A stretch of 64,000 nucleotides of DNA from Candidatus Hadarchaeota archaeon (GCA_964384105.1 CAYLJV010000001.1:384001-448000), one strand, 5' to 3'. Counted from the first letter of the stretch, positions 1-64,000 are shown. The notes: generated by a model from the sequence alone, not told the origin. Numbers and translations: made by a program.

Positions 1-855
1 GATTGCATAAAATCCAAAGTTACCTGTAATTCCCCCCACTCCAAAGAAAAATTCACCAACCACAAGGGAGGTACCTGCTAACCCACAAATAGCTCCACTT
101 AAAAACATTGCTAAAATTGTTATACGTCCCGAATTAATTCCTGCATATTCTGCAGCGTATGGATTCTTTCCGACTACATTTAACTTAAAACCGAAGCATG
201 TTTTATTCATTAACAGATATATAATTGGAATCAACGCAAGAGCAAATAGAAATATAGTGTTTAGTGGTTCGATTATGAATGGAAAACGAAGACTATTAGG
301 TATAAAATCCGTTCTTGGATACGCTATTAGGCCGGCAGGATTCCAGGGACCAGCTATTAGGTAGCTGAGAAAAGCAAGCACTATAAAATTCTGCATTAGT
401 GTAATGGGTATTTCGTGTATTTCCATTTTTGATTTTAAGAAGCCTGCGAATGAGCCCCAAATACCTCCTAAAAAGAAACTCAATGAAAATGCAAGGATGA
501 TAATCAATATACTTGGAAGGTCGATAAATAAACAAACCCCCAAAGTTGCGATTACTCCAAGAGCAATTTGTCCTTCTCCACCTACATTCCAAAGCTTGGA
601 TTTAAAAGCAATAAGTAAACCGAGCGATGTAATTAAAAGAGGAACAGTTTTTGTCATTGAATTTAAAATGCCGGATTTCGAAAAAAAGCTGCCATTAAAA
701 AAAGCTTTTGAAACATCGAAAAAAGGAACATTTTCGAAAGACGATATAGCCAACAAGCCGAGACTAACTGCAGAAAAAACAATAACTAAAAAAAGGAGGG
801 GTTTGCTCAATAGCCTAGCCAATTTTCCTGGAGATAAATTTATTTTTTTGGCCAT
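1..855 (-). CDS. ABC transporter permease, nucleoside/CUT2 type (partial, runs off window start)
   Basis: Manual translation from ATG at 855: MAKKINLSPG...LIAFKSKLWNVGGEGQIALG...; hydrophobic; paralogous to 16442..17482; directly downstream of the ATPase. Not in the ORF track because it is truncated by the window edge. Confidence 0.88.
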   Translation of the reverse strand, partial: MAKKINLSPGKLARLLSKPLLFLVIVFSAVSLGLLAISSFENVPFFDVSKAFFNGSFFSKSGILNSMTKTVPLLITSLGLLIAFKSKLWNVGGEGQIALGVIATLGVCLFIDLPSILIIILAFSLSFFLGGIWGSFAGFLKSKMEIHEIPITLMQNFIVLAFLSYLIAGPWNPAGLIAYPRTDFIPNSLRFPFIIEPLNTIFLFALALIPIIYLLMNKTCFGFKLNVVGKNPYAAEYAGINSGRITILAMFLSGAICGLAGTSLVVGEFFFGVGGITGNFGFYAI

Positions 856-862
856 AGAAATC

Positions 863-2374
863 CTAGTTTCCTCCCATTATAAGTCCGATTTCTTCTTTTT
901 TTGCTGAGGATGGAACTATATCTCTAATTCTCCCTTCGTAAATTATCGCTATTCTATCACTCATTAATTTTAGTTCTTCTAGACTCTCAGAAATTAAGAT
1001 AATAGAAGAACCAGCTTCTACTTCTTTTTTCAATAATTCCCTAATTTGCTCTATCGAGCCTACATCTAACCCCCTTGTTGGATAACAAGCTACCAAGAGT
1101 TTGGGATTTTTATACAACTCTCTTGCAATTAAAATCTTCTGAAGATTTCCACCAGAACAGCTTTTAGCTAGGTCTTTCTCAGTTGATACCTTAATATTAT
1201 ATTCTTTAATCAGACGTTTTGCATAATCCCGTATTTTCTCATCGTTGAGAAAGCAATTGAAATTTCGTAAAAAAGGGATATTGAAGCTCATTCTAAAATT
1301 TGCCTCGTTCTGATGTTTTAAAAATAAGTTATCACAAACAGGAATTTCATTTACAATTCCTACCTTTATTCTATCCTCAGGTATATATCCTATCCCGAGT
1401 TCCTTAATCTCTTTCGGAGATAGGGCAGTAATATCATTATTAAGGAAAACAACTTTCCCCTTTTCGGCTTTTCTCAACCCGGTTATTACTTCGGCTAATT
1501 CCTTTTGTCCATTTCCAGATACTCCAGCTATACCCAGTATCTCTTTTTCCTTTAAATCGAAAGATACACCACTCAACTTCAAGAAACCTTCATCACCCCT
1601 AGCTTGAAGGTTTTGAACCGTTAGAACAGTTTTACCTTTTTCTATCTTTTTTCTCTTGACTTTGAATAAAACATCTCTTCCTACCATCGCTTTTGCTAAT
1701 TTTTTTTCTCCTACATTTTTTGTTTTAACACAATCGACAACTTTTCCTTTCCGAAGTATAGTAATTCTGTCGCTTATTTCGAGAACTTCACGAAGTTTGT
1801 GTGTAATGAAAATTACTGACATTCCCTTTTCTCTGACCGATTTCCTAACGAAATTCATTAGTTCCTTTGCTTCTTTTGGTGTTAACATAGCAGTGGGTTC
1901 GTCAAGAATAAGGATTTCCGCTCCCCAGTACAGAGTTTTTATTATTTCGACTCTTTGTTGTTCCCCAACAGAAAGATTTTTCACCTTGGCTTTGGGTGAA
2001 ATTGAAAGTCCATTTTCACTTGAGAGTTCTGACAAAAGATTCGAAGTGGAGTTTAAATTTAATAATAAACCTTCTGGAGGCTTGCCTAAAGCTACGTTTT
2101 CAGTAACTGTAAGTGTAGGTATAAGCATAAAATGTTGGTGTACCATTCCGACTCCAAGTTTAAGTGCTTCCTTTGGCGAGTTTATAATGGTTTTCTCGCC
2201 TCGAATTAGTATTTCGCCTTCGTCTGATTGGTAAAGACCATATAATATTTTCATTAAGGTAGTTTTACCTGCACCATTCTCTCCAAGTAGTGCATGGACT
2301 TCTCCAGGTTTCAAATCAAAGTTAATATCTTTGTTAGCTATGGTTCCTGGAAAAGTTTTTGTAATCCCTCGCAT
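863..2374 (-). CDS. ABC transporter ATP-binding protein, two-NBD sugar/nucleoside (CUT2) type
   Basis: Walker A GENGAGKT, LSVGEQQRVEI, ILDEPT, second domain SGGNLQK and PTRGLDVG. Confidence 0.95.
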   Translation of the reverse strand: MRGITKTFPGTIANKDINFDLKPGEVHALLGENGAGKTTLMKILYGLYQSDEGEILIRGEKTIINSPKEALKLGVGMVHQHFMLIPTLTVTENVALGKPPEGLLLNLNSTSNLLSELSSENGLSISPKAKVKNLSVGEQQRVEIIKTLYWGAEILILDEPTAMLTPKEAKELMNFVRKSVREKGMSVIFITHKLREVLEISDRITILRKGKVVDCVKTKNVGEKKLAKAMVGRDVLFKVKRKKIEKGKTVLTVQNLQARGDEGFLKLSGVSFDLKEKEILGIAGVSGNGQKELAEVITGLRKAEKGKVVFLNNDITALSPKEIKELGIGYIPEDRIKVGIVNEIPVCDNLFLKHQNEANFRMSFNIPFLRNFNCFLNDEKIRDYAKRLIKEYNIKVSTEKDLAKSCSGGNLQKILIARELYKNPKLLVACYPTRGLDVGSIEQIRELLKKEVEAGSSIILISESLEELKLMSDRIAIIYEGRIRDIVPSSAKKEEIGLIMGGN

Positions 2375-2727
2375 TTCTACTACTTTTTCCCCATTTTTAA
2401 AAATCAGAAAAAAAGTTCCCAGCCATATTTTAAGTTTATTATTATCTTTTTAAAGAACTTTTCGTATTACAATTTTAGATATGTCTCCTTAAATCGTCTT
2501 AGAAAATCCAAGTTCTGCGTTTTCATTTTTAAAGGATTTATTCTGATAGAGGTCTATAGTTTTGATTAATTGTCTCTGTAGTAGTATTTTATCTACATTA
2601 TTCTGTTTAGCAGTATTAGGTACATAATTTTATGACTTTATTGAATAAGCATCCTTAATTACAACTTCTTTTCTAAAATAGCCTTGATTTTTCAATCAAA
2701 ACCGGCATTTGATAAAGCTAATTATGA

Positions 2728-3130
2728 CATAAAATCTATATAATACCAAGGCACCTATTATTAAACATATGTCTAAAACCTTGGAAAGTATATTGGGGGA
2801 GTACAAGGATAAAACTAGTGAATCAAAGAAAGTATGGGAAAGGCTCAGAAAGAGTATTGTCGATGGTGTAGGATGTGCGGGTAGATACTATAGACCCTAT
2901 CCCCTTGTTGTAGATAAAGCTGAAGGGTCTCGAATTTGGGATGTTGATGGTAATGAGTACATCGACTTTTACTTTGATTGGGGTCCACTGGTTTTAGGGC
3001 ATTCCAACCCGAAGATTGTAAAAGCCCTTAAGGAGCAGGCTGAAAAGGGAACCATGTATGGTCTGCCTTACGAAAAACTAGCAGATTATGTTGAGGAGTT
3101 AAAGAAGCGTTATCCTGCTGATCTTTTTAG
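2728..3130 (+). repeat. 403-bp exact direct repeat, copy 1 (promoter plus 5' part of aminotransferase gene)
   Basis: Identical to 4584..4986 (offset 1856). Confidence 0.93.
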
Positions 3131-4112
3131 ATTGACAAACTCAGGTACTGAAGCAACATTGCATGCAATAAGGACTGCAAGAGGATATACGGGTAAGGAT
3201 AAGATAGTGAAGATGGAGGGGGGTTTCCACGGAATTCATAATGATGTACTCGTAAGCTTTTACCCACCGGTAAGTAAAGTTGGTCCCAGCTGGGCGCCTT
3301 CACCGTATTTGGACTCATCAGGGGTCCCCTCGGATACAAGGAAAAACACTTTGGTGGCTCCTTTTAATGATATAGCTGCTCTTGAGAGTCTTTTCAGGAA
3401 ACATGAGGGTGAAATTGCTGCTGTGATAGTGGAGCCGGTAATGTTGTTTCATGGGGTGATTCCGCCAAAGGAAGGCTATCTGAAAAATGTCAGGAAGCTC
3501 ACCGAGGAATACAATGTTGTTCTAATTTTTGATGAGGTTAAAACTGGGAGCAAAATTGCTTATGGTGGAGCCTGTAAATATTTTGATGTTGTCCCAGACA
3601 TGTTAACTTTGGGTAAAGCTATTGGATGTGGCCTGCCAATTGCTGCTTTTGGTGGTAAGGAGGAGATAATGAACGAAGTTAGCCAGCAGGGATCAGGGGT
3701 ACATATCGGAACTTACAATGGAAACCCACTTTCTATTAGTGGTGGCCTGGCGGGTCTTAGGAGTCTAACGAGAGATGTGTACAAAAAAATGGACAAGTTA
3801 AGTGAAATGTTAGGAGATGGAATTCAAGATTGTCTGGATGATGAGGGGTTAACTGGTCGTGTTCAACGCGTGTCGAGTATTGGGGCAGTATATTTAGGGA
3901 TAAGTGAAGAGATTAGAAACTTTAGAGAGGCTGCTCGGGTTAATATAGATTTAGGTTGGAGGTACTGGCTTTCCATGGTGAATGAGGGGATATTTTTCTC
4001 GCCGGGTACTGGTGCTGGTGGAAATTGGCATCTTTCGAGTGTACATACTAAGCGGGATATAGAAAAAGTTCTAGAAAAGAACAAAATGATAATTCAGGAA
4101 CTTAGTGATTAG
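2769..4112 (+). CDS. Class-III PLP aminotransferase, glutamate-1-semialdehyde aminomutase (HemL)-like, copy 1
   Basis: WDVDGNEYID, GPLVLGH, NSGTEAT, FDEVKTG, TLGKAIG (PLP lysine), GTYNGNP. Confidence 0.9.
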   Translation: MSKTLESILGEYKDKTSESKKVWERLRKSIVDGVGCAGRYYRPYPLVVDKAEGSRIWDVDGNEYIDFYFDWGPLVLGHSNPKIVKALKEQAEKGTMYGLPYEKLADYVEELKKRYPADLFRLTNSGTEATLHAIRTARGYTGKDKIVKMEGGFHGIHNDVLVSFYPPVSKVGPSWAPSPYLDSSGVPSDTRKNTLVAPFNDIAALESLFRKHEGEIAAVIVEPVMLFHGVIPPKEGYLKNVRKLTEEYNVVLIFDEVKTGSKIAYGGACKYFDVVPDMLTLGKAIGCGLPIAAFGGKEEIMNEVSQQGSGVHIGTYNGNPLSISGGLAGLRSLTRDVYKKMDKLSEMLGDGIQDCLDDEGLTGRVQRVSSIGAVYLGISEEIRNFREAARVNIDLGWRYWLSMVNEGIFFSPGTGAGGNWHLSSVHTKRDIEKVLEKNKMIIQELSD

Positions 4113-4200
4113 TATTCTATCGCAATTATTACTCAACAGAAATGGGTAGTTAGTGCAGGGACTTAAATATACAAATATACAAAGTTAACAGTGTTATAAA

Positions 4201-4497
4201 ATGGTGAAGGTTAGGATAATACCAAAAGTGAAAAACTCCCCTAAAGAAACCGTAATCAAAGGTGAATCAGTAAAAGATGTTATATTGAAATTGCATGAAA
4301 AGCATAGCATCCCCAAGAAAATATATAATAAACATTTAAAGAAGATGATAAGTCCGTTTAGGGGTTTAATAGTACTCCTAAATGGGAAAGCAGTTGGAAA
4401 TTTTGCGGACAAAGAGTATGTCCCGCTATCTGGAGTCGACCAATCAGTTAAAGAAGAAGACGAAATTATTATTATTTTTCCTGCTGCTGGAGGATAA
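4201..4497 (+). CDS. MoaD/ThiS/SAMP ubiquitin-like sulfur carrier
   Basis: 98 aa, beta-grasp pattern (IVLLNG...DEIIIIFPAAGG), C-terminal GG. Confidence 0.85.
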   Translation: MVKVRIIPKVKNSPKETVIKGESVKDVILKLHEKHSIPKKIYNKHLKKMISPFRGLIVLLNGKAVGNFADKEYVPLSGVDQSVKEEDEIIIIFPAAGG

Positions 4498-4583
4498 CTA
4501 CGGTAAATTCTATTAATAGAAACTACGAAGTTGGGTTACTGCAGTTATTCAATTTCTAAAATAATTTTTTGGAATTAAGTGAG

Positions 4584-4986
4584 CATAAAATCTATATAAT
4601 ACCAAGGCACCTATTATTAAACATATGTCTAAAACCTTGGAAAGTATATTGGGGGAGTACAAGGATAAAACTAGTGAATCAAAGAAAGTATGGGAAAGGC
4701 TCAGAAAGAGTATTGTCGATGGTGTAGGATGTGCGGGTAGATACTATAGACCCTATCCCCTTGTTGTAGATAAAGCTGAAGGGTCTCGAATTTGGGATGT
4801 TGATGGTAATGAGTACATCGACTTTTACTTTGATTGGGGTCCACTGGTTTTAGGGCATTCCAACCCGAAGATTGTAAAAGCCCTTAAGGAGCAGGCTGAA
4901 AAGGGAACCATGTATGGTCTGCCTTACGAAAAACTAGCAGATTATGTTGAGGAGTTAAAGAAGCGTTATCCTGCTGATCTTTTTAG
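4584..4986 (+). repeat. 403-bp exact direct repeat, copy 2
   Basis: Identical to 2728..3130. Confidence 0.93.
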
Positions 4987-5968
4987 GTTAACAAATTCTG
5001 GCACGGAGGCAACAATGCACGCTATAAGAACTGCAAGAGGCTATACTGGTAAAGATAAAATAGTAAAAATGGAGGGGTGCTTCCACGGTTCTCATAATGA
5101 TGTACTCGTAAGTATATTCCCACCATTGGGCAAGGCAGGTCCAAGCTGGGCTCCTTCTCAGCATTTGGCTTCTTCCGGTGTTCCAGCGAATATAAAGGAA
5201 AATACATTAATCGCGCCCTTTAATAATATAGAGTCTTTAGAGAATCTTTTTAAGAAACATCAGGGAGAAATTGCGGCTGTAATAATGGAGCCGGTTCCTA
5301 TGTTTATGGGAGTAGTTCCACCGATGGATGGTTATCTAGAAGCTGTTAGGGAGCTTACTGAGGAACATAATGTTGTTTTGATATTTGACGAGGTCAAGAC
5401 TGGATGTAAAATTGCTTACGGAGGCGCCTGTGAATATTTCGATATAGTTCCTGATATGATAGCTTTAGGTAAAGCTATAGGGTGTGGTTTACCAATTGGG
5501 GCTTTTGGAGGTAAGGAAGAGATAATGAGTGAAATTAGTCATGGAGGTTCTGGGAAACATATGGGAACTTATAATGCAAATCCACTTTCTATTAGCGGCG
5601 GCTTGGCAGGTCTTAGGAGTCTAACGAGAGATGTGTACAAAAAAATGGACAAGTTAAGTGAAATGTTAGGAGATGGAATTCAAGATTGTCTGGAAGACGA
5701 AGGTATAATCGGCCGTGTACAACGTGTATCCAGTATTGGGGCAATATATCTAGGTATAGATGAAGAAGTGACGAACCTTCGAGAGGCAGCTAGCGTTGAT
5801 ATGGCTTTAGGTTGGAGGTACTGGCTTTCGATGCTTAATGAAGGAATTCTTTTCTCGACGGGTACTGGTGCTGGCGGGAATTGGCATCTTTCGAGTGTTC
5901 ATACGAAGCAGGATATAGAAGAGGTTCTAGAAAAAAACAGGGTGGTATTACAACAGATTAAGGATTGA
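4625..5968 (+). CDS. Class-III PLP aminotransferase, HemL-like, copy 2
   Basis: Same length (447 aa) and motifs as copy 1; ALGKAIG, GTYNANP. Confidence 0.9.
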   Translation: MSKTLESILGEYKDKTSESKKVWERLRKSIVDGVGCAGRYYRPYPLVVDKAEGSRIWDVDGNEYIDFYFDWGPLVLGHSNPKIVKALKEQAEKGTMYGLPYEKLADYVEELKKRYPADLFRLTNSGTEATMHAIRTARGYTGKDKIVKMEGCFHGSHNDVLVSIFPPLGKAGPSWAPSQHLASSGVPANIKENTLIAPFNNIESLENLFKKHQGEIAAVIMEPVPMFMGVVPPMDGYLEAVRELTEEHNVVLIFDEVKTGCKIAYGGACEYFDIVPDMIALGKAIGCGLPIGAFGGKEEIMSEISHGGSGKHMGTYNANPLSISGGLAGLRSLTRDVYKKMDKLSEMLGDGIQDCLEDEGIIGRVQRVSSIGAIYLGIDEEVTNLREAASVDMALGWRYWLSMLNEGILFSTGTGAGGNWHLSSVHTKQDIEEVLEKNRVVLQQIKD

Positions 5969-6146
5969 AATAGATTTAGTTGTGTTTTTATTTTTTTCGC
6001 ATGTAGAAGCAAATATTACACTTCTATGATGAATTTGACTGATATTTAAGTTTTATTTCAAAATTAGTAATTTCTTATTGTATTCATTGATAATATTTAA
6101 AAATAGAAATAAATGAAAATTCTAAATCTGAATTCTATGAAAGGTT

Positions 6147-6677
6147 TCAGCAGGGGGTAATTTGTAGTCCTCCGTCTTCTCTTAATTTAAAATGATAGTT
6201 CTTACAGTGGATATCTAGAATATTCAAGTTTCCTGTATTTTTTAGATCGATATTTTTAATAAAATCAAATTCAATTAAAAATCGATTTGGAACAAATTCT
6301 TTGTGTTCGGGTTCATTTTTCCCGAAAATTTTGAATATTTCACTTAGAGAGCTTGGGTCTTTTTTACTTTCTCTAAATATTTTTAGAGCTTTCTTTTCCG
6401 AAATTTCTTTTCGTTCTGTTTTGAGATTACTATTTTTGTCAATGATCCCTAACAAAAGTTTGTCTTCAAGTCGGACTATCGAGGTCGAAAAGTCTCCGTG
6501 GTTATCGATAATCAGCTCAGATCCTTCTTTCTTAAGCTTATCGAGAAAATCCTGCTCGTCTTTATTTTCTATTTTTATGTTTGTAAATTCAATTAGGTTT
6601 TCATTGAAGAATTCATAGGTCCACGCAATATTTTTTATTTTATAGTCCAATTCTCGGGTTAAATCTACTTTCTTCAT
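6147..6677 (-). CDS. Hypothetical protein
   Basis: 176-aa ORF with ATG start and host-like composition; no recognisable motif. Confidence 0.6.
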   Translation of the reverse strand: MKKVDLTRELDYKIKNIAWTYEFFNENLIEFTNIKIENKDEQDFLDKLKKEGSELIIDNHGDFSTSIVRLEDKLLLGIIDKNSNLKTERKEISEKKALKIFRESKKDPSSLSEIFKIFGKNEPEHKEFVPNRFLIEFDFIKNIDLKNTGNLNILDIHCKNYHFKLREDGGLQITPC

Positions 6678-6877
6678 AAAATTTTCACATCTTTATAATG
6701 GGTTTATTTTTACAAAATTTTAAAGTATATAATTCTTTGGCATATTTGTTCAGTACTTTGTTCTTTTTACTTTATATCTAATATCTACATTGAAACCGTG
6801 CTCTCTTTGTGATATCAAACATATTCATTACTGGACCTTCAGTAAGCTATATATACAACCGTTTGAGACTTTTACAT

Positions 6878-7357
6878 ATGCTTTACTTAAGACCAGAAAA
6901 ATGTGTTGGATGTAGGTCTTGTGAACTTGCTTGTTCGTTTGAACATTATAAAGAAAATAATCCGGCGAGGGCTTTAATTTATGTTGTAAAAGAGGAGGAG
7001 GGTATAGACTATCCAGTCATATGTCAACATTGTGACGATGCCCCCTGTATAGAGGTCTGCCCTAAAGACGCTATTATTAGGGATCCTGATACAAATGCAG
7101 TAAAAATTCTAAGAGATGAGTGTATCGGATGTAGAGCTTGTATTAATGTTTGTCCTTTTGGCGCTATATTTGTGGATCCCAAAACGGGTGATGTTTTTAA
7201 GTGTGACTTATGTGATGGGAATCCTAAGTGTGCCGAAATTTGTCCCGTTGATGCTATCATATTTGATTCGAGGAAGGATGTTGGACCACGATTGCTCAGT
7301 CGTTCTAAGTCCAGTGATATTGTTAAATATATAAGAAAAGATAGGAGTGAAAAGTGA
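6878..7357 (+). CDS. 4Fe-4S dicluster protein (AOR small/electron-transfer subunit)
   Basis: Four Cys clusters (CVGCRSCELAC, CQHCDDAPCIEVCP, CIGCRACINVCP, KCDLC..C...CP); ATG 6878 preferred over the ORF-track start 6809 because it follows the TATA at ~6847-6855. Confidence 0.9.
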   Translation: MLYLRPEKCVGCRSCELACSFEHYKENNPARALIYVVKEEEGIDYPVICQHCDDAPCIEVCPKDAIIRDPDTNAVKILRDECIGCRACINVCPFGAIFVDPKTGDVFKCDLCDGNPKCAEICPVDAIIFDSRKDVGPRLLSRSKSSDIVKYIRKDRSEK

Positions 7358-9269
7358 AATGTTTGGGTGGAACGATACAAATTTAAGAATAGACTTGGAT
7401 CGCCAGAAAATCGTAAAGGAACCCTTGAGCGAGGAACTTGCAATGAATTTTTTGGGAGGGGCGGGTATAAACGCAAAGATTTTGTACGATGAGACTGGTC
7501 CAGAAGTTGGACCGTTAGATCCAGGGAACAGATTAATTTTTGGAACTGGTCCTCTTTGTGGAACTTTAGCTCCGGGAAGTGCTCGATACGAGGCCACTGC
7601 TAAAGGACCATTAACGTTTGCTTTTAGCGATAGTAACTCGGGTGGTCATTTTGGTCCAGAGATTAAGTACGCAGGTTATGAGCATGTTATATTTCAGGGT
7701 AGGGCAAAAAACCCGGTATACTTATGGATTGATGATGATCATGTTGAGCTAAAAGACGCTAGCCAATTATGGGGTGAGGATGTCTGGGTGACCGATGAAG
7801 TGATAAAAGAAGAAATTGGGGATCCAGATTTGAAAATTGCTGCAATTGGCCCTCCTGGCGAAAATCTTGTTCGCTATGCTGCTGTGATAAATGATAGAGC
7901 TAGGGCTCTAGGTTGGAGTGGTACAGGGGCCGTTATGGGTTCAAAAAATCTCAAAGCTATTGCTGTTAGGGGAACGAAAGGAGTTCAGTTGGCTGATCCA
8001 GAGGAATTTGAAAGAATAAGTAAAAAGTGCCGAGAAATGGTTTTGAATTCTCAATTGATGGAGACTTATGGCTACTATGGAAAACCATATTTGAACTATT
8101 TGAGAAATGAACTTCAAAAATCTAATCCAACAAAGAACTATAAACTACCTAGAGTTCCTTCTTCCGAATTCCCAAAGGTTGGAAATGAGGCCTTTGATGA
8201 ATTAATAATAGGGTGGAAATCTTGCTTTAACTGTCCTCTTCATTGTGGACATATGCTTGAAGCAAAATCGGGTCCTTATTCAGGTTTGAAGGGGGAAGGA
8301 TTTGAATATAACCAGCAGATCGATGGGCAGATGATGGGAATATATGATCTGAATTTTGTTCTCAAGTGGACTGTAGAAACGAATCGATTAGGGTTTGACT
8401 GTGATGGTCCAGCCTATGCTATTGCATGGGCTATGGAGCTATGGGAGAAGGGTTTGATTTCTGAGAAGGATACGGATGGAATAGAGCTAGTTTGGGGAAA
8501 TAAAGATGCTGCTCTTTCTATGCTAGATAAGATAGCTAAGCGCGAAGGCTTTGGAGATTTACTAGCGGAGGGTATAGAAGTTGCGGCCAAAAAGTTTGGG
8601 AAAAATTCAAGCGATTTTGCTTATCATATAAAGGGTGGTAGGATTGAAATAGATCCTCGGACTGGTTGGGCCACAGCACTATCACATGCTACATCTACTC
8701 GTGGGTCAGACCATCTTAAGGGCATGCCACTTAGCGATGCTTTTGGTGTTTGGAAAGGAATCCCATATGATTTTACTGATGATAGTGATACTGAGTATAA
8801 ACATGAGGCAGTGATCTTCTTTGAAAATATGAATGCTGTTGTAGACTCGATAGGTTTGTGTAAAAATCCTACGTGGGTGCAGAGCGAAGAGTGCCCTGGC
8901 TTGAATGAATTTGCGGCTCTTCTTACTGCAGCTACTGGTCACGAGTTTACAGCTGAGAAACTTTTGTCGATTGGAGAGAGAATATATAATGTTGAAAGAG
9001 CGTATAATGCGAGAGAAGGGCTTACTCGAGAAGATGACACCCCTCCAAAAAAATTCTTTGAAGAACCTATAGATACTAAAATAAAAGTATTGGATAGAGA
9101 GACATTTGAAAAATTAAAGGACAAGTATTATGATGCGCGTGGTTGGGATGTTGATACAGGTAGACCTTTGAGAAAAAAATTGGAAGAGCTTGGATTGACT
9201 TACATAGCAGATGATCTGGAAGACAGAAATGTTGAGGCGCGAAGTCGTGGGAGAAAGGTGGAGGTGTGA
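7347..9269 (+). CDS. aor: Tungsten aldehyde:ferredoxin oxidoreductase family protein (AOR/WOR)
   Basis: SNSGGHFGPEIKYAG, IGPPGENLV, GAVMGSKNLKAIAVRG, CFNCPLHC, YYDARGWD. Confidence 0.92.
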   Translation: MKSEMFGWNDTNLRIDLDRQKIVKEPLSEELAMNFLGGAGINAKILYDETGPEVGPLDPGNRLIFGTGPLCGTLAPGSARYEATAKGPLTFAFSDSNSGGHFGPEIKYAGYEHVIFQGRAKNPVYLWIDDDHVELKDASQLWGEDVWVTDEVIKEEIGDPDLKIAAIGPPGENLVRYAAVINDRARALGWSGTGAVMGSKNLKAIAVRGTKGVQLADPEEFERISKKCREMVLNSQLMETYGYYGKPYLNYLRNELQKSNPTKNYKLPRVPSSEFPKVGNEAFDELIIGWKSCFNCPLHCGHMLEAKSGPYSGLKGEGFEYNQQIDGQMMGIYDLNFVLKWTVETNRLGFDCDGPAYAIAWAMELWEKGLISEKDTDGIELVWGNKDAALSMLDKIAKREGFGDLLAEGIEVAAKKFGKNSSDFAYHIKGGRIEIDPRTGWATALSHATSTRGSDHLKGMPLSDAFGVWKGIPYDFTDDSDTEYKHEAVIFFENMNAVVDSIGLCKNPTWVQSEECPGLNEFAALLTAATGHEFTAEKLLSIGERIYNVERAYNAREGLTREDDTPPKKFFEEPIDTKIKVLDRETFEKLKDKYYDARGWDVDTGRPLRKKLEELGLTYIADDLEDRNVEARSRGRKVEV

Positions 9270-9382
9270 TTCTTGGCCAATATTATTTTCATAGATTCTT
9301 TCCAAGATTTTAAAACGGAAGATATAAGCTCGGAATACCAACAGCGCATTGCAAAAATTATACAAAATGGAACTGATTACTA

Positions 9383-10366
9383 ATGATAGTTGATATTCAT
9401 AGCCATATTATAACTGAGTCTTACTTGGATGAACTCTCTAGTAGGAAGAATGTTCCGAGAATAGAAAGTAAGGGCGACGGAGTCTATACTATTCATTGTA
9501 GCGATTTTCTTTCTTACGACTTTGATGAAAGAATGTATGATTTAGATAGAAAGTCTGAGGACATGAAAAAAGCGGGGGTTGATATGCAAATAATTAGTAT
9601 AGCAATGCCAGGAGTTAATAATTTAAAACCAAAAAATGCTGTCAATCTTGCACGATCAGTTAACAACGAAATTGCAGATATTGTGGAGAAAAGGCCGGAT
9701 ACTTTTGATGGTGTGGCCACTCTTCCATTTATAGATACAGAAGAGGCTCTAAAAGAGTTGGATAGAGCAATAAATGATTTGGATTTGAAAGGTATTTCTG
9801 TTTCATCTAATATAGCTGGTAGAGGCTTAGATGATAAGGCCTTTTGGCCAGTTTATGAAAAAGTTTCTAATTTAAATATACCTATTTTGGTACATCCGAC
9901 TGTTCCTATCATGGGAGATAAGTTGACGAAGTACGGTCTGAATACAGTTGTCGGCTTTGTTTTTGATTCCACAGTAGCTACACTAAATATGGTTTTTGGT
10001 GGAGTCTTTGAACGCTTTCCAGACCTGAAGGTTGTGGTTCCTCACGCTGGTGGAACAATTCCTTATCTCATCAAGAGGATAGATCATCAATATACGATAA
10101 ATCCGAATTGTCGAGAGAAAATCTCAAAAAAACCTAGTGAATATCTGAAATCAATTTACGTGGACACGGCTCAATCTACTTGTGATACTTCTATGAACTG
10201 CGTTAGATCGTTGATGGGAATTGACAAGGTTGTTTTTGGAAGTGATTATCCGTTTTGTTCGCTTGAGGATTCTGTGAATTCGATTAAAGAGATTGGCTTT
10301 TCCGACGAAGAGCTGAATGATATATTTGTGAAAACGGCAGAGAATATTTTTGACTTATCAGATTAG
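9383..10366 (+). CDS. Amidohydrolase family 2 (ACMSD/decarboxylase-like)
   Basis: VDIHSH, ILVHP, HAGGTIPY, FGSDYPF. Confidence 0.9.
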   Translation: MIVDIHSHIITESYLDELSSRKNVPRIESKGDGVYTIHCSDFLSYDFDERMYDLDRKSEDMKKAGVDMQIISIAMPGVNNLKPKNAVNLARSVNNEIADIVEKRPDTFDGVATLPFIDTEEALKELDRAINDLDLKGISVSSNIAGRGLDDKAFWPVYEKVSNLNIPILVHPTVPIMGDKLTKYGLNTVVGFVFDSTVATLNMVFGGVFERFPDLKVVVPHAGGTIPYLIKRIDHQYTINPNCREKISKKPSEYLKSIYVDTAQSTCDTSMNCVRSLMGIDKVVFGSDYPFCSLEDSVNSIKEIGFSDEELNDIFVKTAENIFDLSD

Positions 10367-10415
10367 TTTTTCTGTATTTTTAATAGATGATATTTTTCTT
10401 AAAATTAACACCATG

Positions 10416-10438
10416 AAACGAAAGTTTTATTAACCACT
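10416..10438 (+). promoter_or_regulatory. BRE/TATA promoter (AAACGAAAGTTTTATTAACCACT)
   Basis: Near-identical to 13986..14008 and similar to 20366..20388; ~25 nt upstream of the thiolase start. Confidence 0.75.
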
Positions 10439-10459
10439 GAAGGGAAATTAATCTAGCTC

Positions 10460-11632
10460 GTGGTGAAAAAAGTGCGTGATGTTGCAATAGTTGGAATAGG
10501 TATGACCGAGTTTGGTCGACTTGATGGTAATCTTACAGATATTGCATGCGATGCAGCGCTTCAAGCAATGCATGATGCAAATGCTGAAGAAAAAGAGTTT
10601 GATGCATTGTACTTTTCAAATATGGCTTCGGGTGCTTTCAATAGCCAAACCGCTGTAGCAAGTTCAATTGCCGATCGTTTAAGTTTACTTCCTGCCGATG
10701 CGCATCGTATAGAAAATGGTCCCGCTTCTGGGGGTTCGGGAATAAGAAGCGCTTTGATGGGGGTTGCATCTGGATTTCAAGACCTGGTTTTGGTAGTTGG
10801 TGCTGAAAAAATGACTGATGTGAGCGGAGATGTAGCTACAGATATTCTTTCTTCTATGAACCATCCTGAGGCAGAGTATAAACATGGAGTTACGATGCCT
10901 GGCATGGGTGCTTTGTATACAAGGCTTTATATGAAGGAGTATGGGGTTACGGAGGATGAATTTGCTGCTGCTGCCGCAAAGAATCACATTAATGCTACTA
11001 AGAATCCCAAAGCGCAACTTAGACATAAGGAAGCTACTATTGAGGGAGTAAAGGATTCAATAATGGTTGCAGATCCTATTAGATTGTATCATACCTGCCC
11101 AGTGACAGATGGTGCTGCCGCATTAGTTTTATGTCCGTTGGATATGGTTGAAGAGTTTTCGAAGAAACCTGTTAGAATACTTGGCTCTGGACAGGCTACA
11201 GATACGATGTCTCTAGAGGAACGCGATAATCCGTTGAGGCTTAAGAGTGTAGAAATTGCTTCGGATGAGGCCTTTAAGATGGCAGGTTTGAGTCGTAAGG
11301 ATATTGATATAGCTGAGGTGCATGATGCATTTATAACACTAGAATTAGCTGAATTGGAAGCAGCTGGATTCTTCCCTGCAGGGAAGGCAGGTAAAGCTAC
11401 TCTAGAAGGAAAGACAAAATTAGATGGCGAATTTCCAGTAAACACTTCTGGTGGACTAAAAGCCAGAGGTCACCCAGTAGGAGCCACGGGAATTTCCCAA
11501 GCAGTTGAGTTGGTTACTCAGATTAGGGGGGAAGCAGGTGAAAGACAGGTTAAAAAAGCTAAAAATGGTTTCTGTTGCAACTTTGGTGGATTTGGTAATA
11601 ATACTGTAGTACATATTTTAGGAGGGATCTGA
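10460..11632 (+). CDS. Archaeal-type thiolase (acetyl-CoA acetyltransferase / SCP2-like)
   Basis: VGAEKM, PVTDGAAA, AEVHDAF, VNTSGGLKARGHPVGATG; ENGPASG where ExACASG is usual. Confidence 0.9.
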   Translation: MVKKVRDVAIVGIGMTEFGRLDGNLTDIACDAALQAMHDANAEEKEFDALYFSNMASGAFNSQTAVASSIADRLSLLPADAHRIENGPASGGSGIRSALMGVASGFQDLVLVVGAEKMTDVSGDVATDILSSMNHPEAEYKHGVTMPGMGALYTRLYMKEYGVTEDEFAAAAAKNHINATKNPKAQLRHKEATIEGVKDSIMVADPIRLYHTCPVTDGAAALVLCPLDMVEEFSKKPVRILGSGQATDTMSLEERDNPLRLKSVEIASDEAFKMAGLSRKDIDIAEVHDAFITLELAELEAAGFFPAGKAGKATLEGKTKLDGEFPVNTSGGLKARGHPVGATGISQAVELVTQIRGEAGERQVKKAKNGFCCNFGGFGNNTVVHILGGI

Positions 11633-11634
11633 AA

Positions 11635-12006
11635 GTGGCGGGAAATGAGATTAAAGGTTACGAATGTAAAAATTGTGGGAGGCTAGGCCATATTGCTGGA
11701 AGAAGGTGCCTGAGCTGTAAAGGAACAGAATTTGAGGAAATTAAACTGGGTGATAAAGCTGTGCTTAGAACATATACGCAGATTTACAATATCCCTGCTG
11801 GCGTGAATGTTGACCCTCCTCTAATGATTGGCTTGTTGGAATTTGATAATGGTGTCAAGGTCGTAGGACAGTTGAACGTTGATGACCCTGAGGACTTGGG
11901 GGTTGGTAAGAAATTCGAACCCGAATGGTCAAAGCTTAGGGAGATTCAAGGTAAGGAAGTTTTTGGTTTTAGGTTCAAGCTCGTTGAAAGCTCAAAGGAG
12001 GGATAG
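11635..12006 (+). CDS. DUF35 Zn-ribbon/OB-fold thiolase partner
   Basis: CKNCG...CLSC zinc ribbon followed by OB-fold; adjacent to thiolase. Confidence 0.88.
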   Translation: MAGNEIKGYECKNCGRLGHIAGRRCLSCKGTEFEEIKLGDKAVLRTYTQIYNIPAGVNVDPPLMIGLLEFDNGVKVVGQLNVDDPEDLGVGKKFEPEWSKLREIQGKEVFGFRFKLVESSKEG

Positions 12007-12008
12007 AA

Positions 12009-12698
12009 ATGAAAGAAAAAACATATCGTGGAATAGAGAGTAAGAGGAAAGTGAAGGATTTAGGCTTCGAGTATCTGGGCGAAGATATTGATATGCCAGT
12101 TCGTGGAACTGATGCGGACTGGGAAGAAGTTATGAAGCCATATCCAACTAGGAAAATTGTTCTACCCAATGGAAAAGAAATGATAGTCGATAGTATGAGT
12201 AAGGATGAAGTAGAGGAGGTTGCTGAGGCACTGCAACCTAAAACTGTTCAACATAGACAACTGTTTGATTTGATCTCCTCTGAACTGGTCACTGAACTAT
12301 ACTTATGGCGAGAAAATAGACCAATGTGGAGTTGTCCACCGGAAAGTCATTTCTGTTTAGTTGGAAGAGTTGATGGAACTATTGTTGGTTGTTCGAACGG
12401 TGTATTAAGCGATCCTAAGGTGGGGAACAGTCTTCATACAGTTGCTATAGAAGAAGGACAGCAAGTAGGCGCTCAATTGTGGGGATGTAAGCTAGAGCAT
12501 TATTTTGATGTTTTGGGAATTGAAGCATTGCACGCTGCTGCCGAGAGTTATAGAGGAAGTACGGAGTTATTCGATAGATTTGGATTTAAAGAACTACCTA
12601 GTAAGATAACACACTTTGGTACTGGCCCTGAGCAGTATTTGACGAAGGCCCAATGGAAGCGAATAAGACCCGGTAAAATAACTGGCAAGAGGATTTAA
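12009..12698 (+). CDS. Putative GNAT-fold acyltransferase
   Basis: LVGRVDGTIVG strand-turn, HTVAIEEGQQVGAQL resembling acyl-CoA motif A, LFDRFGF resembling motif B. Confidence 0.55.
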   Translation: MKEKTYRGIESKRKVKDLGFEYLGEDIDMPVRGTDADWEEVMKPYPTRKIVLPNGKEMIVDSMSKDEVEEVAEALQPKTVQHRQLFDLISSELVTELYLWRENRPMWSCPPESHFCLVGRVDGTIVGCSNGVLSDPKVGNSLHTVAIEEGQQVGAQLWGCKLEHYFDVLGIEALHAAAESYRGSTELFDRFGFKELPSKITHFGTGPEQYLTKAQWKRIRPGKITGKRI

Positions 12699-12875
12699 TT
12701 TTTCGCTTAGTATCTGTACTAGGTAAATTTATTTTTGATTTTAATATTTTATCTCTAAAAATGAATAATGGTTATTTAATGTTCTAAGCTTAAGGAAAGG
12801 CCAAGAGTAGTTGATTTTCTTAAAATCCAGATAATTTAGCACAAACTTGGTTTTGATTAGGGGTTTTAAAGAATT

Positions 12876-13424
12876 CTATTCAAGATAAATTAATTTAGAA
12901 AATATGCTTTTTGAGTTCTCTCTAATTCTTTGCAGATCCTCTTCACTTGGGAGTCCTCTGATATCCCCCATTCTTCCTTTAGTACTAAGTTCTTTGGACT
13001 CGTGATGTTCGCTTAGAATATACCATTTGCTAAGTACGGAAAATCCTAAGTGTTCGAAGAATTGAGCAATGTATTTTACTGCGGGAATTGCTTCATCTAT
13101 TCCAGTGTGTGGTCCAGAATATGTACAGAAAATTAGAACATTTTTTCCGGGTATTTTAGGAGCTTTTGGTTTTATTCTCCCCTCTTTTCTGTATTCTTTA
13201 AACTTGGTTCTTAGGAAGGAGTCTAAGGGTTCTGCCGGATGCCAGTTAATTGAGGGTGAGCCTATGCATATTAGATCAAAATCAAAAAAATCAATCTGAT
13301 TAGCCTTATCCGCCTTCTTAAGTAAGACATCTGCTCCTGCATCTTCCAGACCCATCTTTACAGCATAAGCTACTTTCTCTGTATTTCCGGTGCTAGACCA
13401 GTAGATAATTGCTACTTTATTCAT
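12876..13424 (-). CDS. Flavodoxin-domain protein
   Basis: IIYWSSTGNTEKVA FMN phosphate loop, IGSPS. Confidence 0.85.
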   Translation of the reverse strand: MNKVAIIYWSSTGNTEKVAYAVKMGLEDAGADVLLKKADKANQIDFFDFDLICIGSPSINWHPAEPLDSFLRTKFKEYRKEGRIKPKAPKIPGKNVLIFCTYSGPHTGIDEAIPAVKYIAQFFEHLGFSVLSKWYILSEHHESKELSTKGRMGDIRGLPSEEDLQRIRENSKSIFSKLIYLE

Positions 13425-13610
13425 TTAGCATTCATTCCTTTACTTTCAAAATAAAGGTCATAAATTCAATTGGTTTATCCTGTCAATAAATAAAAACTTC
13501 TGCATAAAACATCAATATTTTCTAGGGTATTAGCCATACAAATAAGTACTAAATTTGTGTGATAAAAACCAGAATAGATAGATCACCTTTTGAAATTAAA
13601 ACATCGAACA

Positions 13611-13890
13611 TGAAGGGGCCGGGAACGTTACCTCTTTCGCGGACAGGTTGTTGCCTATACTTTAAAAAACCGGCTTCCAGCCGATACAGAGCCTGTCGGA
13701 GCGCCCGACCCCCGTGCCCCCGTAGCTGTGCAAACAAGGAGGTGAGAAACTCCTGCGGGAACACTTAATCCGCTTGTGTTGTTGAACCAATTCAATGGTA
13801 GAGAATGCAACACGTGGCGGAAGCGTGATAATTGAAGTAAAATTTAGGTCTTTTCAATTGAAAAGTTCTCGAGCTTCATCCCCCAACAGA
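13611..13890 (-). ncRNA. Candidate structured non-coding RNA, family not recognised
   Basis: GC-rich island in an AT-rich intergenic region; many nested helices; G-U pairs and GAAA/GGAA loops favour the minus strand; TTTTTATA plus A-rich BRE on the minus strand at ~13918-13937. Confidence 0.6.
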
Positions 13891-13985
13891 TTCACATATA
13901 ATTTTTTTCGACGGTCGTATAAAAATTTTTTTGTTTTAAGACTCGTAGAAGTTTTTCTTTTTAATATCTAATAATAAGGGTTATT

Positions 13986-14008
13986 AAACGAAAAGTTTAT
14001 TAACCACC
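13986..14008 (+). promoter_or_regulatory. BRE/TATA promoter of tenA
   Basis: AAACGAAAAGTTTATTAACCACC, ~25 nt before the start codon. Confidence 0.75.
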
Positions 14009-14026
14009 GCTTCAAAATTTACTACC

Positions 14027-14827
14027 GTGATGTCTTTGAGTTCTAAAAATACGAGAGAAGTATTGGTAGATGAATGGGAAAATAAATCTACTTTTGTTGA
14101 TCAATTGAGGGAGAAATACGATCATCTTTTCCAAAAAATTGCTGAACATCCATTTCTCCTAGAAATCGAGGAGGGAAAACTGCCGTTAGAGAAATTTTTA
14201 TTTTATGCTAAGCAAAATGAATATTACATATCTGAACTAAGATCAGCTGCTTCAGCTGGAGCTGCTCGGGCAACGACTGATTCTGAAAGAAGGATAATGA
14301 TGATGATTGTAAGCATGTTTCCACTGGAGTTATCTGAGTATTGTTTTGGAAAACTTTCTGTGGCAGCAGGTGTGCCGGATGAGGAGATTAAAGCCATACT
14401 TGAAGATCCAGATTTCCCACTTCCAGCCACACGGGCATATACCGATTTTATGTACAAGGAGTTTGCGACCAAACCCGCGGGAGTAGCGACAGCGTCTTTC
14501 ATAACTTGCCCCTGGACTTACAGCTCAGTGGATATTGGAGGTCTTTCGTGTGGTAAAACTTTTGCAAAAGCTCTGCATGACCATTATGGAGTCGACAAAA
14601 AGATCACTGAGGAATATATAGAACATTATGAAACAGACGAAGATTTTGCTATTGGTATAAAGGCTTTGAAAGATGCGGTGAATAAAGATGCGGAAGAGGG
14701 AAATGATAAAATGAGGAATATCCTAGAGTCTAATTTTAAAAGGGATGTAGAATACGAGTATATGTTTTGGGAGATGGCATACAAGCATAATCCTGGTAAG
14801 GAAAGGGAATTTGGTTCTTATTTCTAA
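14027..14827 (+). CDS. tenA: TenA / thiaminase II (aminopyrimidine aminohydrolase) family
   Basis: HPFLLEIEEGKLPLEKFLFYAKQN, PATRAYTDF, catalytic-type Cys in TCPWTY, EYMFWEMA. Confidence 0.85.
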   Translation: MMSLSSKNTREVLVDEWENKSTFVDQLREKYDHLFQKIAEHPFLLEIEEGKLPLEKFLFYAKQNEYYISELRSAASAGAARATTDSERRIMMMIVSMFPLELSEYCFGKLSVAAGVPDEEIKAILEDPDFPLPATRAYTDFMYKEFATKPAGVATASFITCPWTYSSVDIGGLSCGKTFAKALHDHYGVDKKITEEYIEHYETDEDFAIGIKALKDAVNKDAEEGNDKMRNILESNFKRDVEYEYMFWEMAYKHNPGKEREFGSYF

Positions 14828-14950
14828 CAGATTATGAAAAATATTTTAGGAGAACCTCGAAATCTCGTTTTTATTTTTCTAGGTTTGACTTTTATTTGAT
14901 TTCTAACTTTCTAAAAAAATAAGAAATTTTTCAAATCTTCCTTGTCTTAT

Positions 14951-14970
14951 CAAAATGTTTATATATGACT
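14951..14970 (+). promoter_or_regulatory. BRE/TATA promoter (CAAAATGTTTATATATGACT)
   Basis: Matches elements at 23318, 25195 and 31808. Confidence 0.75.
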
Positions 14971-15008
14971 GTCTACTCATTTTCAAAAGACTAACAATAG
15001 GTGTTTAG

Positions 15009-16325
15009 ATGGGAAAAACTATTGCTATAGAAAATGGAATTGTTCTTACTATGAACTCAGATAGAGAAATTTTTAAAGAGGGATCTGTGGTTATAGAGGA
15101 TGACAGAATTTTGGAAGTTGGCGATAGTAGTGATGTGAAAAAGAATTATACGCCTGATATTTCTATTGATGCAAAAAATAAAATCGTAATTCCTGGCTTG
15201 ATTAGTTTGCATCATCACTCTGATAATATGTCAAGGGGTGTGGGAGAACATATGGGGCTTCATGATTATTTAGAAAAGATATACTACCCAATGCTTTCAA
15301 AAGCAACTCCTGAAGAAACTAAGTTAACTGCACTATTGTCATATACTGAAGCTATTCTTTCGGGTACTACCACAGTAAACGAAATGTATGTTAATCTTGA
15401 AAGTTGTGCGGAGGCTGCCGAAGAGATTGGTATAAGGGCGGTCATGTCTAGTGAAGCTGCTGATTTAATAGAAGGATATGGTGAAAGCTTGGACCTAAAT
15501 GAAAAGGCCTTTAAGGAGTTAGATGGTTCTGCAGACGGAAGGATTAGAATATGGTTTGGGGCAGAGTGGGTGCCTGTTTGTTCCGAAGATTTTCTCATAA
15601 AAACGAGAGAATTAGCTGATAAGTATGAGACTGGGATTCACATACATCTTAATGAGTCGAAAGACGAAGTAGAACTTTGCAAAAAAGAACACGGCAAGGG
15701 CTCAGCTGAATATGTTAATGAATTAGGAGTTTTGGGGGATGATGTTGTATCTGCTCATAGCGTCTGGCTTTCAGAAAAAGAACAGAATATTTTTTCTGAA
15801 AGAGGCGTTAGCGTAGCTCATTGCCCGGTTTCAAATTTGAAATTGGGAAACGGAATAGCACCAATTCCTGAATTGATTGAAAAGGGTGTCAACGTTGGTC
15901 TTGGCCCTGACGGCGCTCCTTGTAACAATACAGTTAATATGTTTGAAACTATGAAATTTGCTTCCTTGGTACAAAAAGGGAGATTTTTAGATGCGTCTCA
16001 GATGCCATCAGAAAAGGTTTTAGAGATGGCTACTATAAACGGGGCAAAAGCTCTTGGACTAGAAGACGAAATTGGATCGTTAGAGAAAGGTAAAAAAGCC
16101 GATATAGTGTTGGTTGATCTCGATGTACCAAATCTACGCCCGATCTATTATGGTAAAAATCTTAATGCGTACTCACATTTGGTATACGCATCTCCAAATG
16201 CTGTGGATACAGTGCTAATAGATGGGAAATTAATTGTAAGAGATGGTAAGATAGATACAGTTGATGAAGAGAAGCTTCTTAGAGATTTTCAGACTTCTGC
16301 TGATGGACTTATAGATCGAATATAA
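15009..16325 (+). CDS. Metal-dependent amidohydrolase/deaminase (MtaD/AtzA-like)
   Basis: PGLISLHHH, HIHLNE, AHSVW, HCPVSNLKL, GLGPDG, GSLEKGKKADIV. Confidence 0.92.
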   Translation: MGKTIAIENGIVLTMNSDREIFKEGSVVIEDDRILEVGDSSDVKKNYTPDISIDAKNKIVIPGLISLHHHSDNMSRGVGEHMGLHDYLEKIYYPMLSKATPEETKLTALLSYTEAILSGTTTVNEMYVNLESCAEAAEEIGIRAVMSSEAADLIEGYGESLDLNEKAFKELDGSADGRIRIWFGAEWVPVCSEDFLIKTRELADKYETGIHIHLNESKDEVELCKKEHGKGSAEYVNELGVLGDDVVSAHSVWLSEKEQNIFSERGVSVAHCPVSNLKLGNGIAPIPELIEKGVNVGLGPDGAPCNNTVNMFETMKFASLVQKGRFLDASQMPSEKVLEMATINGAKALGLEDEIGSLEKGKKADIVLVDLDVPNLRPIYYGKNLNAYSHLVYASPNAVDTVLIDGKLIVRDGKIDTVDEEKLLRDFQTSADGLIDRI

Positions 16326-16441
16326 GCAGTTTAGGATTTTGATGGTTTCTTTTTCATGTATCTTGGGTGGTTTGTTTGGAATTTGTAAGAACGTAAAGTT
16401 TAAATACCTGCGTTGGGGTATTTACAGAGGTATAAAAACCC

Positions 16442-17482
16442 TTGGAAATTGTGGGAAAGATGTTAGGGCTAACTAATAGACAGTGGGCGACAACTTTCTC
16501 TTTCTTCGGCATTGTTATTGCAATACTAGCTGTAATATTTTTGGTTATAGGGGTTGCAATCGATATAGAAATGCAAAGTATATTCTCTGTTTTTTTTAAG
16601 ACTACTTTGTTTTCTAGTAGCGGTCTTCTTAAAGTTCTACAGAGAACAACACCCCTTACAGTAGCGGGTCTGGGGTTAGCGGTAGCGTTTAATTCAAAGT
16701 TTTGGAACATTGGTGGAGAAGGCCAGATTGTGGTAGGGGCTTTAGTTGTTACTGGTATCTGTTTGTTTTTAGGATTACCAGCATTCATTTTGGTGCCACT
16801 GGCTCTTATTTTGAGTTTTTTAATTGGTGGAGCTTATTCTGGATTTGCAGGAGTTATTAAAGCAAAGTGGAATGTAAATGAAATTCCAGTTACGATTATG
16901 ATGAATTTTTTAGCTTTTGCAATTTTAGGTTATTTAATCAATAACCCTTGGAATTGGGGAGAAGGTTTATACGCTCGGACGGCACTTATTCCTGCTGCAA
17001 CTAGGTTTCCTTTTATAATCAGACCGTTGAGCACGACTTTTCTACTGGCAATAATTTTAGTCTTAGTGATATATGTTTTAGTTAAAAAAACGATATTTGG
17101 TTACAAGATTAGAGTTGTGGGTAGCAACTACAGAGCTGCAATAACCCAGGGTATAAATGCCAATAAGATCATTAGCTTGAGTGCATTTATAAGCGGAGGT
17201 GTTTGTGCCCTCGCAGGAGCTTTTATCGTATTTGGTGGGCTTTTTAGGGCTCAAGATGGCCTTTCGGGCTTTTATGGCTTTTATGCAATAGTTGTCGCTC
17301 TTCTTGCGAACAATAAGCCGCAATATATAATTTTTGCGGCATTCTTTATGGCCTTCATTATACAGGGTGTGATCAGCATTGTAGTTCTTGGAGTTCCTCG
17401 CCAATTGGGGACGTTAGTGGTTGGTATAATGTTCGTCGTTGCAATTTCTTCAAAGTTAATTACTGAGAGGTTGCCATTATGA
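16442..17482 (+). CDS. ABC transporter permease (nucleoside type, subunit 1)
   Basis: FWNIGGEGQ, VNEIPVTIMMNF, hydrophobic. Confidence 0.9.
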   Translation: MEIVGKMLGLTNRQWATTFSFFGIVIAILAVIFLVIGVAIDIEMQSIFSVFFKTTLFSSSGLLKVLQRTTPLTVAGLGLAVAFNSKFWNIGGEGQIVVGALVVTGICLFLGLPAFILVPLALILSFLIGGAYSGFAGVIKAKWNVNEIPVTIMMNFLAFAILGYLINNPWNWGEGLYARTALIPAATRFPFIIRPLSTTFLLAIILVLVIYVLVKKTIFGYKIRVVGSNYRAAITQGINANKIISLSAFISGGVCALAGAFIVFGGLFRAQDGLSGFYGFYAIVVALLANNKPQYIIFAAFFMAFIIQGVISIVVLGVPRQLGTLVVGIMFVVAISSKLITERLPL

Positions 17483-18354
17483 TCACTGATATAACTATTT
17501 CGATATTGACCCTTTTACCTATATTAGGTCTATCTTCTCTTGGAGGATTAATTACACACAAAAGTGGCGTTTATAACATAGCGATGGAAGGGATTATGGT
17601 TTTTGGAGCACTGGCTGCTACTTTTACTTATTTCCATATATTTAGTTCACCCTGGATTGCTCTATTTGGTGGGCTTTTGGGTGGAATTTTATTCGGAGCG
17701 ATTTTAGCTGTTTTGGAAGTGAGATTGAAATTGAATCAGATAGTCGTTGGATTTGGTCTATGGTTTGTAGCAGAGGGATTGGCTGGAACAATCTATTTTA
17801 CAAGTGTCCCGAGTTTTACTATAGAAAATACATTTAGTTCGACTTTATTTTCTCTTAACCCAATTTTCTATCTTACAATAGGTTTGGCAGTTGTGCTTTA
17901 CATTCTTTTTAAGAGGACGAAACAAGGTCTAGCTATAAGAGTCGTGGGTGAAAATCCAAAAGTTGCCGATTCTACAGGAATAAATGTGTTTAGGGTTAGA
18001 TGGATATGTTGTTTGGTGGGTTCAGCCCTTGTTGGGGCGTCCGGTGCTTATGCGTCTATTCAGTTCTTACAGGGTTTTACATATAGTATGATAGCGGGAT
18101 ATGGTTGGATCGCTTTTGCTACTATATTATTTGGGCGTTTTTCCTCAGAGGGGGTGTTTGGTGCTTCTCTGTTCTTTACTGCTTTAATAGCGATACAAAC
18201 TAGATTACAAGTTGCAGGAATGGTTTTCATACCCACTCAGTTTATGGTTGTGATACCTCATTTGGCGGTTATAGCAGCTCTCGCTTTGATGGGTATAATG
18301 GGAAAAAGCTCTAATATGCCTTCTGGATTAGGTATTCCGTACGAAAGAAAATAG
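17479..18354 (+). CDS. ABC transporter permease (nucleoside type, subunit 2)
   Basis: SGVYNIAMEG, GENPKVADSTGINV, AGYGWIAFA; ATGA overlap with the upstream permease. Confidence 0.9.
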   Translation: MITDITISILTLLPILGLSSLGGLITHKSGVYNIAMEGIMVFGALAATFTYFHIFSSPWIALFGGLLGGILFGAILAVLEVRLKLNQIVVGFGLWFVAEGLAGTIYFTSVPSFTIENTFSSTLFSLNPIFYLTIGLAVVLYILFKRTKQGLAIRVVGENPKVADSTGINVFRVRWICCLVGSALVGASGAYASIQFLQGFTYSMIAGYGWIAFATILFGRFSSEGVFGASLFFTALIAIQTRLQVAGMVFIPTQFMVVIPHLAVIAALALMGIMGKSSNMPSGLGIPYERK

Positions 18355-18355
18355 T

Positions 18356-19621
18356 TTGGTGAACAAATTGACTAATCAAATTAGAAAAAAAATTGGTGAG
18401 GCAAATAATGAAGTAGTTGAAAAAATTATGGAGTCCCACCCAGTGCTGGTGGACATAGCTCCAGCAATTGATGCTGTTCCAGGTATGGAAAGTGATATGC
18501 TTCTATATGGAGGCCCACCTAATTGTTGGGAAGACATGATAGATCCTGTAAAAGGAGCGGCAATTGGTGCTTCTATTTATGAAGGATGGACAAGTTCAGA
18601 GGATGAAGCTATTTCCTATATAGAGGATGGAAAGGTAAAATTTTCGCCAACAGCCGATCATTCTGCAGGTGCTCCGATGGCGGGAATTATTTCACCATCT
18701 ATGCCTGTATTCGTGATTAAAAACAAGACTTATGGTAATTATACATTTTCAAACGTAAACGAGGGTTTGGGGAAGACTCTTCGTTACGGTGCTTATGATA
18801 ATGAGGTGATTACAACTCTTCGCTGGATAGAGAAAACGCTAATGCCTGTTTTAAAAGAGGTATTGGAGAAACATGGTGAAATAGACGTTAAAAGATTGAT
18901 AATCGGAGCGATACATAGGGGTGATGAATGTCATAATAGGAACAAGACAGCATCCAATCTATTATTGAAGCCACTTGCTTCAGCTCTTTTTAGAACAAGT
19001 GTAGATCGAGAAGAAGCGGCACAGGTGTTAGATTTCATAAATGGAAATCCACATTTCTTTTTAAACCTCTCTATAGCTTCTAGTATAGCTTGCTTAAATG
19101 CAGCTCACGATGTTAAATACAGCACCATTGTTACCCGACTTTGTACAAATGGTTCTGATTTTGGCTTGAAACTGAGCGGTTTAAATGAAGAGTGGATAAC
19201 TGCTCCTTCCAAGCTAGCTGAGGGTAGCTATTTTGAAGGTTATGACGAAAAAGATGCTGCACCTGTTTTTGGTGACTCTTATAATTCCGAGCCAGCAGGT
19301 TTGGGTGGCTTTGCGATGGCAGCTGCTCCTGCTATTGGTAGCTTTATAGGAATTTCACCTGAAGAATGTATTGATTATACAAAAGAGATGTATAGAATAA
19401 CTGTAACGGAACATAAATACTACAAAATACCACATTTGGGCTATAGAGGTACTCCTCTAGGTATTGATATTCGGAAGGTAGTAAAGACAGGTATATTACC
19501 AATAATAAATACTGGTATATCCCACAAAGATAGAGGAAAGGGACAAATAGGTGCAGGCATAGTTAGACCGCCTCTGGAACTTTTCAAAAAAGCTTGGAAG
19601 AAATTTGAAAATTTCTATTAA
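18356..19621 (+). CDS. DUF1116 family protein (YlbE/AllG-like)
   Basis: LLYGGPP, APMAGIISPSMPV, NEGLGKTLRYGA, GDECHNRN, PIINTGISHK...GQIGAG. Confidence 0.85.
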   Translation: MVNKLTNQIRKKIGEANNEVVEKIMESHPVLVDIAPAIDAVPGMESDMLLYGGPPNCWEDMIDPVKGAAIGASIYEGWTSSEDEAISYIEDGKVKFSPTADHSAGAPMAGIISPSMPVFVIKNKTYGNYTFSNVNEGLGKTLRYGAYDNEVITTLRWIEKTLMPVLKEVLEKHGEIDVKRLIIGAIHRGDECHNRNKTASNLLLKPLASALFRTSVDREEAAQVLDFINGNPHFFLNLSIASSIACLNAAHDVKYSTIVTRLCTNGSDFGLKLSGLNEEWITAPSKLAEGSYFEGYDEKDAAPVFGDSYNSEPAGLGGFAMAAAPAIGSFIGISPEECIDYTKEMYRITVTEHKYYKIPHLGYRGTPLGIDIRKVVKTGILPIINTGISHKDRGKGQIGAGIVRPPLELFKKAWKKFENFY

Positions 19622-19706
19622 TACGTAGAAATTTTAGGGATTTGGAAATTCTGTCGGAAAGATATATATACAAGCTAAGAGCGAATTCTCAAAGAGGAGA
19701 TTAGTT

Positions 19707-20282
19707 ATGAATGAAAAGAAGGGATTTTTAAATGACGAGAGGCTCGAAAAGCTAGATATACCAGAAAATGTTGAGTCCGTAGCAGAGGAGATTTATCAGA
19801 AAGCTTCAGAAAAAGATGTTTTGTTGGGATATTCTTCGGAGGATACTATAGCGAGTGTTTTGTATACTTCTTGCAGAAAAGTTGGTGCTTATCGTCCTCT
19901 TGATGATTTTATTAAATTGTATGAAACGGATCGGAAGAGAGTAAGTCAAAGTTACAAGAAAATTGTTCGTGGTCTTGATCTAAGGATTCCTCCTTTTGAC
20001 ATACTTAAATGTACGAACTACCTACTGAAAAAGTTGGATTTATTAGAAGAACTTGAAGAAACTGTGAGTGATATTTTTAAAAAAATTGATACAAAAAACG
20101 TTGCGTACGGTAAAAATCCTTTTTCGATTTCAGCTGCTATTGTTTATTTGGCTTGTGACAAAGAAAACATTAGCATAACACAAAATATGGTTTCGGAGGC
20201 CGCGGGGGTTTCGAGTGTTACATTACGTTCGCGTTTAAAAGAGATAAAAAAAGAATTGGCAGATTCTAGTAATATACAATAA
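19707..20282 (+). CDS. Transcription factor TFB paralog, cyclin-fold core only
   Basis: Two TFIIB repeats (ASVLYTSCR..RPLDDF; GKNPFSISAAIVYLA..TQNMVSEAAGVSSVTLRSRLKEI); no N-terminal Zn ribbon. Confidence 0.85.
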   Translation: MNEKKGFLNDERLEKLDIPENVESVAEEIYQKASEKDVLLGYSSEDTIASVLYTSCRKVGAYRPLDDFIKLYETDRKRVSQSYKKIVRGLDLRIPPFDILKCTNYLLKKLDLLEELEETVSDIFKKIDTKNVAYGKNPFSISAAIVYLACDKENISITQNMVSEAAGVSSVTLRSRLKEIKKELADSSNIQ

Positions 20283-20409
20283 AAATTTCCTTTTAGCCTA
20301 CTAGTATTTTTTGTAAAATCCAGCTTTTGATAAGTTAATTGGTGGTATAAAAACTATATTAATTTTAGAAAGGTTTATTAACGACCGCTCACTACTAACG
20401 TTTGGTTAT

Positions 20410-21987
20410 ATGAAGGAGATTAAGGCTACTAATAGGGTTATCCATATTCCGGAGAAATCCTCAAATCATGATGTTGTTTTCAAAGAATTGATTGATATTG
20501 TTGGAGAGGAATATGTTAGAGATGACCTTGGTACTAACTATGTTTATTCCAAAAATATGACGGAGTTTGAGCAGTATCTTCCTGAATATGTTGTTGCCCC
20601 AGGTTCTACTGAGGAGGTCAGCGAGATAATAAAATTAGCGAATGAGCATAAAGTCCCGATTCAGTGTCAAGTGAAGGGGCTAAACATGGGGGATTGTCAT
20701 ATGTTGCTCGATGGTGGCTTGTTAATTGATTTAAGGAGAATGAGTTCTGTATTAGACGTTGATGAAGATTCTTCATATGCATTATGCGAGGCTGGAGTAA
20801 GCTTTGCGGATTTGAGAAAAGAGTTGAGAGAAAATCACCCTGATTTTATTGTAAATTATGGTTTTATGCCTGCAAGTTGCGGAATAGTGGCAAATGCTCT
20901 CGTTGAAGGGCATCTACAGTATTCAAATAAATACGGTTGTTCTTACCATAATCTCCTCTCGGCGGAGGTAGTACTTCCAACAGGCGAAATTGTAAAAGTC
21001 GGTGCAAGAGGACTAGTAAATTCTTGGAATCGTAGATCTGCGACTCCGGATTTATTGGGTCTGTTTTCGGGTGGATGGTATGGAACAACTGGAATCGTAA
21101 CGAAAGCTGCTATAAGGATAATTCCAAAGCCGAAATTTAGTGAAACCGTGTTTGTAACTACACCGAATATAAAGTCTGCTTGTGAAATGCCTAGAAGATT
21201 GGCTGCTTCCCATTTGTGTGATGGTATAGGAAGTGTGGACTGGCGAATGTGTATGCTTGTTGGGGGTAGTAAGAAAGCCGAGGATGTTCCGAATGAGCGG
21301 CCTGAGGGATGGCCTGAAACTTCTATGGATGTGAGTTTTTCTTCATATGTGAGTGAAGAAGAATTCGAACTAAAAAGAAAAAATATTGAATCGATTGCAG
21401 AAGAGTTGGATGGCGAAGTATTACCTCTTGATGGATTTGGGTATGAAACAGAAAGATTCTGTAGCCTTCCGATGGTTGAAGGAGCTCCAGGAGGCGTAGG
21501 CCCATTTTTTGCAGGTGCTGGAAAGGGATCTGGTCTTTCATGGATCGGAGGATTGGGTGAGGATAAATATTATGAAGATTTGTATGAAGGTACACTGGAA
21601 ATATTTGATAAATATCCTGATATTTTCCCACAAATTTGCATGTACGAAATGAGTCATGGTCACGTTGGTTGTTTTAGAGAAATAGTCTCTTTTGATAGAG
21701 CTGACCCAGATCAAGTAAACCAGGTTAGAAATGCACACAAAGAAGTCGTTAAAATGATGTATGATCATGGATACACCCTTTACAAAGCTCCGAAGTTTGC
21801 TACTGATATTTTGATGAAGGATTATGCTGACAGTGAATTCTTAAATTTAATGAAAAAAGTGAGAAAGACGCTAGATCCGAGTGGAATTATGGCGCCGAAG
21901 AGATGGAACCTTTCCGATGATGATGACGTTTATAAGTATTATGGTGGAAGTGAACCAGACTTAGATACAAAGGAAGGTGGTGAGTGA
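20410..21987 (+). CDS. FAD-binding oxidoreductase (GlcD / D-lactate dehydrogenase / VAO family)
   Basis: PEYVVAPGSTEEVSEIIKLAN, AEVVLPTGEIV, GTTGIVTKA, LDPSGIMAP. Confidence 0.88.
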   Translation: MKEIKATNRVIHIPEKSSNHDVVFKELIDIVGEEYVRDDLGTNYVYSKNMTEFEQYLPEYVVAPGSTEEVSEIIKLANEHKVPIQCQVKGLNMGDCHMLLDGGLLIDLRRMSSVLDVDEDSSYALCEAGVSFADLRKELRENHPDFIVNYGFMPASCGIVANALVEGHLQYSNKYGCSYHNLLSAEVVLPTGEIVKVGARGLVNSWNRRSATPDLLGLFSGGWYGTTGIVTKAAIRIIPKPKFSETVFVTTPNIKSACEMPRRLAASHLCDGIGSVDWRMCMLVGGSKKAEDVPNERPEGWPETSMDVSFSSYVSEEEFELKRKNIESIAEELDGEVLPLDGFGYETERFCSLPMVEGAPGGVGPFFAGAGKGSGLSWIGGLGEDKYYEDLYEGTLEIFDKYPDIFPQICMYEMSHGHVGCFREIVSFDRADPDQVNQVRNAHKEVVKMMYDHGYTLYKAPKFATDILMKDYADSEFLNLMKKVRKTLDPSGIMAPKRWNLSDDDDVYKYYGGSEPDLDTKEGGE

Positions 21988-23270
21988 AGTTGGAAGAGAG
22001 GATTAAGCAAGTGGAGGAGCATATAGAAAAGGTCAGAAGCAAAGAAAAGACCCCATTTAAGGAACTTGACGATTGGGTGTACAAATGTACAGGATGCTCG
22101 AGCTGTCAAGGTTTCTACAGGGAAAATCCACCATTACATCCCCCGATAGAGCATTGGAGGGGGGAACAAACGTATGATCAAACTTGCCCTATAATGTCTG
22201 GTAGTCGTTTTGAAGTTGAAACTCCTTCTGGTCTTCTCTGGTCTATTAAGGGTTATCTTGAAGGAATTATACCGATGAAAGAAGAAGCTCTCGAAAGATT
22301 GTTTAAATGTACTAGTTGCGCAGCTTGTGAATATGAGTGCTATGGGGATCATGGTGAAAAAATTAGCAAGATTATTAGATCAGTTCGTGAGAACCAGATA
22401 AAAGAGGGCAAAGTCCCGCCTAAGATTAGGGATTTTTTAGAGAATATTTATGTCACTAATAATCCGTGGGGGTCTCCGAAAAGTAGGAGAATGGAATGGT
22501 CAAAAGAACTTGATAATATTAAAGAGTATGATTCTGATGATGAATACTTGTACTATGTTGGCTGCGTGGGTTCTTATGATGAATATAGCCAAACAATGAC
22601 AAGTAATACATACACCCTATTGAATAAGGCTGGTATTTCATTTGGTATATTATCAGATGAAATCTGTGATGGTGCTGAAGTAAATCAGATCGGTGAAACA
22701 GGGTTGTATGAGGAATTAGCAAGGCAGAATATTGAGAAATTCAAAAATTTAGGTGTTAAGAAGATAGTTGCTCTTTCACCTCATGCGTATGATGTTTTTA
22801 AGAACGAATACCCATTTGAAGAAAAATATCCGGAATTTGAAGAAGTTATACATTATACTCAATTGTTATCCGAGGTTATTCAAGAAGGAAAGTTAAACAC
22901 AGGCAATTATGAGGCTAAAGTTACTTATCATGATCCCTGTTATTTGGGCAGACACAACGATATATATGAGGAACCAAGAGATGTGCTAAAGTCAATAGAT
23001 GGGATTGAACTCATCGAAATGAGACGTACGAAAAACAGGTCTTTTTGTTGCGGTGGAGCAACTGGAAATTTCTATACGGATATGATAAGTTCGAGCGTAG
23101 GTAATGCAAGTCGAGATAGAATCATAGAGGCTTATGAAAATGATGCAGAAATTTTAGCAGTTTCTTGTCCAATATGCATGACCATGTTGAAAGACGCGGT
23201 GAAACAAGAAAATCTTGAAAAGGAACTGGCTGTAATGGACATTTCGGAGATAGTAATTAAATCACTATGA
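21984..23270 (+). CDS. Fe-S oxidoreductase, HdrD/GlpC-like (4Fe-4S plus CCG domains)
   Basis: CTGCSSC, CTSCAACEYEC, YHDPCYLGRH, CCGG, SCPIC. Confidence 0.88.
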   Translation: MKLEERIKQVEEHIEKVRSKEKTPFKELDDWVYKCTGCSSCQGFYRENPPLHPPIEHWRGEQTYDQTCPIMSGSRFEVETPSGLLWSIKGYLEGIIPMKEEALERLFKCTSCAACEYECYGDHGEKISKIIRSVRENQIKEGKVPPKIRDFLENIYVTNNPWGSPKSRRMEWSKELDNIKEYDSDDEYLYYVGCVGSYDEYSQTMTSNTYTLLNKAGISFGILSDEICDGAEVNQIGETGLYEELARQNIEKFKNLGVKKIVALSPHAYDVFKNEYPFEEKYPEFEEVIHYTQLLSEVIQEGKLNTGNYEAKVTYHDPCYLGRHNDIYEEPRDVLKSIDGIELIEMRRTKNRSFCCGGATGNFYTDMISSSVGNASRDRIIEAYENDAEILAVSCPICMTMLKDAVKQENLEKELAVMDISEIVIKSL

Positions 23271-23317
23271 GATTCCTTGGAAACATAGTTTTGTATTTTT
23301 TACATTTTTTTGTTACG

Positions 23318-23337
23318 CGAAATGTTTATATATGACT
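23318..23337 (+). promoter_or_regulatory. BRE/TATA promoter of etfBA
   Basis: CGAAATGTTTATATATGACT. Confidence 0.75.
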
Positions 23338-23368
23338 GGGTTAGAAGACTAGAATGTTGGTGTAATTT

Positions 23369-24169
23369 GTGAAAATTTGCGTTTGCGTGAAAAGGGTGCC
23401 TGCTTCTTTGGAGGACATTGAACTCACGGAAAGTGGGGAAATAGAAGAGAAATACTTGAGTTTCGGTATTAATGAGTACGATACTTATTCTCTCGAGGAA
23501 GCAGTGCAATTGAAGGAGAATATCGGTGGGGAAGTAATTGTCGTGATTTTGGGACCTGAAGAAGCAAATGAGATTGCAAAACAGTGTATCGCAAAGGGTG
23601 CAGATCGAGCTATAAGAATATTCGATCAATCGTTACATGAAAAACAGATAGAAGATGTTTACTGTAAATCGATGATCATGAAAAATGTTTTTGAAGACTT
23701 AAATCCCGATTTGATCTTTACTGGAGCACAGTCAAACGATGGATGCCACGCTCAGTTTGGAGTTACGTTGGCAGCTTTATTGGGTTTTCATTATGCATCG
23801 TTAGTTTCTGAATTAGATCTGAATTTCGATTCCAAAAAGGCTATAGTTCAAAGAGAACTTGAGGGAGGTATAGAAGAAAAAGTAGAAATAAGCTTACCAG
23901 CTGTTCTTACTGTCCAAACAGGTTTAAACGAACCCAGATATGCTTCTCTTATGGCGATAAGAAGGGTTAATGATTCAAATATTGAATTTAAGGATTTTGA
24001 TAGCATTGGATTAGATGCAAGGGATCTAGAAGAGACCTTTTTTATGACAGAAATAGAAAGGCTTTACAAGCCTCCAGAAACTGAAATGGCAGAAATTTTT
24101 GAAGGGTCTCCTGAAGAATCAGCTTCCAAATTGTTTGATAAATTGGATGAAGATGGCTTGGTGAATTAA
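23369..24169 (+). CDS. etfB: Electron transfer flavoprotein beta subunit
   Basis: MKICVCVKRVP, INEYDTYSLEEA, AKGADRAI, GAQSND, NEPRYASL. Confidence 0.93.
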   Translation: MKICVCVKRVPASLEDIELTESGEIEEKYLSFGINEYDTYSLEEAVQLKENIGGEVIVVILGPEEANEIAKQCIAKGADRAIRIFDQSLHEKQIEDVYCKSMIMKNVFEDLNPDLIFTGAQSNDGCHAQFGVTLAALLGFHYASLVSELDLNFDSKKAIVQRELEGGIEEKVEISLPAVLTVQTGLNEPRYASLMAIRRVNDSNIEFKDFDSIGLDARDLEETFFMTEIERLYKPPETEMAEIFEGSPEESASKLFDKLDEDGLVN

Positions 24170-24170
24170 A

Positions 24171-25136
24171 ATGGTTTTTGTTTTGGTCGAACATAGAGAT
24201 GGTGAAATAAGAGATATAACCTTTGAAATGTTGCGCTTAGCTTGGGACATTAAAAGTAAAGATGATAAGGAAAAGGTGACCGCAATATTGTTTGCAGAAG
24301 ATACAGAGGGTTTATTTTCAGAATTGGATTCTTGGGCCGATGAAGTTTTAACATTTGCCGATCCTAAATTGAAAAATTTTAACGCCGATGTTTACAGACA
24401 ACTATTGGAGTCAGTCATTAAAGAGAGAAATCCGAAATTGATTATCTTGGGTCATACTGCTCAGGGGATTAATTTAGCTCCGGCGGTTTCAGCTGATCTT
24501 GGTATCCCTCTGGTGACCTCTGTGAGACACTTAGAGAGGTATGATGGTGGCCCTATAGTTATGCGAACTATGTATGGGGAAAAAATTAATTCAGATATTA
24601 AATTTAAAAAAAGAGATCAGTATATGATTACACTCCAAGCTGGATCTTTTGCTATCGATGAATCACCAGGTGCTACTACCGAAATGGTTGAGATGGACTT
24701 GTCTATTAATGATGACGATATTTTTCAGAAATTTTTGGGCTTTATAGAACCTGAAATAGGTGAAGTCGATATATCTTCATCTGAATTTCTTGTAGCCGTT
24801 GGACGAGGTATAGGTGAAAAAGCTAATATGGACATTATCGAGGAACTTGCGGATCTTTTAAATGCCGATATATGTTGCTCTAGACCGGTTATAGACAATG
24901 GATGGCTTTCTAAAGATAGGCAAGTTGGGCAAAGTGGTAAGTACGTTAAGCCAAAGCTCTATGTGGCCGTAGGAATTAGTGGTGCTCTTCAACACACGAT
25001 TGGGATTAAGGGAGGTACAATAGTCGCAATTAATAAGGATGCCCAAGCTCCAATATTCAAATTTGCAGATTATGGAATTGTTGGAGATTTGTTTGATGTT
25101 GTACCTGCACTCGTCGATAAACTAAAAGAATCATAG
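24171..25136 (+). CDS. etfA: Electron transfer flavoprotein alpha subunit
   Basis: VAVGRG, SRPVID, QVGQSGK, GISGALQH, AINKD..APIF. Confidence 0.95.
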   Translation: MVFVLVEHRDGEIRDITFEMLRLAWDIKSKDDKEKVTAILFAEDTEGLFSELDSWADEVLTFADPKLKNFNADVYRQLLESVIKERNPKLIILGHTAQGINLAPAVSADLGIPLVTSVRHLERYDGGPIVMRTMYGEKINSDIKFKKRDQYMITLQAGSFAIDESPGATTEMVEMDLSINDDDIFQKFLGFIEPEIGEVDISSSEFLVAVGRGIGEKANMDIIEELADLLNADICCSRPVIDNGWLSKDRQVGQSGKYVKPKLYVAVGISGALQHTIGIKGGTIVAINKDAQAPIFKFADYGIVGDLFDVVPALVDKLKES

Positions 25137-25234
25137 TGAATACTGGTGGCGGTCCTCTTTATTGCTCTTTAATCATAATCCCCAATTTCTTCAACGTAAA
25201 GTTTATATATGGGTGAGGCGGAGTTAACCATAAC

Positions 25235-26374
25235 TTGGTGATTCTTTTGGAAAGTACAGTTCCCGATTCAGAGGAAAGAGATAGAATAAAGAGTTATTTC
25301 AAGGCTGACATAGATTTTTGCTACCAATGTGGTGGATGTACAGGAGTATGTCCTTGGGGTGAGCTGACAGATTTTAATCCCAGGAAACTCATTCGTATTG
25401 CTCAACTGGGTTTATCAAATCTGACTTCCGAGGATATATGGTATTGCACATCTTGCTCCGAGTGTGTTGATCATTGTCCTCACCAAATTCTAGTACCCGA
25501 GATTATGAGTAGTCTTAGAGCGTCTAATATTGAGAAGGGGAAATTACCAAAACCAGCCCAGGAGGCACTTGAAAGCTTATATAGCTTAGGAAACCCTTGG
25601 GGTGGCAGTAAAAGGAAAAGAATAGAATGGACTAAAGATCTGAATATAAGCGAATATGAAGACCAAGAGGTTCTTTGGTGGGTGGGTTGTACCCCTGCTT
25701 ATGATGAAAGAAGTCAGGAAGTAGCGAAGGTTTTAACAAAAATTTTTGATGCGATAGACGTTGATTTCGGAATTCTTGGGCTGGAAGAGCAGTGTTGCGC
25801 AGAAATGGCTTTATGGTTGGGGGAGGTGGGACTTTTTGAAAGCTTTGTTGAGAAAAATTTAGAGATTTTTAAAAATTCGGGAGCAGAAAAGATAATCACC
25901 ACATCTCCGCACTGTTATGATGTTTTTAGGAATAGATATCCGGATATTGGAATTGACTTTTTGCATTATACACAGTATTTACATGAAAAGTTAGGTGATT
26001 TTAGATTTTCAAATGAATTCAATTTCAACGTTATTTATCAGGATCCTTGCACTCTTGCTCGTCGTAACGAAGTCTACGAAGAACCACGGGTTCTTTTACA
26101 GAAAGTGCCAGGTCTGAACTTATTGGAATTGGATAAAAACAGAGGGATGGCTCTGTGCTGTGGAGGTGGTGGTGGCAGAATTTTGATGGAAACCGATCCT
26201 GAAGAGAGATTCTCGAATATTATCCTCGAAAATGCTTTGAATAAAGGTGCTGAAGTTCTTGCTACGACATGTCCGTTTTGCCTGCTAAATTTTGAGGATA
26301 GTGTAAAGACGCTTGGCGTTGAAGATCAAATTAGAATAATGGACATCTCGGAAATCTTGTTTAAAGCTCTTTGA
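25235..26374 (+). CDS. HdrD-like Fe-S/CCG protein
   Basis: CYQCGGCTGVCP, CTSCSECVDHCP, EQCC, QDPC, LCCGGGGG, TCPFC. Confidence 0.88.
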   Translation: MVILLESTVPDSEERDRIKSYFKADIDFCYQCGGCTGVCPWGELTDFNPRKLIRIAQLGLSNLTSEDIWYCTSCSECVDHCPHQILVPEIMSSLRASNIEKGKLPKPAQEALESLYSLGNPWGGSKRKRIEWTKDLNISEYEDQEVLWWVGCTPAYDERSQEVAKVLTKIFDAIDVDFGILGLEEQCCAEMALWLGEVGLFESFVEKNLEIFKNSGAEKIITTSPHCYDVFRNRYPDIGIDFLHYTQYLHEKLGDFRFSNEFNFNVIYQDPCTLARRNEVYEEPRVLLQKVPGLNLLELDKNRGMALCCGGGGGRILMETDPEERFSNIILENALNKGAEVLATTCPFCLLNFEDSVKTLGVEDQIRIMDISEILFKAL

Positions 26375-26384
26375 GGAGATAAAA

Positions 26385-28361
26385 TTGACGAATGATAAAG
26401 ATGAAAGAATAGGAGTATATGTTTGCCATTGCGGGACAAATATAGCGGGGACTGTTGATGTTAAAGAAGTTGTCAAATTTGCTGCTAATTTAGACGGTGT
26501 AGTCGTTTCTAGGGATTATGAATTTATGTGTTCGGATCTTGGACAAAAGCTGATAGCAAAAGATATTGAAAAATTAGATTTGAATAGGGTAGTAGTCGCT
26601 GCTTGTTCTCCGACGCTCCATGAAGAGACTTTTATGCGAGTTATGGAGAATGCGGGGTTAAATAGATTTGAATTTTTACAAGCAAATATAAGGGAATTAT
26701 GTTCGTGGGTAACTATTGATGGGTTGAAGGCAACAGAAAAAGCAAAGAGATTAGTTAAGGCTGCAGTTAACAGAGTCATAGAGCATGACCCTATAGAAAT
26801 TCGCGAAATTGAAGTTACCCCTAAGGCTTTGGTGGTTGGAGGTGGCATTGCGGGTATAGAGGCTGCTTTGGATATTGCAGGTTCAGGTAAGGAAGTATAC
26901 CTGATTGAAAAATCTCCTAGTATTGGGGGTCATATGGCTAAGCTTGATAAGACCTTTCCGACACTTGACTGTTCTAGTTGTATTCTTACTCCTAAAATGG
27001 GTGAAGTTTTACATAGTCCTAAAATATCTCTGATGACTTACACCGAGGTAGAATCTGTCGATGGATTTCCTGGGAATTACAAGGTCAGATTAAGGAAGAA
27101 TGCTAGGTACGTTGATGAGGAGAAGTGCAATGGTTGTGGTATTTGTCAGGAGAAATGCCCGGCAAAGGTACCTAGTGAATTTAATGAAGGAATGAGTAAT
27201 AGAAAAGCTATATATATTCCGTTTCCGCAGGCGGTTCCTCAAGTTCCGGTTATAGATGAGGGAAACTGTATATACCTTGCTACTGGTAAGTGCCGAACTT
27301 GTCAATTAAATTGTCCTCGTGATGCGATAGATTTTGAGCAGAAAGATGAAATAGTTGAGATTGAGGTAGGGAATATAATTATTGCAACAGGTTACGAGCT
27401 TTTTGATCCTAGTGAGCTTGAACGCTATGGATATAGAAAATACGATAATGTGCTAACTTCTCTAGAAGCCGAAAGAATGATTGACTCAAGTGGACCTACT
27501 GGAGGAAAAATTTTGCTCTCTGATGGAGGGGAACCAGAGAGCGTGGCTATAATACATTGTGTTGGTAGTAGAGACAAAAATTTTCATGAATATTGCTCTA
27601 AGGTTTGTTGCATGTATTCTATGAAATTGGCCCACCTTATTAGAGAGAAAACTGGGGCCAATATTTACGAATTTTATATGGATATTCGTGCTGGTGGTAA
27701 AGGGTATGAAGAATTTTACAATAGATTACAGGAGGAGGGAGTAGTGTTCGTCAGGGGAAAACCGGGGAATATAGAAATAATCAGTGAAGAGGATCAATTA
27801 GTTGTAAAATCGGAGGATACCTTACTGGGGCAGAGGATTAATGTTCCAGTTAATATGGTGATACTTAGTCCTGCAATGATACCTAGTACTGATTCTGATA
27901 AGATTTCTAATGCATTTGCCATAAGTCGTGATAAGGATGGTTTTTTCATGGAGAGACATCCTAAGTTAGCACCGGTTAATACTTCAAGCGATGGTATATT
28001 CTTGGCAGGTGCTTGTCAGGGACCAAAAGACATTCCTGAATCAGTAGCTCAAGGTGCCGCTTCTGCGGAGGAAGCTGTTAAGATGATTGATGCAGGTGTA
28101 CTAAGGCTTGAGCCTTATGTCTCCAAGATCGATGAGGATATTTGCGCAGGTTGTAAGATTTGTATAAGCGTTTGCCCCTTCGATGCTATAGAGTTTGATG
28201 AGGAAAAGGGCGTGTCAAGAGTGGAGGAAACTCTTTGTAAGGGATGTGGCACTTGTGTTTCGGTTTGTCCTTCTGGAGCTGCTGATCAATTTGGATATAG
28301 GGACAAGCAGATTTTTGCGGAAGTTATATCGAATGCTGGTAGATTGGAGGAAAGGTTGTAA
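26385..28361 (+). CDS. hdrA: Heterodisulfide reductase subunit A (electron-bifurcating flavoprotein)
   Basis: IGVYVCHCGTNI, AACSP, GGGIAG, LDKTFPTLDC, CSKVCC, GACQGPKDIP. Confidence 0.96.
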   Translation: MTNDKDERIGVYVCHCGTNIAGTVDVKEVVKFAANLDGVVVSRDYEFMCSDLGQKLIAKDIEKLDLNRVVVAACSPTLHEETFMRVMENAGLNRFEFLQANIRELCSWVTIDGLKATEKAKRLVKAAVNRVIEHDPIEIREIEVTPKALVVGGGIAGIEAALDIAGSGKEVYLIEKSPSIGGHMAKLDKTFPTLDCSSCILTPKMGEVLHSPKISLMTYTEVESVDGFPGNYKVRLRKNARYVDEEKCNGCGICQEKCPAKVPSEFNEGMSNRKAIYIPFPQAVPQVPVIDEGNCIYLATGKCRTCQLNCPRDAIDFEQKDEIVEIEVGNIIIATGYELFDPSELERYGYRKYDNVLTSLEAERMIDSSGPTGGKILLSDGGEPESVAIIHCVGSRDKNFHEYCSKVCCMYSMKLAHLIREKTGANIYEFYMDIRAGGKGYEEFYNRLQEEGVVFVRGKPGNIEIISEEDQLVVKSEDTLLGQRINVPVNMVILSPAMIPSTDSDKISNAFAISRDKDGFFMERHPKLAPVNTSSDGIFLAGACQGPKDIPESVAQGAASAEEAVKMIDAGVLRLEPYVSKIDEDICAGCKICISVCPFDAIEFDEEKGVSRVEETLCKGCGTCVSVCPSGAADQFGYRDKQIFAEVISNAGRLEERL

Positions 28362-28363
28362 TT

Positions 28364-28783
28364 ATGAATGAGTTTGAACCCCGGATAGTAGCTCTTTTAT
28401 GTAGGTGGTGTACTTATCAAGCTGCTGATACTGCAGGTACGAGTAGGATGAAATATCCGTTTAATGTTACCTCTATTAGAGTACCATGCTCTGGTAGAGT
28501 TGATCCCACTTTTGTGCTAAAAGCTTTTGAGGAGGGCGCTGACGGAGTTTTTATCGGTGGATGCCACCCTGGAGAATGCCATTATAGAGAGGGCAACTAC
28601 AGCGCAATGGGTAGGATACCTATTTTGAAGAATTTACTTAGCCAATTTGGCATAGATAAAGAGAGAGTTAGGTTGGAATGGGTTTCTGCTTCCGAACCAA
28701 GTAAGTTTGTCTCAACTGTAACTGATTTTACTGAGGAAATAAGAAAACTTGGGCCTTTGGACTGGGATGAGGTGATACTGTGA
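28364..28783 (+). CDS. mvhD: Hydrogenase iron-sulfur subunit MvhD
   Basis: LCRWC, RVPCSGRVD, GGCHPGECHY, WVSASE. Confidence 0.95.
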   Translation: MNEFEPRIVALLCRWCTYQAADTAGTSRMKYPFNVTSIRVPCSGRVDPTFVLKAFEEGADGVFIGGCHPGECHYREGNYSAMGRIPILKNLLSQFGIDKERVRLEWVSASEPSKFVSTVTDFTEEIRKLGPLDWDEVIL

Positions 28784-29763
28784 GTGAAAAACTAAAGTTT
28801 GCTTTTTATTGGGCTGCGAGTTGTGGTGGTTGCGATGTAGTTGTTTTGGATATAGATGAGAAGATACTGGATATAATTGAGATAGCCGATATCGTTTTTT
28901 GGCCCTGTGCGATGGATTTCAAGTATGAAGTTGTTGAAGGGATGGAGAAAGATGAAATTGATGTTTGCTTCTTTAATGGTGCAATAAGAGACTCTGAAAA
29001 CGAAAAAATCGCGAAGCTGCTTAGAGAAAAATCAAAAATATTGATAGCTATGGGGTCCTGTTCTTCTTTGGGTGGGATTCCAGGATTGGGAAATGACACG
29101 AGTAAAGAAGAAATCCTTGAGAAATCCTATATATCTACTTTATCGACAGAAAATCCGAGAGAACTCATTCCCGAGGCTAAGACTTCAGTTCGGGAAGGTG
29201 AGTTGACTATCCCTGAGTTAGAAGATAATGTTAGGGCTTTGGGTCAAGTTGTTGAGGTGGATTATTATCTTCCGGGTTGTCCTACTAATCCGGATCTGAT
29301 AGTAAAAGCTGTAGAAGCAATAAAAAAAGACCAGTTACCGCCTAAGGGAACAAATTTAGCGATTTTATCGGATAAAAAGACTGTATGCGATGAATGTGAT
29401 AGAGAGCTTTCTGAGGAAAAGAGTGTGAAAGAGTTTAAGAGGATACATTTTGCTGAGGATAATGGTGTAGATTGTTTGCTTGAGCAGGGTATTGTATGTA
29501 TGGGGCCGGCAACTCAAGCAGGTTGTGGGGCAAGGTGTATTAAGGCAAACTTTCCTTGTAGAGGTTGCTTTGGCCCACCGGTTGGGGTAATTGATCAAGG
29601 AGCAAAAATGGTTAGTTTACTTGGTTCACTTATTGATTCTAAAGACGAAAAGGAAGTAGAGAGTATTATTGAAGGCATAACTGATCCTTTAGGAACATTC
29701 TATTCGTATTCATTGCCAAAGTCTTTGCTTAAAAGGAGGAAGATAGATGAGAATAGAGATTAA
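28780..29763 (+). CDS. mvhG: F420-non-reducing [NiFe]-hydrogenase small subunit
   Basis: AASCGGC, GSC...GG, LPGCP, CMGPATQAGC..RC....PCRGC. Confidence 0.93.
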   Translation: MSEKLKFAFYWAASCGGCDVVVLDIDEKILDIIEIADIVFWPCAMDFKYEVVEGMEKDEIDVCFFNGAIRDSENEKIAKLLREKSKILIAMGSCSSLGGIPGLGNDTSKEEILEKSYISTLSTENPRELIPEAKTSVREGELTIPELEDNVRALGQVVEVDYYLPGCPTNPDLIVKAVEAIKKDQLPPKGTNLAILSDKKTVCDECDRELSEEKSVKEFKRIHFAEDNGVDCLLEQGIVCMGPATQAGCGARCIKANFPCRGCFGPPVGVIDQGAKMVSLLGSLIDSKDEKEVESIIEGITDPLGTFYSYSLPKSLLKRRKIDENRD

Positions 29764-31225
29764 TCCAGTGACTAGACTGGAAGGCCATGCAAAAATATCC
29801 GTTTTTCTAGATAGTGAGGGAAAAGTTGAAAATGCGTATTTTCAGGCTCCTGAGTTACGTGGGTTTGAAAGGTTTTGTATTGGTAGAAATGCAGAAGAGA
29901 TGCCGAGGATAACTACTTCCATCTGTGGGGTTTGTCCAGTGGCTCATCATATGGCTGCAGCCAAAGCCTTAGATAATCTTTATAATGTTGAACCAACTCC
30001 GACTGCAGAGAAGTTAAGGCGGCTTATGTACAATTCGTATATTTTTAGTGATCATATATTGCATTTCTATTATTTGGGGGGGCCGGATTTCATTCTGGGT
30101 CCAGAATCAGATCCATCTGATAGGAACATAGTAGGTGTTATAAAAAAAGTTGGTTTTGATGCTGGCAAAGAGGTTATAAAACACAGGTCATATGGTCAAA
30201 AAATAATCAAAACTCTGGCTGGTGATTCGATACAGCCGGTTAGTTGCACTGCCGGTGGGGTGACAAAAGGTTTGAGTGAGGATGAAAGAAAGGATATCGA
30301 AGAAAAAGCGAAATCCTGCTTGGAATTTGCTAAATTCACTCTTGAATCTTTCGATGATATAGTGCTTAAAAACGAGAAATATACTGAGCTTATCCGTTCA
30401 GATCCTTACAAGCTTGATACTAATTATATGGGATTGGTTGATGAGAATGATAAAGTCGATTTTTATGATGGGGATGTAAGAACGGTTGATACAGATGGAG
30501 ATGAAATAATACGATTTGGAGGGAGTGATTATTTGGATCATATTTCCGAAAAGGTTCATGATACGTGGACTTATTTGAAGTTCCCATATCTTAAGGAAAA
30601 AGGTTGGAAGGGTATAGAAAGTGGAAAGGACAGCGGTATTTATAGGGTGGGACCTTTAGCTAGATTAAATACTGCTGAGGGAATGTCTACACCATTAGCT
30701 CAAGAGCAATATGATCGAATGTACGAGATTCTGGGTGGTAAACCAGTTCACGCTACTTTGGCTTATCACTGGGCGAGGTTAATAGAAGTATTATATGCGG
30801 CAGAAAAAATGGTTGAACTCTCGAATGACGACAGTATAACTAGTAAAGATATTAGGAATATACCTGATCAAAAACCAAGTGAAGGTGTGGGCGTGACCGA
30901 AGCTGCTCGTGGTACACTATTTCATCATTACCGGACCGATGATAGAGGAGTTTTAACGGATGTAAACTTGATTGTAGCTACTACTCATAATAATGGAGGT
31001 ATTTGTATGGCGGTAGAAAAGGCGGTTAGGGGAGTGATTACTGGCGGCGAGGTCAGTCAAGGAGATTTAAATAAGATAGAGATGGCTTTTAGAGCTCATG
31101 ATCCTTGTATTGCTTGCGCAACTCATTCGTTACCAGGAAATATGCCGTTGGAGATGGTTGTATATAATTCAGAAGGAAGGGAAATTTCTAAAGTCGGTAG
31201 AAATGTGAAATTGAATAGAAACTAG
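29747..31225 (+). CDS. mvhA: Group 3c [NiFe]-hydrogenase large subunit
   Basis: PVTRLEGH, ICGVCPVAH (L1), DPCIACATH (L2) followed by a cleavable C-terminal tail. Confidence 0.95.
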   Translation: MRIEINPVTRLEGHAKISVFLDSEGKVENAYFQAPELRGFERFCIGRNAEEMPRITTSICGVCPVAHHMAAAKALDNLYNVEPTPTAEKLRRLMYNSYIFSDHILHFYYLGGPDFILGPESDPSDRNIVGVIKKVGFDAGKEVIKHRSYGQKIIKTLAGDSIQPVSCTAGGVTKGLSEDERKDIEEKAKSCLEFAKFTLESFDDIVLKNEKYTELIRSDPYKLDTNYMGLVDENDKVDFYDGDVRTVDTDGDEIIRFGGSDYLDHISEKVHDTWTYLKFPYLKEKGWKGIESGKDSGIYRVGPLARLNTAEGMSTPLAQEQYDRMYEILGGKPVHATLAYHWARLIEVLYAAEKMVELSNDDSITSKDIRNIPDQKPSEGVGVTEAARGTLFHHYRTDDRGVLTDVNLIVATTHNNGGICMAVEKAVRGVITGGEVSQGDLNKIEMAFRAHDPCIACATHSLPGNMPLEMVVYNSEGREISKVGRNVKLNRN

Positions 31226-31235
31226 TTATTAAAAA

Positions 31236-31715
31236 ATGAAAACTTTAATTCTGGGAATCGGTAATGAAATAAAATCCGACGATGCAGTCGGTTTAATTAT
31301 AGCCCGCTATATTTCAAATAAGCTAAAGAAAAAGAATGTGAAGATAAAAGAAGTTTCAGCGGGTGGTTTGCCCCTTTTGAATGAGATTTTGGGTTATGAA
31401 CGAGTTTATATAGTTGATTCAGTGGTGACGAAAGATGGAAATATTGGGGATTGGTATTCCTTTCCTATTGAGGATCTTGAGGTGAAGGAAGGAGGATTTG
31501 TGTCTCATACTGTTAGTTTGAGTAAAATGATAGAGATTGGTAAGAAACTAGATGTCCCAGTTCCAAAAATCATATTATATGTTGTTGAAGTTAAAGACCC
31601 CTTTAAGTTTGGTGAAGGATTAACTCCGGAAATGTTATTGGTATTGCCTAGATTAGAAAGAGAGATAATGCAGTCTATTAACAAAGAAATAGTAAATCAG
31701 AACAGATATCAATAG
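31236..31715 (+). CDS. Hydrogenase maturation protease
   Basis: ILGIGNEIKSDDAVG, IVDSV, SH; directly after mvhA. Confidence 0.9.
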   Translation: MKTLILGIGNEIKSDDAVGLIIARYISNKLKKKNVKIKEVSAGGLPLLNEILGYERVYIVDSVVTKDGNIGDWYSFPIEDLEVKEGGFVSHTVSLSKMIEIGKKLDVPVPKIILYVVEVKDPFKFGEGLTPEMLLVLPRLEREIMQSINKEIVNQNRYQ

Positions 31716-31807
31716 ATTTATCTTTCCAAATTTTTGTTTATAATAATTTATGTGGATCGGCTGAGTGGTGTATTTTTTTAATTATTTTTGAAAAAACTTA
31801 TCCTAAA

Positions 31808-31827
31808 CGCAATGTTTATATATGAGT
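31808..31827 (+). promoter_or_regulatory. BRE/TATA promoter of the second AOR gene
   Basis: CGCAATGTTTATATATGAGT. Confidence 0.75.
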
Positions 31828-31841
31828 GACCTAACAGTAAA

Positions 31842-33587
31842 TTGGCTGAGTTAATGGCTGAAGATTCTTTTAAGCTAGATAGAATACTACGAGTTGACCT
31901 ATCTAAAAGTAGCGTAGAATCAGAGGAGATGGATAACGAAGCAGTTTCCTTTATAGGGGGAAAAGGATTAGCAGCATATTACCTAAATAAGGAATTGAAA
32001 TCTGGAATAGATCCGATCTCTAAGGATAATAAATTAATCTTTGCTTGGGGCCCCCTTACAGGTCTCGCGCCAGGCTCTTCTAGATATACTGTTGCTACGA
32101 AATCCCCGCTGACTGGGGCCTTTCTAGATGCTTATTCGGGCGGATTTTTTCCAGCAAAGCTAAGATTCGCTCTTCCTGGTTATGCAGCAATAATATTTGA
32201 GGGAAAATCTGATGATTTAGTTTACCTTCATGTTGGGGATGGGGAAGCAGAATTACGAAATGCGAGTGACTATACGGGTAAGAGTATTGGAGATATTCAG
32301 AAGGAGCTCGACAGTGGTTTTGAAGTAGCGGGCATTGGTATAGCTGGTGAAAATATGGTCGAATACGCTACGATTTCCTCAGATAAGGGGGCACATCATG
32401 CTGGGAGAGGTGGCGCTGGTGCGGTTATGGGCTCAAAAAATCTGAAATTTATTGCTGTTAAAAGCAAAAAACCGAATATAACAGAAAAAATTAAGGAACT
32501 ATCATCGAAATATTCTAAAATTTTGTTGGACCATCCAGGGACTCAATGGGCCATAGATGCAGGAACTGCAACTACTTTGCGAGACGTACATAATTCTGGG
32601 ATTATGCCTACGGAAGGCTTCAAGAAAGGCAGAAATGAAAACTACGATGACTTCGGCCTTGAAAAAGTTAAGGAAGTAACTAAAGGTAGAAAGGCTTGCT
32701 ATAACTGTCCGCTGGCCTGTGGCTATTCATTAGAGATAGACGGTTTTAAAACTCTGAAGGGGCCTGAGTTTGAGTCGATAGTCATGTTAGGCTCTAATTG
32801 TGGAGTAAGCGATTTAAAGTGCATTGCTGAGCTCGATGCCCTCTGTAATGAGTATGGTATAGATACGATCCAAACTGGAAATACTATAGGTTGGTTGATG
32901 AGGTCCTCTGAAGAGGGTGTTGTAGATTATGAGGTAGAGTTTGGGGATGTGGAGAAAATAAAGAAGATGATAGTCGAAATTGCAAATAGAAGTTCAGAGA
33001 TGGGTAATATTTTAGCAGGAGACTTCAAGAGTATAGTTGATTTTTATGGGGGGGAAGAATATGCTGCAGAATGTAAAGGTATGGGATATTCGGGTTATGA
33101 TCCTAGAGGATCGGTTGGTATGGCATTAGCTTTTGCAACTAGTGACAGGGGTGCGTGCCATAAACGCTCTTGGACTGTTGGTCCTACAACTTTCTGGGGT
33201 AATTCGGAAAGGGACTTTGAGGCCCAACATGAAGTGGTAAAAGCTGATCATGACAACAACTCGCTATTGTGGAGTCTTGTTTTATGTGATTTTGTTGCTC
33301 CTGCATACATAGAGGATCTCGGTAAGGAATGGCTTGAGACAGTAGGTTACAATTTTACCATCGACCAGTTGAAGTCTAAAGGAGAGGAAATATGGGAAAT
33401 GACAAGGAAGTTTAACGTTAGAGAGGGATTCAGTAGAGTTGATGATAATTTACCGAAGATTATGACCAAACCACTTGCTGGAGATGGTCCAACATCGGGA
33501 TACAGAATTACTCAGGAAGACTTTGATAAAATGCTTGATTTATATTATACTTCGAGAGGATGGGACAAAAATGGGGAACCGGACTAG
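31842..33587 (+). CDS. aor: Tungsten aldehyde:ferredoxin oxidoreductase family protein
   Basis: KSPLTG, AGRGGAGAVMGSKNLK, CYNCPLAC, GPEFES, GIDTI, YDPRG, DRGACH. Confidence 0.93.
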   Translation: MAELMAEDSFKLDRILRVDLSKSSVESEEMDNEAVSFIGGKGLAAYYLNKELKSGIDPISKDNKLIFAWGPLTGLAPGSSRYTVATKSPLTGAFLDAYSGGFFPAKLRFALPGYAAIIFEGKSDDLVYLHVGDGEAELRNASDYTGKSIGDIQKELDSGFEVAGIGIAGENMVEYATISSDKGAHHAGRGGAGAVMGSKNLKFIAVKSKKPNITEKIKELSSKYSKILLDHPGTQWAIDAGTATTLRDVHNSGIMPTEGFKKGRNENYDDFGLEKVKEVTKGRKACYNCPLACGYSLEIDGFKTLKGPEFESIVMLGSNCGVSDLKCIAELDALCNEYGIDTIQTGNTIGWLMRSSEEGVVDYEVEFGDVEKIKKMIVEIANRSSEMGNILAGDFKSIVDFYGGEEYAAECKGMGYSGYDPRGSVGMALAFATSDRGACHKRSWTVGPTTFWGNSERDFEAQHEVVKADHDNNSLLWSLVLCDFVAPAYIEDLGKEWLETVGYNFTIDQLKSKGEEIWEMTRKFNVREGFSRVDDNLPKIMTKPLAGDGPTSGYRITQEDFDKMLDLYYTSRGWDKNGEPD

Positions 33588-33763
33588 CTGTAATGCTTCT
33601 TATCTAGCTATTGACTCATTCTTTTTTGTTTTTTGTTGCAGATAGTGATAATATATCTCTATATGCAGATCAATAACGGTATAAGCCTGCATATAACAAA
33701 AAAGTAAAAGTTTATATAACACCATACGCTACATTTAAAGGGTCCATAAAATTTAATAAGGGG

Positions 33764-34813
33764 GTGAGAATCGTGAATGAAAAAGGACTAGCAAGCTGGG
33801 CTATTGGTGTTATAATTGTCATAGTGATTGTCATAGCAGGAGTTGGTGCATGGTACGGTCTTTCTGGTGAAGAGACAACTCCGGAGAAGACCTCTCTCAA
33901 TGTGGCTGCAATTATGTGGGGCCATCATGATGAGGGTATGTGGGATACCTCATCTGCTAGAGCACTAGATGCTTTGAAAGAAAAATATGATCTAAATATT
34001 ACATATATGGAAGGTACAACTTTGGATACAGCTCCTGATGTTGCGAGCACCGCCGCAGATATGAATGATGTTGTTCTCTTTACTTCATCTGAGTATGAGG
34101 AAGCGATGAGAGAAGTAGCATCTGATTATCCGGATACAGTTTTCGTTGTGGAATACGAGGCGGGTAGAGTCGATCCAGCAGATTATCCGGCCAATAGTTG
34201 TATAATCAACTTTTATCCGGCATATAAGCTGGCATTCCTAGGTGGAGTAGCTGCAGCTAACGTGTCTGAAACCGGAAAGATCGGGATAATTAATGCTATA
34301 CCCGGTAAAAGAGATATAACATTATTCGCAGCCCCCTTTAGAGAAGGTGTCCATTACGTAAATCCAGATATTCAGGTTGATCGAGTGGTCATTGGTGCCT
34401 ATGCAGATCCAATGAAATCGAGAGATACGGTAAAAAGCTATGCAGAATCAGGATATGATGTCGTCTATGCAGTTATGGATACAGAAGCAGCAACGCAGGA
34501 AGCTGAAAGACAAGGGATTTACTCGATGCAAGAGTATAGTGATATTGTTTCAGAACATCCCGATACTGTTATAGGCTGTTTGGTTTGGAGATGGCAGGAG
34601 AAGTTGGATATGATATTTGAGTCAGTAGCTAATGGCGAATTTGACGATTTCAGAGACTCTAATTTCGAAATGCTACTAGCTTTAGAGGATAAGTCGTTGG
34701 ATATACCTACTTGGGGTAACATAGTTTCAGAAGATACTAAACAATATGTAGCGGAAGTTAGACAAAAAATAATTGACGGCGAAATCGAAGTACCCATAAT
34801 TGAAGAATGGTGA
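33764..34813 (+). CDS. BMP-family (PnrA-like) ABC substrate-binding protein with N-terminal membrane anchor
   Basis: N-terminal TM helix, AFLGGVAAANVSETGKIG, FREGVHYVNPD, KIIDGEIEVP; strongly acidic. Confidence 0.85.
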   Translation: MRIVNEKGLASWAIGVIIVIVIVIAGVGAWYGLSGEETTPEKTSLNVAAIMWGHHDEGMWDTSSARALDALKEKYDLNITYMEGTTLDTAPDVASTAADMNDVVLFTSSEYEEAMREVASDYPDTVFVVEYEAGRVDPADYPANSCIINFYPAYKLAFLGGVAAANVSETGKIGIINAIPGKRDITLFAAPFREGVHYVNPDIQVDRVVIGAYADPMKSRDTVKSYAESGYDVVYAVMDTEAATQEAERQGIYSMQEYSDIVSEHPDTVIGCLVWRWQEKLDMIFESVANGEFDDFRDSNFEMLLALEDKSLDIPTWGNIVSEDTKQYVAEVRQKIIDGEIEVPIIEEW

Positions 34814-35011
34814 GAGTGTTTTTTACTCCTATCCATTCTTTATTTTTATTTAATTGTTTTTTGTGGACAGAGAATTGAATTTAGCTTAATCTGTTTTTTG
34901 ATTATGTATCCATTTTAGACTTATTTATAAATAATTTGACTTGTGAAAGTTAAAATATATATATGACCGTGCAGTATCTTAAAAAGGTCCATAAAGGGTA
35001 AAAGTGATCAA

Positions 35012-36559
35012 ATGGATTCAGATAAGCCGATAGTAGAATTAAAGGGAATTACTAAAAGATTTCCTGGTGTTGTAGCAAATAATAATGTTGATTTAACATT
35101 GAGGCAAGGGGAGATTCATACTATAGTTGGTGAAAACGGGGCAGGCAAAACCACACTTATGAATATTTTATACGGACTTTATCAACCTGATGAGGGTGAA
35201 ATCTTTATTAGAGGTAAAAAAGTTTCGATAAAGTCACCTAAGGATGCTTTGAAACTTGGTATCGGAATGGTTCATCAAGACCTTAACTTGGTCTCTGAGC
35301 TTACGGTCAGAGAGAATATTATTCTAGGTAGGGAACCTACTAAGAGTAGTGTTTTTATCGATAATAAAAAAGCAGACGAAAGAATAAGGAAACTTTCAGA
35401 AGAGTACAAAATGGAAGTCGATCCTAGCGAAAAAGTTGGAAATCTTTCAGTTGGGGAAAGGCAGAGAGTTTCTATACTTAGGGCCTTATTTGAGGATGTG
35501 AATGTTATTCTGATGGATGAACCGACTTCGATTTTAGCGCCTGAAGAAAAGGATAAGTTAATAGAAAAGATGATTGAGATGAGCAAAAAAGGGATTGCTA
35601 CAATTCCTTTTGTGACCCATAAGCTCCCCGAAGTTATGAAATGCTGCGATAAGATCACTGTTATGAGAGATGGAAGAGTGGTTGACTGTCTACGAAAAGA
35701 AGACGCAAATGAAAGAAAAATTGCGAAAAGAATGGTGGGTAGAGATGTGATTTTTGATTTAAGTAAATCTGAACCCTCTCCGAGCGGAAGTGTGTTGGAG
35801 ATAAAGGATTTGTATGTGGAAGGTGAAAGGATGTCATCAACTCTTGAAAATATTTCCTTTTCGATAAATGGTGGGGAGATATTGGGGATTGCTGGTGTTG
35901 GAGGTAATGGTCAAAGGGAATTAGTAGAGTCAATAATGGGTTTACGCGGAGTAGAAAAAGGTAGTATCCTATTTCAAAACACAGAAATTACTAACAAATC
36001 TACTGGATGGATTCGATCTCTCGGCATATCATATGTTGCGGCTGATATGGGCGATAGTATAGCTCCAGAACTTTCAATTGAAGAAAATCTTATACTGTCA
36101 AACGAGATAGAATCAACTCTTATCAAGTCCACAAAGTTTTTTCCTTTTAAAAAACAGTGGCTCCTGGATAAAGATAGAATTAGTGATTATTCCAGAGAAA
36201 TGATTGAGGAATTTGAAATAAAGACTCCAAGCTCGGAAACAAAGGTTGGAAAGCTTTCTGGAGGAAATATACAACGTGTTATTCTCGCTCGTGAAATTAG
36301 CAAAAAACCTTCACTTCTTATTGTTGATAAGCCTACTAAGGGCTTGGACGTTGGATCACAAGAGTTTATACGAAGAAGGTTGATAAAAGAGAGAGACGAA
36401 GGTAAAGCTATTTTACTTGTTTCGGAAGACTTAGATGAAGTTATGATGGTTAGCGATAAGATAGGGGTTATGTATGATGGGGAAATAAGTGAAATTTATT
36501 CAGCAGACAAAATAGATAAAGAAACTATTGGAGCCCTTATGTCGGGTGTAAAAGTATAA
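35012..36559 (+). CDS. ABC transporter ATP-binding protein, two-NBD CUT2 type
   Basis: GENGAGKT, LSVGERQR, MDEPT, LSGGNIQR, PTKGLDVG. Confidence 0.95.
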   Translation: MDSDKPIVELKGITKRFPGVVANNNVDLTLRQGEIHTIVGENGAGKTTLMNILYGLYQPDEGEIFIRGKKVSIKSPKDALKLGIGMVHQDLNLVSELTVRENIILGREPTKSSVFIDNKKADERIRKLSEEYKMEVDPSEKVGNLSVGERQRVSILRALFEDVNVILMDEPTSILAPEEKDKLIEKMIEMSKKGIATIPFVTHKLPEVMKCCDKITVMRDGRVVDCLRKEDANERKIAKRMVGRDVIFDLSKSEPSPSGSVLEIKDLYVEGERMSSTLENISFSINGGEILGIAGVGGNGQRELVESIMGLRGVEKGSILFQNTEITNKSTGWIRSLGISYVAADMGDSIAPELSIEENLILSNEIESTLIKSTKFFPFKKQWLLDKDRISDYSREMIEEFEIKTPSSETKVGKLSGGNIQRVILAREISKKPSLLIVDKPTKGLDVGSQEFIRRRLIKERDEGKAILLVSEDLDEVMMVSDKIGVMYDGEISEIYSADKIDKETIGALMSGVKV

Positions 36560-36587
36560 TAATTAATAATTTTTAATTTGAGTTCTA

Positions 36588-37628
36588 ATGACCGAAATAG
36601 AATTATTTGGCTGTTCCTTAGATCCAGATGAAAGAGAGCAAAGCATCAGAAGGAAAGTTGCGTATATTCAGTCTGGTATAAATAGAGGTTTTGATCCATA
36701 TGACCAGATCCTTAAACTCAAAGATATTCTAAAAAAGGATAATTTAAAAAATGAGGGTAAGGTTGATGTCGAGACTTGGTTAACTCCTTTTCCCCGTAGT
36801 TCTGATTTGCCTTTCATGACTTTGCAAAATTTTATAGCTTTCGTAGATAGTGGTGGGTGCTTAGATTACTCAACTAATGTTTATAAATATGTAAAAAATA
36901 AAATTTTGCCGAATATCCCTCTTTTAATCGGCGTTGATCATTCACTTACTGGGGGTGTTTTAAAATCCATATCAGAGGAATATGGTAGAGAGGACCTGTT
37001 AGTGATTTTTGTTGATTCCCATTATGATGGGATTTCGATGAAAAGGAGACTTGATCTAATAGAGTATGAAATTGAAAAAAGTAATAATTCAGTATATAGC
37101 AAAAAAGATCCGTACCTATATGATCGACCTGATAGCTATAATGCAGAGTCTTTCATAAAATTTCTAGTTAAGGACAGGATAATTTTACCTGAGAATACTG
37201 TATGTTTGGGCGTTTCTGATTATCCGTCTGAAAAGACAGCGAGTATTGAGGATAATAGAGTCAAAGATTATGTTAACGAGTTTAAAAACATGGAGTCTAA
37301 AGGATTGGAGATAATAACAAAAAATAAAATTAGAAGTGAACCGACTTCCTTGGAAAAAGTTTTACGTAGAAAGGATATCGAAAATGTTTACGTTTCTATA
37401 GATTTGGACATTGGTGCTAATGCTACCACCATGGGGGTTAGATTTTTGGATGGTTATATAGGCATGAAAATAAAAGAGATTAAAATTATTATGAAAAAAA
37501 TAGCGGATTATATAAGCAATGATAAAAATTTAATTGGGTTTGATCTTATGGAATTTGATATGCATAAAGCTGATGAAAGCACGTTTTCGCTAGCTTTGAC
37601 GGTAATTAGCCAACTTTTGAAGACTTAA
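36588..37628 (+). CDS. Arginase/ureohydrolase-family protein (divergent)
   Basis: GVDHS, VDSHYD, SIDLD metal-ligand motifs. Confidence 0.75.
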   Translation: MTEIELFGCSLDPDEREQSIRRKVAYIQSGINRGFDPYDQILKLKDILKKDNLKNEGKVDVETWLTPFPRSSDLPFMTLQNFIAFVDSGGCLDYSTNVYKYVKNKILPNIPLLIGVDHSLTGGVLKSISEEYGREDLLVIFVDSHYDGISMKRRLDLIEYEIEKSNNSVYSKKDPYLYDRPDSYNAESFIKFLVKDRIILPENTVCLGVSDYPSEKTASIEDNRVKDYVNEFKNMESKGLEIITKNKIRSEPTSLEKVLRRKDIENVYVSIDLDIGANATTMGVRFLDGYIGMKIKEIKIIMKKIADYISNDKNLIGFDLMEFDMHKADESTFSLALTVISQLLKT

Positions 37629-37655
37629 GGATTTTTAAAAATTAAAAAAATAGGG

Positions 37656-37673
37656 AGGAGAGAACACTCTCCT
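37656..37673. terminator. Hairpin with T-tracts on both strands between convergent genes
   Basis: AGGAGAG-AACA-CTCTCCT stem-loop flanked by an A-run upstream and T-runs downstream. Confidence 0.55.
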
Positions 37674-37700
37674 TTGATTTAATTTTTTCCGAATTATTTT

Positions 37701-38489
37701 TTATATTCCCCTGAATGCAACCACTCTACATAGTGAAGATTCTCCACCGACGAATCTTATTGGAAAACATCCAATCTTTAGTCTTTCGTTGGAAACTTTG
37801 TCTATGTCTCCAGCTAGATTTTCGACGTGTATGAGCTCTTGCTTTTTGAAAGGTTCGTTGTGCATCATATGATCCATTTCTGGCGGAAAAACTTCTTTTA
37901 CAGGTTTACCATGCTTTTGCTCGAATTCTTTTGCCAATCCCGGGTGTAATTTGGATATCAGTGTGTTCATCGGATGGTCTGCGGACCCACAGTCTACTCC
38001 AATCCATTTTAATTCCATGTCCATAGCCCATTCTTTAAATTCCTCATGTGGTCCTGGATGCTTACAGAAATAAGCTATTTCATCGGCCGTTTTAGAATCC
38101 CAGCTATATTTATGGAACCCTGTGTTGATAATAAGGATGTCGCCTTTTTTAACTTCTACTTTTTCTGTGATGTGTTCAGGTGTGTATATGTCGTATTCTC
38201 CGACTGAATCGCTTATATTCGCAACTGCCCCATCTCCGAAAAGCTTTCCGTTTAGAGGTAGGCTTGCGATATCTCTACCGCTTGAATCAAAGTGCATTGG
38301 TCCGTCAATATGGGTACCTACATGATTTTCTGTTTCTATTTTTTGTTGATTGAAACCATCTGTTGCTAGTGTATTAACGCGCTTTACTACTGGAGCTTCG
38401 CCGGTCGGCCAAGGTGGTGTACTGGATGACCAGGGTTGGGTCAAGTCTATTAATTCTACTCCCATTTTTATCCCAAATTCTCTCCGCAC
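37701..38489 (-). CDS. Cyclase family (kynurenine formamidase-like) metal hydrolase
   Basis: IDLTQP, HVGTHIDGPMHF, ILIINTG, HVENL; likely start at ATG 38465. Confidence 0.9.
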   Translation of the reverse strand: MRREFGIKMGVELIDLTQPWSSSTPPWPTGEAPVVKRVNTLATDGFNQQKIETENHVGTHIDGPMHFDSSGRDIASLPLNGKLFGDGAVANISDSVGEYDIYTPEHITEKVEVKKGDILIINTGFHKYSWDSKTADEIAYFCKHPGPHEEFKEWAMDMELKWIGVDCGSADHPMNTLISKLHPGLAKEFEQKHGKPVKEVFPPEMDHMMHNEPFKKQELIHVENLAGDIDKVSNERLKIGCFPIRFVGGESSLCRVVAFRGI

Positions 38490-38601
38490 ACTCGTATATA
38501 AACTTTTCTTTCCCTCGAAATGATTCTAAAGAATTGTTGTGATCTGGTCTTTTGCATAATATTAGTAAATTTTTTATACCTCTCACTCATATTTTTCCCC
38601 A

Positions 38602-38982
38602 ATGAATAAAGAGATGTTGCCTAGCGAAAAGGAAGCTCTCGAAACAGGGTACTCGCAGGCTGTTGTTTTTAATAACGATATTTATATATCGGGACAAGTA
38701 GCAATGAACTCTGAAGGCAAAGTTGTTGGAATGAACGACTTTGAGAAACAGGCTAGATTTGTTTTTGATAGTATCGAAAAAATAATGTCTTCGAAGAATT
38801 CTAGTATGAATGACATAGTTTGGTTAACTATATTCATTACTGATATGGGTAATTTGAAAAAATTCAGAGAGATTAGATCCGAATATTTTGAAGAGTGGGT
38901 GCCAGCTAGTACTTTGGTAGAGGTTAATAGTCTGATTGATGAAAACTTACTTTTGGAGATTGCTGCTATAGGTAAAATATGA
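38602..38982 (+). CDS. RidA/YjgF family enamine/imine deaminase
   Basis: YSQAV, YISGQ, PASTLVEV..L....LLEI. Confidence 0.9.
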   Translation: MNKEMLPSEKEALETGYSQAVVFNNDIYISGQVAMNSEGKVVGMNDFEKQARFVFDSIEKIMSSKNSSMNDIVWLTIFITDMGNLKKFREIRSEYFEEWVPASTLVEVNSLIDENLLLEIAAIGKI

Positions 38983-39064
38983 TTTCGTTTCTGTTTTTTA
39001 TATTGAATATAGATGAATTATCTAAAATTCGCGACTTAAGTGTTTATTTTCTTCGCTTTTTTAG

Positions 39065-40882
39065 TTGAACAAATCTTTTATTTCTTCATCTTGTTACTAC
39101 TATAATAAGAAGGCTTTTGACCAAATGGAAATGAGAATGGAATGTAGGTTTCCGGATTTGAATTGCCCATTTGAGAAAATCCCGGAGGCTAGAAAAATTT
39201 GTGCTGTTTGCGCTACTTTAGATGATGACATAGCTTACAGGGACTATGTGAAGGAAAAGTATTCTTCAGAAGAAGGTTTACTAACATCTCTTATGAACAA
39301 CATCCCAGACTTTGTCTATTTTAAAGATAAGGAGTGTAGGTACACAGAAGTTAGTGAGGCTTTTGCAGAAAAAATGAGGATGACCCGAAGAGAACTGATC
39401 GGCAAAAAAGTAACCGATATATATCCTGGTGAATGGGGTGAAAAAATGCATAACAGTGATTTGAAAGTAATTCAGAAAGAGAGAAAAGTGGTTGATAAGG
39501 AAGATAAAGTTACTTTGCCTACTGGTGAGATAAGGTGGATGTCTACAAGTAAGGTTCCTCGATATGATAAGAGTGGAAATGTTATTGGTATGTTAGGTAT
39601 ATCCAGAGACATCACGCAGCGCAAGGAAATGGAGAGGGAGCTGATTGGGCTCAATCAGTTTCAAAATGCTATAATAGAAAATGCTAATGTGATTGTAGAG
39701 TTTCACGACGAACTAGGAAATATCATGGTTTGGAACAAAGCTGCAGAGGAAATTACGGGTTATACCAAGGAGGAAGTTTTGGGTGATAACAAAGTCTGGG
39801 ATTGGCTTTATCCAGATGAAGATTATCGAAGCGAGGTGATTAGTAAGGCTGCCAAGATTGCGAGGGGGGAAGAGACCATAGAGGATTATGAGTTTACTGT
39901 CGAATGTAAGAATGGTGAGAAAAAGACCATTTCATGGAATTCTAGAGGTATTAGAGATGAAAATGATAACTTAATCGGGGCTATTTCTATTGGTATAGAT
40001 ATTACTATAAGAAAGCGTGCTGAGAGAAGAGAAAAATCTCTGAATGCTCTATTTAGATACAACATCAAAAATAGGATTCAAGTTGTTGAGAATTATCTTA
40101 ATCTTCTGGTGGGGGAAGTTGTTTCGGAGAGGGGTAAGAAGAATCTTGAGGAAGTAAGGGTTATTATTCGTGATGTTCTTGACCTGATTGAGAAGGTTAG
40201 AATACTTAGAGAGATTAAGCAGGATAAACCTCGAGAGGCCTATATAAGTCCGGTAATTGTAAGCGCTATAGAAAATAATAGGTACATCAAAAATAGGATT
40301 CAAGTTGTTGAGAATTATCTTAATCTTCTGGTGGGGGAAGTTGTTTCGGAGAGGGGTAAGAAGAATCTTGAGGAAGTAAGGGTTATTATTCGTGATGTTC
40401 TTGACCTGATTGAGAAGGTTAGAATACTTAGAGAGATTAAGCAGGATAAACCTCGAGAGTTTGAGATTAGCCCCTTGATTGCGAGTGCTATAGAAAATCT
40501 TAGATTCTATGCTAAGGATAGGGGTATTGAAATAGAAGGCGATGATTGTGAGTCTATTGTTTTAGGCGGTCTTCTTTTAGAGGAACTATTTTCAAATTTG
40601 ATTAAAAACACAATTCAGCACTCAGGGGGTAATAAGTTAAAAATTTCTCATGAAGAAACCGTTGATGAATGTGTCATTAGTTTTGAAGATAATGGAGATG
40701 GTATTCCAGATGAGGATAAAAATAGTATTTTTGATTGGGGGTTTAAGAGAGAAAAGAGCTCCGGTTCTGGATTAGGATTGACTTTGGCAAAAGAAATTGC
40801 TGAAAACTATGGAGGAACTTTGATGGTTAATGATTCAGATTTGGGTGGAGCAAGGTTTGATGTGCATCTACAAAAAGCTTGA
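39065..40882 (+). CDS. PAS-domain sensor histidine-kinase-like protein with internal duplication
   Basis: Two PAS/PAC domains, HATPase boxes (NLIKNTIQH, DNGDGIP, GSGLGL, GARF); H-box reads FRYNIKN. Confidence 0.88.
   Translation: MNKSFISSSCYYYNKKAFDQMEMRMECRFPDLNCPFEKIPEARKICAVCATLDDDIAYRDYVKEKYSSEEGLLTSLMNNIPDFVYFKDKECRYTEVSEAFAEKMRMTRRELIGKKVTDIYPGEWGEKMHNSDLKVIQKERKVVDKEDKVTLPTGEIRWMSTSKVPRYDKSGNVIGMLGISRDITQRKEMERELIGLNQFQNAIIENANVIVEFHDELGNIMVWNKAAEEITGYTKEEVLGDNKVWDWLYPDEDYRSEVISKAAKIARGEETIEDYEFTVECKNGEKKTISWNSRGIRDENDNLIGAISIGIDITIRKRAERREKSLNALFRYNIKNRIQVVENYLNLLVGEVVSERGKKNLEEVRVIIRDVLDLIEKVRILREIKQDKPREAYISPVIVSAIENNRYIKNRIQVVENYLNLLVGEVVSERGKKNLEEVRVIIRDVLDLIEKVRILREIKQDKPREFEISPLIASAIENLRFYAKDRGIEIEGDDCESIVLGGLLLEELFSNLIKNTIQHSGGNKLKISHEETVDECVISFEDNGDGIPDEDKNSIFDWGFKREKSSGSGLGLTLAKEIAENYGGTLMVNDSDLGGARFDVHLQKA
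40062..40459 (+). repeat. In-frame tandem duplication (period 222 bp; 176 bp identical)
   Basis: 40062..40237 is identical to 40284..40459. Confidence 0.93.
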
Positions 40883-40986
40883 AGCTTGCCCCTATTTAGC
40901 AGATTATATTTCTTTTGTTTTTAATTTAGAGAAAGAATGTTAGACAATTTAATTAATTATAAGAAATAACTTTAGACGGCGATATC

Positions 40987-42132
40987 ATTCGAATAACAGA
41001 TGTCAAAACCACCCACGTCCATATTCCCCTCCCGGAAAAGTTTTCACCAGCTTGGATGCCAGGTGGTGAACAGAATGTTATTTCTACAACTATTCTTGAG
41101 ATCGAAACAGACGAGGGAATAACTGGAGTCTCAGGATCTTCTCACCATCCGGGTCTTATCTCCGAGGGTAAGTCAGAGTCTGAAGTGGCGGTTGAAAACT
41201 TTCTGAAGGACTCTTTCATAGGAGAGGACCCCACGAGAATAGAGCGATTAATCCATCACGTCAGAAAAGCTGGTAATGCCATAAGCAACCCATGGTTCGT
41301 AAGTACGGCTCTTTGGGATATTATTGGGAAGAAAGCAGGGATGCCTCTGTACAAGCTGTGGGGTGGCTATAGGGATGAACTTCCAGCGTATGCTAGTTTT
41401 GGGGAAGTTAGGACCCCTGAAAGAAGAGCCAATGATGTAAAGAATCTTGTAAGAGAGGGTTTCAAGGCAGTAAAGCTTCGATTTCACAGCGAAAGCATGG
41501 TTGAGGACATCGATCAGATCAAGGAAGTTCGAGAGGCCGTTGGGGACGAGATCGATATAATGGTGGATGCCAATCAATCGTTTAGTCTGGGAGAGAGAGG
41601 TCCCAAATGGGATTTCAGACGGGCTTTAGAAACGGCCAGAAAGTTGGAGGATTTCAATGTGGTGTGGTTGGAGGAATCTCTGCTAGGTAGCGACTTCGAA
41701 GGTCTGAGTAAACTCTGTAATAACACGAGCATTGACATAGCGGGCGGCGAGTTCAACAAAGGTCTCGACGTCTTTCGCCGAATGTTGGAGGATGGGGTAT
41801 ACGATGTTTTACAGCCGGACTGTAACATGTCTGAGGGAATATTCCAGCTGAGGAAAGTTGCGGGAATGGCTGAGAGTTACAATAAATGGTTTGAGCCTCA
41901 TACATGGGGCAATGGTCTGTTACTTGCTGCGAGTATACATCTGGCGGCTTCTGTTCCGAATTGCAGATATTTGGAGTATCCTTATGATCCTCCGACTTTT
42001 CCGATCGAATCCTATTACGGTATGTTGAAGGAACCGATAGAGATAGATAGCGAAGGTTTAGTAAAGGTTCCCCAGGGGCCGGGAATAGGAGTGGAGTTAG
42101 ACCGAGATTCTATTGAAGAATATAAGGTTTGA
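40987..42132 (+). CDS. Mandelate racemase / muconate lactonizing enzyme family (enolase superfamily)
   Basis: ALWDIIGK, GFKAVKLR, MVDANQ, WLEE, AGGE, QPD, GPGIGVE; frame open upstream of the ORF-track ATG (41056) to a typical N-terminus IRITDVKT starting at ATT 40987. Confidence 0.9.
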   Translation: MRITDVKTTHVHIPLPEKFSPAWMPGGEQNVISTTILEIETDEGITGVSGSSHHPGLISEGKSESEVAVENFLKDSFIGEDPTRIERLIHHVRKAGNAISNPWFVSTALWDIIGKKAGMPLYKLWGGYRDELPAYASFGEVRTPERRANDVKNLVREGFKAVKLRFHSESMVEDIDQIKEVREAVGDEIDIMVDANQSFSLGERGPKWDFRRALETARKLEDFNVVWLEESLLGSDFEGLSKLCNNTSIDIAGGEFNKGLDVFRRMLEDGVYDVLQPDCNMSEGIFQLRKVAGMAESYNKWFEPHTWGNGLLLAASIHLAASVPNCRYLEYPYDPPTFPIESYYGMLKEPIEIDSEGLVKVPQGPGIGVELDRDSIEEYKV

Positions 42133-42212
42133 TGTTTCGTCTCCCACCCCATTGAGAACAAATCTCTAGTTTTACAAAACTTCTTTTAGGAAGGTGAACA
42201 AGATTCCAAACG

Positions 42213-43025
42213 ATGAGTCATTTCCGAATAGACGATTTTAAGTTTGAATATTTAGTGGATAAGACAGCATTCAGGCCCAAGGTTGAAAAGCCCATTCTTG
42301 TGGAAGGTCTAATGGGTGTTGGCCATGTGGGTCTTTTGGCAGCTGATCATTTGATCGAAGAACTGAAACTGGAGAAAATAGCAAATGTTTATTCACCTCA
42401 TTTCACGGAACCGTTTAGTCCGAAGGACACGCCTGGAGTTAACTATACGGAGGAAGGCACAGTAGAACTTCATAAGAATGAGATATTCTGGGGGCCAAAT
42501 TATGATCTATTTGTTTACAAGGGACTTTACCAGGGTGACTATTGTGATTTTTATTACAGACATGCTAATCTGATGATGGATTTTTGCGAAGAGTTTAACG
42601 TTAGGGATGTCTACACGTTGGGGGGACTTGGCACTGGCGAAGAGGTAGAGAATCCAGAAACGAGGGCTGTAATAACGGATATAAATCTGGAGAGAGAAGT
42701 CGGTCAGTTTGCAAAAGTTATGAAAGGACAACCGAACAGACCTGGAGTGACGGGTCTCTCAGGGCTTCTTGTGGGTTTGGCCGTGAAGAATGGAATGAAG
42801 GGAATATGTCTCTTGGGGGAGACTCATGGTGCTTTCCCAGATCCGAAGGCGGCTAAAGCTGTCTTGGAGACGTTGTGCCAAATGAATGGTATTGAAATAG
42901 ACTATTCGGGTCTTGATAAGGCTGCGGAGGAAATAGAGAGCAAAAGGGAGGATTTCAAGAAGAAGATGCGAGCCTTACAAAGTAAAGCAAAGAAGGATGC
43001 AGGAGATACTGGCTATATAGGATAA
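42213..43025 (+). CDS. PAC2-family proteasome assembly chaperone-like protein
   Basis: VEGLMGVGHVGLLAADHL, TLGG, GLSGLL, CLLGET, PDPKAA, C-terminal YIG. Confidence 0.88.
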   Translation: MSHFRIDDFKFEYLVDKTAFRPKVEKPILVEGLMGVGHVGLLAADHLIEELKLEKIANVYSPHFTEPFSPKDTPGVNYTEEGTVELHKNEIFWGPNYDLFVYKGLYQGDYCDFYYRHANLMMDFCEEFNVRDVYTLGGLGTGEEVENPETRAVITDINLEREVGQFAKVMKGQPNRPGVTGLSGLLVGLAVKNGMKGICLLGETHGAFPDPKAAKAVLETLCQMNGIEIDYSGLDKAAEEIESKREDFKKKMRALQSKAKKDAGDTGYIG

Positions 43026-43092
43026 TTTTTCTCGAAATCGGAGTTTTTGATTTGAGGGAACATCTTTATCTTTTATTATTTGAAATGTTTAT

Positions 43093-43401
43093 TTGATTAA
43101 CATGTCTAAAAGAAAAATATCTTCGATCCAACCGGATGTGCATGTGACTCACAATAGGGAAAAGTACGATATCCAATTTGAACTTTCAGGGGTTTCTCCG
43201 CAGGATATAGATCTCAAAGTTTCAGAATCTTCTTTGTGTCTATATGCTCCCAGAGATGATTATTTCGATTTTAATACCTGCGTAGGTTTAGCTCATCGAA
43301 TTGATACGGAAAAAGTCGAAGCGAAATTCAAGAATGGTCTATTAAGTGTCTCTGTCCCGATAATAGAGCCCTTGAAGGGAAGAGAAGTAGAAATAGAGTA
43401 A
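43093..43401 (+). CDS. Hsp20/alpha-crystallin family small heat-shock protein
   Basis: ELSGVSPQDIDLKV, AKFKNGLLSVSVP. Confidence 0.85.
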   Translation: MINMSKRKISSIQPDVHVTHNREKYDIQFELSGVSPQDIDLKVSESSLCLYAPRDDYFDFNTCVGLAHRIDTEKVEAKFKNGLLSVSVPIIEPLKGREVEIE

Positions 43402-43491
43402 ACGGTTTAGAGCACTAGCTCAAGCATTCGTGCAGACCGGCCCGTATTTGATACTATCTTCGGTAAAGTCGATTTCTCCACTGGCGTGAAT

Positions 43492-43791
43492 TTAGAATGA
43501 AAAGACGGAATCTCGTTTTACTTCTTCTTTTTCTTTTTCGGATCCGTTGCAAATTTTTATGTCGACTTCTTCGTCATCTATGTCTATAGATTCGATGTCC
43601 CGATCGTATTTACTTCCTATTACGGAATTAAGGAAGTTTTTCGAGATCTCTAGCTCGACCTTGTCCTTTTTTATGTTTATAGATTCTATCTCCCCTCCAA
43701 GATTACTATTCAGGATTTCTTTGAAAGAGTCCATCGAAATCCTAAACTGTTTGATCTCGTAGGGAAGACTAGACTTGGTTGTATAGTCCAA
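43492..43791 (-). CDS. Hypothetical protein with internal sequence repeat
   Basis: SD GGAGGT upstream of TTG; EIESINIKKDKVELEI / DIESIDIDDEEVDIKI repeat. Confidence 0.6.
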   Translation of the reverse strand: MDYTTKSSLPYEIKQFRISMDSFKEILNSNLGGEIESINIKKDKVELEISKNFLNSVIGSKYDRDIESIDIDDEEVDIKICNGSEKEKEEVKRDSVFSF

Positions 43792-43955
43792 TCTTTAATA
43801 CCTCCTTTATGCCCCCTTTCCTCTAATTTCTATCTGGACATTCGGGCTTTATAACTATCGGATGAAAAAATAAAGGATAATTTACCCATTTTTTGGTATG
43901 GGTTTTAAATAAGGCGTTCGATCCGAAGGGAATTCGAGTAAGTTTTTCCGATTCT

Positions 43956-44456
43956 TTAGACTTTGGAAAATTTTTCCTTAGGAGAGCCACAGATGGGACA
44001 CTTTTCTAGGGGTTCTCCAGAGACAGTGTTTCCACATACTTCACAAACGTACCACTCTTTTTCTTCTAGATCTCCTTTTTCCTCAAGGGATTCTAAGGCG
44101 CTTCTGTACAATTTTTCGTGCTTTTTTTCCACTTTATTAGCGTAGGTGAACGATTTTAACGCTTTTTCGTTTTCTTCGTCTTTTGCGTTTTCTATGAATT
44201 CAGGATACATCTCTTCATGCTCGTAATTTTCCCCTTCTATTGCAACTTTCAGATTTTCTTTGGTAGACTTTATTTTTCCGAGTGCTTGGAGGTGGTTTTT
44301 AGCGTGAACTCTTTCTGCCAACGCGGCTGCTCTGAACAGTTTTGCTACACCAGTTTTCCCTTCTTTCTCTGCTTTCTCTGCAAAGAAAGTGTATTTGTTT
44401 CGGGCCTGTGATTCCCCTGAAAAGGCTTCCTGCAAATTTTCTTCACTTTTTGTCAT
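43956..44456 (-). CDS. rbr: Rubrerythrin
   Basis: AFSGESQARNKY, ExxH diiron motifs, CEVCG...CPICG; ATG 44456 preceded by AGGTGA. Confidence 0.95.
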   Translation of the reverse strand: MTKSEENLQEAFSGESQARNKYTFFAEKAEKEGKTGVAKLFRAAALAERVHAKNHLQALGKIKSTKENLKVAIEGENYEHEEMYPEFIENAKDEENEKALKSFTYANKVEKKHEKLYRSALESLEEKGDLEEKEWYVCEVCGNTVSGEPLEKCPICGSPKEKFSKV

Positions 44457-44616
44457 TTTATCACCTTTCTTTTGGTAGAAATTGCTAATAATATTTCTCA
44501 TGAATTTTCTAGATTTTCGGGCAGTGATATTTGGTCCTCGATTTTCTTCATGCTGATTAATAAACTAAGTTTCGTCAGGGATACAAAGTTTATGAGATTT
44601 TGCGTTCCAACCTGTA

Positions 44617-45435
44617 TTGAGAAACATGAAGAAAAACTTGTTAATCGTAGTAGTTTTAGTACTTTCAGTTACTTTCTCAGGAGCTATTGGGTATACAGTT
44701 GGTTTTTCTCAGAAAGAGGACGAAAATTCCAAGGATTATTTGGGTTTGGCTTCTTTAGGCGGCCTGGATTCAGAAGATTTGCTGGACGAGATTTCAGATG
44801 ATTCAGTGAATACTATAAGTGTTACAGGAATTGGAACTGCTAAAGCGGAACCGACAATAGTTAAGTTGGAACTGGGTGTGACTACTGAGGCTTCTGAATC
44901 CTTCGGTGCTCAGGAAGCTCTTGCTAAAAATTCGGAATCTATCGAAAAAATTTTGGAAGCTTTGAGTGACCTAGGAATTTCTAGAGAAAATATAAAGACT
45001 TCTCATTTTAACATAAGTCCGAGATATGAGTATAGAGATTACAGAGAAAGAAATGAAATTGTAGGCTACCGAGTTACTCACATGTTGAGCGTTGAATTCG
45101 AGGAGATAGATATGGCAGGTAGTATAATCGATGAAGCCGTAGCCAATGGTGCTAATGAGATAAACAACGTTACTTTTTCTCTTTCTGAAGGCGATTTCGA
45201 TGAGATCGAAAACATAGCTAGAGCAAGAGCAGCCCAAGATGCGAGAGAAAAGGCAGAGACAATTGCAAGTTCCTTAGGAGTAGAAATCACCGGAGTCGTA
45301 AAAGTTACTGAAGGAAGTTACTACTACGATGGATTTAATAGAACAGAGGATTTTGAAAGCGGGTCGACACAGATTATCAGTCCTCAGACCTTGACGGAGA
45401 CAGTTACATTAGAAGTGACTTTCAGGATAGAGTAG
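44617..45435 (+). CDS. SIMPL domain (DUF541) exported protein
   Basis: Signal/TM segment, TISVTGIG...AEP, GANEINNVTF, AREKAETIASSLG. Confidence 0.88.
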   Translation: MRNMKKNLLIVVVLVLSVTFSGAIGYTVGFSQKEDENSKDYLGLASLGGLDSEDLLDEISDDSVNTISVTGIGTAKAEPTIVKLELGVTTEASESFGAQEALAKNSESIEKILEALSDLGISRENIKTSHFNISPRYEYRDYRERNEIVGYRVTHMLSVEFEEIDMAGSIIDEAVANGANEINNVTFSLSEGDFDEIENIARARAAQDAREKAETIASSLGVEITGVVKVTEGSYYYDGFNRTEDFESGSTQIISPQTLTETVTLEVTFRIE

Positions 45436-45529
45436 GTTATCAGAGTTTGAATTGATAGCACGCAATTACTAAAGAACGTGAATATAGACCCCTTAGATTT
45501 ATTTTTTTGTTTGAACAAGAGTAACTGGT

Positions 45530-46024
45530 ATGAAAGTAGAAGTTTACAAGGGAGACATAACTCAGCTGGACTTTCAGGCCATAGTTAACCCAGCAAACTC
45601 TAGTTTGGTTATGGGCGGTGGTCTTGCGGGAATTATCAAGAAAAAGGGAGGAGAAGAAATTGAAGAGGAGGCCAAGGAACAAGCTCCTTTGGATGTGGGG
45701 AGTGCCATTGTTACCACCTCAGGGAAGTTACCGTGCGAATTTGTAATTCATGCTCCTACGATGGTGCGACCGGCCCAGAAAGTATCTCCCGAGAACGCCC
45801 GTCTCGCTATGAAGGGGATCCTGAAATGTGCGGAGGAAAACGGGATTAAAGAGATCGCCGTTCCGGGTTTGGGAACTGGTGTCGGTGGAGTTTCTGCCAA
45901 GGATGCTGCTAGTGTGATGGTTGATGAATTGAAAAATTTTGAAAGTGATGTTGTAGAGAAGGTTTTGCTTGTAGGATACAGTGATGAACTATATACTGCT
46001 TTTAAAGAGGAGTTAGAAAGATAG
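45530..46024 (+). CDS. Macro domain protein (ADP-ribose binding/hydrolase)
   Basis: GDIT, AIVNPANS..MGGGLA, VIHAPT, PGLGTGVGG. Confidence 0.93.
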   Translation: MKVEVYKGDITQLDFQAIVNPANSSLVMGGGLAGIIKKKGGEEIEEEAKEQAPLDVGSAIVTTSGKLPCEFVIHAPTMVRPAQKVSPENARLAMKGILKCAEENGIKEIAVPGLGTGVGGVSAKDAASVMVDELKNFESDVVEKVLLVGYSDELYTAFKEELER

Positions 46025-46092
46025 TTTTTCTGAACGGGTCTTTTACTTAGTTGAACAATATTAGGTAAAATCTTTGTTTTCAATACACTTCC

Positions 46093-46566
46093 TTATTCTT
46101 GGCCTAGCGATTCGATCAAGTTCTTAATGAATTCCTTTGCGTTTTCAATATCGTTTTGATTCGGTCTCCCCTTGTTTAAGCCACCAAATATTCCTACGAT
46201 ACCGTTTGTATCCCATCCTCTGCAAGAAAAAGTGTCTACGACATCGAATCCTTTATCGACTAGTTTCTCTTTCAATGCTTTGTTGAATTCGTGAAAGATT
46301 GGAAATCTACCCATTCCGCTAGTTGCGAAAACAAATGCTTTTTTATCGTTGATCTCAGGAAGTTCATCTACCAATTTTAATAGTCGTTTATGATGTTTTC
46401 CGAAATATATTCCTGAACCGAAACCAATTAGATCGTATTTTTGAACGTCTTCCATATCGACATTTTTCGGTTCTACAGCTTCGGCGTTTAAAATGTCAGC
46501 CATAGATTCGGCTATTTTTTGAGTATTTTCGTGATGCTCGGATTTGCAGATTATTAATGACTCCAT
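46093..46566 (-). CDS. Flavodoxin family protein
   Basis: SEHHENTQKIA, GFGSGIY, FSCRGWDT, NKGRPN; ATG 46566 preferred. Confidence 0.85.
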   Translation of the reverse strand: MESLIICKSEHHENTQKIAESMADILNAEAVEPKNVDMEDVQKYDLIGFGSGIYFGKHHKRLLKLVDELPEINDKKAFVFATSGMGRFPIFHEFNKALKEKLVDKGFDVVDTFSCRGWDTNGIVGIFGGLNKGRPNQNDIENAKEFIKNLIESLGQE

Positions 46567-46675
46567 ATTTATATCAACTAAATTTTTGCTCAATAGTTTC
46601 TTTGAAGTCTTTGGTTTATTCAATTTTTATAAAATCCTACAAAATAATGAACTGTATTTCTTATTCGAGAAATTA

Positions 46676-47428
46676 CTAGGTACACTCCTCAAAAAATTTT
46701 GAATAAACGCACTTTTTGGGCGGGACTTTTGGTGTAATGCCATTGCCGTTTAAGATGTTTATGTCGAGGCCTCGAACTATGACCGCTGGTATGCTTTCAT
46801 CGGCTTCACCCATGACTAATTGTGCTGCGGCAGAGATCTGATCCCCGATTCCCTTGAAAGTGATTTGTAATTTTCTACCATATAGATCTCTCTGGTTCCT
46901 GCAATCTAGAGCTACTTTAACGCCACTGGATCCGATCGATTGTCCGATAGTTCCCAGTCGTAGTGGCTGAACGTGACTGTCTGAGATGATTATTCCTATT
47001 TTCTTACCAGTTTTATTTTCAAATTCTTTCCTTAGTTCCTTGGCCACTTTATCCGAATCCTCCGGAATCAAAAGGGCATACCCCCGCGGCACGTTAGTTC
47101 TATCTACTCCGGCGTTTATTCTCAACATTCCATCTTTTAGAGTCAGGATACACTTATCGCTTGGTCCTATGACTTCATCGGATTCCTGAAGGATTATTTC
47201 AACGAACTTTTCTTCTAGACCACTTTTTTCGGCTAGTTTCTTTGCTTTTTCGCTAGGTTCTATCTCATCTATTTTTCGGGTTCTACCTAGGACAGTTGAA
47301 ACCACGCTGGAAGCGATTACCAAGATGTCATTGTCTTTTAGTTTCTCTCCTGCGTCCGATTCGAGAATAACGTCTACTAAATTGTCGCCATATTTTATTA
47401 GGGGAGTTTTTATTCCGATTAGCTCCAT
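46676..47428 (-). CDS. cofE: Coenzyme F420-0:L-glutamate ligase family (CofE paralog)
   Basis: NAGVDRTN, IISDSH..PLRLG, DLYGR.L, VMGEADESIPAVIVRG. Confidence 0.82.
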   Translation of the reverse strand: MELIGIKTPLIKYGDNLVDVILESDAGEKLKDNDILVIASSVVSTVLGRTRKIDEIEPSEKAKKLAEKSGLEEKFVEIILQESDEVIGPSDKCILTLKDGMLRINAGVDRTNVPRGYALLIPEDSDKVAKELRKEFENKTGKKIGIIISDSHVQPLRLGTIGQSIGSSGVKVALDCRNQRDLYGRKLQITFKGIGDQISAAAQLVMGEADESIPAVIVRGLDINILNGNGITPKVPPKKCVYSKFFEECT

Positions 47429-47452
47429 AGTATCCGCATTAATTGTGGTTGC

Positions 47453-48250
47453 TTAAAAAATAAATGCCAGGTTTTTAAGAGGTTTCCTTTGGATTAGGCT
47501 GCCAGGAAAAATCTGCCAGGCTAGAGCCGATTTTGCTACTAAGCTGAGGATTATGTAGAATCTCTCTCCATAAAGATAGTCTTTCCAGGGTCCGGCCTTT
47601 TTGTACTGTAGTAATTGATTAAGGGCAAAAATATTGAAGAAAATGAATATTGATATGTAGACATATATTACGAAGTCGGGAACTGCTCCCGCAGTTGCGG
47701 AAACAGCTCCTATTAGATAAATTGCTATAGCAACCCAGGCACTATTCCTGCTAAGCAATCGAAAATATAAGAGGTCCAGTTGGTTTTTTTCGGTTTTTTT
47801 TGGTTATGGGGTTCCATCACCCAACCGAACCATATCATCATGGCGTTCAGGGTGAATATCAGAATTAATGTGGCAAGGTCAAATATTCCCGTCAGCATAG
47901 CGATTATAGCAATCATTAGCGAGGCACTGAAAGTATACTCGACCCATAGGGTGGGATTTATATGGTTTTTTGGTTTTTTTCACATACCAATCTTAGAGCA
48001 CTGTTGAGATGAGGAAATGCGCAACTGCGGATATTAGTAGGAATATGGCGATGAGTGGCCCGATTTGAACGTTGGTAAGAGTTTTGGTGGCTAGTTCGAG
48101 TGCTGCGTGACTGGAAGTCAATTTGGAAGTAGTTATTGGCAGAGGAGACGATTTAATGGGGTAGAACATCAAAATTGCTTGAAAAAGATGTATTATAACC
48201 ATTAAACCGTTAAATATTCTTAACTTTTTGAATTTTTTAGAATATTCCAT
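47453..48250 (-). pseudogene. Heliorhodopsin pseudogene (nonsense codon plus at least two frameshifts)
   Basis: Fragments give LRIFN..IHLFQA, SAVAHF, NP..WVEYTFSASLMI, MIWFGWVME, FFNIFALNQLLQY, YGERFYIILSLVAKSALAWQIF (retinal Lys). Confidence 0.88.
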
Positions 48251-48926
48251 CTTATATCATTCAAATAATAGTTATTGATGCTTAATATTCTAAATTTCCT
48301 TTATATATTTGTTCTTTTTTGCAGAGTAGGTTTTTCACTGTTTCAATTCTACTTTTTTTACCAATTAAGTCCTTAAATATAGCAAAATTTTTGGACAATC
48401 GTTTTTTAGTTATCATCAGTATCTTTTATGGCTTCGATTACTCTAACCAACTGAGTGGTCTCTTTGGGTCATGATTCTTATTAATATCTGCTTCGTTTAT
48501 GATCGTTACTTCGGTAGCACCTAGATCTGATCAATTTTTTAAATGGATTCTCTATTCCAAGGACACTTCCTATAAATGATTTTCTTGGAGCATCAATGCG
48601 GATAGGTTTCTTTAGCTTTTTGAGTTTACTGAGGTAGCTACGATTTTTAGGTCTGATTTTATACCTTTTCAAAAACTAATCCCGGGATCTACCGCTGTTT
48701 TTTTTAAATCCACATCTTTTCATTGCATATTTGGAGGCTTTCCATGGGCAAGTAGATTGACATTAAATTTAAGCGACGTGCTTTCTAGCTTTAAAGTGAT
48801 TGAATAAAATATGTTTAGATACGAGATTTGGATTTAATGAATTGATGTGAATAAGTATGAGTATCAAGGTAGATGCAGGAAAAGGGGTTATAGTTAAATA
48901 ATCATCTTAATGGGTAGAGCTATTTC

Positions 48927-50030
48927 ATGAACAATAAAAACGGAAATAAAAAACTGTTTGGCCACTTAAAGAGAGAGGTAATTGATTCGGGGTTTTGTGT
49001 TTCATGTGGAGCTTGTGTGGTTTCCTGTCCACTTCATTCTTTAGGGTTTGAAGAAACGGGCCCGGAACTGCAAGGTATGTGTAACGCTTGTGGTCTTTGT
49101 TATGCTCAATGCCCCCAGCCGGTTTTTGATGATGATCTGAAGAAGAGGATTTTTGGAGATAACCCTTCTTCTGCTATTGGTTATTACAAGGGGTTGTACT
49201 CGGGAAAAACTACTTCTCCGGAGATTGAGATGATTGCTCAGAATGGAGGAGTCGTCACGAGTTTACTGGTTTCTCTTTTGGAAGAAGGGTTTATTGATGG
49301 TGCAGTTGTTATGGATAAGGATTCACAATGGAAACCGATTCCGATGGTTGCAACTACCAAGGAGGAATTGCTTGACTGTTCTGGATCCAAATACTCACAG
49401 GCCCCGATATTAAAAGCGCTTGGAGATGTTGTAGATAGATACGATATGGATAGAGTGGCTTTGGTTGGAACTCCGTGCCAAATAAAAGCGTTTAGAAATA
49501 TGACAGTGGGGGATCGTCCAGCTAAAAAGGTTTCAAAGAGCGTACTTCTAACTGTGGGCCTTTTTTGTCTCAGGTCTTTTGCCTATGAAAGTTTATTCGA
49601 GAAAGTATTGCCAGATCAGTTGGGAATAGATCCTTCGGATGTATCTAAGTTCGATATAACCGAATCGAATCTCGTCATTTATCAGAAGGGTCGTCCAAAA
49701 AAGAGGGTTTCTTTGGACGTTTTAGAAAGGTTCGTTCCCGAGTCTTGCAAGGTCTGCGGAGATTTCACTGCAGAGTTTGCGGATATATCGGTAGGGGGTA
49801 CAGGTTCCCCTGAAGGTTTTTCTACAACGATAGTAAGGACAGATGTTGGGAGTCAAGCTTTTTCTGTGGGTCTTAAGTCGGGCGGTTATGAGGTTAATAA
49901 GTTAGATGAGGATGAGCCTAGGATAGAATCGATTGAAAAGCTTTCTAAGATAAATAAGCAGAAAGCTGAAAGGAGAATCAAAATACAAACGAGAAACGAC
50001 GAATCTTTGCCTTCAGGACTGTTGCCGTGA
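48927..50030 (+). CDS. Coenzyme F420 hydrogenase/dehydrogenase beta subunit (FrhB/FpoF-like)
   Basis: 2x4Fe-4S N-terminus, QNGGVVT, GSKY, VGTPCQ, GLFC, C..C.DFTAEFADISVG. Confidence 0.9.
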   Translation: MNNKNGNKKLFGHLKREVIDSGFCVSCGACVVSCPLHSLGFEETGPELQGMCNACGLCYAQCPQPVFDDDLKKRIFGDNPSSAIGYYKGLYSGKTTSPEIEMIAQNGGVVTSLLVSLLEEGFIDGAVVMDKDSQWKPIPMVATTKEELLDCSGSKYSQAPILKALGDVVDRYDMDRVALVGTPCQIKAFRNMTVGDRPAKKVSKSVLLTVGLFCLRSFAYESLFEKVLPDQLGIDPSDVSKFDITESNLVIYQKGRPKKRVSLDVLERFVPESCKVCGDFTAEFADISVGGTGSPEGFSTTIVRTDVGSQAFSVGLKSGGYEVNKLDEDEPRIESIEKLSKINKQKAERRIKIQTRNDESLPSGLLP

Positions 50031-50033
50031 GCT

Positions 50034-51011
50034 TTAATAAATCAGTTTACTGATCTTCTCTATTGCTGAGTATGTATTTGGTCCTATCGGAGACCCTATA
50101 ACAATTTGAGTAATTCCCATCTTTTGAACTTCCTTTACCCTTTCTTCTAACCGATCTATTTTCCCGCTAATGGAGAATACATCGATCATCTTTCTTGTGA
50201 CTAGTTTCTTTGCTTCCTTGGTTTCGCCGTTCATGAGGTATTTTCTAATTCTTTGGATTCTTTCTTTTGAGATATTTTCTCGCTCTATGGTTGATTCGGG
50301 TGCTGAGGCTGCAACGAAGGACGTGATGGCTCGGGCCTTGTTACGAGCTTTCTCCTCGTTTTCATCAATGGATGTGGCCATATATGCAACTTTATCGAAA
50401 TCTTTGAGACTTCTACCTGTTTCTTTAGCACCTTCTTCTACAAGTTTTATGCATTCTTTCAGGTCCTCTGGATGGGACGCGTTAAATAGTGCACCATCTG
50501 CAAGAGCTCCAGCGAGCTTCATCATCTGTTCTCCTCTTCCCCCTATGTAAATAGGAATCTCATGGAGAGGGGAAAATCCGAGTTTTGCTTCTTTACAGGT
50601 GAATATTTCTCCTGCGAAATCGGTTTTTTTACCGTCTAGAAGCTTTCTAATTATTTTTATCGCCTCTTTTACCGCTGTTATTGGCTTTTTGTGTTCTATG
50701 CCTATTGAATTTAAAAATGCGGGATCTCCCGCAGATATACCTAAAGTTGCCCTGCCCCCTGATAGCTCGTCCAGGGTCGCTACCGCTGCGGCTGTGACAG
50801 ATGGGTGGACAAGGTAGGGGTTTGTTACTCCGGGGCCTAGTTGTATTTCCTCCGTAATATCCGTGAGATGAGCTAAAATCGAGTGAACGTAGCGGTTGTG
50901 ATAATGATCGGCTACCCACAAGTAGTCAAATCCCGACTTCTCTATTTTTTCCCCTAATCTCTTTAGCTTCTGGGGTGTATAGTAAGGAACTATTTCTGCT
51001 CCAAATTTCAT
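50034..51011 (-). CDS. mer: F420-dependent methylene-H4MPT reductase / LLM-class reductase
   Basis: WVADHYHNR, GPGVTNPY..HP, ELSGGRATLGI, NASHP, GSPIGP. Confidence 0.88.
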   Translation of the reverse strand: MKFGAEIVPYYTPQKLKRLGEKIEKSGFDYLWVADHYHNRYVHSILAHLTDITEEIQLGPGVTNPYLVHPSVTAAAVATLDELSGGRATLGISAGDPAFLNSIGIEHKKPITAVKEAIKIIRKLLDGKKTDFAGEIFTCKEAKLGFSPLHEIPIYIGGRGEQMMKLAGALADGALFNASHPEDLKECIKLVEEGAKETGRSLKDFDKVAYMATSIDENEEKARNKARAITSFVAASAPESTIERENISKERIQRIRKYLMNGETKEAKKLVTRKMIDVFSISGKIDRLEERVKEVQKMGITQIVIGSPIGPNTYSAIEKISKLIY

Positions 51012-51079
51012 TCTCCGACCTTGCGTCGAAATTGAGTGGTATAAGTTAAAAAGGTATCCTGAGGATTCTTAGAGATAGA

Positions 51080-51820
51080 ATGAAAATAATACCCTTGAAA
51101 AGTGATCATTTTTTTGTTCCAGGTGACGATGTTTCGGCTTTTATTATCAAGAACTTGGAGGAAAGCGGAGAGTCTCTTGAAGATGGCGATGTTATCGTTA
51201 TCGCCCAGAGTATTGTCTCAAAAGCCGAAGGGAATATAGTTGACTTGAGTGAAATAGAACCTACTTCTAGAGCGATGGAAATAGCAGAGAAGATAGATGA
51301 GAATCCAAGGAAAGTACAAGTAATTTTAGAACAATCAAAAGAGATAGTTCGATCTAACCATGTTCTTATAACTAGAACCAAACATGGGTTTGTTTGTGCT
51401 CATTCTGGCGTTGACAGTTCCAACGTAGAGAAAGGGAAAGTTACTTTACTTCCAGAAGATCCTGATGCAAGTGCTAGTTCTATAAGGAAAAATTTGGAGG
51501 AGAGATTCGGAAAGAAAGTTTCTATTATAATATCCGACAGTTGGGGTAGACCATTTAGACTCGGTGCGGTTGGAATGGCTATAGGAATATCAGGAATAGA
51601 AGCTCTCGTGGACCTGAGGGGTGAAGTCGATTCCTATGATCGAGTATTAAAGAATACCGTTATTTCACCTCCGGATTCCCTGGCCGCCATAGCTTCTTTG
51701 GAGATGGGTGAGGCTTCCGAGAAGATACCTGCCGTCCTGATTAGGGGTGCCAAGTATAAGTCGGGAAAAGGTTCAATTTCTGACCTGATTAGGAGCGAGG
51801 AAGAGGATCTATTCAGGTGA
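51080..51820 (+). CDS. cofE: Coenzyme F420-0:L-glutamate ligase
   Basis: IVSKAEG, HGFVCAHSGVDSSN, LPEDPDASA, DSWGRPFRLG, C-terminal DLFR. Confidence 0.92.
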   Translation: MKIIPLKSDHFFVPGDDVSAFIIKNLEESGESLEDGDVIVIAQSIVSKAEGNIVDLSEIEPTSRAMEIAEKIDENPRKVQVILEQSKEIVRSNHVLITRTKHGFVCAHSGVDSSNVEKGKVTLLPEDPDASASSIRKNLEERFGKKVSIIISDSWGRPFRLGAVGMAIGISGIEALVDLRGEVDSYDRVLKNTVISPPDSLAAIASLEMGEASEKIPAVLIRGAKYKSGKGSISDLIRSEEEDLFR

Positions 51821-51824
51821 TATC

Positions 51825-52757
51825 GTGATAACTTTACTTTCTGGTGGTACAGGTACTCCGAAGCTTTTGCAGGGTTTGAAAAATTTGATTCCGGAAGAGG
51901 ACATATCGGTTGTTGTAAATACCGGGGAGGACGTTGAGGTTTCGGGCCTAAGAGTTTCTCCCGATTTAGATACTGTGATTTATACACTTGCAGGGATTAT
52001 CGATGACGAGAATTGGTATGGGATTGAGGGTGATTCTTTTTGCCTCCATAGGATGTTGAGCAGGCTCGGGCACGATGAAATTTTGAGGATAGGAGATAAG
52101 GATAGGGCGGTTCAGCTTTATAGAACATTTAGGATGAGCGAAGGAGCGTCTCTATCCGAAGTTACAGAAGAGATATGTGATAGCCTCGGTGTTAAGGCGA
52201 AAGTTATTCCCATGTCTGATGATAGGGTTAAGTCAAAAATTGTAACGGAGGGTGAAACGATTTCCTTTCACGAGTTTTGGGTAACTAGGAGGGGTAAAGT
52301 GAATGTTAAGGATGTTGTTTTTGTTGATTCAGATAAGGCCGAGCCCGCTCCGGGTGTATTAGAGGCGCTAGGTGATTCAGATCATATAGTCATTGGACCG
52401 AGCAATCCGGTTACCAGTCTAGGACCGATTCTTTCCGTTAAAAGGATTAAATCTTTTCTGAAAGGCTGTAAAGATAAGGTCGTCGCTATAAGCCCTTTAC
52501 TGGCCGACAAACCGGTCAGCGGGCCTGCGGGGGTTTTGATGAAAGGTCTAGGATATGAGGTGAGTCCGGTGAGTGTTGCAAATATTTACAAGGATTTCGT
52601 AGATTCGTTTTTTATACATGATGAAGATAAAGACTTGAAGCCAGAAATAGAGAGCTTAGGTTTGAATGTTTTTGTAACGGATATTCTAATGCCTGACCTT
52701 TCTTCTAGAGTAAATCTGAGTAAGAAATTACTCGATTTTTTGGATTACAGAAAATAA
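51825..52757 (+). CDS. cofD: 2-phospho-L-lactate transferase
   Basis: LSGGTGTPKLL, VNTGED, SPDLDTV, IGDKDRA, GPSNPVTS. Confidence 0.95.
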   Translation: MITLLSGGTGTPKLLQGLKNLIPEEDISVVVNTGEDVEVSGLRVSPDLDTVIYTLAGIIDDENWYGIEGDSFCLHRMLSRLGHDEILRIGDKDRAVQLYRTFRMSEGASLSEVTEEICDSLGVKAKVIPMSDDRVKSKIVTEGETISFHEFWVTRRGKVNVKDVVFVDSDKAEPAPGVLEALGDSDHIVIGPSNPVTSLGPILSVKRIKSFLKGCKDKVVAISPLLADKPVSGPAGVLMKGLGYEVSPVSVANIYKDFVDSFFIHDEDKDLKPEIESLGLNVFVTDILMPDLSSRVNLSKKLLDFLDYRK

Positions 52758-52781
52758 AAAAATAAAAGAAAGAGGTCGGTC

Positions 52782-52997
52782 TTATTCGACCGATATAGCA
52801 TCTACTGGACAGCTGTCTGCTCCTGTTTCGGTGCAGTCAATATCGTCGGGTACTTCTCCTTCAGAAGGGTCGTCACCTTGGTATTCTTCTACTAATTGAG
52901 CCTTACCGTTGTCACCCATTTCGTAGACATCTCCGCAAAGAGCTTCGCAGGTTCCACATCCAGTACAAGTTTCTTGATCAATAATCACTTTTACCAT
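52782..52997 (-). CDS. Monocluster ferredoxin
   Basis: CTGCGTCEALC...SCPVDAI; SD GAGGTGG. Confidence 0.9.
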   Translation of the reverse strand: MVKVIIDQETCTGCGTCEALCGDVYEMGDNGKAQLVEEYQGDDPSEGEVPDDIDCTETGADSCPVDAISVE

Positions 52998-53116
52998 TTG
53001 TAGTCCACCTCTTTTTTCAGAGGTTCGTTTTTTTACATTTAAGTTTAATCTTACTTTCGCAGAATAGTTTATAATTAGGTTCTTTGGATTTTGTGAAAAG
53101 ATTTAATTTTTTAGGA

Positions 53117-54160
53117 TTAAGAGATTTTCCGATAACCGTTTTTTTCGATCATGCTTTTTACAAGATTCTCGATCTTTTGGCTCATGAATTTAGAATTTTT
53201 GGCGAATTCGGGGTATATGGGGAGTCTCTCCTTTAGTTTAAATCTGGATTTAGATAATTCCGATTTTATTTCTTCTATTTTGGGCCATGGATTTTCGGGG
53301 TTAATATAGTCATGAGTTATGGGAGATATTCCCCCTAGATCGTTTACACCAACCTCCAAAAGATCCATAAGATTTTCCGTAAGGTTTGGGGGGACTTGGA
53401 GGCTCATTTTAGGCATTATATTTTTGGCGAGATTTATGGTGTTCAAAATATCTATGTGGTCAGGCGGATCTTTGTTTTCCATCTGGGTTCCTTTTTTTGG
53501 AATGAATGGTTGTATAATCACCTCTTGTATATGCCCGTGCTTTTCTTGGATTTTTCTGATTTCCATCAAGGATTTAACTCTATCTTTCCAGCTCTCTCCT
53601 ATCCCAACCAGTATGCCAGTGGTGAAGGGTATATTCATTTCCCCTGCCTTTTCTATCATGGCCAGCCTAGTTTCTGGGTCTTTCCCTGGGCTGTCTTTGT
53701 GGACTGGGAGTTCTGTGGCGCATTCGAGCATTAAACCCATACTCGCGCAGCACTTTTTTAATCGAGTCATTTCGCTTTCTTCTATCACTCCGGGATTTAC
53801 ATGGGGTAGTAGCCCGACATCTAGAATTTTGCTAGAAAGGTGGACCAAGTAGTCTATAGTAGTCGAATAACCCTGTTTCTCAAGCCATTTTTCCATCATT
53901 TTATATGTTTCTGGGCGCTCTCCAAGGGTTACCATAGCTTCGCTACAACCTTTTTTTAGTCCTTTCTTCGTGAGGTCCAATACTTCTTTTTCAGACAGAA
54001 TCCAAGCGCCCGAATCTGGAGTCTTTTTGAAACCGCAATATGCGCATTTATTCCTGCAGAGGTTTGTAATAGGCAGGAACACATTTTTTGAGTAACTGAT
54101 TATTCGCTTGTTTTCTTTCGAAATATTTTTACTAGCTGGTATTTTTTGTTCTGATTCCAA
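53117..54160 (-). CDS. cofG: FO synthase subunit CofG (radical SAM)
   Basis: YSKNVFLPIT, CRNKCAYC, LLPHVNPG, SMGLMLE, PFTTGILVGIGE, QVPPNL. Confidence 0.93.
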   Translation of the reverse strand: MESEQKIPASKNISKENKRIISYSKNVFLPITNLCRNKCAYCGFKKTPDSGAWILSEKEVLDLTKKGLKKGCSEAMVTLGERPETYKMMEKWLEKQGYSTTIDYLVHLSSKILDVGLLPHVNPGVIEESEMTRLKKCCASMGLMLECATELPVHKDSPGKDPETRLAMIEKAGEMNIPFTTGILVGIGESWKDRVKSLMEIRKIQEKHGHIQEVIIQPFIPKKGTQMENKDPPDHIDILNTINLAKNIMPKMSLQVPPNLTENLMDLLEVGVNDLGGISPITHDYINPENPWPKIEEIKSELSKSRFKLKERLPIYPEFAKNSKFMSQKIENLVKSMIEKNGYRKIS

Positions 54161-54244
54161 AAGTCCACCATGAGAGTTACTCTTTTTTATTATCTAAAAA
54201 ACATCTGATAAATGATCTAATTTAAAATCTGTAAGCTTAAAGTT

Positions 54245-54688
54245 TTGATCGGTTTTGATCCGGATTTGTTGCTTATGAGAAAAGAAAAGGCATTGTGGAT
54301 ATTTGGGGAGGAGGTAGGAGAGAGAGGCGTAATAGATTGGCTTAAAGCCCATACATCCTTCCTTAAACCTTTGCATCGTTATGAAGGCGAGATCGGCATA
54401 GAAGATGAGAAACTCAAACTTGATGGTAGAAATACAAAGAGCGATGAAGATTTTTCCTTGGAAATTCCAAGAAAAAAGGTACTATATGTTAACCATGGAT
54501 ATGATGAAGTTTTTAAAAGAGGTGAAGAGCGTTCGCTAGGCCTGGGTCTTAAACCTCTACTGATAGAATATGAGGATAATAAAGAGGAAAAGAAACTCTA
54601 TCTTTTTGTGAACTTTAGCAGATTTCCTAGAACTAGTGATAATAGCGAATGGTTCAATTATCTCATAGATTGGATTGATAAGGAGTAA
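54245..54688 (+). CDS. Hypothetical protein
   Basis: 147-aa ORF with host-like composition; true start may be ATG ~54275. Confidence 0.65.
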   Translation: MIGFDPDLLLMRKEKALWIFGEEVGERGVIDWLKAHTSFLKPLHRYEGEIGIEDEKLKLDGRNTKSDEDFSLEIPRKKVLYVNHGYDEVFKRGEERSLGLGLKPLLIEYEDNKEEKKLYLFVNFSRFPRTSDNSEWFNYLIDWIDKE

Positions 54689-54771
54689 TTAATAGATTGA
54701 TTTTCGGCTTTTCTCAATTAATTAAGAGTTATATATACTTCTTGAAGATTGAAGAGTATGGGTGAATAGTC

Positions 54772-54951
54772 ATGAATTTGTTACTAATTGTTGCATTCTT
54801 AGTTGCTATGGTTGGAGCTTTCTCAGGTTTTTTTAAAGTGACTAAAAATTCTTCTTTCAATATTTCCTTTAGGAAGAAGGTAACATCGATTCTCTCAGGG
54901 ATACTTTTCATATTGGCTGGTATTACAGCCCTGTGGCTTGGCATAACATAG
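54772..54951 (+). CDS. Small two-TM membrane protein (59 aa)
   Basis: MNLLLIVAFLVAMVGAFSGFF...ILSGILFILAGITALWLGIT*; TATA TTATATATA ~54729 and SD GGTGA upstream; below the ORF-track cutoff. Confidence 0.65.
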   Translation: MNLLLIVAFLVAMVGAFSGFFKVTKNSSFNISFRKKVTSILSGILFILAGITALWLGIT

Positions 54952-54992
54952 ATATTGGATACTTTGTTCTATTTTCGTCAATTCTCTCTTCA

Positions 54993-55481
54993 CTAGGACA
55001 AAACTATTTTCATTTCTTCAATGAAATTAGGTGAAAGATATTTTTCGGCTTGCTTGAGTTTTACCCATTTGTATTTTTCGTGCTCCCAGCTAAGTTCTAT
55101 TTCTGGCTTTTCTTTCAGTTCTGCTAACAGAAGAAATGATGTGTATTCTTTATTTTCTTTTTTCGATTGCCATTCGTATCTTCCTTTCTTTTCTATCGAG
55201 AGAATCTTGTCTTTCTCTATTCCGGTTTCTTCTTTAATCTCTTTAAGGCCCATTTTTATTATCGGTTCTAATTCGTCAAGATAACCTGATACAAGGCCCC
55301 ACTTTTGAGGACAGGCATCTACTTTTTCACTCCTTTTTAAAATCAAAATTTCCTCTCCGTGTTTAAGAAAAACTACGACTGCGAGAGGTCTTTCAGCATT
55401 TGAGTAGTCAATCCTTCCGTCTTCAAAATGGGGCAGCTTTTTATTGGCTTTCTTAACGACTTCGGGGATTCTTGGGTCCAT
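54993..55481 (-). CDS. NUDIX hydrolase
   Basis: ILILKRS, GYLDELEPIIKMGLKEIKEETGI Nudix box, LSWEHEKYKWV; ATG 55481 preferred. Confidence 0.88.
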   Translation of the reverse strand: MDPRIPEVVKKANKKLPHFEDGRIDYSNAERPLAVVVFLKHGEEILILKRSEKVDACPQKWGLVSGYLDELEPIIKMGLKEIKEETGIEKDKILSIEKKGRYEWQSKKENKEYTSFLLLAELKEKPEIELSWEHEKYKWVKLKQAEKYLSPNFIEEMKIVLS

Positions 55482-55574
55482 GGTTATCTCACTTCTATTC
55501 TCAGTTACTTTCCTTAACTTTAAGAGAATGCGATTTTTATTTGATTGTAATACGTTTTCTAAGAGGAGTGAAGA

Positions 55575-56204
55575 ATGAAAACCAGAATTATAATCCCTCA
55601 AAAGTCGTTAAGAGAATCGAAATCTTCGTTTTCGGAAGTTTTTACAGAGGTGCAGCGTCAAAATTTTGTAGTTTCCATGCTCAGAGATATGATAAATGCG
55701 TGTTCGCAGGTTGAAGGGGTCGACTTGGCTGTTGTTTCACCGGACGAAGAAATTCTCAATTTATTTGAAGAGGAAGGTTTTGCTGCCATTTCTGAGCCAG
55801 ATATTGGTCTGAATAGAGCTCTTGATCTTGCGATAAGCAGATCTGTTGACTCAGGTTTCGGAGAAATTCTTATTTTTCCCGGAGATTTGCCTTTGCTAAA
55901 GAAAAATGATGTAGAGGGAATATTGGAATTAGCATCCGGAGAAAAGAGTGTTATAATTACACCTTCAAAAGAAGGTGGAACCAATGCTTTACTGCTTAGG
56001 CCACCGGATTTAATGGACTTATATTTTGGAGGAAAGAGTTTTACCGATCACATGAAGGAAGCTAAGAGGAGAGGAGTTTTACCGAAGGTATATCGTTCTG
56101 AGAGGGTAGAGAGAGACATGGACAAACCGGCTGATTTGTTGAAGTTGGAAACGTTGGGAAAGGGAACTAGAACTCATTCCTTCTTTAGATTTTTGAAGAA
56201 GTGA
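55575..56204 (+). CDS. cofC: 2-phospho-L-lactate/PEP guanylyltransferase
   Basis: IIPQK....KS, GLNRAL, GDLPLL, GGTNALL, FGGKSF..H, DMDKPADL. Confidence 0.88.
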   Translation: MKTRIIIPQKSLRESKSSFSEVFTEVQRQNFVVSMLRDMINACSQVEGVDLAVVSPDEEILNLFEEEGFAAISEPDIGLNRALDLAISRSVDSGFGEILIFPGDLPLLKKNDVEGILELASGEKSVIITPSKEGGTNALLLRPPDLMDLYFGGKSFTDHMKEAKRRGVLPKVYRSERVERDMDKPADLLKLETLGKGTRTHSFFRFLKK

Positions 56205-56319
56205 TTAAGAGAGTGTATGGGGCGAGTTGGTCCCAAAAACTACCATTTTTGATAGTTTTTTAAGAGATTCGAAATGAAATTATTTTACGGATTATTGATA
56301 CTATCCTTTGATGAGTTAG

Positions 56320-57051
56320 ATGAGGGCAAAGCTGGTTCTGGAAAGTAATGAAGTTCTTCTCCCATACAATTACAATTATCACCTTTCCTCGGCTATTTAC
56401 TCTGCCTTTGAAAATGCTGATCCTGATTTGGCTGATTATCTTCATCGATCGAAGGAGATAAAACTCTATACCTTTTCGAGGTTGCTTATTCAAAAAAGGA
56501 AAGTTAAAGAAGACGGGTTGCTAATAGAAGGGCCAGTACATCTCTACATTTCTACCGGTAAGGAGCTAATAATGAAGGCCGGGATCGAAGGAGCATTATC
56601 AAAAGGAAAGTTAAGGGTCGGAGATGTAGAATTTCTGATAAGGTCCATCGAGATTCTTGAAAAACCAAATTTTTCGAAGGCTTTGGATGGCTATATCGAG
56701 GGTAAAACTCTCTCACCTGTAAATACCACAACTAAGAGAATGAAAGATGGTGAGTTGAAGTCCTGGGACCTTTATCCGGACGATATTCAGTTCTATGAAA
56801 ATCTGAGAAGGAATCTGTTGAAAAAATATGAGATGATTCATGGTGAGAAACCGGAGGACCGATATTTCGACCTGAAGATAAGGGAATTCAAAAAGGAAAG
56901 AGTGAAAATACGAAATACGATGCATCGTGCCTCGACCTTTCACTTTCACTTGAGAGGTTCCCCAAAATTGATTAAGACAGCCTACGATTGCGGATTGGGG
57001 GAGAAGAACTCGATGGGTTTTGGGTGTATTGAGGTGGTTGGTTATTCTTAA
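56320..57051 (+). CDS. cas6: CRISPR-associated endoribonuclease Cas6
   Basis: LPYNYNY, LH....KLYTFS, TLSP, G-loop GLGEKNSMGFG. Confidence 0.95.
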   Translation: MRAKLVLESNEVLLPYNYNYHLSSAIYSAFENADPDLADYLHRSKEIKLYTFSRLLIQKRKVKEDGLLIEGPVHLYISTGKELIMKAGIEGALSKGKLRVGDVEFLIRSIEILEKPNFSKALDGYIEGKTLSPVNTTTKRMKDGELKSWDLYPDDIQFYENLRRNLLKKYEMIHGEKPEDRYFDLKIREFKKERVKIRNTMHRASTFHFHLRGSPKLIKTAYDCGLGEKNSMGFGCIEVVGYS

Positions 57052-58909
57052 ACAAGTGAAAAAAATTGGGGAATTTGCCATCAATCATCAGGGACTTGAA
57101 CCACTTGAGGTTATAGTAGATCAACCGATTAATGAAAGAGCAATCAGTAAAAAAAGTGCTAAAGTTATATGTGTAGACTTTACTCGAAACAATAATGATT
57201 CTTTAAATTATAATGGTGTTCATACAGAAGACTATGATTTATCAAAATTGACTAAATATCTTTATCGCGATCACCCTTCACATAGATTTAGAATTACACC
57301 TACTGACAAGATCAGCACTTTGGAAAAAACATTTCGGCGAGTTGTATATTGGTTTAGAAAATTTGATGAGTATCTTTCATATGACCTTGTTAATGATTTG
57401 AAAAATGAATTGATTGAAGAGAATAAAATAAAAGAAAGAATTTTTTTGGACGTAGAGAGAATATATAATTCGTTAGGCTCAGATGCTAAAGATAATTGTA
57501 TACTTACTTTTACTTTCCAAACTAAAAAAGGCCAGAAATATCTTGGTGACTTTGAGATATTTACTACTATTTTAAAGGAAGAGGGTATGAACGAGTTTTG
57601 GGCATCGGGTGTACCTTTAAAACCAGGAACTTGTTATCTATGTGAAGAAGAAAAGGAAGTTTCAAGACCTAGAGAACCGTTTTCCTTTTATACTGTGAAC
57701 GTTAGAGGGTTTGCTCAGGATTTTAGCGTTAAAGATTCATGGAAACAATTACCGGTTTGTTCAGACTGCACTCTTATGTTAGAGGCTGGCAGGAATTTTA
57801 TGGATGTCTATCTCTCTAAACGTTTTTATGGTTACAGGTTCTACGTTTTGCCAGCTTTCATTTTTGGAGAAATAAAAGAGGATATCATGCAAGATATCAT
57901 TAATTTGAAGGAGGAGAAATATGAAGATTCCCTACTTAGTGAAGAATATGATTTATCTTATTATATGAAAGATAGAGAAGATATCGTTAATTTGATTTTT
58001 ATTTTTTATGAAGTAAAGCAAGGAGGAGAAAACTTTGATATCTTAAAGTATATTGAGGATGTTCCACCATCTTGGATAAAAAAAATAATCAATGTATTTG
58101 AAGATGTGAATTTGAAGAATATTTTCAATGAAGAATCGTTAAGGGAAATTTTTGGTAGGAAGTGGGAAGGGAGATTTATAAAAGGTGTTTATAAAGGTGA
58201 GAAAAGAAAGTATATGACTCTTGGTGGAATGCTCAGAGAATTTTTCCCGAGTTCTAAGATATCAGGAGTACACGATAAGGAATTTGTAGACATTGTCGGG
58301 AATATTTTATCTAAACAAAAATTTCAAGAGGATATTTTGATTAAAGCGTTTGTGAGGGAAATCAGAAATAGCCACGCTAATGATAATTGGAATGAAAAGC
58401 TATTAAGTTTGAAATCACTTTATTTATTGGATACAATTAAAAGATTAAATCTTCTCGATGGTAGCATGAATAAAAAAGAGGGTAAAACAGAGAAATGGTC
58501 AGAGCAGAGCAAAAGTGAGATAGAGCGGTTTTTCAATGATTTTTCAAAAGTATTCAATACAAGTTCGAAAAGAGCGGTTTTTCTAGAAGGTGTTTTGACT
58601 CGGTTCTTGTTGGATATACAGAGTCGAGAAAGGAATTCCACTCCGTTTAGGTCAAAATTGAGAGGTTTACGTCTGGATGAAAATAAGATAAAGATTTTAT
58701 TTCCAGAAATAACTGAAAAGCTGAGACAATATGAAGCACCATATTACTCTTGGCTTGAGGAGATGATTTCACAATGCTTTATTGAGGCAGATGATAGTGG
58801 TTGGAATATTAATAAAAATGAAATTAGCTATTACTTCGCTTTAGGATTGAACTTAGGAAGGACGTTCAAAAGAAAGAAAAAGAATGAGGGAGGTGGAGAA
58901 GATAAGTGA
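57020..58909 (+). CDS. cas8b: Type I-B large subunit Cas8b (Csh1-like)
   Basis: Position between cas6 and cas7; CYLC...FYTV...PVCSDC zinc motif; FLEGVL..LLDIQ....STPF; YYFALG. Confidence 0.88.
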   Translation: MGVLRWLVILKQVKKIGEFAINHQGLEPLEVIVDQPINERAISKKSAKVICVDFTRNNNDSLNYNGVHTEDYDLSKLTKYLYRDHPSHRFRITPTDKISTLEKTFRRVVYWFRKFDEYLSYDLVNDLKNELIEENKIKERIFLDVERIYNSLGSDAKDNCILTFTFQTKKGQKYLGDFEIFTTILKEEGMNEFWASGVPLKPGTCYLCEEEKEVSRPREPFSFYTVNVRGFAQDFSVKDSWKQLPVCSDCTLMLEAGRNFMDVYLSKRFYGYRFYVLPAFIFGEIKEDIMQDIINLKEEKYEDSLLSEEYDLSYYMKDREDIVNLIFIFYEVKQGGENFDILKYIEDVPPSWIKKIINVFEDVNLKNIFNEESLREIFGRKWEGRFIKGVYKGEKRKYMTLGGMLREFFPSSKISGVHDKEFVDIVGNILSKQKFQEDILIKAFVREIRNSHANDNWNEKLLSLKSLYLLDTIKRLNLLDGSMNKKEGKTEKWSEQSKSEIERFFNDFSKVFNTSSKRAVFLEGVLTRFLLDIQSRERNSTPFRSKLRGLRLDENKIKILFPEITEKLRQYEAPYYSWLEEMISQCFIEADDSGWNINKNEISYYFALGLNLGRTFKRKKKNEGGGEDK

Positions 58910-60038
58910 GATAAAAAACCGATCCGAGATAGTTTTTTTGTATGACGTGAGTGATGCAAATCCAAATGGAGACCCGCTAGATGAGGATAAACCAAGAATT
59001 GACACTCAGACAGATCAAAATATTGTTACAGACGTGAGGTTGAAACGGACTATAAGAGACTATTTGCGGGATTTCAAAGACCAGAGTATATTCATACAGA
59101 GCGAAAAAGTAGTCGAAAAAGGAGAGGAACTTATAAAATCTAGAGGGAGGAAACTCGAAGAAGAACTTATCGAACTACTTGCCGAAGAAGAGCTAGAAAA
59201 TGAGGAGAAAGAACAATTAGAGAGTGAAATACACAGTATTTTGAGTGAAAATAAAGCTAAAAAAAGGAAGGAGAAGTTTTTAAATTGTCTAAAAGATGAA
59301 AAAGAGTTCAAAGATGTTTATGAGAGATTTGAGGAGCTTAGGACCACTGTAATAAAAGAAAAAGTGCTTGACAAGTTCTTAGACCTGAGATTATTTGGCT
59401 GTACTTTGGCTGTTCAAAACATTAAGGTCCAGCAGACGGGACCAGTACAATTTAAATTTGGAAGGTCTCTTCATAAAGTTGATTACGACTTTTACAAAGG
59501 TTCAATAACAATGCCGGTGGAACCCGGCCGTGGAAAAGAGAAGGGAAAGAAGCAAGCTGAATTTTCTCAGGAGTATCGACTTCCTTATTCGTTGATCAGT
59601 TTTTATGGCATAATTAACGAAAATACTGCAAAATATACTGGACTCACTGAGGAGGATATAGACCTATTGATGGATGGGTTGTGGAACGGAACAAAAAATT
59701 TGATCACTCGTTCTAAGGTAGGACAGGTTCCACGGTTATTGATGAGAGTGGTTTACAATGAAGACAATTACCACATTGGTGATTTAGACAAAAAGATAAG
59801 GATCGTTGGTCCCAAAGGTGAAGAACTAAATGAGGAAGAACAGAAAAGAATCAGAAGCGTTAACGATTACATACTGAACATCGATAAACTGATAGAATCA
59901 TTAAAAGAAAACAAAGAGAGTATTGCCAAAATCGATTTGAACTATGACACTAGTCTTACTTTTGATATACCTGAGGGAAAAAAACTTGAAGAGTATATGG
60001 GAGATATTGAAACCGAAGTAAACGATCTAGAAATTTAG
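58884..60038 (+). CDS. cas7: Type I-B Cas7 (Csh2)
   Basis: ANPNGDPLDEDKPRID, VTDVRLKRTIRDY, DLRLFG, TGPVQF..GRSLH, TRSKVGQVPR. Confidence 0.95.
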   Translation: MREVEKISEIKNRSEIVFLYDVSDANPNGDPLDEDKPRIDTQTDQNIVTDVRLKRTIRDYLRDFKDQSIFIQSEKVVEKGEELIKSRGRKLEEELIELLAEEELENEEKEQLESEIHSILSENKAKKRKEKFLNCLKDEKEFKDVYERFEELRTTVIKEKVLDKFLDLRLFGCTLAVQNIKVQQTGPVQFKFGRSLHKVDYDFYKGSITMPVEPGRGKEKGKKQAEFSQEYRLPYSLISFYGIINENTAKYTGLTEEDIDLLMDGLWNGTKNLITRSKVGQVPRLLMRVVYNEDNYHIGDLDKKIRIVGPKGEELNEEEQKRIRSVNDYILNIDKLIESLKENKESIAKIDLNYDTSLTFDIPEGKKLEEYMGDIETEVNDLEI

Positions 60039-60763
60039 TGGAGTTGCAGATGGAGAAAGTAATCGTATTCGATATATGGGGTGATTATGCTCACTTCAAA
60101 AAAATTGAGACTACAACATCTCCTTTGACTTACTCTATACCTACAGGAACTGCGTTGGCTGGTTTGATTGCAGGGATGATGGGGTATAATAGAGATTCTT
60201 ATTACGATGATTTTTCAAGAGAAAACATAGAGTTTTCTGTAAAATTAGTCAATCCAGTAAATAAAATCAGGGTCAATCAAAACATTATCAATACAGCTAA
60301 CCCACCATACTTTAATCTTTATGATCAGGAAAATCCAAGAACACAAATTCCATATGAATATTTGAGTGAACCGAAGTACAGAGTTTACTTAGGCTTGAAA
60401 GATATAGAGACCTTTGAAAATTTGGCCGATAATCTAAAGGAACATAAAACCATCTATACCCCATTTTTGGGGCTTAGCGAACATATAGCTGATTTCGAAT
60501 TTGTCGGTGAGTATGAGGTGGTGAGAAAAGAAAAAGGAGATGTAAAAATCGACTCAGTACTCCCTAAAAAAAGAGTTGAGATTAAGTTGAGCGAAATAAA
60601 AGAGGGGATGAGATGGATGATAGAAACTATTCCGATGTATATGAATGAGGAAAGAATCGTTAAAGAATATTCTGAGATAATCTTCGATTCCAACGGATTA
60701 TCTGTTCCTTTAGAAGAGGCTGAGTATTATGAAATCGGAGAAGATAACGTAATTTTTCTATAG
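60038..60763 (+). CDS. cas5: Type I-B Cas5
   Basis: FDIWGDYAHFKK...TTSPLTY..P..TAL.GLI, YTPFLGLSE. Confidence 0.93.
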   Translation: MELQMEKVIVFDIWGDYAHFKKIETTTSPLTYSIPTGTALAGLIAGMMGYNRDSYYDDFSRENIEFSVKLVNPVNKIRVNQNIINTANPPYFNLYDQENPRTQIPYEYLSEPKYRVYLGLKDIETFENLADNLKEHKTIYTPFLGLSEHIADFEFVGEYEVVRKEKGDVKIDSVLPKKRVEIKLSEIKEGMRWMIETIPMYMNEERIVKEYSEIIFDSNGLSVPLEEAEYYEIGEDNVIFL

Positions 60764-60855
60764 TTTGTGTTAGATAATGAGCAGGCATGAAATGGATATA
60801 ACATCAGAAAGTAAAACTAATTGGATAATATCAGACCCGACGATTGTGTTGCAAT
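60764..60855 (+). CRISPR. Degenerate one-spacer CRISPR-like unit (pseudo-repeat / 30-nt spacer / pseudo-repeat)
   Basis: ...GGCATGAAAT (ends 60793), spacer 60794..60823, GATAATATCAGACC...GTGTTGCAAT (60824..60855); resembles recalled euryarchaeal I-B repeats GTTAAAATCAGACC...GGATTGAAAT. The cognate repeat is not in the window. Confidence 0.4.
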
Positions 60856-60875
60856 GATAATAATTAAAATATAGC

Positions 60876-63404
60876 TTGTTGAGAATAAAAATGAACAAAC
60901 TTAAGTCACACCCAGACAAAACACTATATTCTCATTTAAAAAATTCGGCAGCCTTGTCTGAAGAAATTGTTGGGTCAAAAAATTTCCAAAACAAGAGTAT
61001 CTATTCAACGATGGCGTATATGAATGCTACAGCCCACGATTTTGCTAAATCCACAACTTTTTTTCAAGATTGGTTGGAGAAGGGTGAAAGAAGTGAAAAG
61101 GCCAGACATGGACATCTATCCTCATTATTTGGATATTACCTGGTAGATGAATATCTTATCCAGCAGGATTTAAAGGAAGAATTCGCTAATTTACCGGTGA
61201 TATCCTTTGTTGTCATAAACAAGCATCATGGAAATTTACTGAACATCAGAGGAGGACACTCTAATTTTACTGATAAAATCAAAGACAAAGGAAATAAAGA
61301 AATAATCAAAAAACAGGTAAAAGATATAACAGAAAATCATCTCGATGAAGTGAAATCGATATATGAAGATCTATTCAGTGAAATAGATTTCGAAGTAAAA
61401 ATATTAAATTTTTTTAAAAGATTGGGTGATGATTTCTATTTTGAAGTCTATCAGGCTTTGAAAGCCTTGTCTAGAGGAGGGGGTATGGAAAAGTATACAG
61501 ATATTATGTTTTTTTATTCAGTTTTACTTGATTCGGACAAATTAGACGCCTCAGGTATAGAATCTACACCGTTGAGATGGGATAAACCATTAGATGAAGA
61601 AATAATTAATCAATATAAAGAGAGTAAATTTGGAGAACCGGAATTAGAGATAAATAAGGTACGCGAAAAAGCCTATATGGATGTGAATAACTCAGTAAAA
61701 GATATAAGTTTAGAAGATAGGCTTCTATCGATAAACTTACCTACCGGTTCTGGAAAGACTTTGACTGCACTCTCTGCGGCATTCAATTTAAGAAATAGGA
61801 TAGGAAAAGAATATAACTTCACGCCAAAGATAATCTATTCTTTACCTTTTCTCAGCATCATAGATCAGAACAGTTCTGTTTTTAGAGAAGTTTTAGCCGA
61901 GGAAGTGGGATTGGAATGGGAAAAGATTTTTGAAATGGAGGATGGTGAAAAAGAAGAGCTACTAAAAGAGCATGTTCCGTCGAACTTATTGCTTACGCAT
62001 CATCATCTAGCGGATGTGGAGTATAAAGAGGGAGGAGAGGAAGATGAGATATATAATTATGGGGGTCTTCTGGATTCACTTCTTTTGACTGAGGGGTGGT
62101 ATTCAGAAATAGTTGTATCGACTTTCGTTCAGTTGTTCCACAGTCTGATAACAAATAGAAATAGATCTGCACGAAAATTTCACAATATCACGAATTCTAT
62201 TATTATACTAGATGAAGTTCAGTCTATACCGTTCAGATACTGGAAACTCGTAAATAATATTTTAAGCATTTTATCCGAAAAATTCAACTGCTGGATTCTA
62301 TTTATGACGGCTACTAAACCATTAATCTTCAATGAAAATGAGATGGTTGAGATCGCATCTGCAAAAGAAGAATACTTTAAGTTTTTTGACAGAATCAAAT
62401 ACGAATTTGAACTTCAAGTCGAAAAATTAGATGAGTTGAAGAATCGGATTCTAGATGAAAAGGATAAAAAAGATATCATGGTGGTTATGAACACCATTAA
62501 TTCTTGTAAAACCATATATGAAGATTTAAAGCAGCGACTAAATCATCACTACTCTTGTAAGGTTGATGATGATGGGATATGCCAATTCAGGGATGTGGAG
62601 CTGATAAATCTTTCTACTCATGTCTTGCCTTCTACGAGGATGCAAAGAATAAGCCGTATAAAAAACGACAGCAAACAAAAAATCATCGTTACAACACAAT
62701 TGATCGAAGCTGGAGTCGATATTAGTGTAGATTTGGTATATAGAGACCTTGCCCCACTAGATTCCATAATACAAACAGCAGGGAGATGTAATAGGGAATT
62801 CGACAAAGGTATCGGAATTACGAGAGTTATAAAACTTAAAGATGAAAATAGCAAAAGAGAAAAAGACTATCATTCTTATATATATGATCCCACCATAATC
62901 GAGGCAACCAAAGATGTCATCAAAGAATTTGATAGAGAAGTGCGAGAAAGAAAATTCAATTTGAAAGGAACAAATAATTACTTTGAAATGATTCTCGAAA
63001 GAAAAGTTCAAGATAAAGAGGTTTTAGATGATATCGATAAGTTAAGGTTCATTGAAATATCTGATTTTAGCTTAATTGAAGAAGATGTAGAATCGATATC
63101 TTTGTATGTGGAGGTAGATGAGGTTGCTAGAAATTTAAGAAAAAGCTTAGAAGAGGAACTATTCGAAGTGAGAGGGTTCGAAAGAAAAGAAAAATTCCTG
63201 AAGTGGCGAAAGGAATTGAACGAGTACATGTTGTCTGTTAAAGGTAGTGGAGACGTAATCAACAAAATTAAGGATTTACCTCCGTTTTTAGGTAATGAAG
63301 GCATCCGAGTTATTTCAAATAAGGAAAAAGATAATTGGTTTGATCCTGAGACCGGCTTTAAAGTACCGGATTCAACTTTTGATTCACGTTTCATAACATC
63401 ATGA
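60876..63404 (+). CDS. cas3: Cas3 HD nuclease-helicase
   Basis: SHP...L..HL, HDFAK, HHG, DSDKLDA; PTGSGKT, DEVQ, TAT, TQLIEAGVD, QTAGRCNR. Confidence 0.96.
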   Translation: MLRIKMNKLKSHPDKTLYSHLKNSAALSEEIVGSKNFQNKSIYSTMAYMNATAHDFAKSTTFFQDWLEKGERSEKARHGHLSSLFGYYLVDEYLIQQDLKEEFANLPVISFVVINKHHGNLLNIRGGHSNFTDKIKDKGNKEIIKKQVKDITENHLDEVKSIYEDLFSEIDFEVKILNFFKRLGDDFYFEVYQALKALSRGGGMEKYTDIMFFYSVLLDSDKLDASGIESTPLRWDKPLDEEIINQYKESKFGEPELEINKVREKAYMDVNNSVKDISLEDRLLSINLPTGSGKTLTALSAAFNLRNRIGKEYNFTPKIIYSLPFLSIIDQNSSVFREVLAEEVGLEWEKIFEMEDGEKEELLKEHVPSNLLLTHHHLADVEYKEGGEEDEIYNYGGLLDSLLLTEGWYSEIVVSTFVQLFHSLITNRNRSARKFHNITNSIIILDEVQSIPFRYWKLVNNILSILSEKFNCWILFMTATKPLIFNENEMVEIASAKEEYFKFFDRIKYEFELQVEKLDELKNRILDEKDKKDIMVVMNTINSCKTIYEDLKQRLNHHYSCKVDDDGICQFRDVELINLSTHVLPSTRMQRISRIKNDSKQKIIVTTQLIEAGVDISVDLVYRDLAPLDSIIQTAGRCNREFDKGIGITRVIKLKDENSKREKDYHSYIYDPTIIEATKDVIKEFDREVRERKFNLKGTNNYFEMILERKVQDKEVLDDIDKLRFIEISDFSLIEEDVESISLYVEVDEVARNLRKSLEEELFEVRGFERKEKFLKWRKELNEYMLSVKGSGDVINKIKDLPPFLGNEGIRVISNKEKDNWFDPETGFKVPDSTFDSRFITS

Positions 63405-63413
63405 TGTGATAAT

Positions 63414-63619
63414 TGAGAAAAAGAAAGAGAGGGTTATGAAGAAAATACAATAATGGAAAAGATAGAGATGAGATCCTAGAAGAATTCGATATTTCATCAC
63501 AGACTGTGCGTGCTATAAAAGCTCACTTAACTATGAGAACTTATTCTTTTGAAACGCAGGATGTTATAGATGCTTTAGAAACAAATTTGATCTCGAAAGA
63601 GATTGATAAGAAACTTTAG
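63414..63619 (+). pseudogene. Possible frameshifted remnant of a small HTH-containing gene
   Basis: Removing one base at ~63451 joins KKERVMKKIQ to NGKDRDEILEEFDISSQTVRAIKAHLTM (HTH-like); stop at 63619. Confidence 0.3.
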
Positions 63620-64000
63620 GCATAACATAGAACAATTATAAACTAGATTAAGTATTGCCAATGAAAGAAAATAATTTCAGAAAAATTATAAAGTAAATAG
63701 AAAAAATCCTATCTTTTAAAAAAGAATTGAAAGAACGCTCGAGAGTAAAATTCTTAGAAAGCGTTTCTTATTCATAATCTCTAAATTTTCATTTCTCTTT
63801 AGCTTCAGCAGATCTGAATGGAATTGATCAATATTTATGAAAAAGGTCTTATATTATAATTTCGAACCATTTAGTAAGAAGAGAAAAACTATTTATCTTC
63901 TTGAGAAATCTTCCAACAAAATTTTTGAAGGAAACAAGTCATTATTTAGATTCGGATCATGAAGAATATCTTCACAAAATCTAATTACATCCGAGGAACC

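Follow-up and report, generated by a model that had tools for sequence, protein, structure and literature searches.

Evidence for a structured non-coding RNA of about 290 nucleotides encoded by seven paralogous genes in an uncultured salt-loving archaeon

The minus strand of positions 13606-13897 of the window (the whole stretch of 64,000 nucleotides of DNA that was analysed) seems, on balance, to encode a stable, folded non-coding RNA of ~290 nt, which would be transcribed from its own BRE/TATA promoter and would belong to a set of sibling RNAs acting in trans, with a CU-rich loop directed against G-rich ribosome-binding sites. The parts of this reading differ in strength. It is very probable that there is a real, lineage-restricted family of structured non-coding RNAs and it is likely that this family acts in trans, but pairing of the CU-rich loop with Shine–Dalgarno (SD) sequences as the mechanism is a guess, and a tentative one. 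The RNA matches no known RNA family, and the family of seven copies, which is found in the genome of an uncultured salt-loving archaeon, is new here. When the copies are compared, a conserved two-part fold is seen, with a 5' part containing the helices P2 and P4 and a 3' domain containing the helices S1-S3 and an invariant internal loop (Table 1). A previous, sequence-only reading of this locus had proposed a novel archaeal non-coding RNA, a ribozyme or a leader; the core of this proposal is borne out by the compensatory changes, by the G-U excess and by the lack of a match in Rfam, and nothing supports the ribozyme.

Table 1. Positions of the RNA gene, its parts, its paralogs and neighboring tRNA genes (coordinates without prefix refer to the window)
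Feature	Position	Strand	Basis or remark
Structured-RNA gene, paralog c1 of 7	13606-13897	minus	nhmmer and CM R1
Paralog c2	C3:120335-120640	minus	
Paralog c3	C4:50920-51214	plus	
Paralog c4	C3:117769-118057	minus	
Paralog c5	C4:84888-85197	minus	
Paralog c6	C1:135545-135843	plus	
Paralog c7	C1:153746-154033	plus	
BRE/TATA-like promoter AAAAAAATTTTTATAC	13917-13933	minus	Predicted from the sequence; ~34 nt upstream of the G-run
5' G-rich segment GGGGGAUGAAG, SD-like	13874-13884	minus	Present in 7/7 copies
Variable region	13832-13873	minus	Different in every paralog; 16-bp palindrome at 13850-13865 in c1
P2, long helix with apical hairpin	13808-13820 with 13770-13781 (region 13770-13820)	minus	Duplex test
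P4	13756-13764 with 13714-13722 (region 13714-13764)	minus	GUGUUCCCG with CGGGGGCAC in c1
CU-rich segment UUUCUCACCUCCUUGUUU	13732-13749	minus	Includes 9 nt identical to the 16S rRNA 3' end
3' domain	13606-13714	minus	Helices S1, S2, S2c and S3; 26 pairs
S1	13704-13712 with 13616-13624	minus	Comparison of the copies
S2	13692-13701 with 13638-13647	minus	Comparison of the copies; includes S2b (GACAGG/CCTGTC, 13642-13647 with 13692-13697)
S2c	13686-13688 with 13649-13651	minus	Comparison of the copies
S3 hairpin	13670-13685 (13670-13684 in the part list)	minus	Comparison of the copies
Loop GCGAAAGAGGUAAC	13627-13640	minus	Invariant in the seven copies of the genome (G000) except for one extra A (c1, c5)
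U-run GUUUUAAUUU	13594-13603	minus	After the last helix; candidate terminator
G002 copy, 3' domain alone	G002:C102:2458-2554 (L014 1501-1597)	minus	CM match
tRNA-Ser(GCU), tRNA-Pro(UGG), tRNA-Thr(UGU)	L012 3833-3922; L008 4500-4577; L009 3804-3877		67-170 nt from c5, c6 and c7

The locus and its paralogs

The gene lies in a GC-rich island (52-57% G+C at 13600-13800, when compared with 22-27% in the flanks), as had been described before, between a flavodoxin gene (12876-13424, minus strand), which is located ~190 nt downstream on the same strand, and tenA (from 14027, plus strand). The structured part of c1 ends at 13616, and its 5' end is placed at ~13893-13900 from the position of the promoter. 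No ORF is open in all copies, as there is at least one stop in each of the six frames of each of the seven paralogs, and therefore nothing is coded, in agreement with the earlier statement that the island has no credible ORF. The neighboring tenA gene is apparently leaderless (13990-14030), with CGAAAAGTTTATTAA ~23 nt before its GTG/ATG start.

A homolog search, which had been proposed as a check of the earlier reading, has identified seven paralogs, including c1, and one copy of the 3' domain in a second genome (G002). Four further copies were obtained by a DNA search of the 1.6-Mb genome of the host (G000) and two more were added with nhmmer, such that exactly seven full-length paralogs, and no partial copy, are found by the nhmmer profile search. 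All seven are also recovered by covariance models (CMs): with the models R1 and R2 of the 3' domain the scores are 82-113 bits, the R1 match of c1 (13606-13714) being 92.8 bits. The pairwise identity over the full length ranges from 48 to 75%. This multi-copy state, which is not visible from a single locus, changes the likely kind of RNA.

Structure of the 3' domain and the RNA strand

The 3' ~105 nt of the seven copies were aligned, and 26 pairs in four helices (S1, S2, S2c and S3) were written on this alignment. In the seven copies 96.7% of the 182 cells pair and 7 pairs are changed on both sides, which is reached by 0 of 500 shuffles; on adding the G002 sequence (n=8), 95.7% of 207 cells pair and 10 of the 26 pairs are changed on both sides, again with 0 of 500 shuffles reaching these values. 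The copies are kin and the structure has been derived from the same sequences, and therefore these shuffle counts overstate the significance, but the margin over versions in which the partners are slid by 1-3 columns, where 40-55% is paired, is large. The folding of c1 as a single sequence is not better than that of its shuffles (z = -0.80 for the minus strand and -1.47 for the plus strand), so that the structure rests on the comparison of the copies and not on folding energy.

Several helices that had been noted from the single sequence are preserved in this comparison. The helix proposed between 13615-13625 and 13709-13720 is supported as S1, the GACAGG/CCTGTC pairing is supported as S2b, and the hairpin placed at 13671-13683 corresponds to S3. 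The proposed hairpin at 13695-13709 is not supported: it can pair in 92.5% of 40 cells, but this is equaled by 230 of 500 shuffles, and it competes with S1 and S2. The purine-rich internal loop GCGAAAG(A)GGUAAC is unpaired, and its sequence does not vary among the seven G000 copies, except for the extra A.

The paired columns contain 19 G-U cells and 1 A-C cell, and when read on the minus strand 95.7% of the cells pair, as compared with 87.0% on the plus strand. This 19:1 ratio implies that the selected RNA is the minus strand, which agrees with the direction of transcription suggested previously, and a plus-strand transcript is rejected as the structured RNA on the same count.

The 5' part

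In the 5' part, including P4, MAFFT does not keep the register, and therefore an alignment-free test was used, in which the duplex energy of the two segments of each copy is set against that of segments taken from different copies, with the seven copies permuted in all 5040 ways. For P4, which has 7-9 base pairs in each copy, the own-copy mean is -13.5 kcal/mol and the mixed mean is -9.95 kcal/mol, and 4 of the 5040 exact permutations are as good. For P2, the same comparison of own-copy and cross-copy duplexes gives p = 0.0018 (5000 random permutations), and three positions of P2 in c7 are changed on both sides. The long interrupted helix that was previously drawn between ~13762-13781 and ~13808-13826 is thus retained, as P2. 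Extra hairpins are present between P4 and S1 in c5 and c7. Two other elements of the earlier reading are not family features: the hairpin at 13737-13754 (GGAG/CUCC) cannot form in c5 and c6, and the 16-bp palindrome falls inside the region that differs in every paralog.

This variable region, the about 50 nt between the G-run and P2, was also considered as an antisense guide, which is rejected, as its matches elsewhere in the genome are just 13-16-mers at the level of chance. The 5' G-run could pair with the CU-rich stretch in every copy (-6 to -21 kcal/mol), which would form a pseudoknot with P4, but the own-copy duplexes are no better than the cross-copy ones (2425/5040) and covariation support is not found. 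Likewise, own-copy-specific support is found neither for pairing of the G-run with the 3' tail (2571/5040) nor for pairing of the next 5' segment with the linker (813/5040).

Promoters, transcript ends and expression

Upstream of the G-run, at a distance of ~30-40 nt, the copies c1, c3, c4, c6 and c7 have an A-rich BRE followed by TTTTTATA or TTTTTAAC, and these promoter-like motifs resemble those that precede the tRNA genes of the same genome; the corresponding motifs of c2 and c5 are less clear. The BRE/TATA element that had been noted at ~13918-13937 is therefore kept, as the putative promoter AAAAAAATTTTTATAC, with similar motifs at a similar distance in c3, c4, c6 and c7. Archaeal transcription terminates at oligo-U, and on this ground the U-run that follows the last helix is a candidate terminator.

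On the opposite strand, the motif CGAAAAG-N-ATTTAATTTC is present in the 3' flanks of five of the seven copies (c2, c3, c4, c6 and c7; for example at L011 ~4335-4360 and L010 ~3935-3960), and it is degenerate in c1 (13589-13603) and c5. It matches the BRE/TATA elements before tenA and before the tRNA genes of the genome, and it looks like a convergent antisense promoter that would point into the RNA gene.

Five public sequencing runs contain all or part of the stretch, and one of these (X5) is a metatranscriptome. Four of the runs were compared with the locus; the DNA run X4 gives no coverage and X3 covers parts only, which has no bearing on the habitat. In X5, six short contigs, 90-99% alike, cover 13618-13753, with a summed word depth over this interval of about 100-500, for which there is no silent control stretch as a reference, and with zero coverage of 13450-13617 and 13765-14050. 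The loose ends of the contigs resemble other paralogs, and two contigs join adaptor sequence at 13618 and 13620. The contigs carry no information on the strand, the ends or the level of the RNA; the coverage is support, not proof, for an abundant RNA in a close relative. The adaptor junctions fit a 3' end of the minus-strand RNA at the foot of S1 equally well as a start of a plus-strand RNA ~25 nt after the TATA element of the flank.

It is conceivable, but very unlikely, that the main product is such a plus-strand transcript, made from the consensus-like promoter of the 3' flank, with the minus-strand structure being secondary. The presence of the flank motif in most copies, its agreement with the promoters of the tRNA genes and tenA, and the adaptor junctions are all compatible with this explanation. 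However, the 19 G-U cells would be A-C mismatches in a plus-strand RNA, in which the pairing falls to 87.0%, and the flank motif is degenerate in c1 and c5.

Genomic neighborhood

The 28 ORFs near the copies are, by Pfam, unrelated housekeeping genes, encoding among others flavodoxin, TenA, TrkH, a VTT-domain protein, triose-phosphate isomerase, nitroreductase, PEP carboxylase, a PP-loop ATPase and two TFB paralogs, and genes for a transposase, a reverse transcriptase or Cas proteins are not found among them. One integrase gene is located ~1.8 kb from c2. The copies c5 and c7 are convergent (head-on) with their downstream genes. For three of the seven copies a tRNA gene is found within 170 nt, which is far above the chance level (2.3% of random 300-nt intervals are within 260 nt of one), and the SRP RNA gene is ~250 nt from c5.

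Some further features of these regions may be mentioned. The two TFB (TFIIB) paralogs (L010 1546-2499 and 4773-5708) are 2.3 kb apart, the second one is flanked by c4 and c2, and wHTH and integrase genes are nearby. About 100 nt upstream of c3 and c4 (L011 ~3921-3986 and L010 ~4298-4375) there is a GC-rich hairpin that is preceded by an A-run and followed by a U-run; it has the look of a two-way terminator and can also be read as ORFs of 22 and 26 residues with hydrophobic tails, and the small ORFs upstream of c3 and c4 have no similarity to each other in tblastn. A CRISPR-like array of 47 repeats is found at G000:C1:451229-454340, ~3.2 kb past the right end of the window. A link between CRISPR and the RNA was considered and is rejected, as the one array of the genome has an unrelated repeat.

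The unrelated neighbors of the copies suggest that the RNA acts in trans, and together with the convergent arrangement of c5 and c7 they rule out a common role as leader. The flavodoxin gene downstream of c1, on the same strand, had led to the suggestion of a flavodoxin leader, but this suggestion is rejected, given the different neighbors of the other copies and the two head-on arrangements. In the more general form of this explanation, a ligand would be sensed by the 3' domain, which would then control the downstream gene (flavodoxin here and pstB in G002) as a cis-acting leader or riboswitch; there is only a very small probability for this. The constant co-oriented position upstream of functionally related genes that characterizes this class is not seen, and each copy has a promoter-like motif and a U-run of its own; the X5 contigs, which end at the last helix without continuing toward the flavodoxin gene, are a weak argument in the same direction.

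Distribution and the G002 copy

When the family, order, class and phylum are searched with the CMs, matches are found in two of the 66 genomes of the phylum, G000 and G002, the order and class searches being of the same 65 genomes. Many of these 66 genomes are incomplete MAGs, and searches of more than 40 genomes were done with stricter filters, so that the result reads as "not found in those searched" and not as "absent." The G002 match, in a genome of the same genus, scores 47.9 bits (E = 6e-8) with a model that was built without the G002 sequence. By blastn nothing is found in 40 relatives and, for the 5' part, nothing below E = 0.18 in five congeners. When one genome per prokaryotic species, JGI metagenomes and viral contigs are scanned for exact patterns, five loci are obtained, all of which are taken as chance: with R1, two of them reach 17.3 and 9.3 bits and have many broken pairs, and the other three do not match at E<=10. 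The plasmid and phage collections give no match. Conserved synteny is not detected in the congeners, as TenA and PEPC are not found at the thresholds used, and the closest named relative of a neighboring protein (PEP carboxylase, 73% identity) is from the candidate division MSBL1.

The 3' domain is the only part that the G000 copies have in common with the G002 copy, in which compensatory changes occur in S1, S2 and S3. The G002 copy is located within a 175-nt spacer between pstA and pstB in a pstC-pstA-pstB operon; in G003 this spacer is AT-rich and has a length of ~70 nt, and in G004 it is 1 nt. It follows from these differences in length that the element has been inserted in G002, or lost from the others. 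The 3' domain of G002 is followed by CACUCACCUCCUCUCC, a perfect anti-SD-like tail, and ~65 nt later by AAGGAGGUG at the start of pstB. These two segments could pair, which would be in agreement with control in cis, but they are not paired in the minimum-energy fold of G002. This single copy in pstCAB may differ from the other ones in its mode of action.

The apparent insertion in G002 also bears on the possibility that the family is a structured repeat that was once mobile and became dispersed (MITE-like or the relic of an integrating element), which would be transcribed but have no cellular function of its own. This explanation would account for the many copies in one genome and the near-absence in relatives (2/66), for the location of copies near tRNA genes and for the integrase gene near c2. 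However, conserved terminal inverted repeats or target duplications are not found, only AT-rich chance inverted repeats; the copies must be old, because they are only 48-75% identical; the compensatory changes and the 19:1 G-U bias reflect selection on one RNA strand; the promoter-like motif has been kept by the copies, less clearly by c2 and c5; and there is no transposase or reverse transcriptase nearby and no match in plasmid or phage collections or, by pattern, in viral contigs. An identity as the end of a MITE or an IS element is contradicted by the chance nature of the repeats, the divergence of the copies, the lack of a transposase in the 28 ORFs and the lack of a plasmid or phage match. 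Overall, a purely selfish repeat is made less likely by the age and divergence of the copies, by the absence of terminal repeats and by the selection on one strand, and an origin as dispersed element, to which the G002 insertion, the narrow spread and the proximity to tRNA genes still point, keeps a low probability.

Comparison with known RNA families

A covariance-model search of the whole window against Rfam 15 (4227 models), which the sequence-only reading had named as a check, gives 0 matches at the gathering thresholds, and at E<=10 there are five chance matches in 13300-14100, of at most 21.4 bits. When all eight copies and their flanks are searched, only the neighboring SRP RNA and tRNAs match, and ARAGORN finds 0 tRNA or tmRNA genes in the window. 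These results agree with the earlier failure to match the locus to tRNA, SRP RNA, RNase P RNA, tmRNA or riboswitches. Archaeal RNase P and SRP RNAs are similar to the element in size (~290-310 nt), in forming a GC-rich island in an AT-rich genome and in having their own promoter, but both genes are located elsewhere in the genome, at G000:C3:148469-148758 (RF00373, 219.8 bits) and G000:C4:84328-84638 (RF01857, 190.1 bits), and the element has no match with either model. An identity as RNase P RNA, SRP RNA or tRNA is therefore rejected.

The element also resembles OLE, GOLLD, HEARO and raiA, which are orphan large structured non-coding RNAs found by comparative genomics: these, too, are hundreds of nucleotides long, have many helices that covary and unpaired loops that are conserved, and had no assigned function when they were discovered. 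Those RNAs differ in that they occur in many genera and have Rfam families, whereas the element has no match with any of these families and is present in two of 66 genomes, with seven copies in one. The motifs of the known structured-RNA surveys are presumably included in Rfam. Among the papers searched, none was found on MSBL1 and non-coding RNA together, and only the known motif surveys were found on the discovery of archaeal structured RNAs.

It is possible, although unlikely, that the RNA serves as a scaffold or sponge for proteins, or belongs to an RNP as its RNA subunit (like 6S, CsrB or Y RNA), with the invariant loop (compare GCGAAAGGGUAAC) and the hairpin loops as protein sites and with the likeness to 16S rRNA being incidental or a mimic of the site of a factor that binds the 16S 3' end. 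The size and the conserved multi-helix fold, the unpaired and nearly identical loop of the seven G000 copies, the high depth in the RNA library and the location of copies near tRNA genes and, in one case, beside the SRP RNA gene, which is the kind of position that stable-RNA genes have, would agree with this. However, no protein gene co-occurs beside the copies, a core RNP would hardly be expected to have so narrow a distribution, and K-turns and C/D or H/ACA boxes are not seen by eye in the alignments; in the Rfam search, a snoRNA-type match above chance is also lacking. The size, the invariant loop and the gene position fit this explanation about as well as they fit the preferred one of sibling RNAs pairing with SD sequences.

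The 16S rRNA-like segment and a possible mode of action

P4 is predicted to close a loop that holds the CU-rich stretch. The anti-SD sequence that had been noted in c1 is indeed present: UCACCUCCU at 13736-13744 is identical to the 3' end of the 16S rRNA of the same genome (GAUCACCUCCU). However, UCACCUCC is exact in three of the seven copies only (c1, c2 and c4), degenerate in c3, c5 and c7, and hardly present in c6, and therefore the anti-SD sequence is not a fixed feature of the family. The genome itself does use SD-led initiation, as follows from the 932 long ORFs, of which 216 have an SD-like 5-mer at -18 to -3 and 47 have one in a control window. The longest genomic complements to the CU-rich loop, of 13-14 nt, are located at the ribosome-binding sites of three long ORFs on contig C2, which encode a periplasmic-binding protein, a class-III aminotransferase and an aldehyde:ferredoxin oxidoreductase; judged from complementarity, these genes may be considered leads, not targets. 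The aminotransferase and aldehyde:ferredoxin oxidoreductase genes have a common 21-nt leader, GTAGAACAAGGAGGTGAAAAT (L042, G000:C2:206500-223500, ~10180-10200 and ~14750-14770), which contains a 13-nt complement of the CU-rich loop.

In the proposed mode of action, the CU-rich stretch, which is like the 3' end of 16S rRNA, would be held in the loop closed by P4 and would pair with the G-rich ribosome-binding sites of mRNAs, by which the initiation of translation would be blocked; the sister copies might provide dosage or separate regulation, and the 3' domain might be a stabilizing or protein-binding module. In the manner of sibling sRNAs, there are several paralogs (seven), each with a promoter predicted from the sequence (less clearly for c2 and c5), and the CU-rich motif is located in the P4-closed loop, although it is exact in three of seven copies and can also pair with the G-run of its own RNA.

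Two known systems are of interest for comparison. sRNA41 of Methanosarcina mazei is an archaeal intergenic sRNA that, according to a review, has been proposed to mask ribosome-binding sites in polycistronic mRNAs (PMC5867862). This proposed masking in an archaeon is the point of likeness; sRNA41 differs in that it is apparently single-copy and apparently has no homology to the element, whose match with the 16S 3' end is exact in 3/7 copies. LhrC1-5 of Listeria monocytogenes are multicopy sRNAs made from several paralogous genes, each with its own promoter; their redundant CU-rich sites pair with ribosome-binding regions, and the LhrC copies are thought to be additive (PMC4132741). They are, however, bacterial, much shorter and have a Rho-independent terminator, and they have no sequence or fold in common with the element, which is ~290 nt long, has a 3' domain of several conserved helices and is only predicted to pair with targets.

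Several observations argue against the preferred explanation. Pairing with SD sequences is weakened by the fact that UCACCUCC is exact in only 3/7 copies, with c6 having almost none of it, and pairing between the G-run and the CU-rich stretch would hide the proposed seed. An RNA of ~290 nt with a strongly conserved 3' domain is far larger than is needed for a base-pairing sRNA. The G002 copy inside an operon looks cis-acting or inserted, which does not favor action in trans. The family is found in only 2/66 genomes, and the consensus-like promoter on the opposite strand in five of seven copies is not accounted for.

A more far-reaching possibility, with a rather low probability, is a new class of large archaeal RNA, which has a conserved loop with the 16S 3' tail in copy, beside an SD-like 5' end, and could compete with ribosomes for SD sites or with mRNAs for the anti-SD sequence. 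The seven copies, each perhaps checked by its antisense promoter, would then tune initiation throughout the genome, the 3' domain would be a sensor or docking site, and the pst copy of G002 would be a use of the same element in cis.

Significance

To our knowledge, almost no non-coding RNAs beyond the universal ones have been described for the uncultured archaeal phyla. Here, a large multi-helix RNA is found, whose fold is supported by compensatory changes and which is apparently abundant in an RNA library and a member of none of the 4227 curated families. Seven genes in a genome of 1.6 Mb are a large investment, which argues for a real function. The covariance model and the eight sequences provide a starting point for finding relatives in hypersaline metagenomes. 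If the element spreads, as is hinted at by its insertion in the pst operon, it would be a new structured dispersed element that is under selection at the RNA level, and if the likeness to the 3' end of 16S rRNA is functional, it would point to a new control of translation initiation in archaea.
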